From: Girardia tigrina
Taxonomy: Eukaryota
Direction of reading: 5' to 3'
Assembly: GCA_001938485.1 (NCBI GenBank)
Contig: MQRK01198580.1
Span: forward strand, 4,025-61,979
Length of the DNA: 57,955 nucleotides
Numbering within the stretch: position 1 is the first letter of the stretch; each line of letters starts with the position of its first letter. The notes under the pieces were generated by a model. The model saw only the letters and a program-made list of their open reading frames with translations, was not told the DNA's origin and did not search any database. Positions 1 to 57,955 of this stretch are shown here, piece after piece. A program made the position numbers and the translations under genes.

Positions 1-162
1 TATTAAATTCAAATTTATTTTTATAAACTAATCGATTTTATATTTGCAATATTTTTTCTAAATAAATTTATCAATAAATTATTATTTCGTTTAAAATCAC
101 CCCCGCTTATAGTCACATAAAAATGCCAGTCCCTTCAATGTGACTATATGTGGGGTTTACTG
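1..162. mobile_element. End of a pogo/Tigger-type DNA transposon
   Basis: Terminus ...GTGGGGTTTACTG followed by TA, a CAGTA-type TIR. It interrupts the RTE element. Confidence 0.55.
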
Positions 163-164
163 TA

Positions 165-1226
165 CTTCCCCAATGGTTTGATGAAGCTTTGACGACAAAT
201 TTTCGGGGTCACGAGTTACAAGATCTCTCTGAATGCTTTTCGACAATTCTTTTTTCGGCTTCCATTTCGTACTAGCTGTCTTATATCTTTTTGCTTTTAG
301 ATATAAGACTAAGCAATAGTGATCGGATCAACAGTGATAAAGATGCTTAGATTGTACATCTTTGATCTTGTTCACATTTTTTGAACGCACAAAAAAGTAA
401 TCAAGTAGCTCCCTCCTCTTCGTCTCCAGGTGGGTCCAGCTGGTGCTTTTCCACTCATTTTAGCAAAAAAAGGAGTTTACTACCTTTATACCATTCTCTT
501 CAGTTAGTAATACTAACCTTTCCCCATTATCCGACATGTGTGCACTGTGTTCATACTTTCTGATGCTGTGTACTTTGTTTTTTCCATCAAAGTGTATGCG
601 GCAATAGAAGTCTCCTCCCACCACCAACATGCACCCGGACTGCCTAGCTTCTGCTTCTGCTTTTCCAACCACAGTGTTTAAAGAGTCATGGGGTTTTTTA
701 AAGAGAATGGGGTTTTCTCGTTGTCACTGAATCCCCAGTTAGTAGGAGAGTAAACTCCTACGACCATTATTCTGAAGGAAATGATATTCGCTCTGAAAAT
801 TCGATCCGAGAATGCCTCAAACTCGATATCACCTTTAGGTAGTCTGGTTAAAAAAACAAATCCTCTTTCCCTAATTTGTCCGATTCGTGGTTAACTGTTG
901 TAAAGGGTGTACTTTTCATAATTCTCAGTCACGACGTCCAATAGGAGCGTTTCCGTCAGGATGGCTATACATACATTTAGCTTTCCTAGAGTGTCAGTAA
1001 CACTCAAGATTTTCTGATCACCAAACACTCGAAAATTCCATTAATAAACCTTCTTCAAACGAAATTGCGAGTCCCGCCTAGGGGACACCAGTCTGGTCCC
1101 CACTTAGCCTGCTAGACCTAGCTGAGAGAATCCCCTCTCGAATTTAGTTTTGGGTCCAGGATCACAACAAGGACGCATCGAGATGACGAAGATATATATC
1201 CATACGGATGTCATATCTCCGATCCC
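165..1226 (-). mobile_element. 5' part of an RTE-clade non-LTR retrotransposon (APE endonuclease domain, degenerate)
   Basis: Minus-strand translation gives APE motifs ILTET, VGVYSPT, LVVGGDF, DNGERL...VVNSFF, WTH...LLDYFL and SDHY, with stops and frameshifts. GC-richer 5' UTR. Confidence 0.85.
1136..1226 (-). ncRNA. HDV-like self-cleaving ribozyme at the 5' end of the RTE element
   Basis: P1 GGGAUC/GAUCCU (G1.U), J1/2 hairpin, P2 UCUCGA/UCGAGA, P3 GCG/UGU, L3 UCCUUGU, P1.1 CC/GG, J4/2 CUAAA; no P4 stem. Confidence 0.78.
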
Positions 1227-1563
1227 AATTAAAAATAATAATCCTAACCATTTCTTTGTAAAAACTCAAAATAATAAAAATGTTATCAAATTGTTAAATT
1301 AAATTTTATTTAAATTTTATTAGTTTTATTTATATCAAATGAAATGCTTTCTTTTTAAAAAAATATTTAACATGATTTTAATTGTTAATTTTAAAAATAT
1401 AAATTTATCAAATTATTATTTTAATTATGTTCGAATAGTCAATCACTTTAAATTTAAAAAAATATCAATTTCCATCTGGGTGTGAGAATCACCATTCTAA
1501 GTTCAACATACTCAAATCAACATACAACATCAATACATGTACACATTCAAACAATTTAAACTA

Positions 1564-2860
1564 CAGTCTCATGCAGTTAACAATCGTTAACTAGACATTT
1601 ACAGTAGCATGACTGTATTTTGTACTTATAACTTTACCTGTATTTTAATGAAAATATGAAAAGAATTAAAAAGTAAGATTTATCTGTATTTATTTACAAA
1701 AAATAATCACATCAATGATCATGTATATCTATTTCTTTCGCATAGTCAAAAAAAACGTTTGACATGGCGATAATAATTCCTCACTTCTTTGTATTCTTCC
1801 TTTGCCGCTACAGCTCGAATTCTGTTTCTAAAACAAAATGCTGATGAGACAAAGGTAGTATATCAGGATAATTGGTGATCTCTGTTCTTAGATCCCACTT
1901 TAGCTTTGCAAAAAAGCCACAATCAGATTGAGGAATGGTGAATAGGGTGGCAATTGAATAATCTGATAATCAGATGTGATATTGAAGTGGAATTTGGTAT
2001 TATCATGGATTAGATAATGATGAGTTCTGGTTCAATGTGCTGTGTAGTTCGCTGATAAACGACTGATATTTTACGTGATCTACATTGCCACTGTATAATC
2101 TAAACAGCAGTGGGCTATGTTTTACTATCGCCATAATCAGTGACATATTTTTGCCCCTGTTTGTGTTACATTAACTGGTAATCCTTTCTGTGATCGTCCA
2201 TATTGCCTGCTTGTCCATAAATTGAAGTCGATTTCGTCAATGAAGATATACTGATTCATTCTCCAACTTTCATTGAGAAATCGGCCCACATAATCTTGAC
2301 TTACCTTTTTCACAGTGATAAATTTTCCAGTCAGAAATCTGGAAATTGTTGATTCAGATATATTCAATTATTTTGTTTCCTGACTATATCTCTTCATTTC
2401 TGTTAACGTGGATTGCGGCCATTCTTCCACGTATTGAATAATATGTTGGTCCAGATCTTCATCAATAATACGTATTTTGTGGCCTCCATGTTTTCCAATC
2501 GAAATGAGGCCACTTCTTTTATATTTGTACACAATATTTCTGGCCGCTGATTGAGAAATATCTAACTGTCTGAGAAAATATAACTGTCTTGAGAAATATC
2601 TACTCTTAAAAGCTAGAAAATCGAGTGTGTATAAGGCGTGTATTACCTTGTGTATGCATGCATTGCATGTGTGTATCGTGTATGTTAGGGGTAAGGACTT
2701 TTTTTATATTAAAACAACTCTTAAATGCTGTGAGCTATTTCTAAAATCTGTTTTTTTGATATTTTCTAAGTTTTAATTGGTTGTTATTTTTTAGATTGGA
2801 ATTTACAATATAAAATTTGCTATCGAAAGCTGAAATTTCAATCTTAATTGCAAGCGACTG
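1564..2860 (-). mobile_element. Tc1/IS630-like DNA transposon, decayed
   Basis: Imperfect TIRs CAGTCTCATGCAGTTAA and TTAATTGCAAGCGACTG flanked by TA. Transposase remnants: HTH (ISESTISRFL), IFIDE and PYSPFLN. Confidence 0.8.
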
Positions 2861-3923
2861 TATTCCTTGCAATTGTTAAGTTTAAAAATAAAAAACTTTA
2901 GTTTATTTTTTTATGTTTACATAAAAAAAATCGTGGTTTATTTATCAAATAATAAAAATCATTTAATAAAAATTCGAAAATTGGGAATAGTTTTGGATTT
3001 GAATTTGACTTGATATATAGCATCGAAGTTTATGATTTTTTTGGGATCGATTTACAATTGCAATTAAAAAAATTATTAAAAAATGGCGTTTGAATTGTTA
3101 AGTTTTTGTTTGTTAATTGTTATTGATTTTTTATGGAATCTGTTCTAATCTCTAGCTGAAGCTGAGAGCAACCACAGCCATAAAGAGATCCGAGCATGGG
3201 CCCTGGCAGTGATATCGCTGGCAACCTTGTGTAAAGTGGCCCGGTTGATGGAGTTACGGAATTAGGATTTGCTGAGAGATGCAACCAGGCTGGTAGTTTG
3301 TGCCGTAGCGATTTGTTCCATTAGACGGTTTGATTGATTGAAATTTGAAGAAGAGATCGAATCCTTAAAACATCGTAAACTCAGTCTCAATGATCAGATG
3401 TCTTCATTGATCAATATGATTTCTTGTTCTGATAGCGATAAATGTAATAGACAAATCAAAAGATTTTATTATTTAAGTAAAAGTAACAAAGAAACATGCC
3501 GCGGGAGAAGAGGCCGACGCTATTTTTAAATGATAGAGATTTAAATAGTGTTTTTTTCTGATATGACTTTTCATGATGTCCTAGTACACTCAAGTTTATC
3601 ATTAAATTACCAAAATAAAACGAGCCAGAACCCGGTGCCAGCGTCGATTCAATTCACAAGATAACGACTCAATTCGAATTAAAAAAGACCAGGATAGTTG
3701 AGTTTTTTGAGTGGAAAATACCAGAGATTTATGAAAACAGTTAAATGATGAGATATTTCCAAATGTTTTGAACCCGGGACTCACAGCATGTAAGTCACAG
3801 GCTCCTTGCCGGGTTCGCAACTGCACCGACTGTGTTATTACTGGTATTGAAATTTCAAATTAATAAAATGATAAATATCATAACAGTTTACTTTTATCAA
3901 AGAATTTCTTTTTCATGAAAAAA

Positions 3924-3929
3924 TTTATT
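3924..3929 (-). promoter_or_regulatory. Candidate polyadenylation signal of the ENaC gene
   Basis: AATAAA on the minus strand about 70 nt after the stop. Weak evidence in AT-rich DNA. Confidence 0.35.
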
Positions 3930-3996
3930 TCAAATGTTTTTATAGCCATAAAGTAAATCAAGCTAATCTAAATATCAATATAAAATAATGTAGTGA

Positions 3997-4221
3997 TTAT
4001 TTTTCAACAATGTTTTTATTAAAAATATTTTTCTTCTTCATATACGAATGAAATGTGAGAATAGCATCATAAGCAAGAACAAATAATTCACAAACAGTTA
4101 AAAGACTTGAACCCAAATAAAAACCCAAAATACCTCCGATGTCAGAGAATAGACCCACAGAATTGTAAATGAATGATTCTACCATTTCAGAACTGTTAAA
4201 TTCTCCAGGGTTGAAATTTAC
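3997..4221 (-). CDS. DEG/ENaC subunit, exon 2 (TM2 and C-terminus)
   Basis: Acceptor TTACAG|GTA joins in frame as ...NTLK|VNFNPGEF. TM2 LFSDIGGILGFYLGSSLLTVCE has the GxS selectivity filter. Stop at 3997. The spliced product is 525 aa. Confidence 0.93.
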   Translation of the reverse strand, partial: VNFNPGEFNSSEMVESFIYNSVGLFSDIGGILGFYLGSSLLTVCELFVLAYDAILTFHSYMKKKNIFNKNIVEK

Positions 4222-4615
4222 CTGTAAAGAACATGTTAATACATTATGCATTTTATAATTTATTGTATTAAGTATACACATTTATTATAATGATCATAAC
4301 ATTTATTAATTTACTTAATCAACGCCACGTTTTGTTCTTCAAAAACATATTCAGATGGAGATATCCATTGAAAAACCAAATTTAAACATTTAAAAACAAT
4401 AAAATAAGATCATTCAAAATTAAAAAAAAATAATATCAACTGTATTTTTTTTCAAAAAAATTATATTTTAGGAGACTTTTAAAAAGGTTCTTGTAATAAA
4501 AAACTTATCCTATGAAATGAATGAGTTTCTATCCTTTCAAAATCTTCAATGATCTAATGATTATAAGTACATATCAGACGGTCAGATATTCTCAGAAAAT
4601 GACTCAATAATAGTA

Positions 4616-6501
4616 CGGTCCGACCCCGTTTTGGGGCAAATTTCAGCAATTTTGAGGTTTTCCACAAAAAGTGGGGTGCTCAAAAATTAAGTAAAAGATG
4701 TGGGAAAAATGACTTTTATGATAAAAAAATTACTGTATTAATGACTCATAAACCAAGATTAATCAATAAAACTCATAAACCAAGATTAGACATTAAAACC
4801 AAGATAAGTCATTCATTTTATTTTTTAATAAAAAAATCTGTGATTTTCATGTTATTCTTTTGTTTTTTTCCCAATGAACTCATAATATCGGCTTTGAATT
4901 TGTATAGGTGAAGAACATTTTCAGTAGTTTCTTGTTTGATTACATTAAGAAGTGTTGTGAAAGCACATTCAGTATCTTTTATGCTTTTTCCATAATCTAA
5001 ATGTTTCACAAATGTCTCGCTGCTATCTTCTTCATCACTGTTATCATCATCAGAGACGGTCTCTAAAATTGCATTTTCCACAATATCCTGATCAATCGGA
5101 CATTCTTTGTTGTCCTGTTGTTTTCTATTTGTCATAAATTTCAATTTCCAAGGCCTTTTTCAAAGCAATTTTGTATTGTAGATTCAGTTATTTCATCCCA
5201 GGCCATTTTTGAACATGACATTGTATCTAATATTGTGATCGCTTTTATAACTTCATCTATTTCAGCTGTAGGATTTTTGTCACAGATACTTGTTCTCCTC
5301 ATCCAATTATTAAAATGATTTTTAAACGCCTTTATTATCCCCTGATCACATGGCTGTATTAAAGAAGTCGTGTTTTTTTGGTAAAAATATTCCATCAATG
5401 TTTGAATATTGGATAGAAGTAGCATGACAAGTTGCATTGTCTATTAGCAGTGCTACTTTTCTTCCTTTTCCCCTCATTTCTTCATTAAAACGAGATAGCC
5501 AATTCTCTAAGATACTTTTGGTCATCTAGGCTTTGTATGAAGCATCATATGAAGCCTATGGCTTTTAGGTTTACTCCTCTCAATACTCTTGGTGACTTTG
5601 GTCGTCCTATTATAAGCGGCTTATATTTTTCTCCTGTGTAACTGCAACATAAAAGAAGTGAGAGACGTTCTTTTCTCATTTAATGTCAGCTAGATGATTC
5701 ATTTTTATCAACAAAACTTTTTTTTGACAGAGTTTTATAAAAAATTGCAGTTTCGTCACAATTGAAGATGTTTTCTTCACCATATTTTTTGATTAAATCA
5801 TTAAATGTCGAGCGAAAGTTTTCAGCCCTTCTTTATCAGCTGATCGTGCTTCGCCTTGAAGTGTTTTGAATTTTATATCAAACTGTTTCTTAAATCTGTG
5901 GAGCCAACCATTTGAAGCAATGAAGTCTTTATTAGAATGTCTATTTGCGATTTTACGAGCAATAAGTTTTAAAATTGGTCCATTAACCGGGAAACCTTTG
6001 CATCTGAGAGAATGAAACACCTCGTAAACCTCTGTATTTAATTGGTACCCTGTAGTCTCATTTGATGTAGAGCAGCCTTGGTATAGGATTTCCTTCCTTT
6101 TCATTTTCAGCCGGTGTAGACTTCCTTTAGAGATGCCATATTTCTCGCAAATTGACCTGACTGTATATCATTGCATATTCTGATTTTTTCACTTTGATTT
6201 AATTTCTTGGCCATACTCCATCTAAATTTCAGAAAATAAATTTAAAAATTAAGAATTGTGATATTCCTTACCGGATTGAATATTTTAAATTTCTAAATTT
6301 AATAAATCAAATATTTAAACAAAGATTTAAAAATTTTTAAAATTTTAACTAATTTTTCCCATTTGGAGGTTCATTTCTTTATAAAAATTCGTTTTTATAA
6401 GAATTAGTATTAAGGTGATAAAATTTTCCCCAGAACCGAGGTTTTCCCCAAAATAAAGGTTTTCCCCGCAGTTTGGGTTTCTCCAAAACGAGGTCGTACT
6501 G
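4616..6501 (-). mobile_element. pogo/Tigger transposon in the ENaC intron, transposase pseudogenised
   Basis: TIRs CGGTCCGACCCCGTTTTGG and CCAAAACGAGGTCGTACTG with TA TSD. CENP-B HTH (FIASNGWLHRFKK), FNCDETA, IDNATCH and QPCDQGII. Confidence 0.92.
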
Positions 6502-7442
6502 TATGTATTCCAATAGTAAAATATTTGACAATATAATATTAACTTTTAATAGAATACAAACTCGAAAAATCAGGAATGAGGACGAGTGGAGCTTTGTAAA
6601 ATCATGTTACTACAATTTTCTGAACAATTTAGAAATTTAAGAAACAATATTTATAAAAATTGTTAAAACATCCAAAATGAGACACTTATTTATAGTAAAA
6701 TCGAAAACTGAATGTACATTAAAAGCTAATCTTATATTTAAATTTGAATTTTATAGATGTCATAACGCATACATAGGAAAAGCATACTTTGAAAAACTAA
6801 GCAAAGCTCAGGTTTTCAATTCCACCTTTGTTCAAAGCCATCATGCCACCTAGATAATGACCGCGAGCTAGGCAAAAATGATATCCCAACAGAAACTCAA
6901 TTTGTCATTCGTTTGATGTAATTTTAAGGAAGTTTTTGAATAAAATCAAGAAATGAAGAGTATATGGGTTAATAATTACATTTAAAAATTGCGTTAAAAT
7001 TTTTATTAATTTGATTAAATTTTTGAAAGATCTAAAGCTTAATCGTTCATAAATTAATAACTGGTAGGGTCGTTTTTGATGTCTTTGTTTATGGGACAGA
7101 CCTCTCAGCAGTGTTGGTCGATGAGCCAGGAACCAAGTCATAATTATGTTGGCGAATTAATGGGAAGAAATGATTTGTAAAAGGTTATGTAAAATATCTT
7201 TGGATTCTTAAACTAACGTTCAAACTAAACTTTCTTTAACCAATAATTGGACGTATTTCCTTTCTATTTGATATAATATCGATCAAATGATCAGGCTTAA
7301 ATCTTTGAAAGTAATCACAAGTTTCAAAAATTTTAATTTGATTTTTGAATTTTAATTTAATAATTTTTGTTTTTTTTATCATACTAATAAAAATATGTGA
7401 AAAATAACTTTTTAAAATAAGGTCATCAAACTGAACAAATAC

Positions 7443-8795
7443 CTTCAAAGTATTTCCAGTCCAAAGATGAAGCTTATAATCTTCTTCCTGTACTACGGCA
7501 TCAATCATTTCCTTCATACCTGGTCGTGCCGATGAATTCTCAGATAAAATGTTATTAGCCTTCAGAAAATACACTAAATTCTTAAAACTTGGTAGATGGG
7601 GCCAGGCACTTGTACTGGACCCACCTTGGTATTGAAAATATGTACAAGAATAACGATTAACACACAGTTCATTTGCTTGTTGCAAGTACTTGGTCATAAT
7701 ATTAAAGATCAGACGAGTTTTGCTGAGATTAAATCCAGGATCGGTAATATTGAAGCAGTATTTAATATTCGCCAAATTTACATGATATAAAATTGGTAAT
7801 ATGTGTACGTAACAGTCAAATTGTTTTACAATTCTTCTTTGAGTTTCGTCCCAAATGCACATGGAAACTATAGAATAATTTACCATTGTCGAAGGTTCGT
7901 AAATTAAGTTATGATAACCTCGGGAAATACTTTCATCAGTGTCTAAACATTCGTACTCGTTTTGCGAGATCCTTTGATTGAGAAAAGATCTAATAGTATA
8001 CGTAGTTTCCTCTCCTCCTTTCGCTCGAAATTTTGTCGAATCGATTCCCGGAACGCCATTAGGTGCTGTTAAATATATCGTAAAATCATTCGTATAATCT
8101 TTAGATGGAGGATGTTTAAAATTGAAATCAAGAAGGTTGTATTCCCCAAGAGTAATATTGAACTGATCGGGATTATTTGGATCGTGATAATTATCTGAAT
8201 ACAAAATCAAAGTTAGCTTATCATAAGGATTAGTAATTTGACATATTGATGATTGGATTCGTATACAAACTAAATGATCCCAATTCATAATTAAATTAAG
8301 ATCTTGAGGTAATAAATAATGGGACTTATCATTACATATATACTGGATTAAAATAGTGGGAGAATGACGATGGGAAAAGGTTTTAAAAAGTTTCGCTACT
8401 CCAATTGAACCCCATAAAAGGTACGTTCTTAAGAAAGATTCAGTTTTCGTTATATTGCTATTTAACATCATGATTTCTAGTGTAATATTTTTCATATATT
8501 CATATTCATTTTTTGGAGGATATCGAAAAAAAGATTCCGCAAATACTCTGTTTGGACAAACATGAATATCCGGTTGAGAAAATCTTATTGAATCCTTTCT
8601 TGTATTCATTATAGTTTTGTGCATTTTATATTGTTTGAATAATTGAAAACTTTGAACACAGAACCCAGTGGCACAGGTCATTGTAAATAAGATCCATATA
8701 ATCCTTTTAAACGGGTTATGTTCATGTTCGTAAATCTGTGGTACCCCATGAGCCGATGTCGTTTTCAAGCAATTATCAACAAATTCTATTACCAT
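7443..8795 (-). CDS. DEG/ENaC (amiloride-sensitive sodium channel family) subunit, exon 1
   Basis: Contains the pre-TM1 TSAHG gating motif, TM1 (RIIWILFTMTCATGFCVQ), the PDIHVCPN motif, a Cys-rich thumb and STSAWP. The phase-0 donor AAG|GTATTT at 7443/7442 explains the AT-rich run-on tail of ORF 7236..8891. ATG assumed at 8795. Confidence 0.93.
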
Positions 8796-9920
8796 TTTAA
8801 CATACAAAAAGCCTTTTTTACAAAATTCTGAATTTTTAGTAAATAATTCACAATAAATATGACAAAATTGATATTTTGAGAGAGTAAACAAGAGCTGAAT
8901 CCTTTCGGAAACGCATAATTAAATGATTGATGGAAAAACACATTAAATAAAAAAAGAGAATAAATAACGCAAAAATTCATTGGCTTTATCACTTAAATTA
9001 TTTTGCACTTCATAATAGAAATAAATTCCATCCATATAATATTTATTACATTTATTTCAATTTAAGTTCATTTTGATTTGAGTTTCTATTCTATCGAATT
9101 AAAAAATTGTCTTAAGTATTCAAATAAATAAATAAAATCTTTAATTTTAATTACGAGATAAATTTATAATTATCAATCCACACGTTTAATTTTCCATGTT
9201 TTTTATTAGCTTGCTTTCTATATACATAAATATGTTTGTACATATATGTATCCATGGTATTTGGAAACCTACCTTTGAAGGCTTTTTACTCAATAAATTT
9301 TCTCCAAACTTTGCAAACTTACTCATTTTTGATGACAATAAATGATAAAGTGAAAATTTGATCAAAAAAATTTTTTTAAGGTCTTAAAATTGGAACAAAA
9401 CGGTCCCATCGGAGTTCCTGAATAATAATAGCGTAAAAAGATCTACTTATAACTTCTAAGTAGTTTATATTACGAAAAAATAAAAATTGAAAAATAAATA
9501 AAGTCCAGTAAACCGATATCAAGTCTAACTAGTAAATCGCCTTGTACACTTACTCATTTTCGATGACAATAAATGATTATGTGAAAATTTAATTACAAAA
9601 GTTTTTTATATCCATTCTTTATGCGGGAAGAACTCTACTTGGTTAACAGAATTTTTTCGTTACCTTTTGTAGAAGGAAAAATTACTATTATATTTTTTTA
9701 ATAATTTTTTTGTTATTAGTAAATATTTAATTGCAAAAGTGAATTGTAAAAATTTTTCGTTTGATATCTTTATAAATGTATGAAAACTGTTCTAATAATT
9801 CATTACAAAATAATCTATAAAATATACAAATGTTTTCGTTTTCATTTATAATCTTGAAAGTTATTCAATAATAAATTATATTTAAATTAAAATATGTACT
9901 TTAATTTTTCTTAACATTGT

Positions 9921-10421
9921 TGTGAGGAATATTTTAAATTGTTTGAATGTGTAAATGTATGGATGCTGTATGTTGATTTAAATATGTTGAATTTAGAATG
10001 GTGATTCTCCCACCCAGATGGAAATTGGTATTTTTTATTAAATTTAAAGTGATTGACTATTCGAACATAATTAAAATAACCATTTTATAAGTTCATATCT
10101 TTAATTTCAGAATTAAAATTAAGTTTAATAATTTTTAGTAAAATTTAAATTAAATGCATTTTTAATAATTTGATGTCATTTTTATTATTTTGGGATTTAT
10201 TGAAAAATGGTAAAAAATAATATTTTTAATTAATATTTTTAAGAGGTTAAATATTTTAAAAAATAATTTAGAAAAATTGTTCGAATAATCATGATTAAAA
10301 ATAGAAATAAGAAAACCAATTAGAACGATGGCAAACGATGAAAGACTTTCTGAGAGTTTTAATGACTCTAAATGTAATTGCAATAAAGATTTAAACGAGA
10401 CTTGTTTAAATGTTCTTAATA
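9921..10421. mobile_element. Solo LTR
   Basis: TGTGAGGAAT...TGTTCTTAATA termini with exact 5-bp TSD ATTGT. Confidence 0.75.
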
Positions 10422-10729
10422 ATTGTATTCATTATCTTTAACAGTTTTAAGCAACTCGAAACTATACAAAAATATAACATTTACAACTTTTCATACACGA
10501 AACTATTTGTATCTGTAATATTTTGTCCTTTGAACAGTACCGTTCAAAGTAATAAATGAAATAATTCATCTGATTCGAACTGTTACAACTACTGATTTAA
10601 AACATGCTAATTTGATTCACTGTATTTATCAATTTATTGACATATGGCATACTTTTTGTTTTTTTTAGTTTCTCAGTTACTTTTAGTGATAATTGGCAGA
10701 AAATAGGATTTAAGGAGAATCTTATAATG

Positions 10730-11620
10730 ATGAATCATTGTTCTATGCAAAGTAAATATCTCAATCAACTGAAAGTTGTAGCTCGATTGTACATTTCTCA
10801 ATCTTCAGTGACTAAGGTGTGGTAAAGATATGAAAAAGAAGTTTCGGTTACGGTAGAACAAAGATCAAGTAGACTAAGCTTGATGATGCCTCATAATAGA
10901 AACAGAAAGTTAATTTTCATAAAACAAAATCATTTTATTTTTTTATTAAACAGCAAAAATAATTTAAGAATAAATAAGAATTAAAATTCCTTTCAGTACA
11001 ATACTTAGACATATTTTTTACAACTATAAACTGCCACAAATTTTCACACTCTGTAGATTTCATTTGATTAATTCGACACAAAGTCTTATATGAATAAGAT
11101 TTTGGAAGTTGTCCAAAGTTGGATGGTAAATCAATGATCAAAAATAATGTTTAGGGAAGACTTCTTGATATTCGTCCGTAGATCCATTAATATAATGCAT
11201 AACATCAATTACGTTGTTCCTACTATGAAGCTACCAAAGGTGAATGATCTGGGAAACCCTTTCTTATCGTCATTCCTATGTTTCAGTTAATTATAAGAAA
11301 TACAAAAAATGTCAAATTATAAGTATTTAACAAATATAAGTAGGGAATAAAGAACAATCTACTGGCAAGATTTTCCACTCTGACATATCAAAGTTGACAA
11401 AGTCTTTCTTTGCTCGAAACAATGTAGGTTCTCAATAAGCCTGGAAACTCACTAGATTTTAACCCAATCGAAAATCTGTGGACTTTGATGAAGAAATGAA
11501 ATAGCTAGTACAATCAAGGAAGCATGGATAAATTTAGAAAAACGTCTGAACACAAGAAAAACCTCACGAATTTTGTTAGGAACTTGTTGTTTAAGGCTTA
11601 CTGGAATAAAGCCATGTTCA
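10730..11620 (+). mobile_element. Tc1-like transposase relic
   Basis: HTH remnant (VARLYISQSSVTKVW) and DFNPIENLWTLMKK at about 11455-11495; many stops. Confidence 0.65.
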
Positions 11621-14261
11621 ATTACATATTACTCAAATAAGTTATTCCAAACTAACTATTAGTAATTCTTAGTAATGTTTTTGATTTTAATTTATTACTG
11701 CTCATTAAAAATAAAACAAAAATTTTACTTTGTAGTTTTGTTTCTTAATTATTTAACAACAATGTGGAAGAATTCTTGAAATTATTGGAATATATTAATA
11801 TAAAACATTTTTTGTAATGCAAAACATAGTTGAAATGTTAGTTATAACATAAATAAATTAAAATTGGTTTGTTAATTTGAAGCACCTTTTAACAAATTTA
11901 ATTAGGAGCGTCTTATCTCGTATAAATAAGAACATAAAAAAATCACCGACCATAAAAACAATTGATAAATAAAAGTATAAAAAGTAAAGATATGCTATGG
12001 TTACTTGAATCGGAAAGAGAACTTAAATAGTTCAAGGAAAGTCTAAACAAAACGGATCAATGCCGAAACGATAAGGAACTCAAATACCTGCTAAATTATT
12101 TTTGACATGAAAGAATTACTACGTACATAGAGAAAAACGATATAGCTTATCCGAAATGCTACAACTACGATTAGCTAAATTTGGTTGCACTGTCTCAGAC
12201 TGTTACATAAGGAATAAGCAGAACATAGAAATATTAGACACATGAGATGAGTGCGCGTGAACATCGTGCCTCCCAGAAGACAAGGCTGTTTTTTAACATC
12301 GAAATAATCACTATATTCCGATTATATATATAAATGCGTGTTTGTGAGATGGTAGCTAGTGAAAAATAAATATTTTAGACTATTTTTAAGCATACTCTGC
12401 TCGAGGGGACCCCAACTTGACACAAATATTTCAGGTTATTATTTTTTATATGAGACGTAATAAAATGTAAATTCTTTATATGTTACCATAACTCATCAAT
12501 TTTTCATTTGTAATTTTTATTTGACGTGTAAAACATGTAAAAGATAATTTTCATCGGTTGAGATCTCTGAAGTCATCAAACATTTTTATTCCAAATAAAA
12601 AAATTAATCTTTTTATGTGAATAAATATTAATTTCACAAATTCACACGCATCTACAATGACAACAAACAGAAATGATCAAACACACACTAGCACAAAACA
12701 CACACAATACACACATCTCCGTGAACAATACAATGTGATTATATATCATAATTCTTTGTTTAGTTTACAATCAATCAATCGATAACAGATTCTACACACA
12801 AACACGCAAATACACACAAACACCTTTGTCGATATTTGTTAGAAAGACAATCTCATCTTGTTCTTTTTTTTGAAAAATAAACAAATTATATTTTATCCGT
12901 GAATTTTTTATAATTTTATAATTTATCCTTATTATTATTTGTGTGGAATATTATCGTTTTATTCGAGGTAAAGACGGAATGGAGGACCTTATTTAAACAA
13001 ATTAAAACAATTCACTAAATTTGAATTTGAATAATTTGAAAATAATACCGGATTTATTAGATAATTGACGAACAATGGATGGATACAGTGAAGAAGAGAG
13101 TGTCTTAAATCGAGCGATAAGAATGATCCAAGAGGAAAGCTCGAATGAAGAGGTTTTGAAAGAAACTGAGTTGAATCTCCGATCGTTATGGAAAAGGTTG
13201 AAGAAGAAGGAAAAGAACAAATATATATCGATGAGGATTCATTTGATAAGGAATATTATCAAGATTCGACTGGCGATGATTCGTGTCAGTTAATTTACTT
13301 TATGCTTTATTAATTTTTCTCATTTACAGTTTTATTTATGACTTAAGTTTACTTCTCACCCATAAATATTTTGACCTAAACTATAATTATGACTTTAAAA
13401 AGCGGATCATAGAATATTCAGTTAACAGTTGCAAACAATGCATTCTCTGTTTCTAAATTTATTTTTATAAAGCATCGCCCCCTTAGAAAAGAAATAAACT
13501 TTAGAGAAAAAATTTACTTGTGTAAAGTTCTTTCATAAATTGGTCAAATTAAACTTGATACATTTAGTAAAATTGTTGTGGTTCTTGTGCTGACCCCATC
13601 TACAGAGGCTCATATTGCAAAAATATTATTCAAATAAAAACTGTTAAATACTTTTTCTTTAAACTATAAACTTTTTTTACTTAAATTAATGTATAAATAA
13701 AAATAAATAAATTTTAAGTTTGTAAAAAAATTTAATAGTATTTCATAGTTTTTTTGCGCGTAACTCACCCACTCATTAACACCTAAAATACTTAAACATT
13801 TTCGTGAATGCAGAATTTCTAAAGTATAATAAATTTACCAAAAATATGATTACCTATTTCATAGATGTAATAACCGAAATTAATTTATCAAGTAATCAAT
13901 TTAATTTTATTCCTTGATAAAACATTTTTTCTTATCTCTAATTTTTGGTATCAAAGGAATGGGATTGTAGCACTGAAATAACGACAATAGGTAAACATAT
14001 TAATAATAGTTTATTATTTAGTTAAAATAATTTAGGGGTGATAAGTTATTTTAATTCAAGAATTTTATGAACGGGATTATGAATATGTTTTGGATAATAA
14101 TTTCAAAAATTATTAACACACTGATGACCGAATGCCAACCAGTGAACAAGCGTTTTATATTTGGACCGGTTGATAACTCGTAAGCACTTAAAAATAAATC
14201 TAGGGGTTAAATAATGTGTACCTTAAATTATTAAACACTAAAAATATTTTAGAAGAATAAT

Positions 14262-14350
14262 ATCTTTCTTCTTTTTGGCCTTAGCCGTTGGGCTGTGGGT
14301 GCACCCAATTATGCACAAGTCTTCGACACATCAGACATTCCATGTTCAAT
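14262..14350 (-). mobile_element. 3' tail of an RTE-type retroelement
   Basis: Minus strand reads ...CAGCCCAACGGCTAAGGCCAAAAAGAAGAAAG, a GC-rich end followed by an (AAG)n-like tail. Confidence 0.45.
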
Positions 14351-14873
14351 CCAGAATAATATACTATATTATTAATATAATATTATATTATTATATAATT
14401 ATTTAATATATTGGTGTGTAATTCACAATAAAAGTTTTGGTCCATTTTTGAGCAAAAAAATTTTACAGTTTCAAAGTGTAAAATATTTAGAATTGAGACA
14501 GTTCTTCATTTTCCAATGCTTTATATTGGCTTGCTTTCTGTATATGTATCTATGGAATTTAGAAACCTATTTTTGAAGGTTTGTTCAATCAATTTTCTCC
14601 AAACTTTGCACTCTTACTCATTTTTGATGACAATAAATTAAAATGTGAAAATTTAACGAAAAGAAAGTTAACTAAATTGCAATTTTCAATTCTCTATACA
14701 TTTTACAATAGTCAAGAGATGTATGTGTTAGTGTTTTCCCGAATTCTGTTGGACAAGTAGAGTGCTGTCCGCAAGAAGCACGGGTATAAATGATTATGTT
14801 TTGATTTACTTTATATTTACTTCATTTTATACTTCCTAGGTTGTAATACTTTAATTTAATTTTGCCATCATTA

Positions 14874-14907
<34 letters not shown>

Positions 14908-16329
14908 TAAAAGTGTAAACTTAGTTAATATTGTTTGGTAAAAGTTAACTAGTAAACGCATTGACAACTAATTGGATATAAACTTGAACTAGTAAAATTA
15001 AAGATCTTATTAATCTGATTTAGTAAATATAGAATCTAAATAAAACGTAAAATCTAAGTAAATACTCTTACAAGTTAAAATGTGCCGAAATATTTTGTAT
15101 TATCGTTATAGAGAAACGCATTAATGGTTAATCTTTTTTCACTCATTTTAAAAGTTAAATGAAATAATTTATTTTTTTTCAATGATTTATTGACAAATTA
15201 TTCTTTAATATATTTAAAGTCTCATATAAAGTCCCTTACAATGTTATTAATCTGAAAATGATAACGTTATCTTTTAAAAAAGTGAATTTAATTGATACTT
15301 TTTATATAATAATTATTCTATTTATTTTATAATTCATAATTTATAATTTAATAAAATTTAATACAATTTATTATCTTAAACATACCGTATTTTTTAAAAA
15401 TAACAAAGGTAATAATAACTAATTAAAAAACCAATTAGCAATTATTATTTTTAAAAGATACTAAAGAATGATGAAAGTTCTGGTCGTTTATTGAAGTAAA
15501 AATATAAATAAAATTGGTTCTGATTAAAATTTACTTTCATTTTTATTAATTTCACATGGGACAGAAAGAAAATATAATTATAGTAAATATATTTTTGATA
15601 AAAAAAACTAATGACTCCTGAACGCATAAAAGAAACTTTCTGAAGTATTTATATTTTAAATTTTCAAAAACCCTCTCTAAAATATTAATTAATTTAAAAA
15701 AAATATTAAAAAACATGAAATTGAATATTGTATATTGAAATTGTCTGATCTCACTTGAAAAGCACAAATAAGAGAAAAAACAATCCAAGGATGTATAAAT
15801 ACTTTACATGTGTAAGGGTATAACTCGTTTTCTTTTCGTAAGTCCTATTTATTCTGGATTTTTGATAGTATCATTAAAAAATGGACTTGGTGTAAATAAG
15901 AGTTTGTCGTATAAATAAAAATTTTCACACAGAGCCTTTTCTTCGGAGCTTTCTGGTTTGTTGTACGAGGTTCGAGTAGTAGAAGCTGTTGATTTGAACT
16001 CCATTTTCAGTTAACTCAGCCAGGATAAGGTAATTAGCATACAAAAATAACTGTCAACCTGAGAAACCATCGGTGATTTTATGAAAATTTTCTTAGAATT
16101 GACTTTTCTTGCATATTTCTACTCTATAAATTTCCGTTTTGACTCTGGGAAATACTGTTCCTGTAAGAATCATAAACAAGTTGAATGATTACAGCTCTTT
16201 TCAACCTTCTTTTAAGAAAATTGTCTTCAGAAAAGACTATAAGTGAACATAAATTATAAACAGATGAAGTCTGGCCAATGAAATCTAGCCAATCTTATGG
16301 ACCTCCTGAAAAATTAAAAAAATCAGACG

Positions 16330-16620
16330 AAGAGCAATACATAACGAATATGTCTTCAGGAAGACGATGATTATTATTTTTTTAATAAAAAACAAGAATA
16401 TATTATTCACATCTCTAAATTAGACGCAATTTAAAGTGTAAGACAGTATATCTTAAAGCCTAGTCAATCAATCATCTAAAATAGTTTCTTTTTGAGTTGG
16501 ATTTGAAAGTATCTCCATATCTCTACAACTTTGATACCTTTGAGAGGAGCTTTCAGCTGCAGGTGAAATGTTAAAGACACAATCACCTTAAATCAAATAA
16601 GTGAATATGCTTTAATTTCT
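16330..16620 (+). mobile_element. hAT transposase C-terminal dimerisation-domain relic
   Basis: A degenerate ERxFSxAG-like motif near 16540-16570 preceded by a W..K.P-type segment; frameshifted. Confidence 0.45.
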
Positions 16621-17609
16621 CCTTGGTGATTATATTTTACACTTGATAAATTTAATTTGTGATTTTAAAATAATGTTGTAATGCTACAATTATGTTTTTT
16701 TTAATAAAATGATTACTTAAGTCGATTTCTTTGTTTATGATAAAATTTTAACTAGATTTTATCCATACCAATAATAATATCAAAAGTATGGCTATTTAAC
16801 TTCAAACGATCAATAAATACCTATAGTAGTTGCGACCGATAGTATCTTATCTCGTCTGTATATTTTTGAATTCAATAAAATAAAACTGAAACTAGATATT
16901 CAAAATTAAACATTGTAGTGATCTACCAAATCAACAATATATTCACCATTATATTAAAATTAAATATACTGCATTTATTTTAATTTTATTTACTCATTGG
17001 ACGGTCTTACATTATGCGGCTGCTTCAGCAAGTAGAAAAAATTGGAACCTATAATAAGAGTAACAATTAAAAATATCTATATCACTATAAGCGATAGCAT
17101 TTTAAATATATAATAAAAGGGTCGAAATCTGTAGAATTAAATTCAGAATATTAAATAATACCAAACATCCAAAATTTCTGATTCATGAAAAGAAAATAAC
17201 AAGTAACGATTATTCAAAGATCTGCAAGCTGAAATCCATTAAAATCTTCCGAAGCAATTGCTTTCCAAGATAACAAACTATATCCAAACAAACAAAATTA
17301 CTTCATGCAAGACTTGTCTAGACAATTGTATATAGACTATCAGTTAAAATATTTCTTCCCACTTACGAATTTTCTATAGTTTATTGTGCTTCAAATTTCC
17401 TCTTTGTATTCCTTCTTCCGTTATTTTGTTAATATATATTTCACTTAATTAAATTATTTATTTATTTTTAGATTTATATATAAAGAGAGTTCAGAAACCA
17501 TTCGAGAGACCTCCAAGCTTTATTTATAATTAATAATAATAATAAAGATGATAATAATAATAATAATTTTCATAAAACATAACATGATTTAAGTTTAATT
17601 ATTTTTAAG

Positions 17610-18068
17610 GAAAATGAAGAAGCCGAAGATAAAGAAAGAAGAATTTTTTGTGAGATTGATGAAGCGTCAAAAAGCCTTTCCGATGTGATAAATGCTATTG
17701 AGAGTGATGTCAAAGACCTAATCAACAGAACACAAGGCAACTCAAGTTGTGATTATTCGACAGAGATCTTAGAACTATTGAATGAAACTCAGTTTTCTTA
17801 TCAATTAATTTTATCTTACATTCACGAACTAAATTCTTCGATGATAGTCACTACTGATACGAAAGACCTTACTGATGTTTTACATACTATAAGGAAGAAA
17901 AGTATTGATTGTCTGGAAACGCTAGTAAAATTATTTACAAGCCAGTCGTCCGAAACCTCAAGCCCAACCTCTATAGACAATTGTCATTTGCCAACTGTAC
18001 ATATAGATTATAAATCCTTTGAAAATAAATTAAATTTACAAAGTTCTGACGCGAAGAAAACATTTGAG
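17610..18068 (+). CDS. Exon of spectrin-repeat-like gene
   Basis: TTTAAG|GAA acceptor and GAG|GTAAGA donor; overlaps ORF 17685..18098. Confidence 0.8.
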
Positions 18069-21000
18069 GTAAGATTAAACAGAGTTAAAGGACATTGAAC
18101 AATTTTTTAAGGATTTTATGAACAAATGTAAATCCGATGAAACAGAATTATATGAAAGCGTATTCATTTATTATTTACTTTAAGTTATAAATAAATTATT
18201 TTTAGGAAAATATATTAAACGTATTAAGTCCTGAAATCTCTGGTTTGAATATTTCAATTAATAAAATAAACGTTCGATTGGATCACTTAATAGAATGCAT
18301 TGATAAAAACATTTATTTTAATTATCCGGTAAAGTATTCCTTCATTTTATATATTTGTATATTTTATTTTATAGATGTTTTATTTAATAATATATTTTAA
18401 TATTAATCGCAATTTTTAAAAATATCAAACTAATACGAAAGTCTTAGCGTAAAATAAAAATATCACCCACCGAGTACCCTGTCCAAAGGTTCTAGTTATT
18501 TTTTTATATTTAGTTTTATGAGGAGTTAGTAAAAATTTTCAATTCACCGAATAATTTATAATTTTTTTTTAATTTAAAATTTTAACAATTACTAAATAAT
18601 TATATAAAACTTAAAAAAACAGTTAATCTTTTATAGATATTAATTATTTATATATTTATATGTACATATAAGGATATGCAAAACGATACGAATAAAAATT
18701 AACAGTAAGTATCATTTAAATGATCTTTGATTTGAATTAGAGTTATGGATATAAATTTTCATCTTGAGGATGTAGAGGTCGGAATTAATATAAATTGTTA
18801 GTAGACTTCGAGATTGTCATAATAATTTATTAAAAACAATATGATCTTCGTAAGAGGCTCGAATGAGGAATATCATCAGTATACATATTGATTAATGCCG
18901 TCAAACGTACACTTACTCATTACACCATACACACTATTTCGGTTGTGACTTATTACATAACATTACAGAGATCACACAGAACATTCCATGCATACATTAC
19001 GCAACATACATGTTAGGAAGAATATTAGTATTATTAAATTATTATTCAAAATTATAATCATTCAAATAAATATTAATTTATATAAAATTAATTAAATGTG
19101 GTTCCAATTATTTCATCATTAATTCTCGCATTTTTTATGTATTTCTTTTAATTATTAAATATATTTTGGGAAACGAAGTTATTGTGTAATTCTTATTAAA
19201 AACTAACAATACCTTTATTAGTTTTGATTATAATTCTCCTCACATAAATAATAATAAAAATAACAATTTAAGTTTAAATAGTGTAAGAAAAGTGTCCATC
19301 GTTTTCTTGATCTAATTTAATATTGTTTATGAAAACTTATAAAAACTAATTTCTGTCTTTAAAATCATTTTTTAATATATTTGATTATTAGATATTTATT
19401 AATAAATCTTTTAAAACAGGACGAATTGAGTTTACTGCACGAAAGATTATCTAAATTAGAATCAGATCCAATTGATCCGGACAAAGAGTTACAAAAGGAA
19501 GTGGCTGCCTTGAAGGACAAGCTGACTGTTTTACAAGACCGTATAGCAAACAAAAATCCTACGTATTGTGAACCCACAGATAAAATTTTATCACATGATC
19601 TAGACTTGCATTTATTACATTATTGTCCAGAAACTTCAATTTCGGTGAGATTACTAAACATACTTTATCAAAAATTGTTTTTAATCAATTCCTAAAGTTT
19701 TACGAGGTGATTATATCAACAACAATCAGTATCAATTTTGTTGGGGATCCAAAAAATTTTACCCACACCAAATTCTTTTTTTAATCCCCTCGTGATAATA
19801 ATAAATTCTTTATTCTCTTTATTTTCACTACAATATTTTCCAAACTTAGTCAAATGAAAAGCATATAAGTTTAACAGAATGACTTATAAAATTAACAAAT
19901 TCAAGCACATGTATCATGCTGGCCATAATATTACGGTTTTGTCTACACAGCCATGCTTCTTTGCTAATTTGACCGCTACCAAAGGAGGCCCTACCAAATA
20001 TTAACATGTTAAAGGTTGGAATTGTTGTTTATTCCAAAGGAAAATAAATAAAAAAGTGACCCCCAATGTAATTTATCAACGGACCCATAGATATATGACC
20101 GATAAATTACCTAGTTTAAATATAGAATAATGTTGCGACAGAATTAAAGATTAAAAATATGAGTCTTTACCTGTCTTTCACCAAAACAATACTTTTTCCA
20201 AAAAACCGTAATATTATGGCCAGCATGGTATATGAGTAGTTTTAATTAGTTTATAAATAGTTTTTGAAACGTTCAGACCCAATAAAGAATTTGCATAGTA
20301 GATATTTTGTAATTCCTCGTGGGTCCCAAGGTGGAATATCGAAATACCAATCCCATGGAAGTCGTATCGATTTTAGTGTCGGATGAGAAACCCAATGACT
20401 TAGTAGAGAAATTATAACTATTAAAAATTATTAATTATAACTAGAAATTATAACTATTCCAGAAATTATAACAGAAAAATAATTATTTTGAGATTTTTTT
20501 AGCTGTTTTGAACCTATAATCGTGTGTAGAATTAATCATCTACAGATGTACATCACTGACTTCTACTTTCAAGTTTTTTTTCTCACATCAAACAAACATT
20601 TATCCCGTATCAGAGGTTTAAATGTTATTTGCATTATGTGTTTTGTGTAATTGTCGTGATATATTGTTTTGTGAAATTACTGTTGTCAACGTATATATAT
20701 ATATATATAACCATACATATAAACAGTACAATTTATTCATCCTAAGAGTAATTTGGAGTAGGTTAAATCACACGTTACCTGTTGGTTATCATTGTGAAAT
20801 GTTAGTTTTTCTCTTGTACAATATTTTTAGTATACCCCACCTTCTTTTATAACCTGTGAGTTGCGTGCTACGCAGTTAAAATGACACAAGACACGTGGGG
20901 TATATAAGTGAAAATACGCTAATCTTCTTTTGTACCTTTTTATCCACTTTAATTAATTATTTACATAATTTAACTTAATTGAATTGATTATGTAATTTAA

Positions 21001-22306
21001 AAGTTATTTAACCAATCCCGCCCCCTGCAATGATCTGTAACAAAATGAAAAACTCATTTTTAAAGGTAACATCCGCTTTCTGAAACAGTCTTTTACAACC
21101 GCAAAAACGATGCTACAGGGATTTTTGCAGAAATTTGTATTAGGACATGTTACGATTCATAAAAAGTACTGACTAGTACCGATTTCTTTTTGCATCACTT
21201 TCTGACTTGAAAAAAGCAACATTATATTCAGAATTATCTGGATCATAGAACTCAGCATTTAAAGGAGAATGTACTAATTAAATAGAATTATCCAGAAAGT
21301 GTTGTATGCAATTCAAAAAAGGCCCCCTCTGTCTGTAAAGCTTCGCTATAAAGAAGTTACCCCCAACGTAATTTATCAACGGACTCAGATTTTTGACTGA
21401 TAAATTACTTAGTTCAAATATAGAATACTCCATAATGTTGCCACAGAATTAAAGATTTAAAATATTTAATTTTTTATTTAAATCTTTAGATTAATCAGTT
21501 ATACTTATTTTTATTAGCATACAATTGAGAATTTAAAAGAGTTTGAGCATCTTTTATCAGATTCGTCCATTACCGAAGATTATTTCTTAAATGGAGTTTT
21601 GAGTGCCAATGAATTTATGCCTCAAGAGCAACCATTTGATGTTTGTAGAAATATCTTTTAAAAGTTAAGAATTTAACATTTAATTCAGAACGACATTGCG
21701 GATCATGAAAAGCTCAATCAATTCAAGGAACAACTCAGGTTGTTTCACAGTTTGGTGCAGTTAATGAAATGGTATCTTTCTTACAATCAAATAAGAATCA
21801 AAGATGATTACCATGGTATTGAACAACAGATTCATAACATCAAGGTTAGAGCTCTCTTAATAACATGATTTTAAAAAGAAATTAATTTAAAAAATAAAAT
21901 TGAAACAAAATTTTAACACTATTGATTAAAATTTTTATATAACTGATAGTTATACAGTAAAGATTCACAAATTGCAACTTTGCAAAAGGCAACGAAATCT
22001 CAGTCGCAATTTGTGAATCTTTACTGTATCAATTTTTGAATTCAAAACAGCGCAATTAATAATTTTTATTATACACAAATTTAAACAAATTTTCGCTTCA
22101 TTTCTTTAAAAAATAATCATTTCAGCAATTTTTTTATTTATACAATCTTTTACTTATCCTAAAATATTCTAATAATTTTACAATAAAATATATTTATTCA
22201 GTTATTATTTACAATTTTTGAATTTAAAAATTTTATTTAATTTTGGATACTCAATTTTTAATAATACTTATTCAAAAAATTTTTAATTTTTGATGTACTT
22301 GGATTT

Positions 22307-22360
<54 letters not shown>

Positions 22361-23801
22361 NNNNNNNNNNNNNNNNNNNNNNNNNNNNNNNNNNNNNNNN
22401 NNNNNNNNNNATATATATATATATATATATAATTCTTTATTTTAATGTTGATCAGCAAACTCAAAATTGAGTAACTCATATTAATAATAATTTAGATTAC
22501 ATAAATTATTTTAAATATTTCCCTAAATCTAATTAACGTTGTCCATTTTTTCAGAAAATAATGATGACAACAATAATTACAATGTCAATGTTAGAAAGGT
22601 ATTCGAATATGATCTGCAAATCCAAACATGACGAAGACAAACTATTTACCCCCAAAATGAAAAGCGAAGCCCTGTCTTTATACGACAGTGTCATCGAAAG
22701 ACTCATATTAAATATAAAAAACCAAAAATTATGCTCCTTGTTTCAGGAGAAAGTAATATTCTTAATAGAGTCGATGAAAATGCAAGAAGAAAACTTGCTA
22801 ACTCTAAACATTTTCGATGAAGACAAATGTAAAATGATTCTACATGAAACATCTTGGTTGATAAACATGTGGCAATATTATGGCGAAAAGGTTCAATGCT
22901 TTGAACTAACTGAAAAATTTCAGAATTTAATCGAATTGGTTAACTCATTTAATAAAGAAAAAATAAAATTTATTGAAAAAAGTCATATTACAAAGGAAAG
23001 GAATTGCGAATACTGGATTGAAGTGTTACGAGATTGGCAAAATAGAACTGAGGCCCAGTTGATAGCCAATGCTCCAAAGGATACATTTACTAATTCTGCA
23101 GAAAATTGGAAACGTTTTCATGACATAATGTATCTTATATGCGAATTTAATCAAATTGATATCAACATGGACCATTATGAAGTGAAATTTGAAGTTGATT
23201 TTCTAGAATTTTTGAGAGCCCATAAATACGAATTAGATAAATCAAACAAATGTTTCATTGACACTCTTCTTGAGAGACAAGAACCTTTGTTTAAAATTTT
23301 ACATTTCATATCAGATGAACTTCATTGCCTTAGAGAACAAAAATCAAAATACTTACAGTCAGAAGAGTCTCTGGAAAGTATTCAGAAATCAACACAGATT
23401 AATCTTCAGGTTTTAGAATACATTGATTCCTTGATTGATAAAATTGATGGTAGCGACATAAAACGAACTGACTTAATTGTCGCGCAAATCAGAAAATTAC
23501 AAAAGGTCTTACAGGAAACAAAAAACGCTTTTTTGATGCAAAATACGTACTTTGAAAAGTTTTTGGAAGAAATGGAGAGGATTTCGGTTAGTTTGATTCA
23601 AGCAGATGAATCCATTCAAGCCGTAGATGTTCTTGTCAGTGGGGAACTTGACACTCTTTTAATTGAGTCACTTTCGGAAATGCTTAAGGTAGAACTACAA
23701 ATTAATATTTTTTTAAAATTATTTTAACCATATTTTTTATGTTTATAAAATNNNNNNNNNNNNNNNNNNNNNNNNNNNNNNNNNNNNNNNNNNNNNNNNN
23801 N

Positions 23802-23847
<46 letters not shown>

Positions 23848-25111
23848 CTAGAACTGATAATGGCATTTTTAATAATAATGAAAAGAAAGGCCATTTTTTA
23901 ATATTAAATTTATTCACAATGCATACGCGTTTCACCATTTTGGCATCTTCAGTGCAATGAAATAAAGTGATTAATTGATATTTATATAGTTGAAAAACTA
24001 TTACATCATACGTCTCAAAAACATGCTTTTTTTTCCTTTTTTTATTTTTTTAACAAAAAAAGTATTTTATTGATATTTAAAAAAACTTTAATATGATTAG
24101 ATGAATCACCTTGCACGTTTAAGCATGGTTTATGATGCTTTATTAACAATGCTTCGGCAATAATCCTTTCATAATTTGTGTCAAAATTATTTAAAATCAC
24201 TTTAAAAATAAAAAAAATAATTTTCTGACCCAAAATACAATAGGAACATGATTAAAGGTTTGGTACATAGAGTCTGGGGTTTAACATCAACCTTTGAGAT
24301 ATTTGATAATGAAGTTGATGAACTTCATAATAGGCTTTCTAAAAAAGGATTTAATAAAAAGTATTTAAATAAAATCATAAAAGACACTGTTGAATCCATT
24401 AATTTCAAATCAAATAATGCATCAAATATAACTTCGGGAAATGACATTGATAATCAAATGACTATCAATCTAAAATTACCGTACTCAGAGAGAGCAAAAG
24501 AGTTCAAACGATTTTTAGAACATCGNNNNNNNNNNNNNNNNNNNNNNNNNNNNNNNNNNNNNNNNNNNNNNNNNNNNNNNNNNNNNNNNNNNNNNNNNNN
24601 NNNNNNNNNNNNNNNNNNNNNNNNNNNNNNNNNNNNNNNNNNNNNNNNNNNNNNNNNNNNNNNNNNNNNNNNNNNNNNNNNNNNNNNNNNNNNNNNNNNN
24701 NNNNNNNNNNNNNNNNNNNNNNNNNNNNNNNNNNNNNNNNNNNNNNNNNNNNNNNNNNNAATCTTATGGATTACAATAAAGATTTTAAAGTGATTTTAAA
24801 TAATTTCGACACAAATTATGAAAGGATTATTGCCGAAGCATTGTTAATAAAGCATCATAAACCATGCTTAAACGTGCAAGGTGATTCATCTAATCATATT
24901 ACAGTTTTTTTTAAATATCAATAAAATACTTTTTTTGTTAAAAAAATAAAAAAAAGGAAAAAAAGCATGTTTTTGAGACGTATGATGTAATAGTTTTTCA
25001 ACTATATAAATAGCAATTAATCACTTTATTTCATTGCACTGAAGATGCCGAAATGGTGAAACGCGTATGTATTGTGAATAAATTTAATATTAAAAAATGG
25101 CCTTTCATTTC

Positions 25112-25163
<52 letters not shown>

Positions 25164-28100
25164 GTGCTTTTATTGTTAATAATGTAAACTTAAACAATAA
25201 TAAAATAAGAATTTTGAAATCGGATTCATTTTAAAAGTAATAATTCATACTTATACTTCAGAACTAATACAAACTGTTTCTGGTCTAAGTTTTGAGTTCC
25301 TTTTTATTCGAGTAGTTGATAGTTTCGTATCGAAACTTAAACACTGTCTTCTTTCATATATTGAATTATGTTCATAATACGTATGATTCTTGAAAACTAC
25401 TTTTAAGATGAATAAAATTTTTTATCAATTCTTCTTAATAATTTAAAATTTCATCTTTATAATCAGAATTTAGATATTTAACACTTTTATAATAGAAGAA
25501 TACGGCATTACTTATTCTCTAAATCAAACACTGCGGATCCTCGAGAGAAAAATTTGTAGAACATTCATTCTTCTGTTTCTCGATTTCCATATACTCAATC
25601 CTACTTATCTATGTTCTTTCTTATTAAAACATATTATTAACAACATCAATATGAGTTTTACAACATTTATTAATATCATAAACGCATTCACTATTTGATA
25701 TTTTTCTTGATCAATATATTTCTGAATTCATACTAATTATTTTCAATAAATGAAAATCTTTTAATAAAAATTAATAATTATAAAGAATCTAATTTGTTAA
25801 AATTAAATCTAAACACTTTTTTTAAAAAGTACATATTAATTTAATATATTAAAATTTTAAATTACATTAAAAATTAAATAATACATTCAAAATTTATTTT
25901 AAATGTGTTTACTTTAAAATTAAATTAAACTATTTGTAATTAGTAAGAATCAAAGAAAATACCGATCATCCATCTGTGTAGGAGAGGCACAATCCGAATA
26001 AACACACAACATGCACAATATCAACACACAATTCAAAATATTCCTCACACATATATCAAGATTCTTCGATGCAAGTTATACAGGGTTTTCCACCTAATTT
26101 AATCTCTTTAGAAAATGGAAGAACAAGAATTTACAAAAATAAGAGTTAGATTACATACAATATATTACATATAAATTAAACAAAAAATTAAAAATAAAAT
26201 TTATTAACAATCCAGACCAAAATTAATAGTTTGGCCCATTGGGAACAGCTCATAGCGGAAAGTTTCCTGCCAATCCAACCAAATAGTTGGGACAGCCTTT
26301 CTATCAATTATACTTTAACTAATGTTTAGGCCGACTGATCATATTTCGATCACAACCATTATTGCTTGATGTTGGCGTTCGTGACCCATATATATCGAAA
26401 GTTTACATTTTAAAAATGGTGACTTTTGATCACAAGTCACCATCCGCCACAGAAATGGGTCGATTATTTTTGCAATTAAGTAGCGATTTGCAGATAAAAT
26501 TCGGTCCATAAGAATTCTTTACTCTAATTTGTGTGTTCTTCATAACTAAAGCTGCTTTATTTGCATTATTCTAAGGGTTTTTAATATTTTTTTGTTAAAT
26601 CTATAACTTTTGGTCAATTGAAAAAATGCCTAAAATAGTGCTTCGAGAATTTTCATTATTGTATACAGATTTTCATCAGTAGATCTTTCAGAGCATAGTG
26701 CATCTTTGATATTAGAATTAGCGGAACAGAATCGGAAAAATCAAAATTGCAAGTGAATGACTGTTACAGAATTAGGACCATAAATATTATTGACATTTTC
26801 AGCTTCTTTGTTATTGTTTTCACCTTAATCGAAAATATCTTTAAAAGATCGCATATTTTCTCTTTGCTAGTTACCATCTGTGAGTGTGAGTGTGAGAATT
26901 ATATGATAGTGTGAATGCATGACTGCAGTAGATTGATTTGAGTATGTTGAACTTAGAATGGTGATTCTTCTTCCCAGATGGAAATCGGTATTTTATTTTG
27001 TGTTTACAGTAATTGACTATTTGAACATAATTAAAATAATAATAACGAAATGATAATAACTTGTTAAGTTTGAATTTTTAAATTAGTAATGAAAATCAAA
27101 TTTGATATTTTTAAAAATAAAATAGAAAAGTATTTAAAGGGATATAAAAAAAACTAATGAAATTTAAATATTTTAATTAAAAGATATTTCTATAATTTAA
27201 GCACATTTTCAAGTATATTCTTTTATAATATATTTGTGTCTGGGAAGTTTAATATAATGAAATTTAAAATGAAATTCATTTTTTACAATTTTATAAAATA
27301 TTTTTATTATTTCGAGTTCTTATAAAGAAATGGGTAACATTATTAATTTTACAATAAATATTTTAAGTAATAAAATATTTTTGGAAATTAAATATTATCG
27401 AAAAATTTATAAAATTTGTTCGAATAATCATGATTGTTAAGAACATTGAGACAATTTCATCTGAATTTTTATTAATATCCCATTTAGAGTCATTACAACT
27501 CTTGAAAGATCTTTCATCGTTTGACTTCGTTCTAATTGGTTGTTTTTATAATGATTATTTGAACAATTCTTCTAAATCTTTTTAAAATATTTTTCAAATT
27601 TCTAAAAATAATAATTAAAAATAATAATTTTAACCATTTAATAAAAACTCAAAAAGATAAAAATGTTATCAAATGGTTAAAAATGAATTTAATTTAAATT
27701 TTATTAATTTTATTTATATCTAATTAAATGCTTTTCTTTTCTTAAAAATTGTAAACAATCTTCCGAGAGATGCAAGGACTCTAAATGTGATAATAATAAA
27801 TGCTCAAATAAAAATTGTCTTAATGCTCTTAACAGCGAGAAAATAGAGACAAAAAGCATAAACCTGTTTCAGTTTTAGTCTTAAAATTTTTTAAGGCTTT
27901 TAAAGTTATTTTAAAGGAAAAAAACTTTCTAAAGTCATCTAGATTAAAACCAATAACACTCCTACAATGCGAAATACATATTACAAAAGTCACTTGTTGG
28001 AAAAGTAATGAATTACTTTTAACTACACCAAATATTTAGTAAGATATAAGACACCTTATCTTATTGTTAAACGTTATTCGTCATCTAAATCTAATTGCAA

Positions 28101-31100
28101 TTGTAAATACAAATAAATTTTCACTATTGACACTACTAATTAAATTGTTTTACCTTTGTCGGTAGTACTCTTATTTTTCGATAATTTCAGATGAAGACCA
28201 TAAGGTATTTAGTGTGAACCAATCTGTTTTTATCTTTCAATAATCTTGTTGACACTTAATTGATCTTTGGTTCATATATACAGTGCAACTTGTCTATGTT
28301 TGGCACCAAATGTGGAGCCAAAAGGTCATCAACTAATACATGCATGTTTTTCAATTCACGAATGACTTTCATCTTTATAACTACCGAAAGTTGTAACTAT
28401 AATCAAATTATGAACAAAAATATATTTATATATTAATTCTTAATCCCCACATATTACGGTCAACCAAGAACATCAGTGCCACCATCCACCAATACGATTT
28501 ATGTTTAACACGTCTATTTCTTCGACCAGTCTGAAATAAAAGTTTCCTTCATTTTGTTTCTCATTTCCCAAGCATATCCGGCCATCACTTTCTCAGCTCC
28601 AATAATGTGCAATATCAATTCAGGTTCTTCCTTCAAATGAAAAATTTAAGTTTCTTTATCATACATAACACTTCATACATGGTGGAACCTTTACACTTTC
28701 AGCCTCAACTTTCATCTGAAATTCAATATAATCAACTACTTCAACTTCAATGTCTTCATGGGCTTACCACTGTACATACTGAAAAATATTTTCCTCAAAT
28801 GATCATCAAATCAAATTAAATCATTTGCATTCACTAAATATTGAATTCCCATAGCGTTCCCTACTGTATCAAGGATTTCTTGAATTGATTAATCTTCTTG
28901 TAACTCGTGTGCATAATTTAATTCTTGATCCGCAAAGCTGGCTTTCATAAAGCATTTCTTTATTATATCAGGATTCCCTTTCTGTCAGCTTCCGAAGTCC
29001 AATAATCCAAAAAGGAGGTCTCTTTCGCCAATTCGCATACACACTTGAATTGTTATTGCCCAGTTTTCAGCACAAAAGACTTTAGGAACAGTTTGAGGTA
29101 TTCTTTTTTCAGACACAAAAGTTTTGTTTGGTGGTATTATAGTGTATTGGTGGTAATCTGAATTACTTTATTAGTGAGAGCGATAATGATGAACCAAAAA
29201 AATAATCTGCCAATCCCACTTCTGAAACTAATTGTAAATAGTGTATATTATCAGTAGTGCTACCGAAAGATAACCAACAATACACTTATTTAACATATAA
29301 AAATATATGCTGATATATCAGTTATAGAAAATAAACACATGATGGAGGATCTATCATCATCAAAAATATTTGTTTTTCATCTCAAATCAAATGTTTCTTC
29401 AATAAATATTTGCATTAACACTAGTACAAAAATTGTAAATTTGGTGAACAATATTTATTCTAAATGTTGGCTTTTCAGAACACGTTAATTATGAAATCTC
29501 TTTAATAACAAAGTATTTCCTTTTTGGTAATGACGGCCTTGATTTAGTTGCTGTATTTGTTGTCAATATACATCATGACATCGTTGGAAAATCCGAACGA
29601 AATGATGAAATTATTCGGGCCAGTTGGCTGAACAAACACGATATTATCTTCAATGAGTTCTTCCGTAAATTGAAGTTTTCCTCTTCAAAATTGGTTTAGC
29701 GTTTGATCCGTTTGATGTAATCATCGACTTGTTAGTTTATTATTGTTTTGAGATCATTATTTCCGGAAAACAAATCCGGCTAGATTAATTTTTGTTAGGA
29801 AATAATATAAATAATTGATTTATATATATTTTTAGTCAATTCAAATTTTTTATTTTTTTGGAAATAAATATAAACAATTGTATTTATTTATTTACAATAT
29901 TATTAAAGTTTTTGAAATTTTAATATTTATATTATTATTCGCTAGTTACTTTATTCTATCTAAGCTTTTATATTAATCTTCGATCAGACAAATATTTACA
30001 TTGGTTTATCGAAAACAATAAGAGCATTAACAAAATAAATAACATATTTGGGAAACCAACAGACTTTATTTTTCATTCCTAACACTTAATACAAGGAAGA
30101 ATCGTAACATCAACTCAAATATTCTTTTCGTTTACATAATATAAATATTTAAATAATAAATAATAAATAAGATATCAATAAATTAATATCAAAACTTCTT
30201 GGCCGAAAAAATAAAATTTCAAGCGATAATCAAGAAATCTATTTTTTGTATATTCGATTAGATTGTAATTAAATCTGGATAATAAATGGTAGTTAAGACC
30301 TTGTGATTATCACCACAAGGGTATTTTATCAAACAGCCCACTTACTGAAATTGTCATTCAAGGGGTTAAGACGCCTTAGTGTATATATTTAACTTAAAAG
30401 ACAACATTTAATTCGGATAACTCACATATTTTTATTTTATCAATACAGATTTTAATGAAATTTTCGATTTAAACTTTTATTCTAATTGTAATAGAGTATT
30501 ATTGTTAATTTTTAATCCCATTGCTGCCACCATGTTAGGTTGACAATTCGATTCCATTTCTAAATTCAAAAAACAAGTTGTTACTATCAAAATTTTTTAA
30601 AACTACCAAAGGTTAATTTTTTTATTTAAACAAATTTGCATTTTATTTATTTTTCCATTCTTTTTATTAGCTTACTTTATATATATATATANNNNNNNNN
30701 NNNNNNNNNNNNNNNNNNNNNNNNNNNNNNNNNNNNNNNNNATATATATGCGTGTGTGTATCCATGGCATTTAGAAACCTATTTTTGAAGGCCTTTAACT
30801 CAATCGATTTTCTTCAAACTTTGCACACTTACTCATTTTCGATGACAATAAATTTTTATGTAAAAATTTGATCGAAAAAAACTTTTTAAGATCCCAAAAT
30901 AGGAAAAAACGGAAAATTCGGAGTTCCCGAACAATATTAATTAAAAAAGTTCTACTTATAAATTATAAGTAGTTTATATAATTTTTTTGTCTATAAATTG
31001 GCAGGCTAACTCTCCATCTCGTGTGTGTGCGTATGTTGTGTGTCAATGAGGAGTGCAGGTTTGTATTACAATCAATCCATCACTGATTATTATGCAATTG

Positions 31101-34100
31101 CACTTCTATTTGTCCTGAATTGCTGACAAATAAAGTATTATTTTACGTAAAATTGTTAATGTTATCAAAATTAATTAATATTAATTTTTTATTATTTTTT
31201 TTAATTAAAATTTTTTTAAGTTTAAAAACTTTGTTGGCAAAATAGAGTTTTGTCTGCATTTAGAATGGATATAAAAAATTAAATTTTTTACTTTACTAGT
31301 TTATTTTACTTTCCAATATTTTTTTATTTCGATTATAATTCAAAACTATTAAAAAATAAAATTCCTATTTTCGAAAATTAAAAAATAACAATAATACTCT
31401 CTTTCACTATGTTGTTGCAGTGATTATTATATTTAATAAATTATTTTCTGAACTTAATAAATGTAATAAATATAGAGATCCCAAGAAACGATACGCAACG
31501 AGCAGACCAATTTATTCAATATAGAAACGCATCTCAGTGAGATGGATACTAACAAGAGGGTGGCTCTTCAGAAATCCGTAGAGACCAGCGACAAGAAATT
31601 GATTGAAGTCAAAGCAAACTTAGGCAGGTTGAAAGAAAGATTGATACCTATTACGGATATGTCTGAAGCTATAATCATGCAACAAACTCAAGCGGATGAT
31701 TTGAAATGCAAGTTACAAACATATGAGATAATGGCTGAATTGTTTTTCACCCAAATTGAGATCGGATCAATAACGACAAAAGAAAGTGCTCAAAATTATA
31801 TTGATTATATCGATAAACTTCTTGATCAAAAGTCCGACCAAACAGAAACCATTAAGAAAATTGAAGGCATCAATGCTGAAATTATTAAACATTTTCCCCA
31901 CTTGGAACAATTGGTCCCATTATTTGCGAGTGAAATAGAACATTTCGCTACAAATCTTACAATTTTCGAGTCGTTAGAAGGAACACGAAAGACACTGAAT
32001 GAAAAACTGGTGGTTTTAACGGAAATTGATAACAAATATAAATCATGTATCTCTGAGATCGAGACTCTTAAATATTATATAGTTTACAAAAAAGAAAATT
32101 TAAATTTACTAGACATAGAAACTGCAAGGCATAACATTGATACTTTCATCAATTATTTAAAAGACGTTCATAAAGCAATTGACAAAACCCAAATGGACAA
32201 ATTTACAATGGATCTAGAACAACTGGAGATTCTCTTAGATGTTTATGATGATCTATTGATGAAAGAGAAAAACAAAAAAGTCAAAGAAGAAGAATTTATC
32301 AAACATTTGGAAAAACAAAGTCCAATTTATGAAACAAAATTAGAAGATTACAACAAGAACCTTGTGAACATGGAACAGAATCTGAAAGAAAGTCCCAATT
32401 TCTTGTTATGTGAGATGGAGGCTTCGATAAATGGATTGAACATCCTCCGCAATGAGATTATGCGAGAGTCGATCAATATCTATGTGAACAATTTGAAGGT
32501 GATTATTTATTTATTAATCAATTATTCACGTTTTTTAGTCATTTGATAGAAACAAAATAATTTAATTTTTAACACATTAACTTTGAAGATGTATATATTC
32601 TTATGATTACTTTTTATTTCAATTCTTTTTTAACACGTTCGCGGACGGCTACTGTATAAAGAGTACTTTCGCTTTGTTCTAGAATGCCACCACTGCATAT
32701 GCAGTTCTTTCGATTTGGTCTAGTGGGTCACCACTGTATATGCAGTGCATTCGTTTTTACCACGTTTTTATTAGCTTGCTTTCTTCTCTGTTTGTCTGTT
32801 TGTCTGTCTGGAACAAATCTTGCGATTGATTTTTCGACCACTTTCAGTCATTCAATTGAGCTGAATTTTTTTATATAGGCTTGCTTCCGATGACAATACA
32901 ATATTATAAAAAGAATTTTGAAAAAAAAATTCCTAAATGATAACTAAAAATAGTTAAATAATATTAATAATAAAAAAAATTTTTTATAAAAAGCAACCAC
33001 GTTTTTCAAGCATTACCAATGCACTAAAAAGAGGAAAATAATTTTTTCTAGACATGTGCGAAATTTTATACCTAACCAAAAAAGTGGGGCATAGAAATAA
33101 TCGATTGTTACTAAAAAGCAGTAAAGAGGAAATAGCAGTTACTAATAGCAGTAATTCAGANNNNNNNNNNNNNNNNNNNNNNNNNNNNNNNNNNNNNNNN
33201 NNNNNNNNNNTAAAATTTCTCACATGTCTAGAAAAAAATTATTTTCCTCTTTTTAGTGCATTGGTAATGCTTGAAAAACGTGGTTGTTTTTATAAAAAAT
33301 TTTTTTTATTAATAATATTATTTATAAATTTCGTAGTAAATATTTTTAAAAAATATATAAATTAAATAATTTATTTATTCAAAGTTCATTGTATATACAA
33401 GTATCCGACTTCCACTTTTTATTGTTATAGCTAAATTCAGGTCGTCCGCGAACTTGTTAATATTTTCTAATCGGAATTATTATATTTTACCAAACATAAA
33501 TATTATTCAGTCAATCCGCATGGTTTAACAACTATAATAATTTAACTATTATTTAGTTACATTCAATCGAGGGCTTTATATAATTCTTCAAAACATCTAG
33601 ATACATTTATATGTTTCCTTTTAAAATATTTTCTAAGATGACCTGGCGCATTTTCTTTTCGCCGGTGGAGACTAGTTTAAACATCACAATTGAGGGTGGA
33701 TACTTTATTTGATATGGTTATTTAACATGGTCAGAGACAACTCTTAATTCATCAATGTTGTTGTTCCCGTCATTTAATTTGTTGGGAGCAGAGACGACAA
33801 TGAATTCCTACTCATTTGTAAAGAGGATGATAGACATGCTTCAATTTAAAATCTGATAAATACTTTTATTCAGTGTAACATCTTTTTTATTTGTTGTAAT
33901 CAGTTTCCCTTTTGTTTTGACCTTTGAATTAGCCTCGATATCTTCCTTCATTACCTTCAAGATATTAATGTCACTTACCCAATTTTTTCTCACTATTTAC
34001 CTCAAGATCATCACTCGAACGAACTAAATCGAACTAAATGGTCCAAAATGTTCTTTATTTAAACCCTTCATGTCCTTTGAAACTTTTTAAAAGCCATTGA

Positions 34101-37100
34101 CATACTACTTTTGACAAACTTCACGTAATTAAGATGTCATTGATAGTATAAAAGTAAGCTGACCGATGAACAGGAATTTAGTGATCGGTGAGTTTAATTT
34201 TAAAAATAGAATAAAATTAATAAATTAAAATAATATAATAAAATTATATTAATTTTAACAAACTACGAACGGAAAAGATCCGTAGTACAGATAGCCCTTT
34301 TGATTTATAAAATATCCACTTATAAAATATTCCTCACTTCACGATGTGATTCAACAAATTTTTGATACCTCTACTTCAAATTTATATAAATAATAAATAA
34401 AAATAAATAAATAATAAAAATGTATAGATAAAAACTACTTTATTGTCTTCATACACCGAAACCATGAAAAATGAAGACAAGGTTTATAAAATTATTTATA
34501 TGAAAATACTTGTTATTTATTGTTTAAAAATTTAAATTATTAAAGGGTTATGGTATTTAATCAATAATGACTCGCAATATTTTTGTTCTGAGTGCATATC
34601 AACATTCGAATCAAGAACTTGTCTTTTAATTTGACTGACAAGAGTTAAAAAAAGTAAAAGTAACTTCCCTGGAGCCAAAAGGTCTACATTGATAGGAAAT
34701 TTAAAACATTTAAACTTTTTGTTCTAACCACCTCAAATAATCGAGCTTTTCTTTATTCGCACTCGGTAAGTCATTTAACATCCTTAATTACCTGATCTTT
34801 ATTTATTTACTCAATTGAATTCAGAATATTTAACAAAATCATATCTGTAATCAAGCATTTTTATTCAATCAAATGGAAATCAATCAAAAATTGAATATTA
34901 AATTGTCAAGTGCGACATTTGTAGGTATGATTACTGTAAATTCAAATATTTATAATTTGACAATGACTTAACATTTTGTTGCTCAGGTTTTGTTGTTTGT
35001 TACAATCCTGGCTTTGATGAATCACTAATGAATCACTAGCAGCCCCCGATAGGCCTCCTACGGGGTCGGATAGTTTCGCTCTCCGAGATCTTTTCGGCTT
35101 CCCTGTGAGAAACGACCACCCATGGGTTGTATAGCCATGGTTCTGCATACCTTTGACTGTATTCGTGGACTTTGTACAGCCGCGAAAGGGACATCTGAAC
35201 TCACCCCTTGCAGTTAGATCTGCAATCCTAAAAGTCAGATGTGTTTCTTCAGTACCTATCGCTTCTTCCACCGCCATCGAGATAGTCGGGGGGTCCGTCA
35301 CGGATTAAATCTGGTTGCCCGAAATGTTGAGGTTTTCTACGACTCTTTCTTCTGTGGTTGTACTATCTCTCCAATGCGCACCTCATCTCCTTTCGAGTAT
35401 TAAGCCTGAGGCTTTTTAGGAGGCCTGGGACGCTGATGGTTCTCAACGGGCACTCCCACAATGTTGGGATCCATGCCTTTGTTCCGCCTGTCCGAAGATG
35501 CAACGACGTCATTACGACACCCTTCACCGGGATTGATTCATCCCAGATCATTAAGATGCAATCCAACCATCGACAGCGGGGTCACTACTCCCCACAGCCT
35601 TCACACCCAGATTGTAAAGCGTAGCCTAGTGAATGGATTGCTGGCCCATTCCTGAATACGATACATTGTCGGCTGTTCCGCAATGAAAGGCTAGCTTTCG
35701 GGCACTTTAGCCTAGAGACGGAATCGAACCCAATCTAGTTTCTCAGGGATACTACGTAGAAGTATGCCCACTGGCCGCACAGTTGATCCCTGATCTCTCC
35801 AATGTACGAGTTTTGACACCTGTTATAATCAAATTTGTAAACTAGATTAGCTTGCAATCCAAAATTCGTTCTTGTTTTCTTCATTTAATCCTTTCTTAAC
35901 CCGTGTTTGTGTACATAATTTGTCCAATGTAACCATAATGTTGTGATCTAAATGTTTGTTTATGTACATGTTGTCAATTTAAAGAACTAATAAATATTAA
36001 ATTATAATTATTGAAGTATGAAATTTGAAAACATGTACAATTATGAATTTCTTGAAAAAAATCTTTGACAAAACTTTTTTCAAAAAATATATTTTTTTTT
36101 GATTTTATCTTTGTGAGGAATATTTTTGAATGGTGTTTATTGTGTGTTGTTTGGTATGTTGTTTGGTATGTTGTTTTAGGATTGTGTTTCTCTCACCCAG
36201 ATGGAAGATTTATATTTTAAATATTTTAAAAGGTCGGGTTGTTTAATCAAGTATTAAAATTTAAATAATCTCTTTAAAATTAAACTAATATTTCATAAAT
36301 AATATTTTAATAATATTTTCTTAAAATAAATAAAAATTATTTCAAATTTAAAATATAAATTATTTTTGTAATAATTAAATTGTAATTTAAATTTGTTTAA
36401 ATAACAAGACGTTAAAGAATATTATTAAAGATTATCAATCAAGAAGGATAACGAGCTACGCAAGTTTTACGAAGAATTGTTCTAGTGGCAATTCAAATTG
36501 TGATATAAATAAATGTAAAGAAAACTCAATTAATGTTCTTAATAATCTTGAACCATTTTTAAACTCTTTTCATTCATCAAATCGGGGAGGATGTATTATT
36601 CATTAAAATCAAACACTGGACTGCCATGTCCTTTAATGTTTTTATACTTTGTAAAAGGAAGCATTTTGACTTTATGTTTATATTTTACTATGTACATGTT
36701 TTTATGTTAAATTCGCCCTTTAGTCCGTCTTTAATTTAAAAAAGCAAAGAAAAAATATTTTATAAATATAAATATATAATCAAAAATTATTTTCTACTGA
36801 TATTAATTTGAAAATATTGCTTAATACTTTTTAAATTGATAAAAAGATAAAATTCGTCAAACATCTTGTGACGCATTTTTAAAATCCGTATCAATTTAAA
36901 TGTATATTGTATCTTTGATGTCGACTAATTCTTCAGGAATCAAGAGTCTTTCGAATATATAATGAACGCCTTAATGATACCACAAGTTCGATTAAACGGT
37001 TCTCTTCTACTATCATCTCATTTTTTTGGAAGAAGTATGTTAATGGGGTTGATCTAAATGATTTACTTTCGAAAATGTGTTCTCAATGGACCATGACACT

Positions 37101-40100
37101 TAAAGTGTGTTTTGAAAGTGAAGACCTTGAATATCACGACAAAGTTGCTAAAGTCGAGGTAAAGCTTTTTTGTATTAATTTCTTAATTTCTTATTCATAG
37201 ATGTACAATATAATAAATTATTTACATAACTTTGGACTTGATCTAAAATTGATTTCGTTTGAAATCGTTCTTTTACAAATTTTATAGAGATGTAATTACT
37301 TCATATCACTTCAGAGGACGGATCGTAACATGTATGATTATTAAAAAATGTACTATTAGTCCTGGTTAAAAAGGATATTTGCTGCAATATTTAAGTACTT
37401 TTGATCAAATAGAATAGTAAATCCTGTACAAATAAAGAATTGTATTACATATTTCGTCTGCAACAAGTATTGTGATAAACCTTAGTGATTTTAATTCCGG
37501 TCCAGTTGGTACTAACTGGTACAAAGGCCCGGTGCCAGTAGTAGAGCTTCAACATCATTCTTGGTGACAACGTTGTCTTGAGGATGACGGCACTGAAGAC
37601 ATTTCTCGAATTAAATGGCTCTCGAATGCCGTAAATGACCCCATATCTTTATCTCGCTTCTTCAGTGTTTGTATAGCTGATATAAAAATACGTTTTGATG
37701 CATCTATCTATTTATACATATTCAAATCGGAATTCAGAAACTGGCAATTGTTTATAATCATCAAAATCACTATCTTTGAGACCAGTGGCGTTGATAGGGT
37801 TGGTGTCACCTAGTGCGGTAAAGTCACGGTGTCACCCCTCCAGATTTATTCTGATTTATTCACCATGTAATATCTCAAAGTATCAAAATGACAAGAACAA
37901 AAAAAAACAAGTTCACTGTCACTGAAGGTCAGCCGTCAGCGTGCACAAGCATTAAAGAACTGTAAAAACGTTAAGTTATAGATATTTATTCAATCTTCAC
38001 CGTTTGAATGATTTCACAACAAGTCAACGAATGTGTGCGTTACTTTATCATAGCATTAAATTACTGATAAAGTCAAATCAACATGAAAATGATGTAATAA
38101 TATTTCTTAACTGGAAGCTGACGTCATGGAATCCGAATACCCTGTGTTTTTTAGTTAACCTTAGCTTAACGCTGGGTTATTTATATAGGGTTATTTCCGC
38201 GATGTATTTTTCATTTGGTAACACCTCTGAGATTGCGTCACTCGGTGCGGTCCGCACCCCCGCATCCGCATAGCGACGCTACTGTTTGAGACTTCCATAG
38301 TTTTCTCTGTAGTTTTCCGGTAATTTTCTGGTTGTTCAACTAACCCTTTGGAACTAAATTAAATAATCCCTCTGATGTCACAACATTTTTTAATTTGGTA
38401 TCTAGTTTATCTAAATCCTTCAAACTATTTTAATCTCTATCTTTCAGAGAGACTTGCTAATTTCATTTAATTGATAATTACTTGAATTGAAAAGCTTTGC
38501 AACTTTTTCCTAACAGAAAATGTTTTTAATCAAGAAAACTTTTTTTAATTGAAACTTTAAAATCATTAATGATGTGTAATTAACTAGTCTTTATACGATG
38601 AACAACTATGAATATAAAACAATCAATGATATGCAATATATATATATATATTAATAATATAATTTGGACTTTATTAATCTTTTATTTAAGAAACTGCTTA
38701 TATTAATTAGTTATTTAGAAATAGAAAAAACAATTATTAAAAGAGCTTTAAGAATGTATTAAGTGATACATGCGCGCGTATTATACGCAAGTAAGTAGCG
38801 CTATCTTAATTAAAGTCAGTAAATCGAACATTTTCTTTTGTGAAACTAAAAAATTAATGGTATTTAATTATATTTGTCTAAAATGTTTGTTTTTTGCTGG
38901 TTTGTCGGTCACGCTATGATCAAAATGCAAAATGGCAGAAGAACCGAAGCCAATCCACGTAAGGACGAGGTGAATCTGCATAGCCTGCATTGAGACGGTT
39001 CTGTCGATGTAGCATCTTTGCTGAAAGACGTCGAGAAGCCGACGAAATCGACCAACTGTTAAATAAACACCGAATCCTAAACAATAAATTATAATTACGA
39101 TTTAAAAATTACAAAACAACCTTCTTAAGACGAAAATTCAGCTCCCCCGTCATTTATGACGGGTCTTTTTCTAGTTTTATCAGATTTTCCTAAATTTTGC
39201 ATATTTTCATTTGACATGAAGGCAATATTTTTAAGACATAATATTTTAATTATTTTATACTCATAATTTTCAAAAGTTTAGCTGTGATGACAAATTAATA
39301 TTTATTATCTTTTAGACCATAAAAGTGATGTTAGAGTGCTTGAGAGTTGTTGCCCAGCAATCTGAACATTTTGCTCTAACAAGTTTCCAAATGCAGATGA
39401 TCGATTCATTTAAAATGAGAGTTACTGATTTACTCGTAACTGTTGACGAAATTCAGAAGTTCATAAATAATTGCACCTTCAAATTGTCCAGTTTTTATTT
39501 TTTGAATGTCTGTCTGTCGAAATGGTCAGAAAAATTGAGTCGTCATTTTATCCTGGTTCAATCACTCTCTGAAGAATGTTCAATACAAAAATATATTCAT
39601 TTGAAGAAACAGTTGATGTTCTATGCGAATTCTGTTACCCAGTACAAACATTTGTACCAATTTTTCCAGAATTTATGTGATTTAATTACCGAAGAAATGT
39701 TTTTTGGTTTTGATATTGTTGAGGAAATTCATAATTCTTTGGAAAATATTACCAAGTCCATGGACAGTGTCAGTAGAAAACTTTCCTCTTCCATAGAAGA
39801 CATAGACAATCGTCTATCGGAATGGAAAAGACTGAAAGAATCTGAAATTTCTCTTCGTAAATCTTTTGATTTATTGGATGATACCTATACGGAATTGACC
39901 AAAGGCAAACATGTAGATAGAATAAAGGAACAAATGTACATTGAGGTATTTATTTCTATCAATTGTTATCTTCATTTATAAAACTAAAATAGCAAAAAGA
40001 AGATTGAAAATCAAATTATTAAAAAATTAATTGTCGTAATAAATCCTTTTAAGTTATTTAAGGGAATTAGGAATCTTAATTGTTATCATAATAAAACAAA

Positions 40101-42288
40101 AATACTTTCAAAAAATTATTATATACAATAACTGCTTTTATAATTTGGACTGTTTATGGTTTCGTGCCATAAACTTCTAGGGAATTTGAAGAGTTTGATG
40201 CACTGCTTTTGTAATCTATCTATTTCCAAAATGTTAATAATATACTCTGCATCTCGATTGTAGATGGGTTATATTATCTGTTGATAATAAAAATCATCAT
40301 TTCTAAATATCTCTTAAATATTTAAATATAAATTTATAAGTCAAAAAAACAGCAGAAAAAGTGATCTGCAAAATTAAGAGATTATGAATAAATTTGATTT
40401 TCTATACTATGAAGAACACTTATGGACATCACAACTCGAATGGACTCCAGGACAATTGTCCACAAAACTTTCGTCTTAAATCATCGTTCATGATTGATAA
40501 ATTTTTTATTCTATGTCTAAACTTCTAATTATTCGAACAAATTTTAATTAAAATTCCATACTAAAATAATTTAAATAGATTTTTAAAAAAATTTAATTTG
40601 ACATTTTAACTAATTATTTATGATTAAATAAATCTTCATGTTATAATCCACTGTTAAAATATTTTAAATCACTTTTAAAAGGATTTAAAATATTTTGACT
40701 AAAATAGTATTATATATATTTATTGATGAAAATATATTAATTTAATTTTAAAGTTGTTATTTTTAATTTTTAAATTGTCCGAAGAATCCGGCTGTTCAAA
40801 ACATTTAAAATATCAATCTTCCATATGGGTGGGAGAAACACAATCCTAAACCAAGCACAATATAAACACTATTCGAAAATATTTTCAGATGAACATACAA
40901 AAGAACAAAATGCAATGAGTTAAATAACAATAAACTGATTATTAACAGCATCACAATTTGAATGCAAACATTTATTGACAACACAAACAGATTTTTCACA
41001 ACAATTTTCAGAGAGCATCTTTCTTTGATTAATATAGTTTTTGTTTATATATTCAAATCTAAAAAAACAATGAATGGGAAATTTTTAATATTAATTTTTA
41101 ATTTCCTAAATTTTATTGGATAAAAAGGCATTAGGTAATTTATTAAATGTACATTAATTTTTAAAATATATTAAATTTAATAAGTTAAAATCGTTTACTA
41201 AAAATATTATTAAAATTCGTAATTATAAAACTTTAATTAATTAGTACTTAAAATTAATATTATTGATTCAAATAATTAATCAATAACATATCAATACCAT
41301 CTGAATAGGAGAGTCACAAATCTAAACAGCATACAAACAACAAACTTACAACATTCCAAATTATCCCTCACACTGATGAAATATAAATAAGTTTGCTAGA
41401 CTTTATTTTTCCTTACATGAATGATTTTTCAGAAAAGTAAGAGATAGTCAAAAGCAATTTAAAAATACACCGACGACGGAGTCGACTACTTTTCTTACCA
41501 TTGGTTCACATTACTTATCATTACTAAATAGATGTCAGAGATAGTCTCATATTTAACAATGATCAAAAATGTCATATAACACCGAACGGGAACATTCGTG
41601 CCCAGCTAATAAAAATGGCTGTAAAAGTAAAGACATTGCATTTAGATATGTTTCATTGATAAGGTGTGTACTCTGAAGGTTCAGAACCTATACGGAACAT
41701 GTTTTGTTTCTCTGTCACCAGGCATGCATGCGCAGTAGCCGGCTGACCTTGACCAAGAAAGGAGTGTATTACGTAATTCTCGGCATTAATGGGTTAATGT
41801 ATTTCGTACATGATGCCTTGTAGAGCTGATACTCGACTCGAATTGATAATTTCATTCGGTGTATACGTAAAGTTGTATTCATATCGTTCTGGAATAATTA
41901 TTAAATAATTCTTCTGCTAATAATTAGTTTAGATTTGCCTGTTGTATTATAAAAATATTTACAATAGTTCAGCTTTTATAACTGAAAATTTATTTAAATT
42001 TAAAATAATATTATAAGTTCCATAAATTTTCAATTTTGACGTCAAACTGACGCAGCAATAATTGATACTATTACTGTATATATATTGATAACTAGTAAAT
42101 CCATTCTTTATGCAGACAGAACTCTACTTTGCTAACAAAGTTTTATTTAAAAAAAATAATTTAAGAAAAACACAATAAAAAATTAATATAAACTACTTAT
42201 AATTTATAAGTAGATCTTTTTCAATTAATATTGTTCTGGAACTCCGAATTTTCCGTTTTTTCCTATTTTGGGACCTTAATCAAATTTT

Positions 42289-42360
<72 letters not shown>

Positions 42361-45300
42361 CAGTAAGCTAATAAAAAGAATCGAAAAAGAAGAATTAGAA
42401 GGCAGTGATATTATAAATGCTAATGAAAGTTATAACGATTAATATTTATTGGAAAATGATTATTTATTAAACAGAAGGCAAGAGATAGAATAACCTAAGG
42501 CATTTATATCAAAAAATAGAAAGTTAGTAATGGACAATGTCCATTGGGCATGTTTCGAAGTTTCACGCTTCATCATCAACAATTTTAATTTGTAAACTAT
42601 TTAAATAATGAATTAAAATTTTTTGTTTTTCTATATTGGGAGGGAAAATTCTGAATGTTGTAAGTTTGTTGTTTGTATGCTATTTAGATTGGGGACTCTC
42701 CTGCTTAGATGGAATTGATATGTTATTGAATAATTATTTAAATCTAATGAGATTAATGTTTAAATTCTAATTAATTAAAAAGTTTTGTAATTATAAATTT
42801 TAATAATATTTTTTAGTAAAACGATTTTAACTTATTAAATTTAATATATTTTAAAAACTAATATTTATTTTAAAATTTATTTAATTCATTTTTATCCAAT
42901 AAAATTTTGAGAAATTAAAAGTTAATGTTATTTTAAAATCATTAATTAAATCAAAGATTTGAATATAAAAAGCAAAAAACATTAATCGTGAACGATGCTT
43001 CCCGCAGAATTCGCTACTGAGAATGATTCTGTTTGTGATATAAATAAATATTCTCACGGAAATTGTGATGTTGCTAATAAAAATGTTATAACATTTAAAA
43101 AGTTTGAGTGTTAAATGGTAGATATTTTTGTTTTTCTTGAAATTTAATTGGATATTAATGGTAAAATTTTAATTTATTTTATTAAAGATTTAAAGAATTT
43201 GGCCATTTATAAATATAATCTATTTTCATCTTATCTTTACGAAAGATCAAATATTATTATCCTTGATAATACCTGGTGACTTGCACATTAATATAACGGA
43301 TAACATCAAATAGTAGGTGTAATGAAGTTTTCAAAAAATTTTCCACCTACTATTAAAATAGTAGGTGGAATCAAATAGTAGGTGTATCGCTTTTAAAGCA
43401 ATTTATAAAAAGTTCAAAACAAAAGAACCAAATAGTAGGTGTAAACCAATATTGGGCGCCTTTTCAATTTTTTTTCCACCTACTATTAAAATAGTAGGTG
43501 TCCTACTATTTCATGTTATCCGTTATTTAAAAGTGATGATAATAATTGTAAAAGCAGGTATTCGAGTGATCGTCGAATATCTACTTTTACTAGAAAATAA
43601 AAAAGTTAACAAACTATTAATGTCTAAAGATTAAAGAAAATAACAATAATCTACAAACAAAAAAATAAGAGTAAAAATAACCTTGTCAGCGAAATAAAAT
43701 TTATTTATCGTCATCTAACAATTATAACATACATCGACGGTAAGTAATTAAGTTAATTATTAATCAATTTGTTTATTGATTATTTTCCAGTTCAGTTTTA
43801 TTAAAATTCCAATTTTATACCAATTTTCCTATCAACAATAAACCTCGAAAAGAGAAAATTCAATGAATTTTCTTTTGCACATATTAAACCAAATTTGGAG
43901 TGAGATCTCAGAAACATTTTTGAAAGAACTATCGTGCCATTTCGGTATTGAAAATAATCTTCATTCAATTTGAATTTGATTTTCGAATCACGCTTTAAAA
44001 GACAATTTGCGTGATTAAGATAATGCTTCTTTCTGACCCTGCACGCGGACCATCGGAAATCGGGATAAAAAAATTAAAATTATCATGAGTAAAATTGCTC
44101 AGTGAGTTCTTTCCACAATCGAACTGTTCCGGTAAAAGAGAATAAGAATAATTGTTTTCTAAGTAATCTCTGATTACACAAATCGTTGCCAAAAGGTTCA
44201 AAATTTCCTTTCGATTCGCTGAGCAATTATTCTTTGATCTTATGATAAAACTGCATTCAATAATTTTATGAGAAAAATAAAAACATATCTCCAGATAATA
44301 TTTGTGCTTCATACCCTGAATGGAAAACGCGAATGATGTAGCAAGAGACTACACATACACATATACACAGGGCCGTGGCAGAGTACCCGGAGGCCCCCCC
44401 CCGAAAAAATTTATGAGGCCCCTTAGATTTTTTCACTGTCAATCCTCTCGTGCTAATGGCGGTGCAATAAATTCTGCCCCAGAAANNNNNNNNNNNNNNN
44501 NNNNNNNNNNNNNNNNNNNNNNNNNNNNNNNNNNNNNNNNNNNNNNNNNNNNNNNNNNNNNNNNNNNNNNNNNNNNNNNNNNNNNNNNNNNNNNNNNNNN
44601 NNNNNNNNNNNNNNNNNNNNNNNNNNNNNNNNNNNNNNNNNNNNNNNNNNNNNNNNNNNNNNNNNNNNNNNNNNNNNNNNNNNNNNNNNNNNNNNNNNNN
44701 NNNNNNNNNNNNNNNNNNNNNNNNNNNNNNNNNNNNNNNNNNNNNNNNNNNNNNNNNNNNNNNNNNNNNNNNNNNNNNNNNNNNNNNNNNNNNNNNNNNN
44801 NNNNNNNNNNNNNNNNNNNNNNNNNNNNNNNNNNNNNNNNNNNNNNNNNNNNNNNNNNNNNNNNNNNNNNNNNNNNNNNNNNNNNNNNNNNNNNNNNNNN
44901 NNNNNNNNNNNNNNATAGTAGGCAGCCATTATTTATTTGAAGGATTGAATTATACGGTAGACGAAGCATGCCGATATGCAGTGTGTGTGTGTGTTAGATC
45001 TTATTATTGTTATTCTATTACATTTTCAAATATGGACCCTATTTGGAGAGGCCCCATGCAAGCGTGAGGCCCCCCCGACCGGGGGGCGCGAGGGGTGGTT
45101 GCCACGGCTCTGCATATACATACAGATTATTGATCAAGTAAAAATAGTAAAAATATCGTTGTTGTTGCCGCTGTCTGTGTCGCTCTGTTAACGCCTCTTT
45201 TCTTTTCACTGACATTATTGTAGTAATAACAGTAATCATTGATGTTGCATTCACAAAAGCGCGATTGGATAAAATAAACAAGTCAAATTCCACAAAATAT

Positions 45301-48300
45301 AGCCAAATACCCTCTTTTTTCAGCCGCAAATTACTAATGACAGTTTCAATAATTTCAGATTTTTCATGTTGCATTTGTCATCGTTCACGTCTCAAAATCA
45401 CAGTTTCTTTCTTGAGAGATAGAGAGCTCGAAAACAAAGAACATAACGACAAGCAAATCACACACCATGAACCAGAACAATTACATATACACAAAACACC
45501 ATCGACTCAGGTTCTGTACATAAACCAGAAGAAAGATATAACCAAACGCATTACTATCACCCGGAATTGAGATATCACAACAGTCCCCAACTGATACACA
45601 AAAAAACAAAATCACATACACAAACAAAAATGTACATTGATATGGGACACTGTGGTGTCTGAAGTAGTGGGTGTACTACAATAATAATAATAATAATAAT
45701 CATAATAATCATAATAATAATATATTTTATAAAAATACTCTCACCATTTTTTAACTAAATCAGTATGTATTTCGTTTATATTCGACTAATTGTTAAAATA
45801 ATATTTTTTCTTTTTTTACAATATGATTTATTTCATTATTGGACAAAAATGAAAGTAACATTTAATTTAAAATTCAGATGTAAGTTATTTTATTTAAATC
45901 TATGTAAATTATGTTTTAGAATTACACATTTATCCTAATTTGTTTTTTAAAAAATTAAAATAATTAAAAATGCAATAAAAACGTAGAAAACGCCAAGTGA
46001 AGTAAGACGTTTGTAAATGGATTATTTAATCGTATTAATTAACTATAAACTTCATATTTCATGTCACTCTAATTTTATTATTTGTGTTAACGCAGCGCTT
46101 GAAGATCATCGCAGACAACCTTCATGAAAATGAGTACCACTGGTGTAATATGAAAGTTCGAATCGGTTCAAGTACTGATAGAGAATTTATACAGCAAAGA
46201 ATAAGGATTACGATGTCTTGTGTTCTCCTATGTCGTATGCTTGTGGCTTACCATGACACTAATAACAATCAACTTTTGTGCCAATACCGAGAACTATATT
46301 TGGAAGCAGAGTACACCAAACTGGATTTGTTGAACATTTTTCATCATTTTAAATCATTTTATCAGGATAAGGAATTATCCATACCCGAGAAGGACGACTT
46401 CTTAGAGCGAGTAAGATTTTCTAAAGAGCTATTCAAAATATGCATTTTTGTAATTAGTTGATAATTCTTATATTTACAATAATTTATGTGTTTATTATTA
46501 TACTGATTCTATATACTCACTCTGCCTTTCTGTAACACTTTGTCTGAAATCTTGCGAATTCAAATTTTCGAGCACTTTCTGATGTTGTAGCAAGCGGAAA
46601 TTGTGCTTACAAACTCACACTCAGTAACAATACAATATTCAATGTTCATTAAAAAGCTACTCAATAATTTTGGTAAAATAATGATCGATTTTAAACTTTT
46701 GAATATTTGAAGATACGGCTGGAATCCGGTTAACATCGACATGTGTCACACTCTGTATCTATTTTTCTATTCCCTTTTTTATTTGATTTTCCGAAAAAAA
46801 ATAGAAGTCCAAAACGTCGTCGGTTCCGATCATGACCGGTATTAAAAAGGTCCCGGTCACTTCATCCTAGCGGATATGTCTATTATGGTTAACATTCGGT
46901 TCCAGTACTTCATTTCATAGGAATTGAATATGTTGATAATATAAGGTCAACTTTATACATGCGATAGCCTAGTTTAGACATATTAACTTACCATTATTGA
47001 ATTTTTCTTTTTTCTCATTACATATCTCATTTTGTTCTTCTGAAATAAATTTTATCTCTTCCAACAGTTTCCAATTCTTTTTCAATTCTCCTGTATTCTT
47101 GAACTGCTTTACAATTTTTTGATATCCCAGTGTTAAGTTCACTTTGAATATCAAGAGAATAAATTGCCATTTGGTTGACTTTTCCATGATCACTCATCTA
47201 GACAGGAATAGATCAAAAGTGACCTTCGTTCAACATTGTTACAAGAGTTGTAGTGTGGTATGAGTATTCTAGTATAATAGAGATTGATAAACACTGAGAT
47301 GACGTTTTAGTTAATTATTGAAGAGTTTGCGGTCAGGAAAGTCTAAAAGAAGATATTATTACATTAATTAATCAACTGTAAATGCGGAAACAGGACTTAA
47401 TATGATGTTACAAGAACATGCCAACCTGATTGCTTGACTTTTTTGAGTGAACAGTCAGCCTCTTCATTAATCAAAATTGTATGGTTTAAAGTTTTTATTT
47501 GGAAAGATTTATTAATAGAAATATGGATAATCTTTAAAGTTAAAATCTTTTATCATGAAACTTTTACTAAATAATGAAAACGTACATTGGCTGTCCTGTT
47601 TGTTCTTTTTTTAGTGAAATATGACTAATTCATCGCTGACTTGTGTAAGATAATGTTTTTATTTGTAGAGAGAATATCGTTAATGTATAAAGATTCGTAA
47701 ATTTTAATGATAGTTATACAATGTAAATGTTTGAAACCCTCTAAAAATTTCTGATATTTTGTTGAGAAGATAGGAGTTATTCAATTAGAACTGAGATATT
47801 CATTTTACTTAGTTCACATCCTCATGAATAAAAGAAAAAATTATATTAATTGTTTTTTTACAAAAGCAATATATCGTTCTTTATTGTTCCCCTATCAGTA
47901 TTTTTTACCCAAAAATATACATTAAATTGTGTCTTCTACTTTTTATTGATACATAAAATTATTTTAGTTATACATTTCTCTGAGAGAGTTGGAAAAGACT
48001 TTAGCAATATGGTTTTCAAGACTGAACCAATTTTATCCAGATATGATTGCAGATTACCGTCTGGTAATAGACAAGAAGTGGACGAACCTTCACAACTCAT
48101 TTAATGAAACCTTCAATCATTTCGAAGAAATGTAAGCTACAAGTAAATATAAAACTGAAATACAATACACTTATTCTTGACAGGTCCCAGAATCATAATG
48201 TGTACAAGTCTCTCCACAACTCCCTCCACATCAGACTCAATGTTATTGGAGAATATATTGAAAAATTGGAAAATTGTGACTCTTTCGTTAGAAATATTTC

Positions 48301-50795
48301 CTTAAATTATCATCTATACAACACTGCCGATATACGGAACTGTCTGAAGATGATTAAGGTGAGCATTTCCTTAACCTTTCTCAAAGCAAATAATAACTAT
48401 TTCATTAATCCATCTATATCTTTAATGAATAAAAGAATTAAGTTTATGAAATTATGATTTAACAAGTAAATCGAAAAAATATTTTTTATCTATTTTGCTT
48501 ACGTCCAATACTCTTTGGTATTCCTTAATAACTTCCAAACCTCTTTGTTCGCATTCTTGCATCTGCTACTCGATATCGTTTCTCCTGCTTTTAAGTAGAC
48601 ATCGTCTGTCACAGCTGTTCAGAACCTCTCTCTTAATTCAGAATTTCTTCGCCTTTCGCCTTTTTCCAAGAACCTCTTCTGCTCTATCTGTGACAATGAT
48701 TGCAAACTGAGAGTTTACAAAATTTTATTTTAATAAAAAGGTAAGACAAAAAGGTCTTAAAGGACTATAGAAAGAGGATTGATCGCAGAGCGGCAGTTTT
48801 AGCGCGGCAGCCACGCCCAGAGTTCTTTCACTCGTATCTTGTTCTCGATTTAGATTCGTGATTTCCGCGTAATAAATATATTCTATTTAGATATTTAATT
48901 TTATAAGCAAACAACACACATACTGTTTCCAATGAACAAGAACCGCAGTCAACATAATCCCCAAAAAACAAATATCTATCAGTTGATGATTTTCCACAAT
49001 TTTGAATTATTCTCATTTAATCATACCATTGACCATGAATGTCTCCACAAATTTTAGTAGGTGCTGAAATTTCGTCAGTTTCTTTGATATGCAATCTCTG
49101 ATCGGCAATTCTTACATGATTATCTTCAAATGTCTTTATAAAATAATCCGCATTAAAAAATATAATCAAATGGTAAAGTTATCTGTTCTTTTAAATTAGA
49201 CATTCAATTTCAGTCAATGAATATTTTAAAAAATAAGAAATCGATATTTGCTTGAAATCTTTTATTGGTTATCACAAAACTATAATAAAAAATACAGTTA
49301 AACAAAGCAAATAAATACATGCAATTTTTTTAACTTACATATTTTTATTTACAAAAGCCATATTAATTATTACATAAAATTTCTTAACTTTTAAAATTTT
49401 TTTAATTTAATTTTTTATATTTTCAAACAAGGATCACTTTTTCTAAAGTGTCGTTAAGTGTCCATAATTAATATCCGCTCCAGGATTTAGTCGTTCAGTG
49501 AGTCCTTTGAGTTTGAGCATGGGTTGAAGCTGTTGATATTGTGCTTCGCCCATGTTGATGCACAGTATTTGATGTTGGATATAACATATCTTCTTCGAAG
49601 GTTGTTGATTGCAATATCCGACAATTGGAGGTTTGTAAGCATGTCATCATTCTTCTTTGGCTATGAGCCCAGACATCCGACAACGATTACTGCCAGGTGA
49701 ACTCCCCAGTCTGAATATTTGTCTTTTGCCTCTTCTTCCAAGGTCGAATATTTCGTCTCGTTTAGCTCTCTTGCGGCTTCCAGATTCTCAGTTTCATCAT
49801 ATGGCGTTTTCATGTCGATTAGCCAGAGTCTTTCTTCCATTATTTCTTATTTGTAGGTCTATTCTCCGGCTGGATGTGGGAATTCACTCTGTTCATCTTT
49901 GTTGATTTCGTCATATGGTAGCTCAAAGTCGAGTGCTTCTACCACCAGGTCCATGACAGCGTTGGGTTTAGCACTGATTAATCTTCGAGTAGCAGAAAGA
50001 AAAAAGTAGCAGTTCTCTCTGAAACTTGTCCCTGATTCTATTCTCATTCAGTTTTCTCCAGGTTAGAAAGCTCTCTTTTATGTTTTTTTATTCTGGTGCG
50101 GAGAACATTAGTTTGAAATTTTTCATGACAAGATCATGATCACATCTGATGATTAGCTTCTTTAAAGTTCTCGTTTTGTGCTTCTTATCATTATTCACAA
50201 TGTTAAAACAATTAAATTATTTAATACTAGAAAGTTCATACGCGGCAAGCTGCCCGTGAAAAAGAAATTAAAAATCTAGAAATTTTTTTAAGTTTTGAAA
50301 CACTTAACTTAAAAAAATTACATTAAAAATTCACTTGATTTTGCTTGTTTTCATTAAACAATTGTAAATTCTGAGTTTGTACATTAGTACACTTGAGCTA
50401 TCAGTACCAGTTACTCTTCATTTAGAAATAAATTTTGTTTCTGAAAGGGACTATGTCAAATGTCTAAACTGGCTTCCAGCAAAGGAAGTACTTATTTCCG
50501 ACATCGGAACTAACTTCCAGCATAGGAAGTGCCTTTATCCTTTAACAATAAAGGCAGTTGATGCAAGCATGAATAAATTGGAAGTCAAGAAAAAGTTCAT
50601 TGTTTAGAAGTGAAAAAAAAGTTGATCATAGTAAACTTTGAGTGCGATCAACAAACCAACAAACAAAAAAAAATTTAGTCAAATAATTTATAGAATTTAA
50701 TAATTTTCAATTAAAAACTAAATTGTTACAATCTTTATTTTCAGTTGGGATGTTCAACATTTGATCTTTCTATTTATTTAATTTTAATAATAATA

Positions 50796-50835
<40 letters not shown>

Positions 50836-53308
50836 GTGTACAACTAATTAATTTCGTATTTTTTTGTTAAAAAAACCATTTATTTAAGTATAAAAGTGAA
50901 AAAATATTTTATTCAAAANNNNNNNNNNNNNNNNNNNNNNNNNNNNNNNNNNNNNNNNNNNNNNNNNNNNNNNNNNNNNNNNNNNNNNNNNNNNNNNNNN
51001 NNNNNNNNNNNNNNNNNNNNNNNNNNNNNNNNNNNNNNNNNNNNNNNNNNNNNNNNNNNNNNNNNNNNNNNNNNNNNNNNNNNNNNNNNNNNNNNNNNNN
51101 NNNNNNNNNNNNNNNNNNNNNNNNNNNNNNNNNNNNNNNNNNNNNNNNNNNNNNNNNNNNNNNNNNNNNNNNNNNNNNNNNNNNNNNNNNNNNNNNNNNN
51201 NNNNNNNNNNNNNNNNNNNNNNNNNNNNNNNNNNNNNNNNNNNNNNNNNNNNNNNNNNNNNNNNNNNNNNNNNNNNNNNNNNNNNNNNNNNNNNNNNNNN
51301 NNNNNNNNNNNNNNNNNNNNNNNNNNNNNNNNNNNNNNNNNNNNNNNNNNNNNNNNNNNNNNNNNNTACAGAGCATTACCTTCAAACCATGAATATTCGG
51401 CTTTGGTGTCGATTTGGCTGGTTGGCCTGGCTTCACATATGATCTTTTACGCTTTGGGTTGTCGTAATGAATCCACTTTTCATCATCAGTGGCAATACGA
51501 TGTAAAAACGGTTTCTTTTGTGGCGATTAAGCAGCAAATCGACTCTCAACGTCTCTCGGCTTCAATTCGTGTGGCACCCAATTTCCTTGTTTCTGAATGT
51601 ATCCGGCTGCTTTTAAACGTTTAGAAATGGCTTGTTGAGTGGCTTCGAATGTTTTTCCAAGTTCTTCTTGAGTTTGACATGGATCTTGATCGAGTAATGC
51701 CTCCAATTCTTTGTCTTCAAACTTTTTTGATGGACCTGATCGCTCTTTGTCTTCTGTGTCAAAATCNNNNNTTTTAAATCGTGCAAACCACTGCTGACAT
51801 ACTCTAACCTCTGGAGCATATTCAGGATAAGCTTCTGAGAGTAAACGATGTGTTTCTGTTGCACTTTTCCTTAAATTAAAGAACAAAAGCAAACCTCCCC
51901 GAAAATGTTATTTTGTTGGAACGTAATTTGACATTTTGACTGTAATAAAAAAAATTGTGTGTTTACTAAAATTCAATAAAATTGACTATTGACTACATAA
52001 ATAGATATGAGGTTAGTAACAAATTCGAAATGAGGTAACAAATATGAAATGAGGTAACAAATATGAAATGAGGTAACAAATACGAAATTAATTAGTTGTA
52101 CACCTAATATATATATATAGATATATAAATTCACAGAAATAAAAGTTTATTAATCAAAGTATGAACGGTTGGAATCAATACATTTTTGCCAACGAGAAAC
52201 AAGTTGTTTATTTCATCAGCATAAAATGTATCGGTTCTTGAAGCGACGAATTCTTGGAAGGCATTTTGAGCATCATTTTGGTTTTTGAAAATTTTTCACG
52301 TAGGAAGTTGTACAAATGCCTGAAAAAGTAGAAGTCCGTTGGCTAGAGGTCTGGTGAATATGGTGGATGAGGCAGAGTTTCATAGCCCAATTCATTGAGC
52401 TTTTGAAGAGTCACTTTTGAAATATGAGGTCTAGCGTTATCATGAAGAAGGATGGGACTTTTTCGATTGACCAATCCCGGACAAAGGATTTTCAATTTTT
52501 TATGCATTTCATCAATNNNNNNNNNNNNNNNNNNNNNNNNNNNNNNNNNNNNNNNNNNNNNNNNNNTCCAGCATCACACCACCAAACTGTCACCATAACC
52601 TTACGGGGTGTTAGTTTCGGTTTTGGAAAGTGTTTCGGTACTTCATCTTTGTCCAACCACTGTGCAGAACGACGTCGGTTATCATACAGGATCAATTTCT
52701 CATCACAGGTAACAATACGATGATGATTGGCAGAACAAATTTCATAGCGTCGGTTCTTTTGATTTTCATTCAAATCATCGGGATCCCATTTATCATGTTT
52801 CTTGATTTTTCCAAGTTGTTTTAAATGATCCAGGACTGTTGAATGACTTATTCCCAACCCATCTGCAAGTTCTCTGATTGTTGTACGGGGATCTGTTTCC
52901 ATCATTGTCCTCAAATTGTAGTTGTTCACAGCAACTGGACGACCACGACCTTCTTCATCTTCGAGGTTTTCATCTCCATCAGAAAATTTTCGGAACCATC
53001 GTTGCACTCTGCGCTAGAAGCTGTTTCCTTGCCAAACACTTTATTGATATTGCGAGCCGTTTCTGCTGCTTTACGACCCAGTTTAAATTCGTACAAAAAA
53101 ATTGCTCGAATTTTATTTTTTTCCATTATTAATTTAGCACAGTAAATATTCTAAAAAATAACAGGAATATGTTAATAATTGCTATAGGAATATACAGCTA
53201 GGCATAAGATTTCAAATAATATCTAACACTAATTCATTTAAACTTTTATACATATCAAAGTAGATAAACAAAGTATAAAGCTCAAANNNNNNNNNNNNNN
53301 NNNNNNAC

Positions 53309-53358
<50 letters not shown>

Positions 53359-54145
53359 AGTCTACTTACAGTAGCAAGTAGTAGATCTTTGAGCGTGACG
53401 TGCAAACAATTTTTAGTCTATTACATTATTTAATATATTTAATAATATTTATTATATGGTAAAATAACTTTAAATCAACGAAATATATGAATGTCCGGAT
53501 TTTACCCGGGTTTTTATCAATAATTGTCCTCCTACCGGTTTTAAGCATCTGGTCACCCTATAATTAGTATATTCAATATATAGTAAAAATAATTTTGGTA
53601 GACTTGATTCTAAATTGTTAAATAATATATATCAAATTCTAAAACCCTTTAATTGATTAATTTTATAGTAAAATTAAGTCTGTTAGACTCAACTCTTAAT
53701 TACTAAAAAACAAACCCAGTGAGAAAATCATTATTGAAAATAATAATGCAGCATAAATGATGTATTTATAAATATCTGGATGATAATCATTAATCGATAG
53801 CATTATCAATACAACTATATCATTACCTTTGATCTCTGTGTGCTCGTCTGATCTAATCACCTTTTCAATCGGCTGATGCATCACAACATTTGCTACATTA
53901 TCTAACCGATTTTATTTTTTCGTCATTAGTATTCTTATTTTACGTCTCAATAAATCTCAGACTATAATTGATCAAATGAGCGATGTTCAAGGCGAATTGA
54001 ATGACTTACGACAATTCAAAACGAACTTAAATGAATTGATGTTGGGTCAAAATGATCCGTTAACGGAATACGACGATGGGAATATCGACAGAATCAAAGA
54101 AGTACTGGATTTAATTACGAATTCTCAAACATCCATTCGGGACAA
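17610..54145 (+). CDS. Large multi-exon alpha-helical (spectrin-repeat/nesprin-like) protein, partial gene model
   Basis: Exons with AG/GT boundaries join in one open frame: 17610-18068, 18112-18159, 18206-18328, 19420-19644, 21518-21640, 21689-21844, 22555-23688, 31476-32498, 36937-37158, 39316-39945, 46096-46410, 47968-48131, 48184-48358, 53961-54145 (about 1660 codons). Sequence is E/K/L/Q-rich and heptad-like with spaced Trp (e.g. [10 protein letters not shown]). Family assignment is inferred. Confidence 0.8.
18796..19244. mobile_element. Solo LTR (reverse orientation)
   Basis: TGTTAG...CTCCTCACA termini with exact TSD TAAAT. Confidence 0.7.
19420..19644 (+). CDS. Exon of spectrin-repeat-like gene
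   Basis: AACAG|GAC acceptor, TCG|GTGAGA donor, phase 0/0. Confidence 0.8.
19914..20228. mobile_element. MITE, Tc1/mariner-type
   Basis: 26-bp TIR CATGCTGGCCATAATATTACGGTTTT with TA on both sides. An internal segment recurs at about 21360-21465. Confidence 0.85.
21955..22026. mobile_element. 72-bp Tigger-type mini-MITE
   Basis: Perfect 21-bp TIR CAGTAAAGATTCACAAATTGC with TA TSD. Confidence 0.85.
22307..22430. repeat. (TA)n microsatellite spanning a gap
   Basis: Seen directly. Similar tracts at 14877, 23802, 25114, 42312, 50800 and 53313. Confidence 0.9.
22555..23688 (+). CDS. Large exon of spectrin-repeat-like gene
   Basis: TTTTCAG|AAA acceptor, AAG|GTAGAA donor; 378 open codons. Confidence 0.88.
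23920..23956 (-). ncRNA. Minimal type I hammerhead ribozyme (Penelope repeat)
   Basis: UGCA-CUGAAGA-U-GCCA(AAA)UGGU-GAAAC(GC)GUA-UGCA. Confidence 0.88.
25035..25071 (+). ncRNA. Minimal type I hammerhead ribozyme (Penelope repeat)
   Basis: UGCA-CUGAAGA-U-GCCG(AAA)UGGU-GAAAC(GC)GUA-UGUA; predicted cleavage after 25067. Confidence 0.85.
25635..26049. mobile_element. Solo LTR (reverse orientation)
   Basis: TATTAAC...TTCCTCACA termini with exact TSD CATAT. Confidence 0.72.
26891..27834. mobile_element. Solo LTR with a nested inverted LTR fragment (about 27437-27750)
   Basis: TGTGAG...CTCTTAACA termini, near-TSD GTGAG/GCGAG, conserved box at 26953-26983. Confidence 0.6.
28281..29230 (-). mobile_element. 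pogo-like transposon relic
   Basis: TA-CAGTGCAACTTGTC terminus and degenerate DDE_1 C-terminal-like peptide (KRPPFWII...IIRNA) on the minus strand. Confidence 0.4.
30661..31300 (+). mobile_element. Non-autonomous Helitron/DINE-like element
   Basis: Starts TTTTATTAGCTTAC plus a microsatellite and ends ACTAGT. Homologous segments at about 9200-9680, 14520-14660, 42091-42378 (reverse) and 54725-54820. Confidence 0.55.
31476..32498 (+). CDS. Large exon of spectrin-repeat-like gene
   Basis: TATAG|AGA acceptor, AAG|GTGATT donor; 341 open helical codons. Confidence 0.88.
32634..33456. mobile_element. piggyBac-type non-autonomous element
   Basis: TIRs CACGTTCGCGGACGGC and GTCGTCCGCGAACTTG with TTAA on both sides. 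Confidence 0.8.
35030..35791 (-). mobile_element. 5' fragment of an RLE-class (NeSL/R2-like) non-LTR retrotransposon
   Basis: GC-rich island with an N-terminal C2H2 zinc finger (FRCPFRGC-x12-H-x4-H) downstream of an HDV-like fold. Confidence 0.65.
35700..35791 (-). ncRNA. HDV-like self-cleaving ribozyme
   Basis: P1 AGGGAU/AUCCCU, J1/2 hairpin ACUG/CAGU, P2 GGGCAU/GUGCCC, P3 ACU/AGU, L3 UCUACGU, P4 CUAGA/UCUAG, J4/2 GCUAAA. Confidence 0.8.
36112..36544. mobile_element. Solo LTR
   Basis: TGTGAGGAAT...TGTTCTTAATA termini with exact TSD ATCTT. Confidence 0.75.
36937..37158 (+). CDS. Exon of spectrin-repeat-like gene (missed by the ORF track)
   Basis: CTTCAG|GAA acceptor, GAG|GTAAAG donor; 74 open codons, [12 protein letters not shown]...KVE. 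Confidence 0.75.
37783..38284. mobile_element. hAT-type MITE
   Basis: TIRs CAGTGGCGTTGATA and TAGCGACGCTACTG with exact 8-bp TSD TTTGAGAC. Confidence 0.9.
38804..39174 (+). mobile_element. Non-autonomous Helitron
   Basis: A|TC 5' start; 3' hairpin CCCGTCAT-TT-ATGACGGG followed by CTAG|T. Confidence 0.7.
39316..39945 (+). CDS. Exon of spectrin-repeat-like gene
   Basis: TTTTAG|ACC acceptor, GAG|GTATTT donor; 210 codons. Confidence 0.85.
40940..41372. mobile_element. Solo LTR (reverse orientation)
   Basis: TATTAAC...CCCTCACA termini with exact TSD CTGAT. An older related copy lies at about 40408-40889. Confidence 0.75.
42637..43079. mobile_element. Solo LTR, close inverted relative of 40940-41372
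   Basis: Extensive reverse-complement similarity; TSD imperfect. Confidence 0.65.
43296..43523. mobile_element. MITE with internal AAATAGTAGGTG repeats
   Basis: TIR ACGGATAACATSAAATAGTAGG with TA flanks and multiple internal copies in both orientations. Confidence 0.8.
44368..45112. mobile_element. hAT-type MITE (contains a gap)
   Basis: TIRs CAGGGCCGTGGCA and TGCCACGGCTCTG with exact 8-bp TSD CATATACA. Confidence 0.9.
46096..46410 (+). CDS. Exon of spectrin-repeat-like gene
   Basis: CGCAG|CGC acceptor, CGA|GTAAGA donor; 105 codons. Confidence 0.8.
47968..48358 (+). CDS. Two exons (47968-48131, 48184-48358) of spectrin-repeat-like gene
   Basis: A 52-nt phase-2 intron (GTAAGC...GACAG) restores the frame (AT|G). 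Confidence 0.75.
48495..48715 (-). mobile_element. RTE LINE internal fragment
   Basis: Translation [26 protein letters not shown] resembles the RTE APE-RT linker. Confidence 0.55.
48828..49140 (-). pseudogene. PP1-like Ser/Thr protein phosphatase (PPP family) pseudogene fragment
   Basis: [21 protein letters not shown] and LLRGNHE motifs. In-frame stops, truncation after RGNHE, and the catalytic Arg of GDYVDRG changed to Cys. Confidence 0.88.
49470..49900 (-). mobile_element. 3' fragment of a NeSL/R2-class LINE (restriction-like endonuclease)
   Basis: RRIDLQI...LIDMKTPYD...[13 protein letters not shown]...VIVVGCLGS* matches the PD-(D/E)xK RLE C-terminus. Confidence 0.78.
50227..50790 (-). 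mobile_element. Non-autonomous Helitron related to 38804-39174
   Basis: Minus-strand 3' hairpin ACGGGCAGCTTGCCGCGT then CTAG|T, and a shared TTTG..GGTTTGT.G.TC.C.CT segment. 5' end approximate. Confidence 0.55.
50832..52107 (-). mobile_element. mariner element (contains a gap) inserted in (TA)n
   Basis: 27-bp TIR TTRGGTGTACAACTAATTAATTTCGTA; transposase with [14 protein letters not shown] and HGLKVMLC. Confidence 0.93.
52026..52087 (+). repeat. 19-bp tandem repeat (GAAATGAGGTAACAAATAT) x3 next to the mariner TIR
   Basis: Seen directly. Confidence 0.8.
52130..53285 (-). mobile_element. Second mariner element, decayed
   Basis: [33 protein letters not shown] and HPPYSPDL motifs, with frameshifts. 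Confidence 0.9.
53961..54145 (+). CDS. Exon of spectrin-repeat-like gene (missed by the ORF track)
   Basis: CTCAG|ACT acceptor, AA|GTAAGA donor; open frame [20 protein letters not shown]... Confidence 0.72.
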
Positions 54146-55699
54146 GTAAGACATTATTTACAAGGAGATCGGGAAAAATATTTCAGGAAAACATCGCACA
54201 GTAAATGTTTTCGCAAAAAATTTATGATATAAATTTTTGTAGAAAATTTTGTTGCCCAATTTTTATAAGACTTTGTAGTATTATTATCACAAAGTCGGTG
54301 AAAAAATTTACTACAAAAATATTAACATAAGTTTTAAAAAAAATTATTACAAAAAAATGTTTTCATCATAACCGACTCAATAATCTCTGGAAATTATTAA
54401 AATTCTCATTCAGAATTTTTAAATCGCCTCACATAATTGCCTCATATTTTTCACAATTTACATTGAAATTATTTCCAAAAGTAAAAAAAACTTATATTTA
54501 TTACGCGATATTTTTTCGCCATTACGTTTTTTCTCTGTGATATTTTTTCAGTGGCGTTTTTTCCCTGGCCGATTTACTAGGTATACCGTTCGTTCATCCC
54601 GAATTTTTTGTTTGTTCGTCCCGCTTTCATTCGTTCCAAATTTATTTTTGAAGGTTTCCCACTTAATTCAAACCAATATACAAATAATTGAAGCCAAGGC
54701 ATTATTTTTACCTTTACATTTAAAAACTAGTAAATCAAAAAAAAATTTTATATATGCTTTATGCGAGCAGAAATCTACTTGGTCAACATAATTTTTATTG
54801 TTGCTTTTGTAGAAGGGAAAATTTCATACAAAAAATATTTTACAACTCCATTTTCCAATTAAATAGTTACAAATAACATAATAAATTTATTATAAATCAT
54901 AAACTAAAACATTTCTTTTTAATACAGTTTAAACATTTGTGGATAATCGTAAAATGTTATTTGCTAAAAGAATTTTTAATTACTATTGTGAGAAGTGGTT
55001 ACAACATCAATTTTAGGAATTCATTTTCACTCAAATTATATCTTTATTATAAAACAATTTTCAAACAAATTTTTCAACAATTTCCTTAATTAATAATTAA
55101 TCTATTTTCAAATAATTTTTATATTTTAAATTGCAATCAAAATAATATTTAATTTTTAAAACATTTGTGAAAATTATTTATTCACGTATATTTAGTTTTT
55201 AATAGAAATATTTTTTTTATTTTGTTGTTAATTTTAACCTTTTAAAATGTTTTTAAAATTTTGTTTTTCAAATAAAAAGATTATATTCTGTTTTTTTTTA
55301 TTTTCGCATTTTTTATAAAAAATCATGTTGTAATTTATTTTTAGTATTTTTGAATTTTTAAAAAATACTTTATATTTAATATTCATTTTTTTATGTTTAA
55401 AATATTAAATTTTTTAATCAGATCTTAAATTGATTTTAAAATTTTTAATAAATTTCAAATAAACTATTATTTTTGAAAATACTGTTTTATATGTTATCTG
55501 GTTTACTCCATTAATTTTTTTACTAAAATAATATTTTAAATAAAATAAATTTATAAAGAATATTTTCAAATTCAAAGTTAAAACACTTAATTATTAATCA
55601 ACTTAATTTTTAAAATTTTTAGTTTGATTTCAATTCAAAATAATTTTTTAAACAATTTAAATTTTGATCAGCGAAGTATATTAATTACCTCCTCGTAAC

Positions 55700-56640
55700 A
55701 TAAAATTTTCACATTATCATGTATTGTCATCGAAAATGAGTAAGTACAAAGTTCGGTAGATCTGATCTGGATTTCTTCATCTGTACTATAAAACCCTGAC
55801 GTGAGTCGTATCCGTGAACTTTGCGACACGATGCAGTAACATCCTTGATGTTTCTCTCCATATTCTTTGAGTGACATTTGGTATGAATGAATAATAATCC
55901 GTTGATGATGATTAGTAATAGCATCAGAATCTATGTTGCTGAGAAGTGGAGGAGAGGTAACAACAATATTGGTCCAATCTATCATATCTCTGTACGAGGC
56001 ATCAGAGAAATCCAGAGATACCTGTGTCTTGTCAAAACATCGAAGTTGCATTTTCCCGTTGTACACTGTTGGCGTGCTTCAATGGCCTTGTCACAAGTAA
56101 ACTTTCTCGACTTTTTATCTTCATCTCCTACAGCGATCAACAAAAAGCGATCTGGATGACAAAAATAGTTGTTATTAATCACAACAGGAGCAATGATATC
56201 CTGAGCAGCCTTGTCAAGTTCCTGGCATCTGGAAATCATAAAGAAGAAATTCTTAGCACCATCCTGCACATTTGACTGACATTTGATATTGAACCAACAT
56301 GGGAAGTAGAACACGACGATGAATCTAACCAACCTTGAAAGATCTCCTGAAGGATGTTCCTGTGATATATACAGACGGAGTAAAGCGTTCGCCTTGGTCG
56401 ACCATTGAGCATGATTCCTATCACGAGGTTGAGCTGCCTGTTAGAATGATTCATCCTTGTTACGAACACTTAAACCTTGTTGAACCAGGAGACATATTTT
56501 CAGTAAATATGACTGATCTTTGCTAAAATTTTGCATCACAGCGTCATTTACTTATACTTCATTTCCAGTAACTAGATTAAATGAAATTATTGGTTTTTCT
56601 TGTGGTTCAAAATTCATTATCTTTGTCAATTTACCCTCAT
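55700..56640 (-). mobile_element. Sola2-like DNA transposase relic
   Basis: YFCHPDRFLL, YRDMIDW...SPPLL and KCHSKNMERNIKDVT resemble the YFAHPE...PCHTQAVER transposase family; frameshifted. Superfamily assignment tentative. Confidence 0.55.
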
Positions 56641-56768
56641 AAGTCAATTAAATAATGCCTTTATCTAAAAAGAAACAAAACACAACATAAAGAGTAGTTG
56701 ATGAACGTTGTATAGGTAGAGAAAATACTTCATTATGTACTTTTAATATATATTACGCTTATATATAT

Positions 56769-57955
56769 GGTTATCAACTTCAAGTCAACTTAATTATCAA
56801 CTTTGATTTCCTAAATATGGAGTTAATGGCATCTTTAATTAGCTTATTTACATAATTTTTATTGTAGCCATTCTTTTCTAATCTATTTTGAAGGTCGTTT
56901 AAACCATCGTCCACATTCCCATATGAGGAAGATAAATTCCATACTCTANNNNNNNNNNNNNNNNNNNNNNTTCTGTTATACTTAGGGTCACAAAAGTTTT
57001 TGGGACCACTGTATAATCCAGTATCAGTGGATTTTCGAAACACCTGTGTACTGTAGTTCATCGATATTCTTTTTATGAGGACGTCCAGATATAGGACTCC
57101 ATATTTAGGAAATCAAATAATAAAAGTCACAACATAATCAAAGTTCCAAATAACACTGAGAATTTGTTAAACATCACCTTAAAGATACCATTTTCTGAGG
57201 GAGCAAAAGATTTCAAAAATTCATTAATGAAAAGAACTNNTTCAATTTTTAAATTGAAGGTAATTTTTACCACAAATAAAGTTTCTGGTTTCTTTTCTAA
57301 TAAATCAAAAACTCCATTGAGTATGCAGGCAAATATAGTATATCAGTTTAAATGTCACAAGTGCGAAGCCTTGTACATTGGAGAGACTAACCGTCATCTT
57401 CGAACTAGAATTGCTGAACATACTCAATCGAGTCGAAACAGTTCCATTCTTAATCATAAATTGAATTGTAGGGATCGAGAAAATATAGGGAGGATAAGGA
57501 ATTTAGTGTTTTATGTAAACATTTTGGCAATTATAAGGAGAGGATAATCACCGAAGCATTGTTAATTAAGCATTATAAACCATGATTAAATGTTCAAAGT
57601 GATTCCTCAAATTATATTAAAATATTTTAATTCTTAGTTTTTTTTGTCTTCTGTTTTTTTAAGTTTACTTCTTTTTTTGTCTTTTTTTTCTTTTTGAATA
57701 AATAATTAAAATTTTAAATATTGATTTTTAGACGTTTTTTCTTGTTATTTTTTTTTAATTAAAAAAATTAAAATATAAAAAAAAGCCTTAAATTGAGTAT
57801 TGCGTAACAGTCTACCGCTATATAAAATGGACTTACATCTGAAATTTCAATTAGTCAACTGAAGATGCCAATATGGCGAAACTAGTATTGCAAAATAAAA
57901 ATAAATGTTTGGAAAAATGGCTATTTTTTGTTTTATTAACCCGATTGCCATTGGA
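56769..57955 (+). mobile_element. Penelope-like element with 5' inversion
   Basis: GIY-YIG (NIVYQFKCHKCEALYIGETNRHLRTRIAEH) on plus. RT C-terminus (YLDVLI...VFRKSTDTGLY) inverted at 56780-57095. Confidence 0.9.
57856..57890 (+). ncRNA. Minimal type I hammerhead ribozyme (Penelope repeat)
   Basis: CAA-CUGAAGA-U-GCCA(AUA)UGGC-GAAAC(UA)GUA-UUG; predicted cleavage after 57887. Confidence 0.9.

Follow-up and report, generated by a model that had tools for sequence, protein, structure and literature searches.

The window analysed here is the whole 57,955-nt stretch of contig MQRK01198580.1 of Girardia tigrina (positions 4,025 to 61,979 of the forward strand), numbered from its first letter. Near its left end lies part of a decayed LINE on the minus strand, inserted into a dispersed repeat and starting with a predicted HDV-like ribozyme fold. 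The features that make up this locus, and a related fragment elsewhere in the window, are the following.

1..164: a different repeat, which cuts off the element at 165 (contig comparison)
280..1040, minus strand: AP-type endonuclease, decayed, split over two frames (shift near 717-654) and interrupted by several stops
1041..1135, minus strand: short leader that shares the reading frame of the endonuclease
1136..1226, minus strand: HDV-like double-pseudoknot fold, with predicted cleavage between 1227 and 1226 (G1) (descriptor scans, shuffles and pair table)
1227..1563: AT-rich dispersed repeat, the 5' flank hosting the insertion (blastn)
35017..35238, minus strand: detached 3' fragment, from this lineage or a sister one, in a GC-rich stretch (35000-35800)

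The LINE copy and its 5' boundary

The endonuclease region (280..1040) was matched by the protein P0152 in a tblastn search (E 6e-27), and a HMMER search recovered 202 relatives of the endonuclease at E<=0.001. In a domain scan, 12 of 13 relatives carried an exo/endo/phosphatase domain (PF14529/PF03372) and seven of them a reverse transcriptase (RT) domain (PF00078) as well. At full length, the relatives consist of a single ORF of about 850-1500 residues in which the AP endonuclease precedes the RT, and identity to the relatives is ~30-43% over the endonuclease. The window copy keeps the endonuclease only, with no RT and no 3' end within the window. The first endonuclease motif lies just 186 nt from G1, which leaves an ORF1 no room, provided that G1 is the true end. 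One among the six best matches is named craniofacial development protein 2-like, and a YGxExW motif follows the RT in 102 of 120 relatives; both the name and the motif, we assume, point to the RTE clade. Judging from these sequence comparisons, the element likely belongs to that clade, in a single-ORF lineage. The AP-endonuclease LINE of RTE type proposed in the preliminary description is supported, the clade being read from these relatives. Several other searches returned nothing: no Pfam match was obtained with the two endonuclease pieces, no match to the endonuclease among 395 candidates in a word-seeded search, no endonuclease match in PDB searches (a PDB search with P0152 gave L1, R2 and intron RTs only), and no loci in protein-guided scans of viral and prokaryotic genomes.

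The separate 3' fragment at 35017..35238 contains a C2H2-like finger (35199-35074) corresponding to the zinc finger at the C terminus of proteins of the lineage; 8 of 12 query proteins matched it in tblastn, at E 1e-9 to 1e-3. After the finger comes an 11-nt repeat in two copies (35038-35017), which may be due to chance. Short 3' tandem repeats and target-site duplication are among the features given for the RTE clade (PMC6007223).

Upstream of G1, the DNA is AT-rich as had been described, and it can now be identified as a dispersed repeat, with blastn matches elsewhere in the window at 9930-10231, 27255-27351 and 27613-27757 and very high contig depth over 1255-1596. All 64 of the 64 flank bases up to 1227 align in two other copies of this repeat, and 61 of 64 in a third. 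Over the next 30 bases past the junction, the first two of these copies are identical to this locus at only 10 and 5 positions, and to each other at 18. The other repeat copies run on AT-rich past 1227, where this copy switches to G1. Because the match among the repeat copies extends to 1227 and ends there, the element boundary lies between 1227 and 1226, so that the claimed coincidence of an abrupt element start with the predicted cleavage site is borne out in this copy, at the one junction examined. A pile-up of ends was not seen in the family contigs, nor was any loose end at 1226-1230 among the 24 listed of 1568; contigs cannot reveal RNA ends. The window copy is cut at 165. There, 32 contigs of sequencing run X1 continue leftward with another sequence (agreement 0.84), and one contig end of run X5, which carries another organism label, is identical to 1-164. 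The repeat at 1-164 holds an imperfect palindrome at 101-155.

An HDV-like fold at 1226 to 1136

All helices named in the preliminary description can be drawn on the minus strand between 1226 and 1136, as set out in a pair table. The elements of the fold, all on the minus strand, are these.

P1, 1226-1221/1163-1158: six pairs, G•U at G1 and then five Watson-Crick pairs (pair table)
J1/2 hairpin (P1.2-like), 1188..1220: 9 bp + 4 bp
P2, 1183-1178/1141-1136: six Watson-Crick pairs
P3, 1176-1174/1166-1164: G•U, C-G, G•U
L3, 1173-1167: 7 nt
P1.1, 1172-1171/1157-1156: two pairs, with GG on the 3' side
Core (P3 5' strand, L3, P3 3' strand, P1 3' strand and P1.1 GG), 1156..1176
Unpaired segment at the P4 position, 1148..1155: 8 nt
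J4/2, 1142..1147: the C at the catalytic position is 1147

The helices follow one another in the order P1, P2, P3, P1.1, and P1 and P2 fall within the ranges given for HDV-like ribozymes, which are 6-7 bp for P1 and at least 5 bp for P2 (PMC3774820). C1147 is the first position of J4/2, the place of the catalytic C in HDV-like ribozymes (PMC10879173). HDV has a G•U wobble where it is cleaved, as well as a U20/G25 reverse wobble (PMC13635239); the former is present as G1226•U1158, and U1173 and G1168 of L3 would match the latter if our mapping of positions is correct. J1/2 has a total length of 37 nt in the window copy, and its hairpin taken alone folds with a z of -2.71, 2 of 200 shuffles being equally good. 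A single U at 1177 separates P2 from P3 and may extend P2 by pairing with A1143 across a bulged U1142.

A strict HDV-like descriptor had one match in the whole window, the site at 1226-1136, as compared to none in 60 shuffled windows, 1 in 5000 local shuffles of 300 nt and 0 in 5000 with G1 at the start. The only window match of a relaxed descriptor with C at the catalytic place was again this site, while shuffled controls gave seven cores in 40 windows and 2 matches in 5000 local shuffles, none of them with G1 at the start. Both descriptors were composed with the finding already in view, and the shuffle rates are therefore optimistic. When the whole 91 nt are folded with nested pairs only, the score is no better than for shuffles (z -1.40), which is unremarkable because a nested-only model cannot represent a pseudoknot. 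That model places P1 and P3 at probability 0, and the rival pairings that it allows are those of the P1 5' strand with 1184-1180 and of the flank (1249-1238) with the P1 3' strand. Rfam identified no ribozyme family on 1-3000, on 1120-1240 or on the whole window, a miss that reflects the coverage of the library and not a defining property of the fold. The locus holds a real, well-formed HDV-like fold, in which every structural feature that could be tested is present save for a library match. A scan of metagenome contigs with a DNA pattern of the core gave no matches. The same pattern matched two viral and eight prokaryotic sequences, which we ascribe to chance, as none of the ten completes the fold.

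Family copies and relatives

Contigs of runs X1 and X2 (organism A) and X5 (organism C), aligned at 80% likeness, revealed a multicopy family. Variant contigs number in the dozens over the endonuclease, where X1 reaches 73 at a single place, and 28-31 at the J1/2 hairpin. Of the small-share runs X5 alone was used, and run X21 contributed low-likeness AT-rich reads only. At 1196 the letter held by most of the depth (X1, 9333 of 10428; X2, 2439 of 3149; X5, 180 of 180) replaces a G•U pair of the hairpin by G-C, and the majority letter at 1187 abolishes a pair competing for C6, the last base of P1 (10991 of 11183, 2737 of 2876 and 160 of 166, respectively). The change at 1196, a one-sided one, is the one helix change among the contig differences listed (40 of 510). 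The positions of L3 and P3, for which the preliminary description had proposed C-to-T decay, do not appear among these 40. Decay by CpG methylation, considered as the cause of the letters in L3 and P3 (1169, 1166 and 1164), is without support: the window shows no CpG depletion (observed/expected 0.95) and six CpG are retained in the motif.

A protein-guided scan of metagenomes yielded 11 loci, two of which (L001 and L002) are near full length, and the upstream parts of seven of the 11 loci, and then of four, were scanned with the descriptors. Upstream of L008 there was one AT-rich descriptor match. L002 encodes an intact RTE-like ORF (P0163, 99%) and lies together with the window copy on the same side of a branch with a support of 96 in an endonuclease tree (20 of 92 rows), a quick version built on 124 columns with 91 of 101 candidate rows kept. 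On its plus strand, at 358-444 and ~470 nt before the ORF, L002 carries a predicted HDV-like fold in which all helices differ in sequence from those of the window fold and in which the P4 hairpin is intact. P1 has only five pairs there, and a hairpin of four pairs is inserted in L3. The top of P2 is alike in these two examples, with a pairable base just after CUAA over a one-base bulge, the extra pair being G-C in L002 and U-A in the window. The L002 descriptor, which was composed after the fold had been spotted by eye, gave any match in 5 of 300 shuffles and an all-Watson-Crick match in none of 300. The two folds share their topology and do not align in sequence, the alignment not being structure-faithful. 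On this comparison of sequences, the lineage uses predicted HDV-like folds at least twice, and given both folds the loss of P4 would therefore be specific to the window family.

No ribozyme family was found by Rfam in L001, L002 or L004, and L001 matched none of three descriptors in its 560-620 upstream bases. Upstream of its ORF, at about 370-450 on the plus strand, L001 has nested inverted repeats with a CUAAAA strand beside a helix of six pairs; this region offers no P1 or P3 that fits an HDV-like fold.

Proposed role, known systems and other features of the window

We consider it probable that positions 1226-1136 are a predicted ribozyme at the exact 5' boundary of a likely RTE LINE copy, which would free the RNA just before G1. 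The element would be transcribed inside a host read-through RNA, and this RNA would fold into the nested double pseudoknot. Cleavage 5' of G1 would be carried out by C1147 with a divalent ion, and reverse transcription would run to the freed RNA end, such that a full-length insertion would begin at G1. The hairpin in J1/2 would keep P1 and P2 in contact, an effect shown for the mosquito Agam-2-1 ribozyme, which we take to lie in RTE elements, and it may offset the missing P4. The window copy itself is probably slow or dead as a ribozyme, because P3 has wobbles at two of its three pairs and because pairing is possible between the flank and the P1 3' strand. Cleavage, its end-setting role and any role in translation are proposed by analogy with the systems described in PMC6765202, PMC4908430 and PMC13635239.

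It could be that the ribozyme is real and sets the 5' end, and that P4 is lacking only in this copy or in a minor subfamily, most copies having a longer segment or a P4. The preliminary description had stated that P4 is replaced by an unpaired stretch. This holds for the window copy and for the contigs spanning the P4 position (7-8 in X1, two in X2 and two in X5), all of which are gapless and in which three letters differ. Depth across 1151-1154 is 1243 as against 11183 at 1187 in X1, 213 as against 2876 in X2 and 88 as against 166 in X5, which makes the spanning share about 11%, 7% and 53%, respectively, of the depth 35 nt away, and most X1 and X2 depth fails to align across 1151-1154. The steep fall in X1 and X2 would be expected if copies with P4 prevailed, and the P4 hairpin of L002 fits as well. 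However, in X5 the depth of the two spanning contigs (87.7) is on a par with that of the adjoining downstream bin (81.5), no indel was present at 1140-1160 among 12 listed of 18 and no joint among 15 listed of 84, and a like dip in depth occurs at 1020-1043, where mismatches cluster. A confinement of P4 loss to this copy or to a small subfamily appears unlikely, and its extension beyond this copy is partly supported by the aligned contigs, those that span the site being a minority of the X1 and X2 depth.

The fold might also be a vestige, or a protein-binding or translation element, with the 5' end set by an internal promoter at G1 in the manner of Pr77 of L1Tc, whose 5' end combines promoter and ribozyme (PMC3383444). 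Such a reading would agree with the weak P3 of this copy and with the lack of a fold of this kind in L001, but it would leave the retention of the cleavage-site wobble, of the U and G of the reverse wobble in L3, of P1.1 and of the C at the catalytic position to be explained, and RTE elements are described as promoterless (PMC6765202); we hold it to be quite improbable. It is hardly credible that the fold arose by chance in the leader of a LINE copy whose 5' truncation fell at G1 by accident, given that none of the 5000 local shuffles matched at the start with either descriptor, that the majority letters of the family improve the pairing and that the relative L002 has the same topology, even if the relaxed descriptor yields seven cores in 40 shuffled windows, the descriptors are post hoc and an Rfam match is missing.

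A further idea is that in this family the ribozyme core is also protein-coding, with a start at the AUG of the P2/P3 junction (1178) and a frame that continues across L3, P1.1, the linker lacking P4 and the catalytic strand as far as the endonuclease, such that the fold would hide the start codon and P4 would have been lost under constraint on the frame. AUGs in the frame of the endonuclease are found at 1214 and 1178, inside the fold, and there is none between the fold and the endonuclease. A start at 1178 would place the first endonuclease motif at codon 47, as compared to codons 6-59 for 11 of the 16 relatives. Starting at G1, 40 codons are free of stops before the one at 1106-1104, and a second stop of the leader in this copy (1043-1041) is not the majority reading in the family contigs. 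The stop at 1106-1104, a run of open codons which is unremarkable at this length, and the position of the predicted L002 ribozyme well ahead of its ORF all speak against a coding role, which we regard as doubtful.

The primary source for ribozymes at the 5' ends of RTE and Baggins elements is reportedly a 2011 survey of retrotransposon ribozymes. The literature searched here, which lacked that survey, contained no P4-less RTE example and no description of an L3 hairpin. HDV-like ribozymes have been reported in RTE and Baggins elements, which have no promoter of their own (PMC6765202), and cleavage at the first nucleotide of P1 as well as activation by a J1/2 helix have been described (PMC4908430). 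A close likeness is to the mosquito drz-Agam-2-1, which sits at the 5' end of an AP-endonuclease LINE and has a P1 of 6 bp, a stable J1/2 hairpin and a cut at the first base of P1 (PMC4908430, PMC6765202); in the window P2 has 6-7 bp and is not extended to 12, P4 is missing, and the fold is a predicted one. The R2 ribozymes of five silkmoth species have no P4, the abalone HDV-like ribozyme has 5 nt in its place, and in R2 the P4 region can be of insufficient length for folding (PMC3774820). The silkmoth and abalone ribozymes resemble the window fold in that a non-LTR retrotransposon combines a missing P4 stem with an extended J1/2, and differ in that R2 is site-specific with a restriction-like endonuclease (PMC3774820). 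The silkmoth P1 moreover uses 28S sequence and is cut 28 nt upstream of the element, whereas the P1 of the window is wholly element-derived, with a J1/2 of 37 nt. Minimal drz and theta ribozymes also lack P4 and have the catalytic C as the first base of J4/2, but they are phage or metagenomic, compact, located beside tRNA genes and not associated with a LINE (PMC10879173). In L1Tc and NARTc, Pr77 is an HDV-like fold with which an AP-endonuclease LINE of one ORF begins (PMC6765202, PMC3185411, PMC3383444). These trypanosome elements differ in carrying an internal promoter within the same 77 nt. For Perere-3, the 5' junction of an RTE abuts the cleavage site of twister variants, a different class of ribozyme in which target-site sequence contributes to P1 (PMC8501958).

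The surprise implied in the preliminary description was overstated in that P4-less HDV-like ribozymes in retrotransposons have been published (PMC3774820). Earlier work has described both the P4-less form and LINEs without promoters whose 5' ends are defined by a ribozyme, and the present locus extends the list. It adds a compact natural HDV-like fold, having a J1/2 hairpin and no P4, to a divergent RTE-like lineage. Together with its P4-bearing relative L002, it would let one ask whether the J1/2 helix replaces P4.

Elsewhere in the window, motifs resembling a hammerhead core (CUGAAGA, a short stem II and GAAA) are found at 25039 and 57859 on the plus strand and at 23952 on the minus strand, where Rfam recorded no match at gathering score in its search of the whole window. 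They adjoin GIY-YIG-like fragments and an inverted pair of about 400 bp (23802-24207 / 24783-25162), a setting that to us looks like Penelope-like elements with minimal hammerheads. A decayed fragment of a DDE_3 (Tc1/IS630-type) transposase lies at 1730-2400 on the minus strand (E 7e-5, below the Pfam cut-off), and transposase fragments on the same strand at 50909-53013, which by motif we take to be Mariner-like, flank N-masked stretches. At 7236-8918, also on the minus strand, one long ORF encodes an ASC (ENaC/degenerin) domain (E 1.8e-21), and no homologue of it was scored among 1910 candidates. Finally, 17583-39981 on the plus strand gives the impression of several long, helical-looking exons that possibly belong to one spectrin-repeat gene.

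What the first reader, a model, noticed from the sequence alone, without database searches (positions are those of the whole stretch)
35700..35791. HDV-like ribozyme heading a zinc-finger (NeSL/R2-class) retroelement 5' fragment
Seen: the minus strand folds into the nested pseudoknot order P1 AGGGAU/AUCCCU, P2 GGGCAU/GUGCCC, P3 ACU/AGU around a 7-nt L3 (UCUACGU), P4 CUAGA/UCUAG and J4/2 G-CUAAA with the catalytic-C position intact. It sits at the edge of a GC-rich island upstream of a C2H2 ORF. Known: R2, R4 and RTE LINEs use HDV-like ribozymes to define their 5' ends. Unusual: a 6-bp P1 with A1-U, a non-canonical L3 and a weak P1.1. P1 can alternatively extend to 8 bp into upstream sequence. 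Activity is inferred.
Basis: partly seen in the sequence, partly recalled or inferred. Interest (0 to 1): 0.75.

Follow-up and report, generated by a model that had tools for sequence, protein, structure and literature searches.

The report
Ribozyme retroelement aimed at Penelope nuclease
A predicted self-cutting RNA of a known type starts a 416-base, repeated and probably mobile element that sits, stacked on the tail of a larger jumping gene, inside the nuclease motif of a third jumping gene (Penelope), a spot that these elements appear to hit again and again.

Summary
P1 has 7 bp starting at C35792 (C1-G), and P1.1 is two Watson-Crick pairs. Other copies begin at that C in several different flanks. 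Self-cleavage is inferred, not shown.

The element is not R2/NeSL. The zinc finger is the last of three C-terminal fingers of a 1188-aa APE-RT LINE, RTE-like by recalled motifs. A full-length distant relative (L012) also starts with a C1-G HDV fold.

The ribozyme heads a 416-bp unit, 35792-35377, flanked by an exact 12-bp duplication. The unit is stacked on a 335-bp piece of the LINE's 3' end, inside the YIG codons of a Penelope endonuclease relic. In read-derived contigs, at least 7 distinct element breakpoints join this same site.

Best reading: a ribozyme-headed non-autonomous partner and its LINE, inserting preferentially into Penelope. The main rival is that the unit is the LINE's own 5' UTR. 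The scan noted this arrangement before on other pieces of this genome. My paper searches did not find it in print.

The parts
35699..35792 (-). HDV-like ribozyme. P1 35792-35786/35750-35744 (C1-G); P2 35770-35764/35705-35699; P3 35763-35761/35753-35751; L3 35760-35754; P1.1 35759-35758/35743-35742; P4 35738-35734/35716-35712; catalytic-position C35710. Predicted cut between 35793 and 35792.
35377..35792 (-). 416-bp repeated unit headed by the ribozyme, with no recognised protein product; longest open frame 68 codons at its 3' end
35793..35804 (-). First copy of the 12-bp direct repeat CATTGGAGAGAT (likely target-site duplication). It lies in the YIGE codons of the Penelope relic and ends at -1 of the ribozyme.
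35365..35376 (-). Second, identical copy of the 12-bp repeat, between the 416-bp unit and the LINE piece
35030..35364 (-). 3' piece of a three-finger APE-RT LINE: residues 1080-1188 (92% identical to P0127/P0132), third C2H2 finger, premature stop at 35307-35305, one base missing in the G run near 35042, family stop at 35038-35036. The family's 3' UTR is absent.
35017..35038 (-). 11-bp tandem duplication at the right junction. It is likely a deletion scar; it is not the family tail, because family contigs continue differently.
   Evidence: loose ends at 35043 and 35024
35795..35878 (-). Penelope-type GIY-YIG endonuclease relic, first half, up to YIGE; same strand as the inserted elements
   Evidence: 42% identity, E 3e-5, to the window ORF 57095-57547, which has Pfam GIY-YIG at E 4.6e-5. 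Pfam on this 28-aa piece alone found nothing.
34538..35016 (-). Remainder of the Penelope endonuclease relic, degenerate and longer than an intact copy
   Evidence: 34621-34538 has 39% identity, E 0.002, to a window Penelope C-terminus. 35016-34990 resembles the intact-target loose end (by eye).
35720..35730 (-). tRNA T-loop / Pol III B-box-like 11-mer capping P4 (a lead only)

Best explanation
The fold at 35792-35699 is an HDV-like ribozyme, predicted to cut 5' of C35792, that begins a 416-bp repeated unit which is likely a non-autonomous partner of a three-finger APE-RT (probably RTE-type) LINE, and both appear to insert by preference at the YIG codons of Penelope endonuclease genes. Likely mechanism: a copy lying sense inside a Penelope element (or in another host transcript) is read through; the ribozyme frees the element's 5' end; and the LINE protein reverse-transcribes it at a nick just before CATTGG, leaving a duplication of about 12 bp. 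Each insertion regenerates the target upstream, so elements stack. Here the LINE came first (5'-truncated, later losing its tail), then the unit. Shown: the fold, the boundary, the duplication, the protein architecture, the Penelope context and repeated junctions. Inferred: cleavage, partner status, order of events, active targeting, and use of Penelope transcripts.
For: Boundary: other copies start at CAGGGAT in at least five upstream contexts. These are X12 loose ends at 35792 and 35793, X1 loose ends at 35766 and 35783 (divergent J1/2, same P1), and the junction lacking 35793-35794 in 10 X1 contigs and in X10, X12 and X14. Structure: 9 of 10 changes of 2% or more at paired positions keep a pair alone (6) or with a commoner change at the partner (3), including L3 U>C with P1.1 A>G; none fall in P1 5', P3, the P4 stem or J4/2. 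Lineage: L012, a full-length APE-RT-three-finger element (28% identical over 1205 columns; same 22-row clade, support 99/93), starts with a C1-G, 7-bp-P1 HDV fold about 260 nt before its APE. Duplication: the exact 12-mer occurs twice in the window, 6e-5 expected in the island. Both copies carry a T where intact targets have C (57374; loose end at 35794), so the inner copy was made from this flank. Targeting: 5 of 15 joints shown (of 136), plus 2 more in table 5c, link different element positions (35068, 35070, 35152, 35194, 35272, 35306, 35464) to 35794-35798, and none shown goes elsewhere in the upstream flank. The deep Penelope contig ends at 35795 in X10, X12 and X14. Partner status: the exact duplication, summed depth over the unit near that of the LINE 3' end, and 17 of 24 positions alike between 35417-35395 and a loose end of the LINE 3' UTR (by eye).
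Against: There are no cleavage data, and no raw RNA reads were laid (all seven runs were contigs). In this copy U-1 can extend P1 and block P1.1, and nested folding pairs J1/2 with L3/P3. Paired positions are not less variable than loops (9 of 46 against 7 of 48). All 9 compatible changes are transitions, their phase is not shown, and one 4.4% variant breaks P1.1. Joints were read at 80% likeness with sides of 21-33 letters, which the tool flags as often coming from repeats; 121 of 136 joints were hidden; joints to other targets cannot appear in that table; depth is not copy number; X1 and X2 may be the source sample. The unit also sits in non-Penelope flanks (X12), so targeting is not strict, and one Penelope target in the window is empty (57374). 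The unit's last frame runs open into GCA TTG G, and one other joint (35311-35374) keeps only CAT after the unit; both fit a LINE 5' UTR. RTE membership rests on recalled motifs, because the tree had no labelled references.
Confidence: 0.6

Rival explanations
1. The 416-bp unit is the LINE's own 5' UTR. The locus is one internally deleted or template-switched LINE copy, with the 12-mer arising from microhomology (the unit's CATTGG against the target's CATTGG) plus copying of flank bases. The ribozyme, the lineage and the Penelope preference stay as in the best reading.
For: 416 + 3567 nt plus a short 3' UTR matches the 3.9-4.1-kb contigs of the family. The proteins start (M)GTWNV, and the unit's open frame reads EMRCAL into TTG. 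L012 has its ribozyme directly in the LINE 5' UTR. A second joint keeps CAT after the unit.
Against: A perfect 12-bp duplication with a locus-specific base brackets the unit exactly. The unit's summed depth is close to that of the LINE 3' end, although 5' ends of LINEs are usually far rarer (general knowledge). No protein carries either open frame of the unit (weak negatives). The unit's 3' end resembles the LINE 3' UTR (by eye). Earlier scan notes describe free-standing 390-400-bp copies (unchecked).
Confidence: 0.25
2. There is no active targeting. One or a few LINE/unit insertions into a Penelope copy were amplified afterwards (as Penelope passengers or by duplication), or the site is only a mild hot spot for a non-specific APE.
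For: The junction lacking 35793-35794 recurs nearly unchanged in four runs, as an amplified composite would. Both partners are very abundant. The laid stretch can show only this target. RTE-type elements are described as inserting broadly (PMC13708176 and PMC8501958 passages).
Against: At least 7 different truncation points join within 5 bases of one site. Two elements are stacked at this one locus with a regenerated target. The Penelope contig breaks at the site in 3 of 3 low-depth runs.
Confidence: 0.13
3. One reading: 5' fragment of an R2/NeSL-class element with N-terminal zinc fingers and a 6-bp P1.
For: R2 elements carry HDV-like ribozymes with a P1 of 6 or 7 bp (PMC3774820 section 16). 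A C2H2 finger lies downstream on the same strand.
Against: The finger is the C-terminus of an APE-RT protein. None of 93 long RT-bearing homologs has a finger before the RT. There is no rDNA, snRNA or tRNA target next to it. The family 5' end includes C35792.
Confidence: 0.01

Closest known systems
R2 SIDEs and R2/R1 hybrid SIDEs of Drosophila rDNA (PMC3414825, passages)
   Same: Short non-coding elements with a 5' HDV-like ribozyme and a LINE-like 3' end, interspersed with LINE copies in tandem at one target and separated by the target duplication (14 bp there, 12 bp here).
   Different: The target here is a protein-coding motif of another retroelement, not 28S rDNA. The LINE is a single-ORF APE-RT with three C-terminal fingers, not R1 or R2. 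Partner status is not proven.
L1Tc/NARTc and SIDER ribozymes of trypanosomatids (PMC3185411 and PMC4035085 passages; PMC6765202 figure legend)
   Same: APE-type LINE system, cleavage before a C1, upstream bases able to extend P1 and disturb P1.1, duplication of about 12 bp, non-autonomous partners sharing the ribozyme.
   Different: L1Tc has RNase H and inserts at dispersed sites; P0132 has no RNase H hit. P1.1 here has 2 bp. The host is an animal.
HDV-like ribozymes of RTE and baggins elements (Ruminski et al. 2011; paper not held, seen only as cited in PMC6765202)
   Same: An HDV-like ribozyme at the 5' end of a promoter-less RTE-type element, thought to free it from co-transcripts.
   Different: No target preference is described in the passages read; a three-finger C-terminus; C1-G first pair.
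Tx1- and R1-clade target-specific APE LINEs (PMC4640811 passage; that Tx1L targets a DNA transposon is recalled and also named in earlier scan notes)
   Same: An APE LINE with a repeated target; one transposon nesting in another.
   Different: Different clade by architecture (single ORF, C2H2 fingers). The target is a Penelope catalytic motif, and a ribozyme heads the inserted unit.
RTE-2_OV of octopus (10.1101/2021.01.24.427974, passages)
   Same: Single ORF with endonuclease, RT and a C2H2 finger, called rare in RTE.
   Different: One finger there, three here; no ribozyme or target reported in the passages read.

Membership tests
HDV-like ribozyme | Nested double pseudoknot P1, P1.1, P2, P3, P4 in the right order | tested here: met
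   all 24 pairs of the model are Watson-Crick or G-U
HDV-like ribozyme | Catalytic C and conserved A in J4/2; L3 with U..CG | tested here: met
   C35710, A35708-35706, L3 UCUACGU; no variant of 2% or more in J4/2
HDV-like ribozyme | Cut site at the first base of P1 equals the element's 5' end | tested here: met
   family boundary at C35792 in at least five contexts
HDV-like ribozyme | Covariation of stems across copies | tested here: inconclusive
   9 of 10 changes compatible, but unphased and all transitions; different stems with the same fold in L012 and L001
HDV-like ribozyme | Match to a curated Rfam HDV family | tested here: not met
   no HDV family at E up to 10 in 33000-38000
HDV-like ribozyme | Mg2+-dependent self-cleavage | not testable with these tools
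   needs an in vitro assay
R2 / NeSL (RLE) LINE | Zinc fingers N-terminal to the RT | tested here: not met
   fingers are C-terminal
R2 / NeSL (RLE) LINE | C-terminal RLE endonuclease, no APE | tested here: not met
   APE at residues 2-242, and the protein ends about 30 residues after the third finger
RTE clade | Single ORF with APE and RT, no RNase H | tested here: met
   P0132; L012 has the ribozyme followed directly by one 1175-codon frame
RTE clade | RT phylogeny with labelled RTE references | tested here: inconclusive
   the tree had no labelled references and its base is open; motifs look RTE-like by recall; DUF6451 only at E 0.07-0.22; Vingi is not excluded by domain order alone
RTE clade | Short 3' UTR ending in tandem repeats | not testable with these tools
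   the window copy lacks its tail; loose ends show only 30 letters
SIDE / non-autonomous LINE partner | Non-coding, repeated, flanked by its own target duplication | tested here: met
   (the duplication was seen at this one locus only)
SIDE / non-autonomous LINE partner | 3' end shared with the partner LINE, and distinct from the LINE's 5' UTR | tested here: inconclusive
   17 of 24 positions alike by eye; the LINE 5' UTR was not obtained
Pol III SINE | Internal A and B boxes | tested here: inconclusive
   exact B-box 11-mer (8 of 20000 shuffles, pattern chosen after seeing it; the loose pattern hits 2137 of 20000); only a weak A box; family variants hit the B-box core
Target-specific LINE | Many independent insertions at one base of a repeated target | tested here: inconclusive
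   at least 7 breakpoints at 35794-35798 and a contig break in 3 runs, but no genome-wide denominator; other flanks exist

The most novel reading that the evidence does not exclude
An RTE-type LINE lineage with three C-terminal zinc fingers, together with its ribozyme-headed short partner, has become a parasite of Penelope elements. It nicks the conserved YIG codons, inserts in the sense orientation so that Penelope transcripts carry it, cuts itself free with a C1-start HDV ribozyme as R2 does from rRNA, and disables the host element's nuclease. This would be a target-preferring RTE whose target is a catalytic motif of another retrotransposon.
Probability: 0.4. Interest if true: 0.8.

Novelty: new variant of a known kind. 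Interest (0 to 1): 0.58.

Why it matters
The ribozyme itself is a new member of a known class. The setting is what matters. Target-specific LINEs are mostly RLE, R1 or Tx1 elements (PMC4640811 passage), and RTE elements are treated as broad inserters, also in gene-writing work (PMC13708176 passages). A single-ORF APE LINE that prefers one 12-bp coding motif would give a direct test of whether C-terminal fingers or the APE set target choice. It would also be a case of one retrotransposon using and disabling another. The family is abundant and has intact 1188-aa copies, so nicking and cleavage assays are feasible.

Tried and rejected
No genome was held for this window, so there was no genome-wide copy census.

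Negative searches. Rfam found no HDV hit at the site or in L001, L002 or L006. Nested folding gave no signal (z +0.80 for 141 nt; z -0.41 for the unit). Searches for family DNA were empty: viral contigs, metagenome contigs by protein (80 candidates, none confirmed) and GTDB by pattern. The metagenome pattern scan gave 11 loci; none matched the island by blastn or the LINE by tblastn. By eye, 8 of them show no HDV stems, L001 folds well but has no RT nearby, and L002 and L006 fold poorly in P2. The MAFFT alignment of three ribozymes misaligned L012 and was not used. Both open frames of the unit found no protein; these are weak negatives.

Readings dropped. I first took the 11-bp tandem at 35038-35017 for the LINE tail; loose ends rejected that. 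I first took VRIG at the unit's end for the APE start; those bases are the Penelope YIG copy. No ribozyme descriptor hit lies upstream of the older APE relic at 1040. There is no tRNA gene near the island. RNA-labelled runs X3 and X9 hold contigs over the island, but these cannot show transcription. Seven of 24 listed runs were laid.

Papers. Ruminski 2011 was not held. No supplements were read, so published ribozyme tables may hold similar cores.

Full report
Observation. A descriptor search found one 7-bp-P1 site in the window, starting at 35792 on the minus strand, and no minus-strand site in the 6-bp register. In the 7-bp register all 24 pairs are Watson-Crick or G-U. P1 is CAGGGAU/AUCCCUG with C1-G, and L3 C,U pair with A35743 and G35742 to make a full 2-bp P1.1. 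The 'unusual' features in the finding therefore come from a one-base shift. The 8-bp extension is real and would take A35743 from P1.1; such extensions lowered activity in L1Tc (PMC3185411 passage). A looser descriptor hit 3 of 1000 shuffles of the 1-kb region but 5 times in 12 whole-window shuffles. Rfam and nested folding gave nothing. The fold alone is suggestive, and the family data decide.

Family data. No genome was held, so I laid contigs of seven of 24 listed runs. The island is deeply covered in organism A (summed depth about 0.8-2.7 million against 40-50 at 34800-34887; not a copy number). Copies begin at CAGGGAT in at least five upstream contexts, two of them with a different J1/2, so C35792 belongs to the element. 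In X1, changes of 2% or more fall at 9 of 46 stem positions and 7 of 48 loop positions, so stems are not less variable. However, 9 of 10 changes at paired positions (counting L3 35758) keep a pair alone or with a commoner partner change, including U-A to C-G in P1.1. One change (35742, 4.4%) breaks a pair. Phase is not shown, and the compatible changes are all transitions. A C1 start has precedent: L1TcRz cleaves before C1.

The zinc finger. The ORF matched P0001 at 95%, whose 90% cluster holds 1188-aa proteins on 3.9-4.1-kb contigs. Window 35364-35038 is residues 1080-1188 at 92%. P0132 has APE at 2-242, RT at 534-780 and C2H2 fingers after the RT, with no RNase H hit. None of 93 long homologs has a finger before the RT; 28 have two or three after it. 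NeSL/Utopia proteins have N-terminal fingers and a C-terminal RLE (PMC4640811), so the R2/NeSL label fails. In an RT tree of 50 rows (44 of the 93 long homologs plus P0030 and P0088, three eukaryote-type loci and one group II intron RT), P0132 falls in a 22-row clade (99/93) made almost wholly of multi-finger elements. The tree had no labelled references, so 'RTE-like' rests on recalled motifs and the single-ORF layout. L012, a 3.7-kb contig filed in a bacterial MAG but encoding a member of this clade, begins with an HDV fold with C1-G, a 7-bp P1 and wholly different stems, about 260 nt before its APE. The lineage therefore carries this ribozyme type.

The setting. An exact 12-bp repeat ends at -1 of the ribozyme and recurs at 35376-35365, exactly where the LINE piece starts (6e-5 expected). 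An earlier scan note (e1-9899037) pointed me to Penelope, and I tested it. The upstream flank translates as ..[15 protein letters not shown], 42% identical to the window's GIY-YIG ORF at 57095, and the endonuclease's last part resumes at 34621-34538. The repeat is the YIGE codons. Both copies end in T where intact targets have C, so the inner copy came from this flank. The LINE piece has lost its 3' UTR (loose ends). The order on the minus strand is Penelope 5' half, repeat, 416-bp unit, repeat, LINE piece, scar, Penelope 3' half, all in the same orientation.

Targeting. Of 15 joints shown (136 found), 5 link different LINE positions to 35794-35798, table 5c adds two more breakpoints, and none shown reaches another part of the upstream flank. 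The unit's junction with this target has about a tenth of the depth at 35793 in X1, and the deep Penelope contig ends at 35795 in X10, X12 and X14. There are several cautions. The tool warns about joints at 80% likeness with short sides, most rows were hidden, other targets cannot show as joints, the unit also has non-Penelope flanks, and the site at 57374 is empty. This is evidence of preference, not of strict specificity.

Partner or 5' UTR. For a free short partner: the exact duplication, depth near that of the LINE 3' end, a by-eye likeness of its 3' end to the LINE 3' UTR (17 of 24), no protein carrying its frames (weak), and unchecked notes of 390-400-bp copies elsewhere. For a 5' UTR: the length sum, an open frame running into TTG before the (M)GTWNV position, the layout of L012, and a joint that keeps only CAT after the unit. 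I put it at about 0.6 to 0.25. P4 is capped by an exact B-box-like 11-mer, but the A box is weak and family variants hit it, so it is a lead only.

Mechanism. Inferred: read-through transcription, cleavage before C+1, and target-primed reverse transcription by the LINE protein at a nick before CATTGG, giving a duplication of about 12 bp that regenerates the target and allows stacking, as R1 and hybrid SIDEs do in rDNA (PMC3414825 passages). This copy may be less active than most because of U-1. It appears to lie antisense in an intron of a large host gene (inferred from the + strand ORFs; dynein-like lead).

Comparison and novelty. HDV-like ribozymes on RTE elements, L1Tc/NARTc and SIDEs are known. 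Nine paper searches listed no LINE aimed at Penelope and no three-finger ribozyme lineage; the library lacks most subscription papers and Repbase. What I saw of each paper: passages of PMC5035012, PMC3185411, PMC6765202, PMC4035085, PMC3747384, PMC13708176, PMC3414825, PMC8501958, PMC4640811, PMC4908430 and 10.1101/2021.01.24.427974; passages and section 16 of PMC3774820; only listings for the rest; Ruminski 2011 only as cited. No supplements were read. The scan noted the YIG-site arrangement on other pieces of this genome; those notes are leads, not support. 'Flatworm' comes only from such a note and was not tested here. New here are the corrected register, the family boundary, the junction data across runs and the L012 relative. 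Verdict: a real ribozyme with the wrong family label, in an interesting setting; new variant of a known kind, interest 0.58.

Noticed in passing
window 35730-35720 (-): P4 is capped by an exact tRNA T-loop / Pol III B-box 11-mer, 62 nt from the unit's start; weak A box; no T4 run in the unit. A promoter may be overlaid on the ribozyme.
   Followed up: partly
   Followed up: partly
window 57095-57630 (+), 56780-57112 (-), 24081-24924: Penelope pieces in inverted pairs, with an empty YIGE target at 57374 and hammerhead-like cores at 23952, 25039 and 57859.
   Followed up: partly
window 1040-160 (-): Older relic of a related APE domain (34% identical to P0132). Upstream 1230-1040 has a worn J4/2-P2-like end but no descriptor hit.
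   Followed up: partly
L001:1130-1208 (+): HDV-like fold with the same P3-L3-P1.1 core as the window but different P1 and P2 (A1-U, 8-bp P2), on a contig that looks fungal, with no RT nearby.
   Followed up: partly
L012 (whole contig), L013, L014: Eukaryotic LINE contigs sit inside bacterial MAGs, likely as contamination. L012 has no ATG before its APE start, which fits ribozyme-assisted translation.
   Followed up: partly
window 17583-46461 (+): Long helical ORFs, probably exons of one large gene; no clear Pfam hit; atlas lead to the dynein heavy chain N-terminal region, weak.
   Followed up: partly
window 7236-8918 (-): 560-codon open frame of an ENaC/ASIC-family channel (Pfam ASC, E 2e-21).
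   Followed up: no
window 2368-2703, 5793-6167, 50909-53013, 55982-56440: Tc1/mariner/pogo-type transposase relics and one unassigned relic.
   Followed up: no
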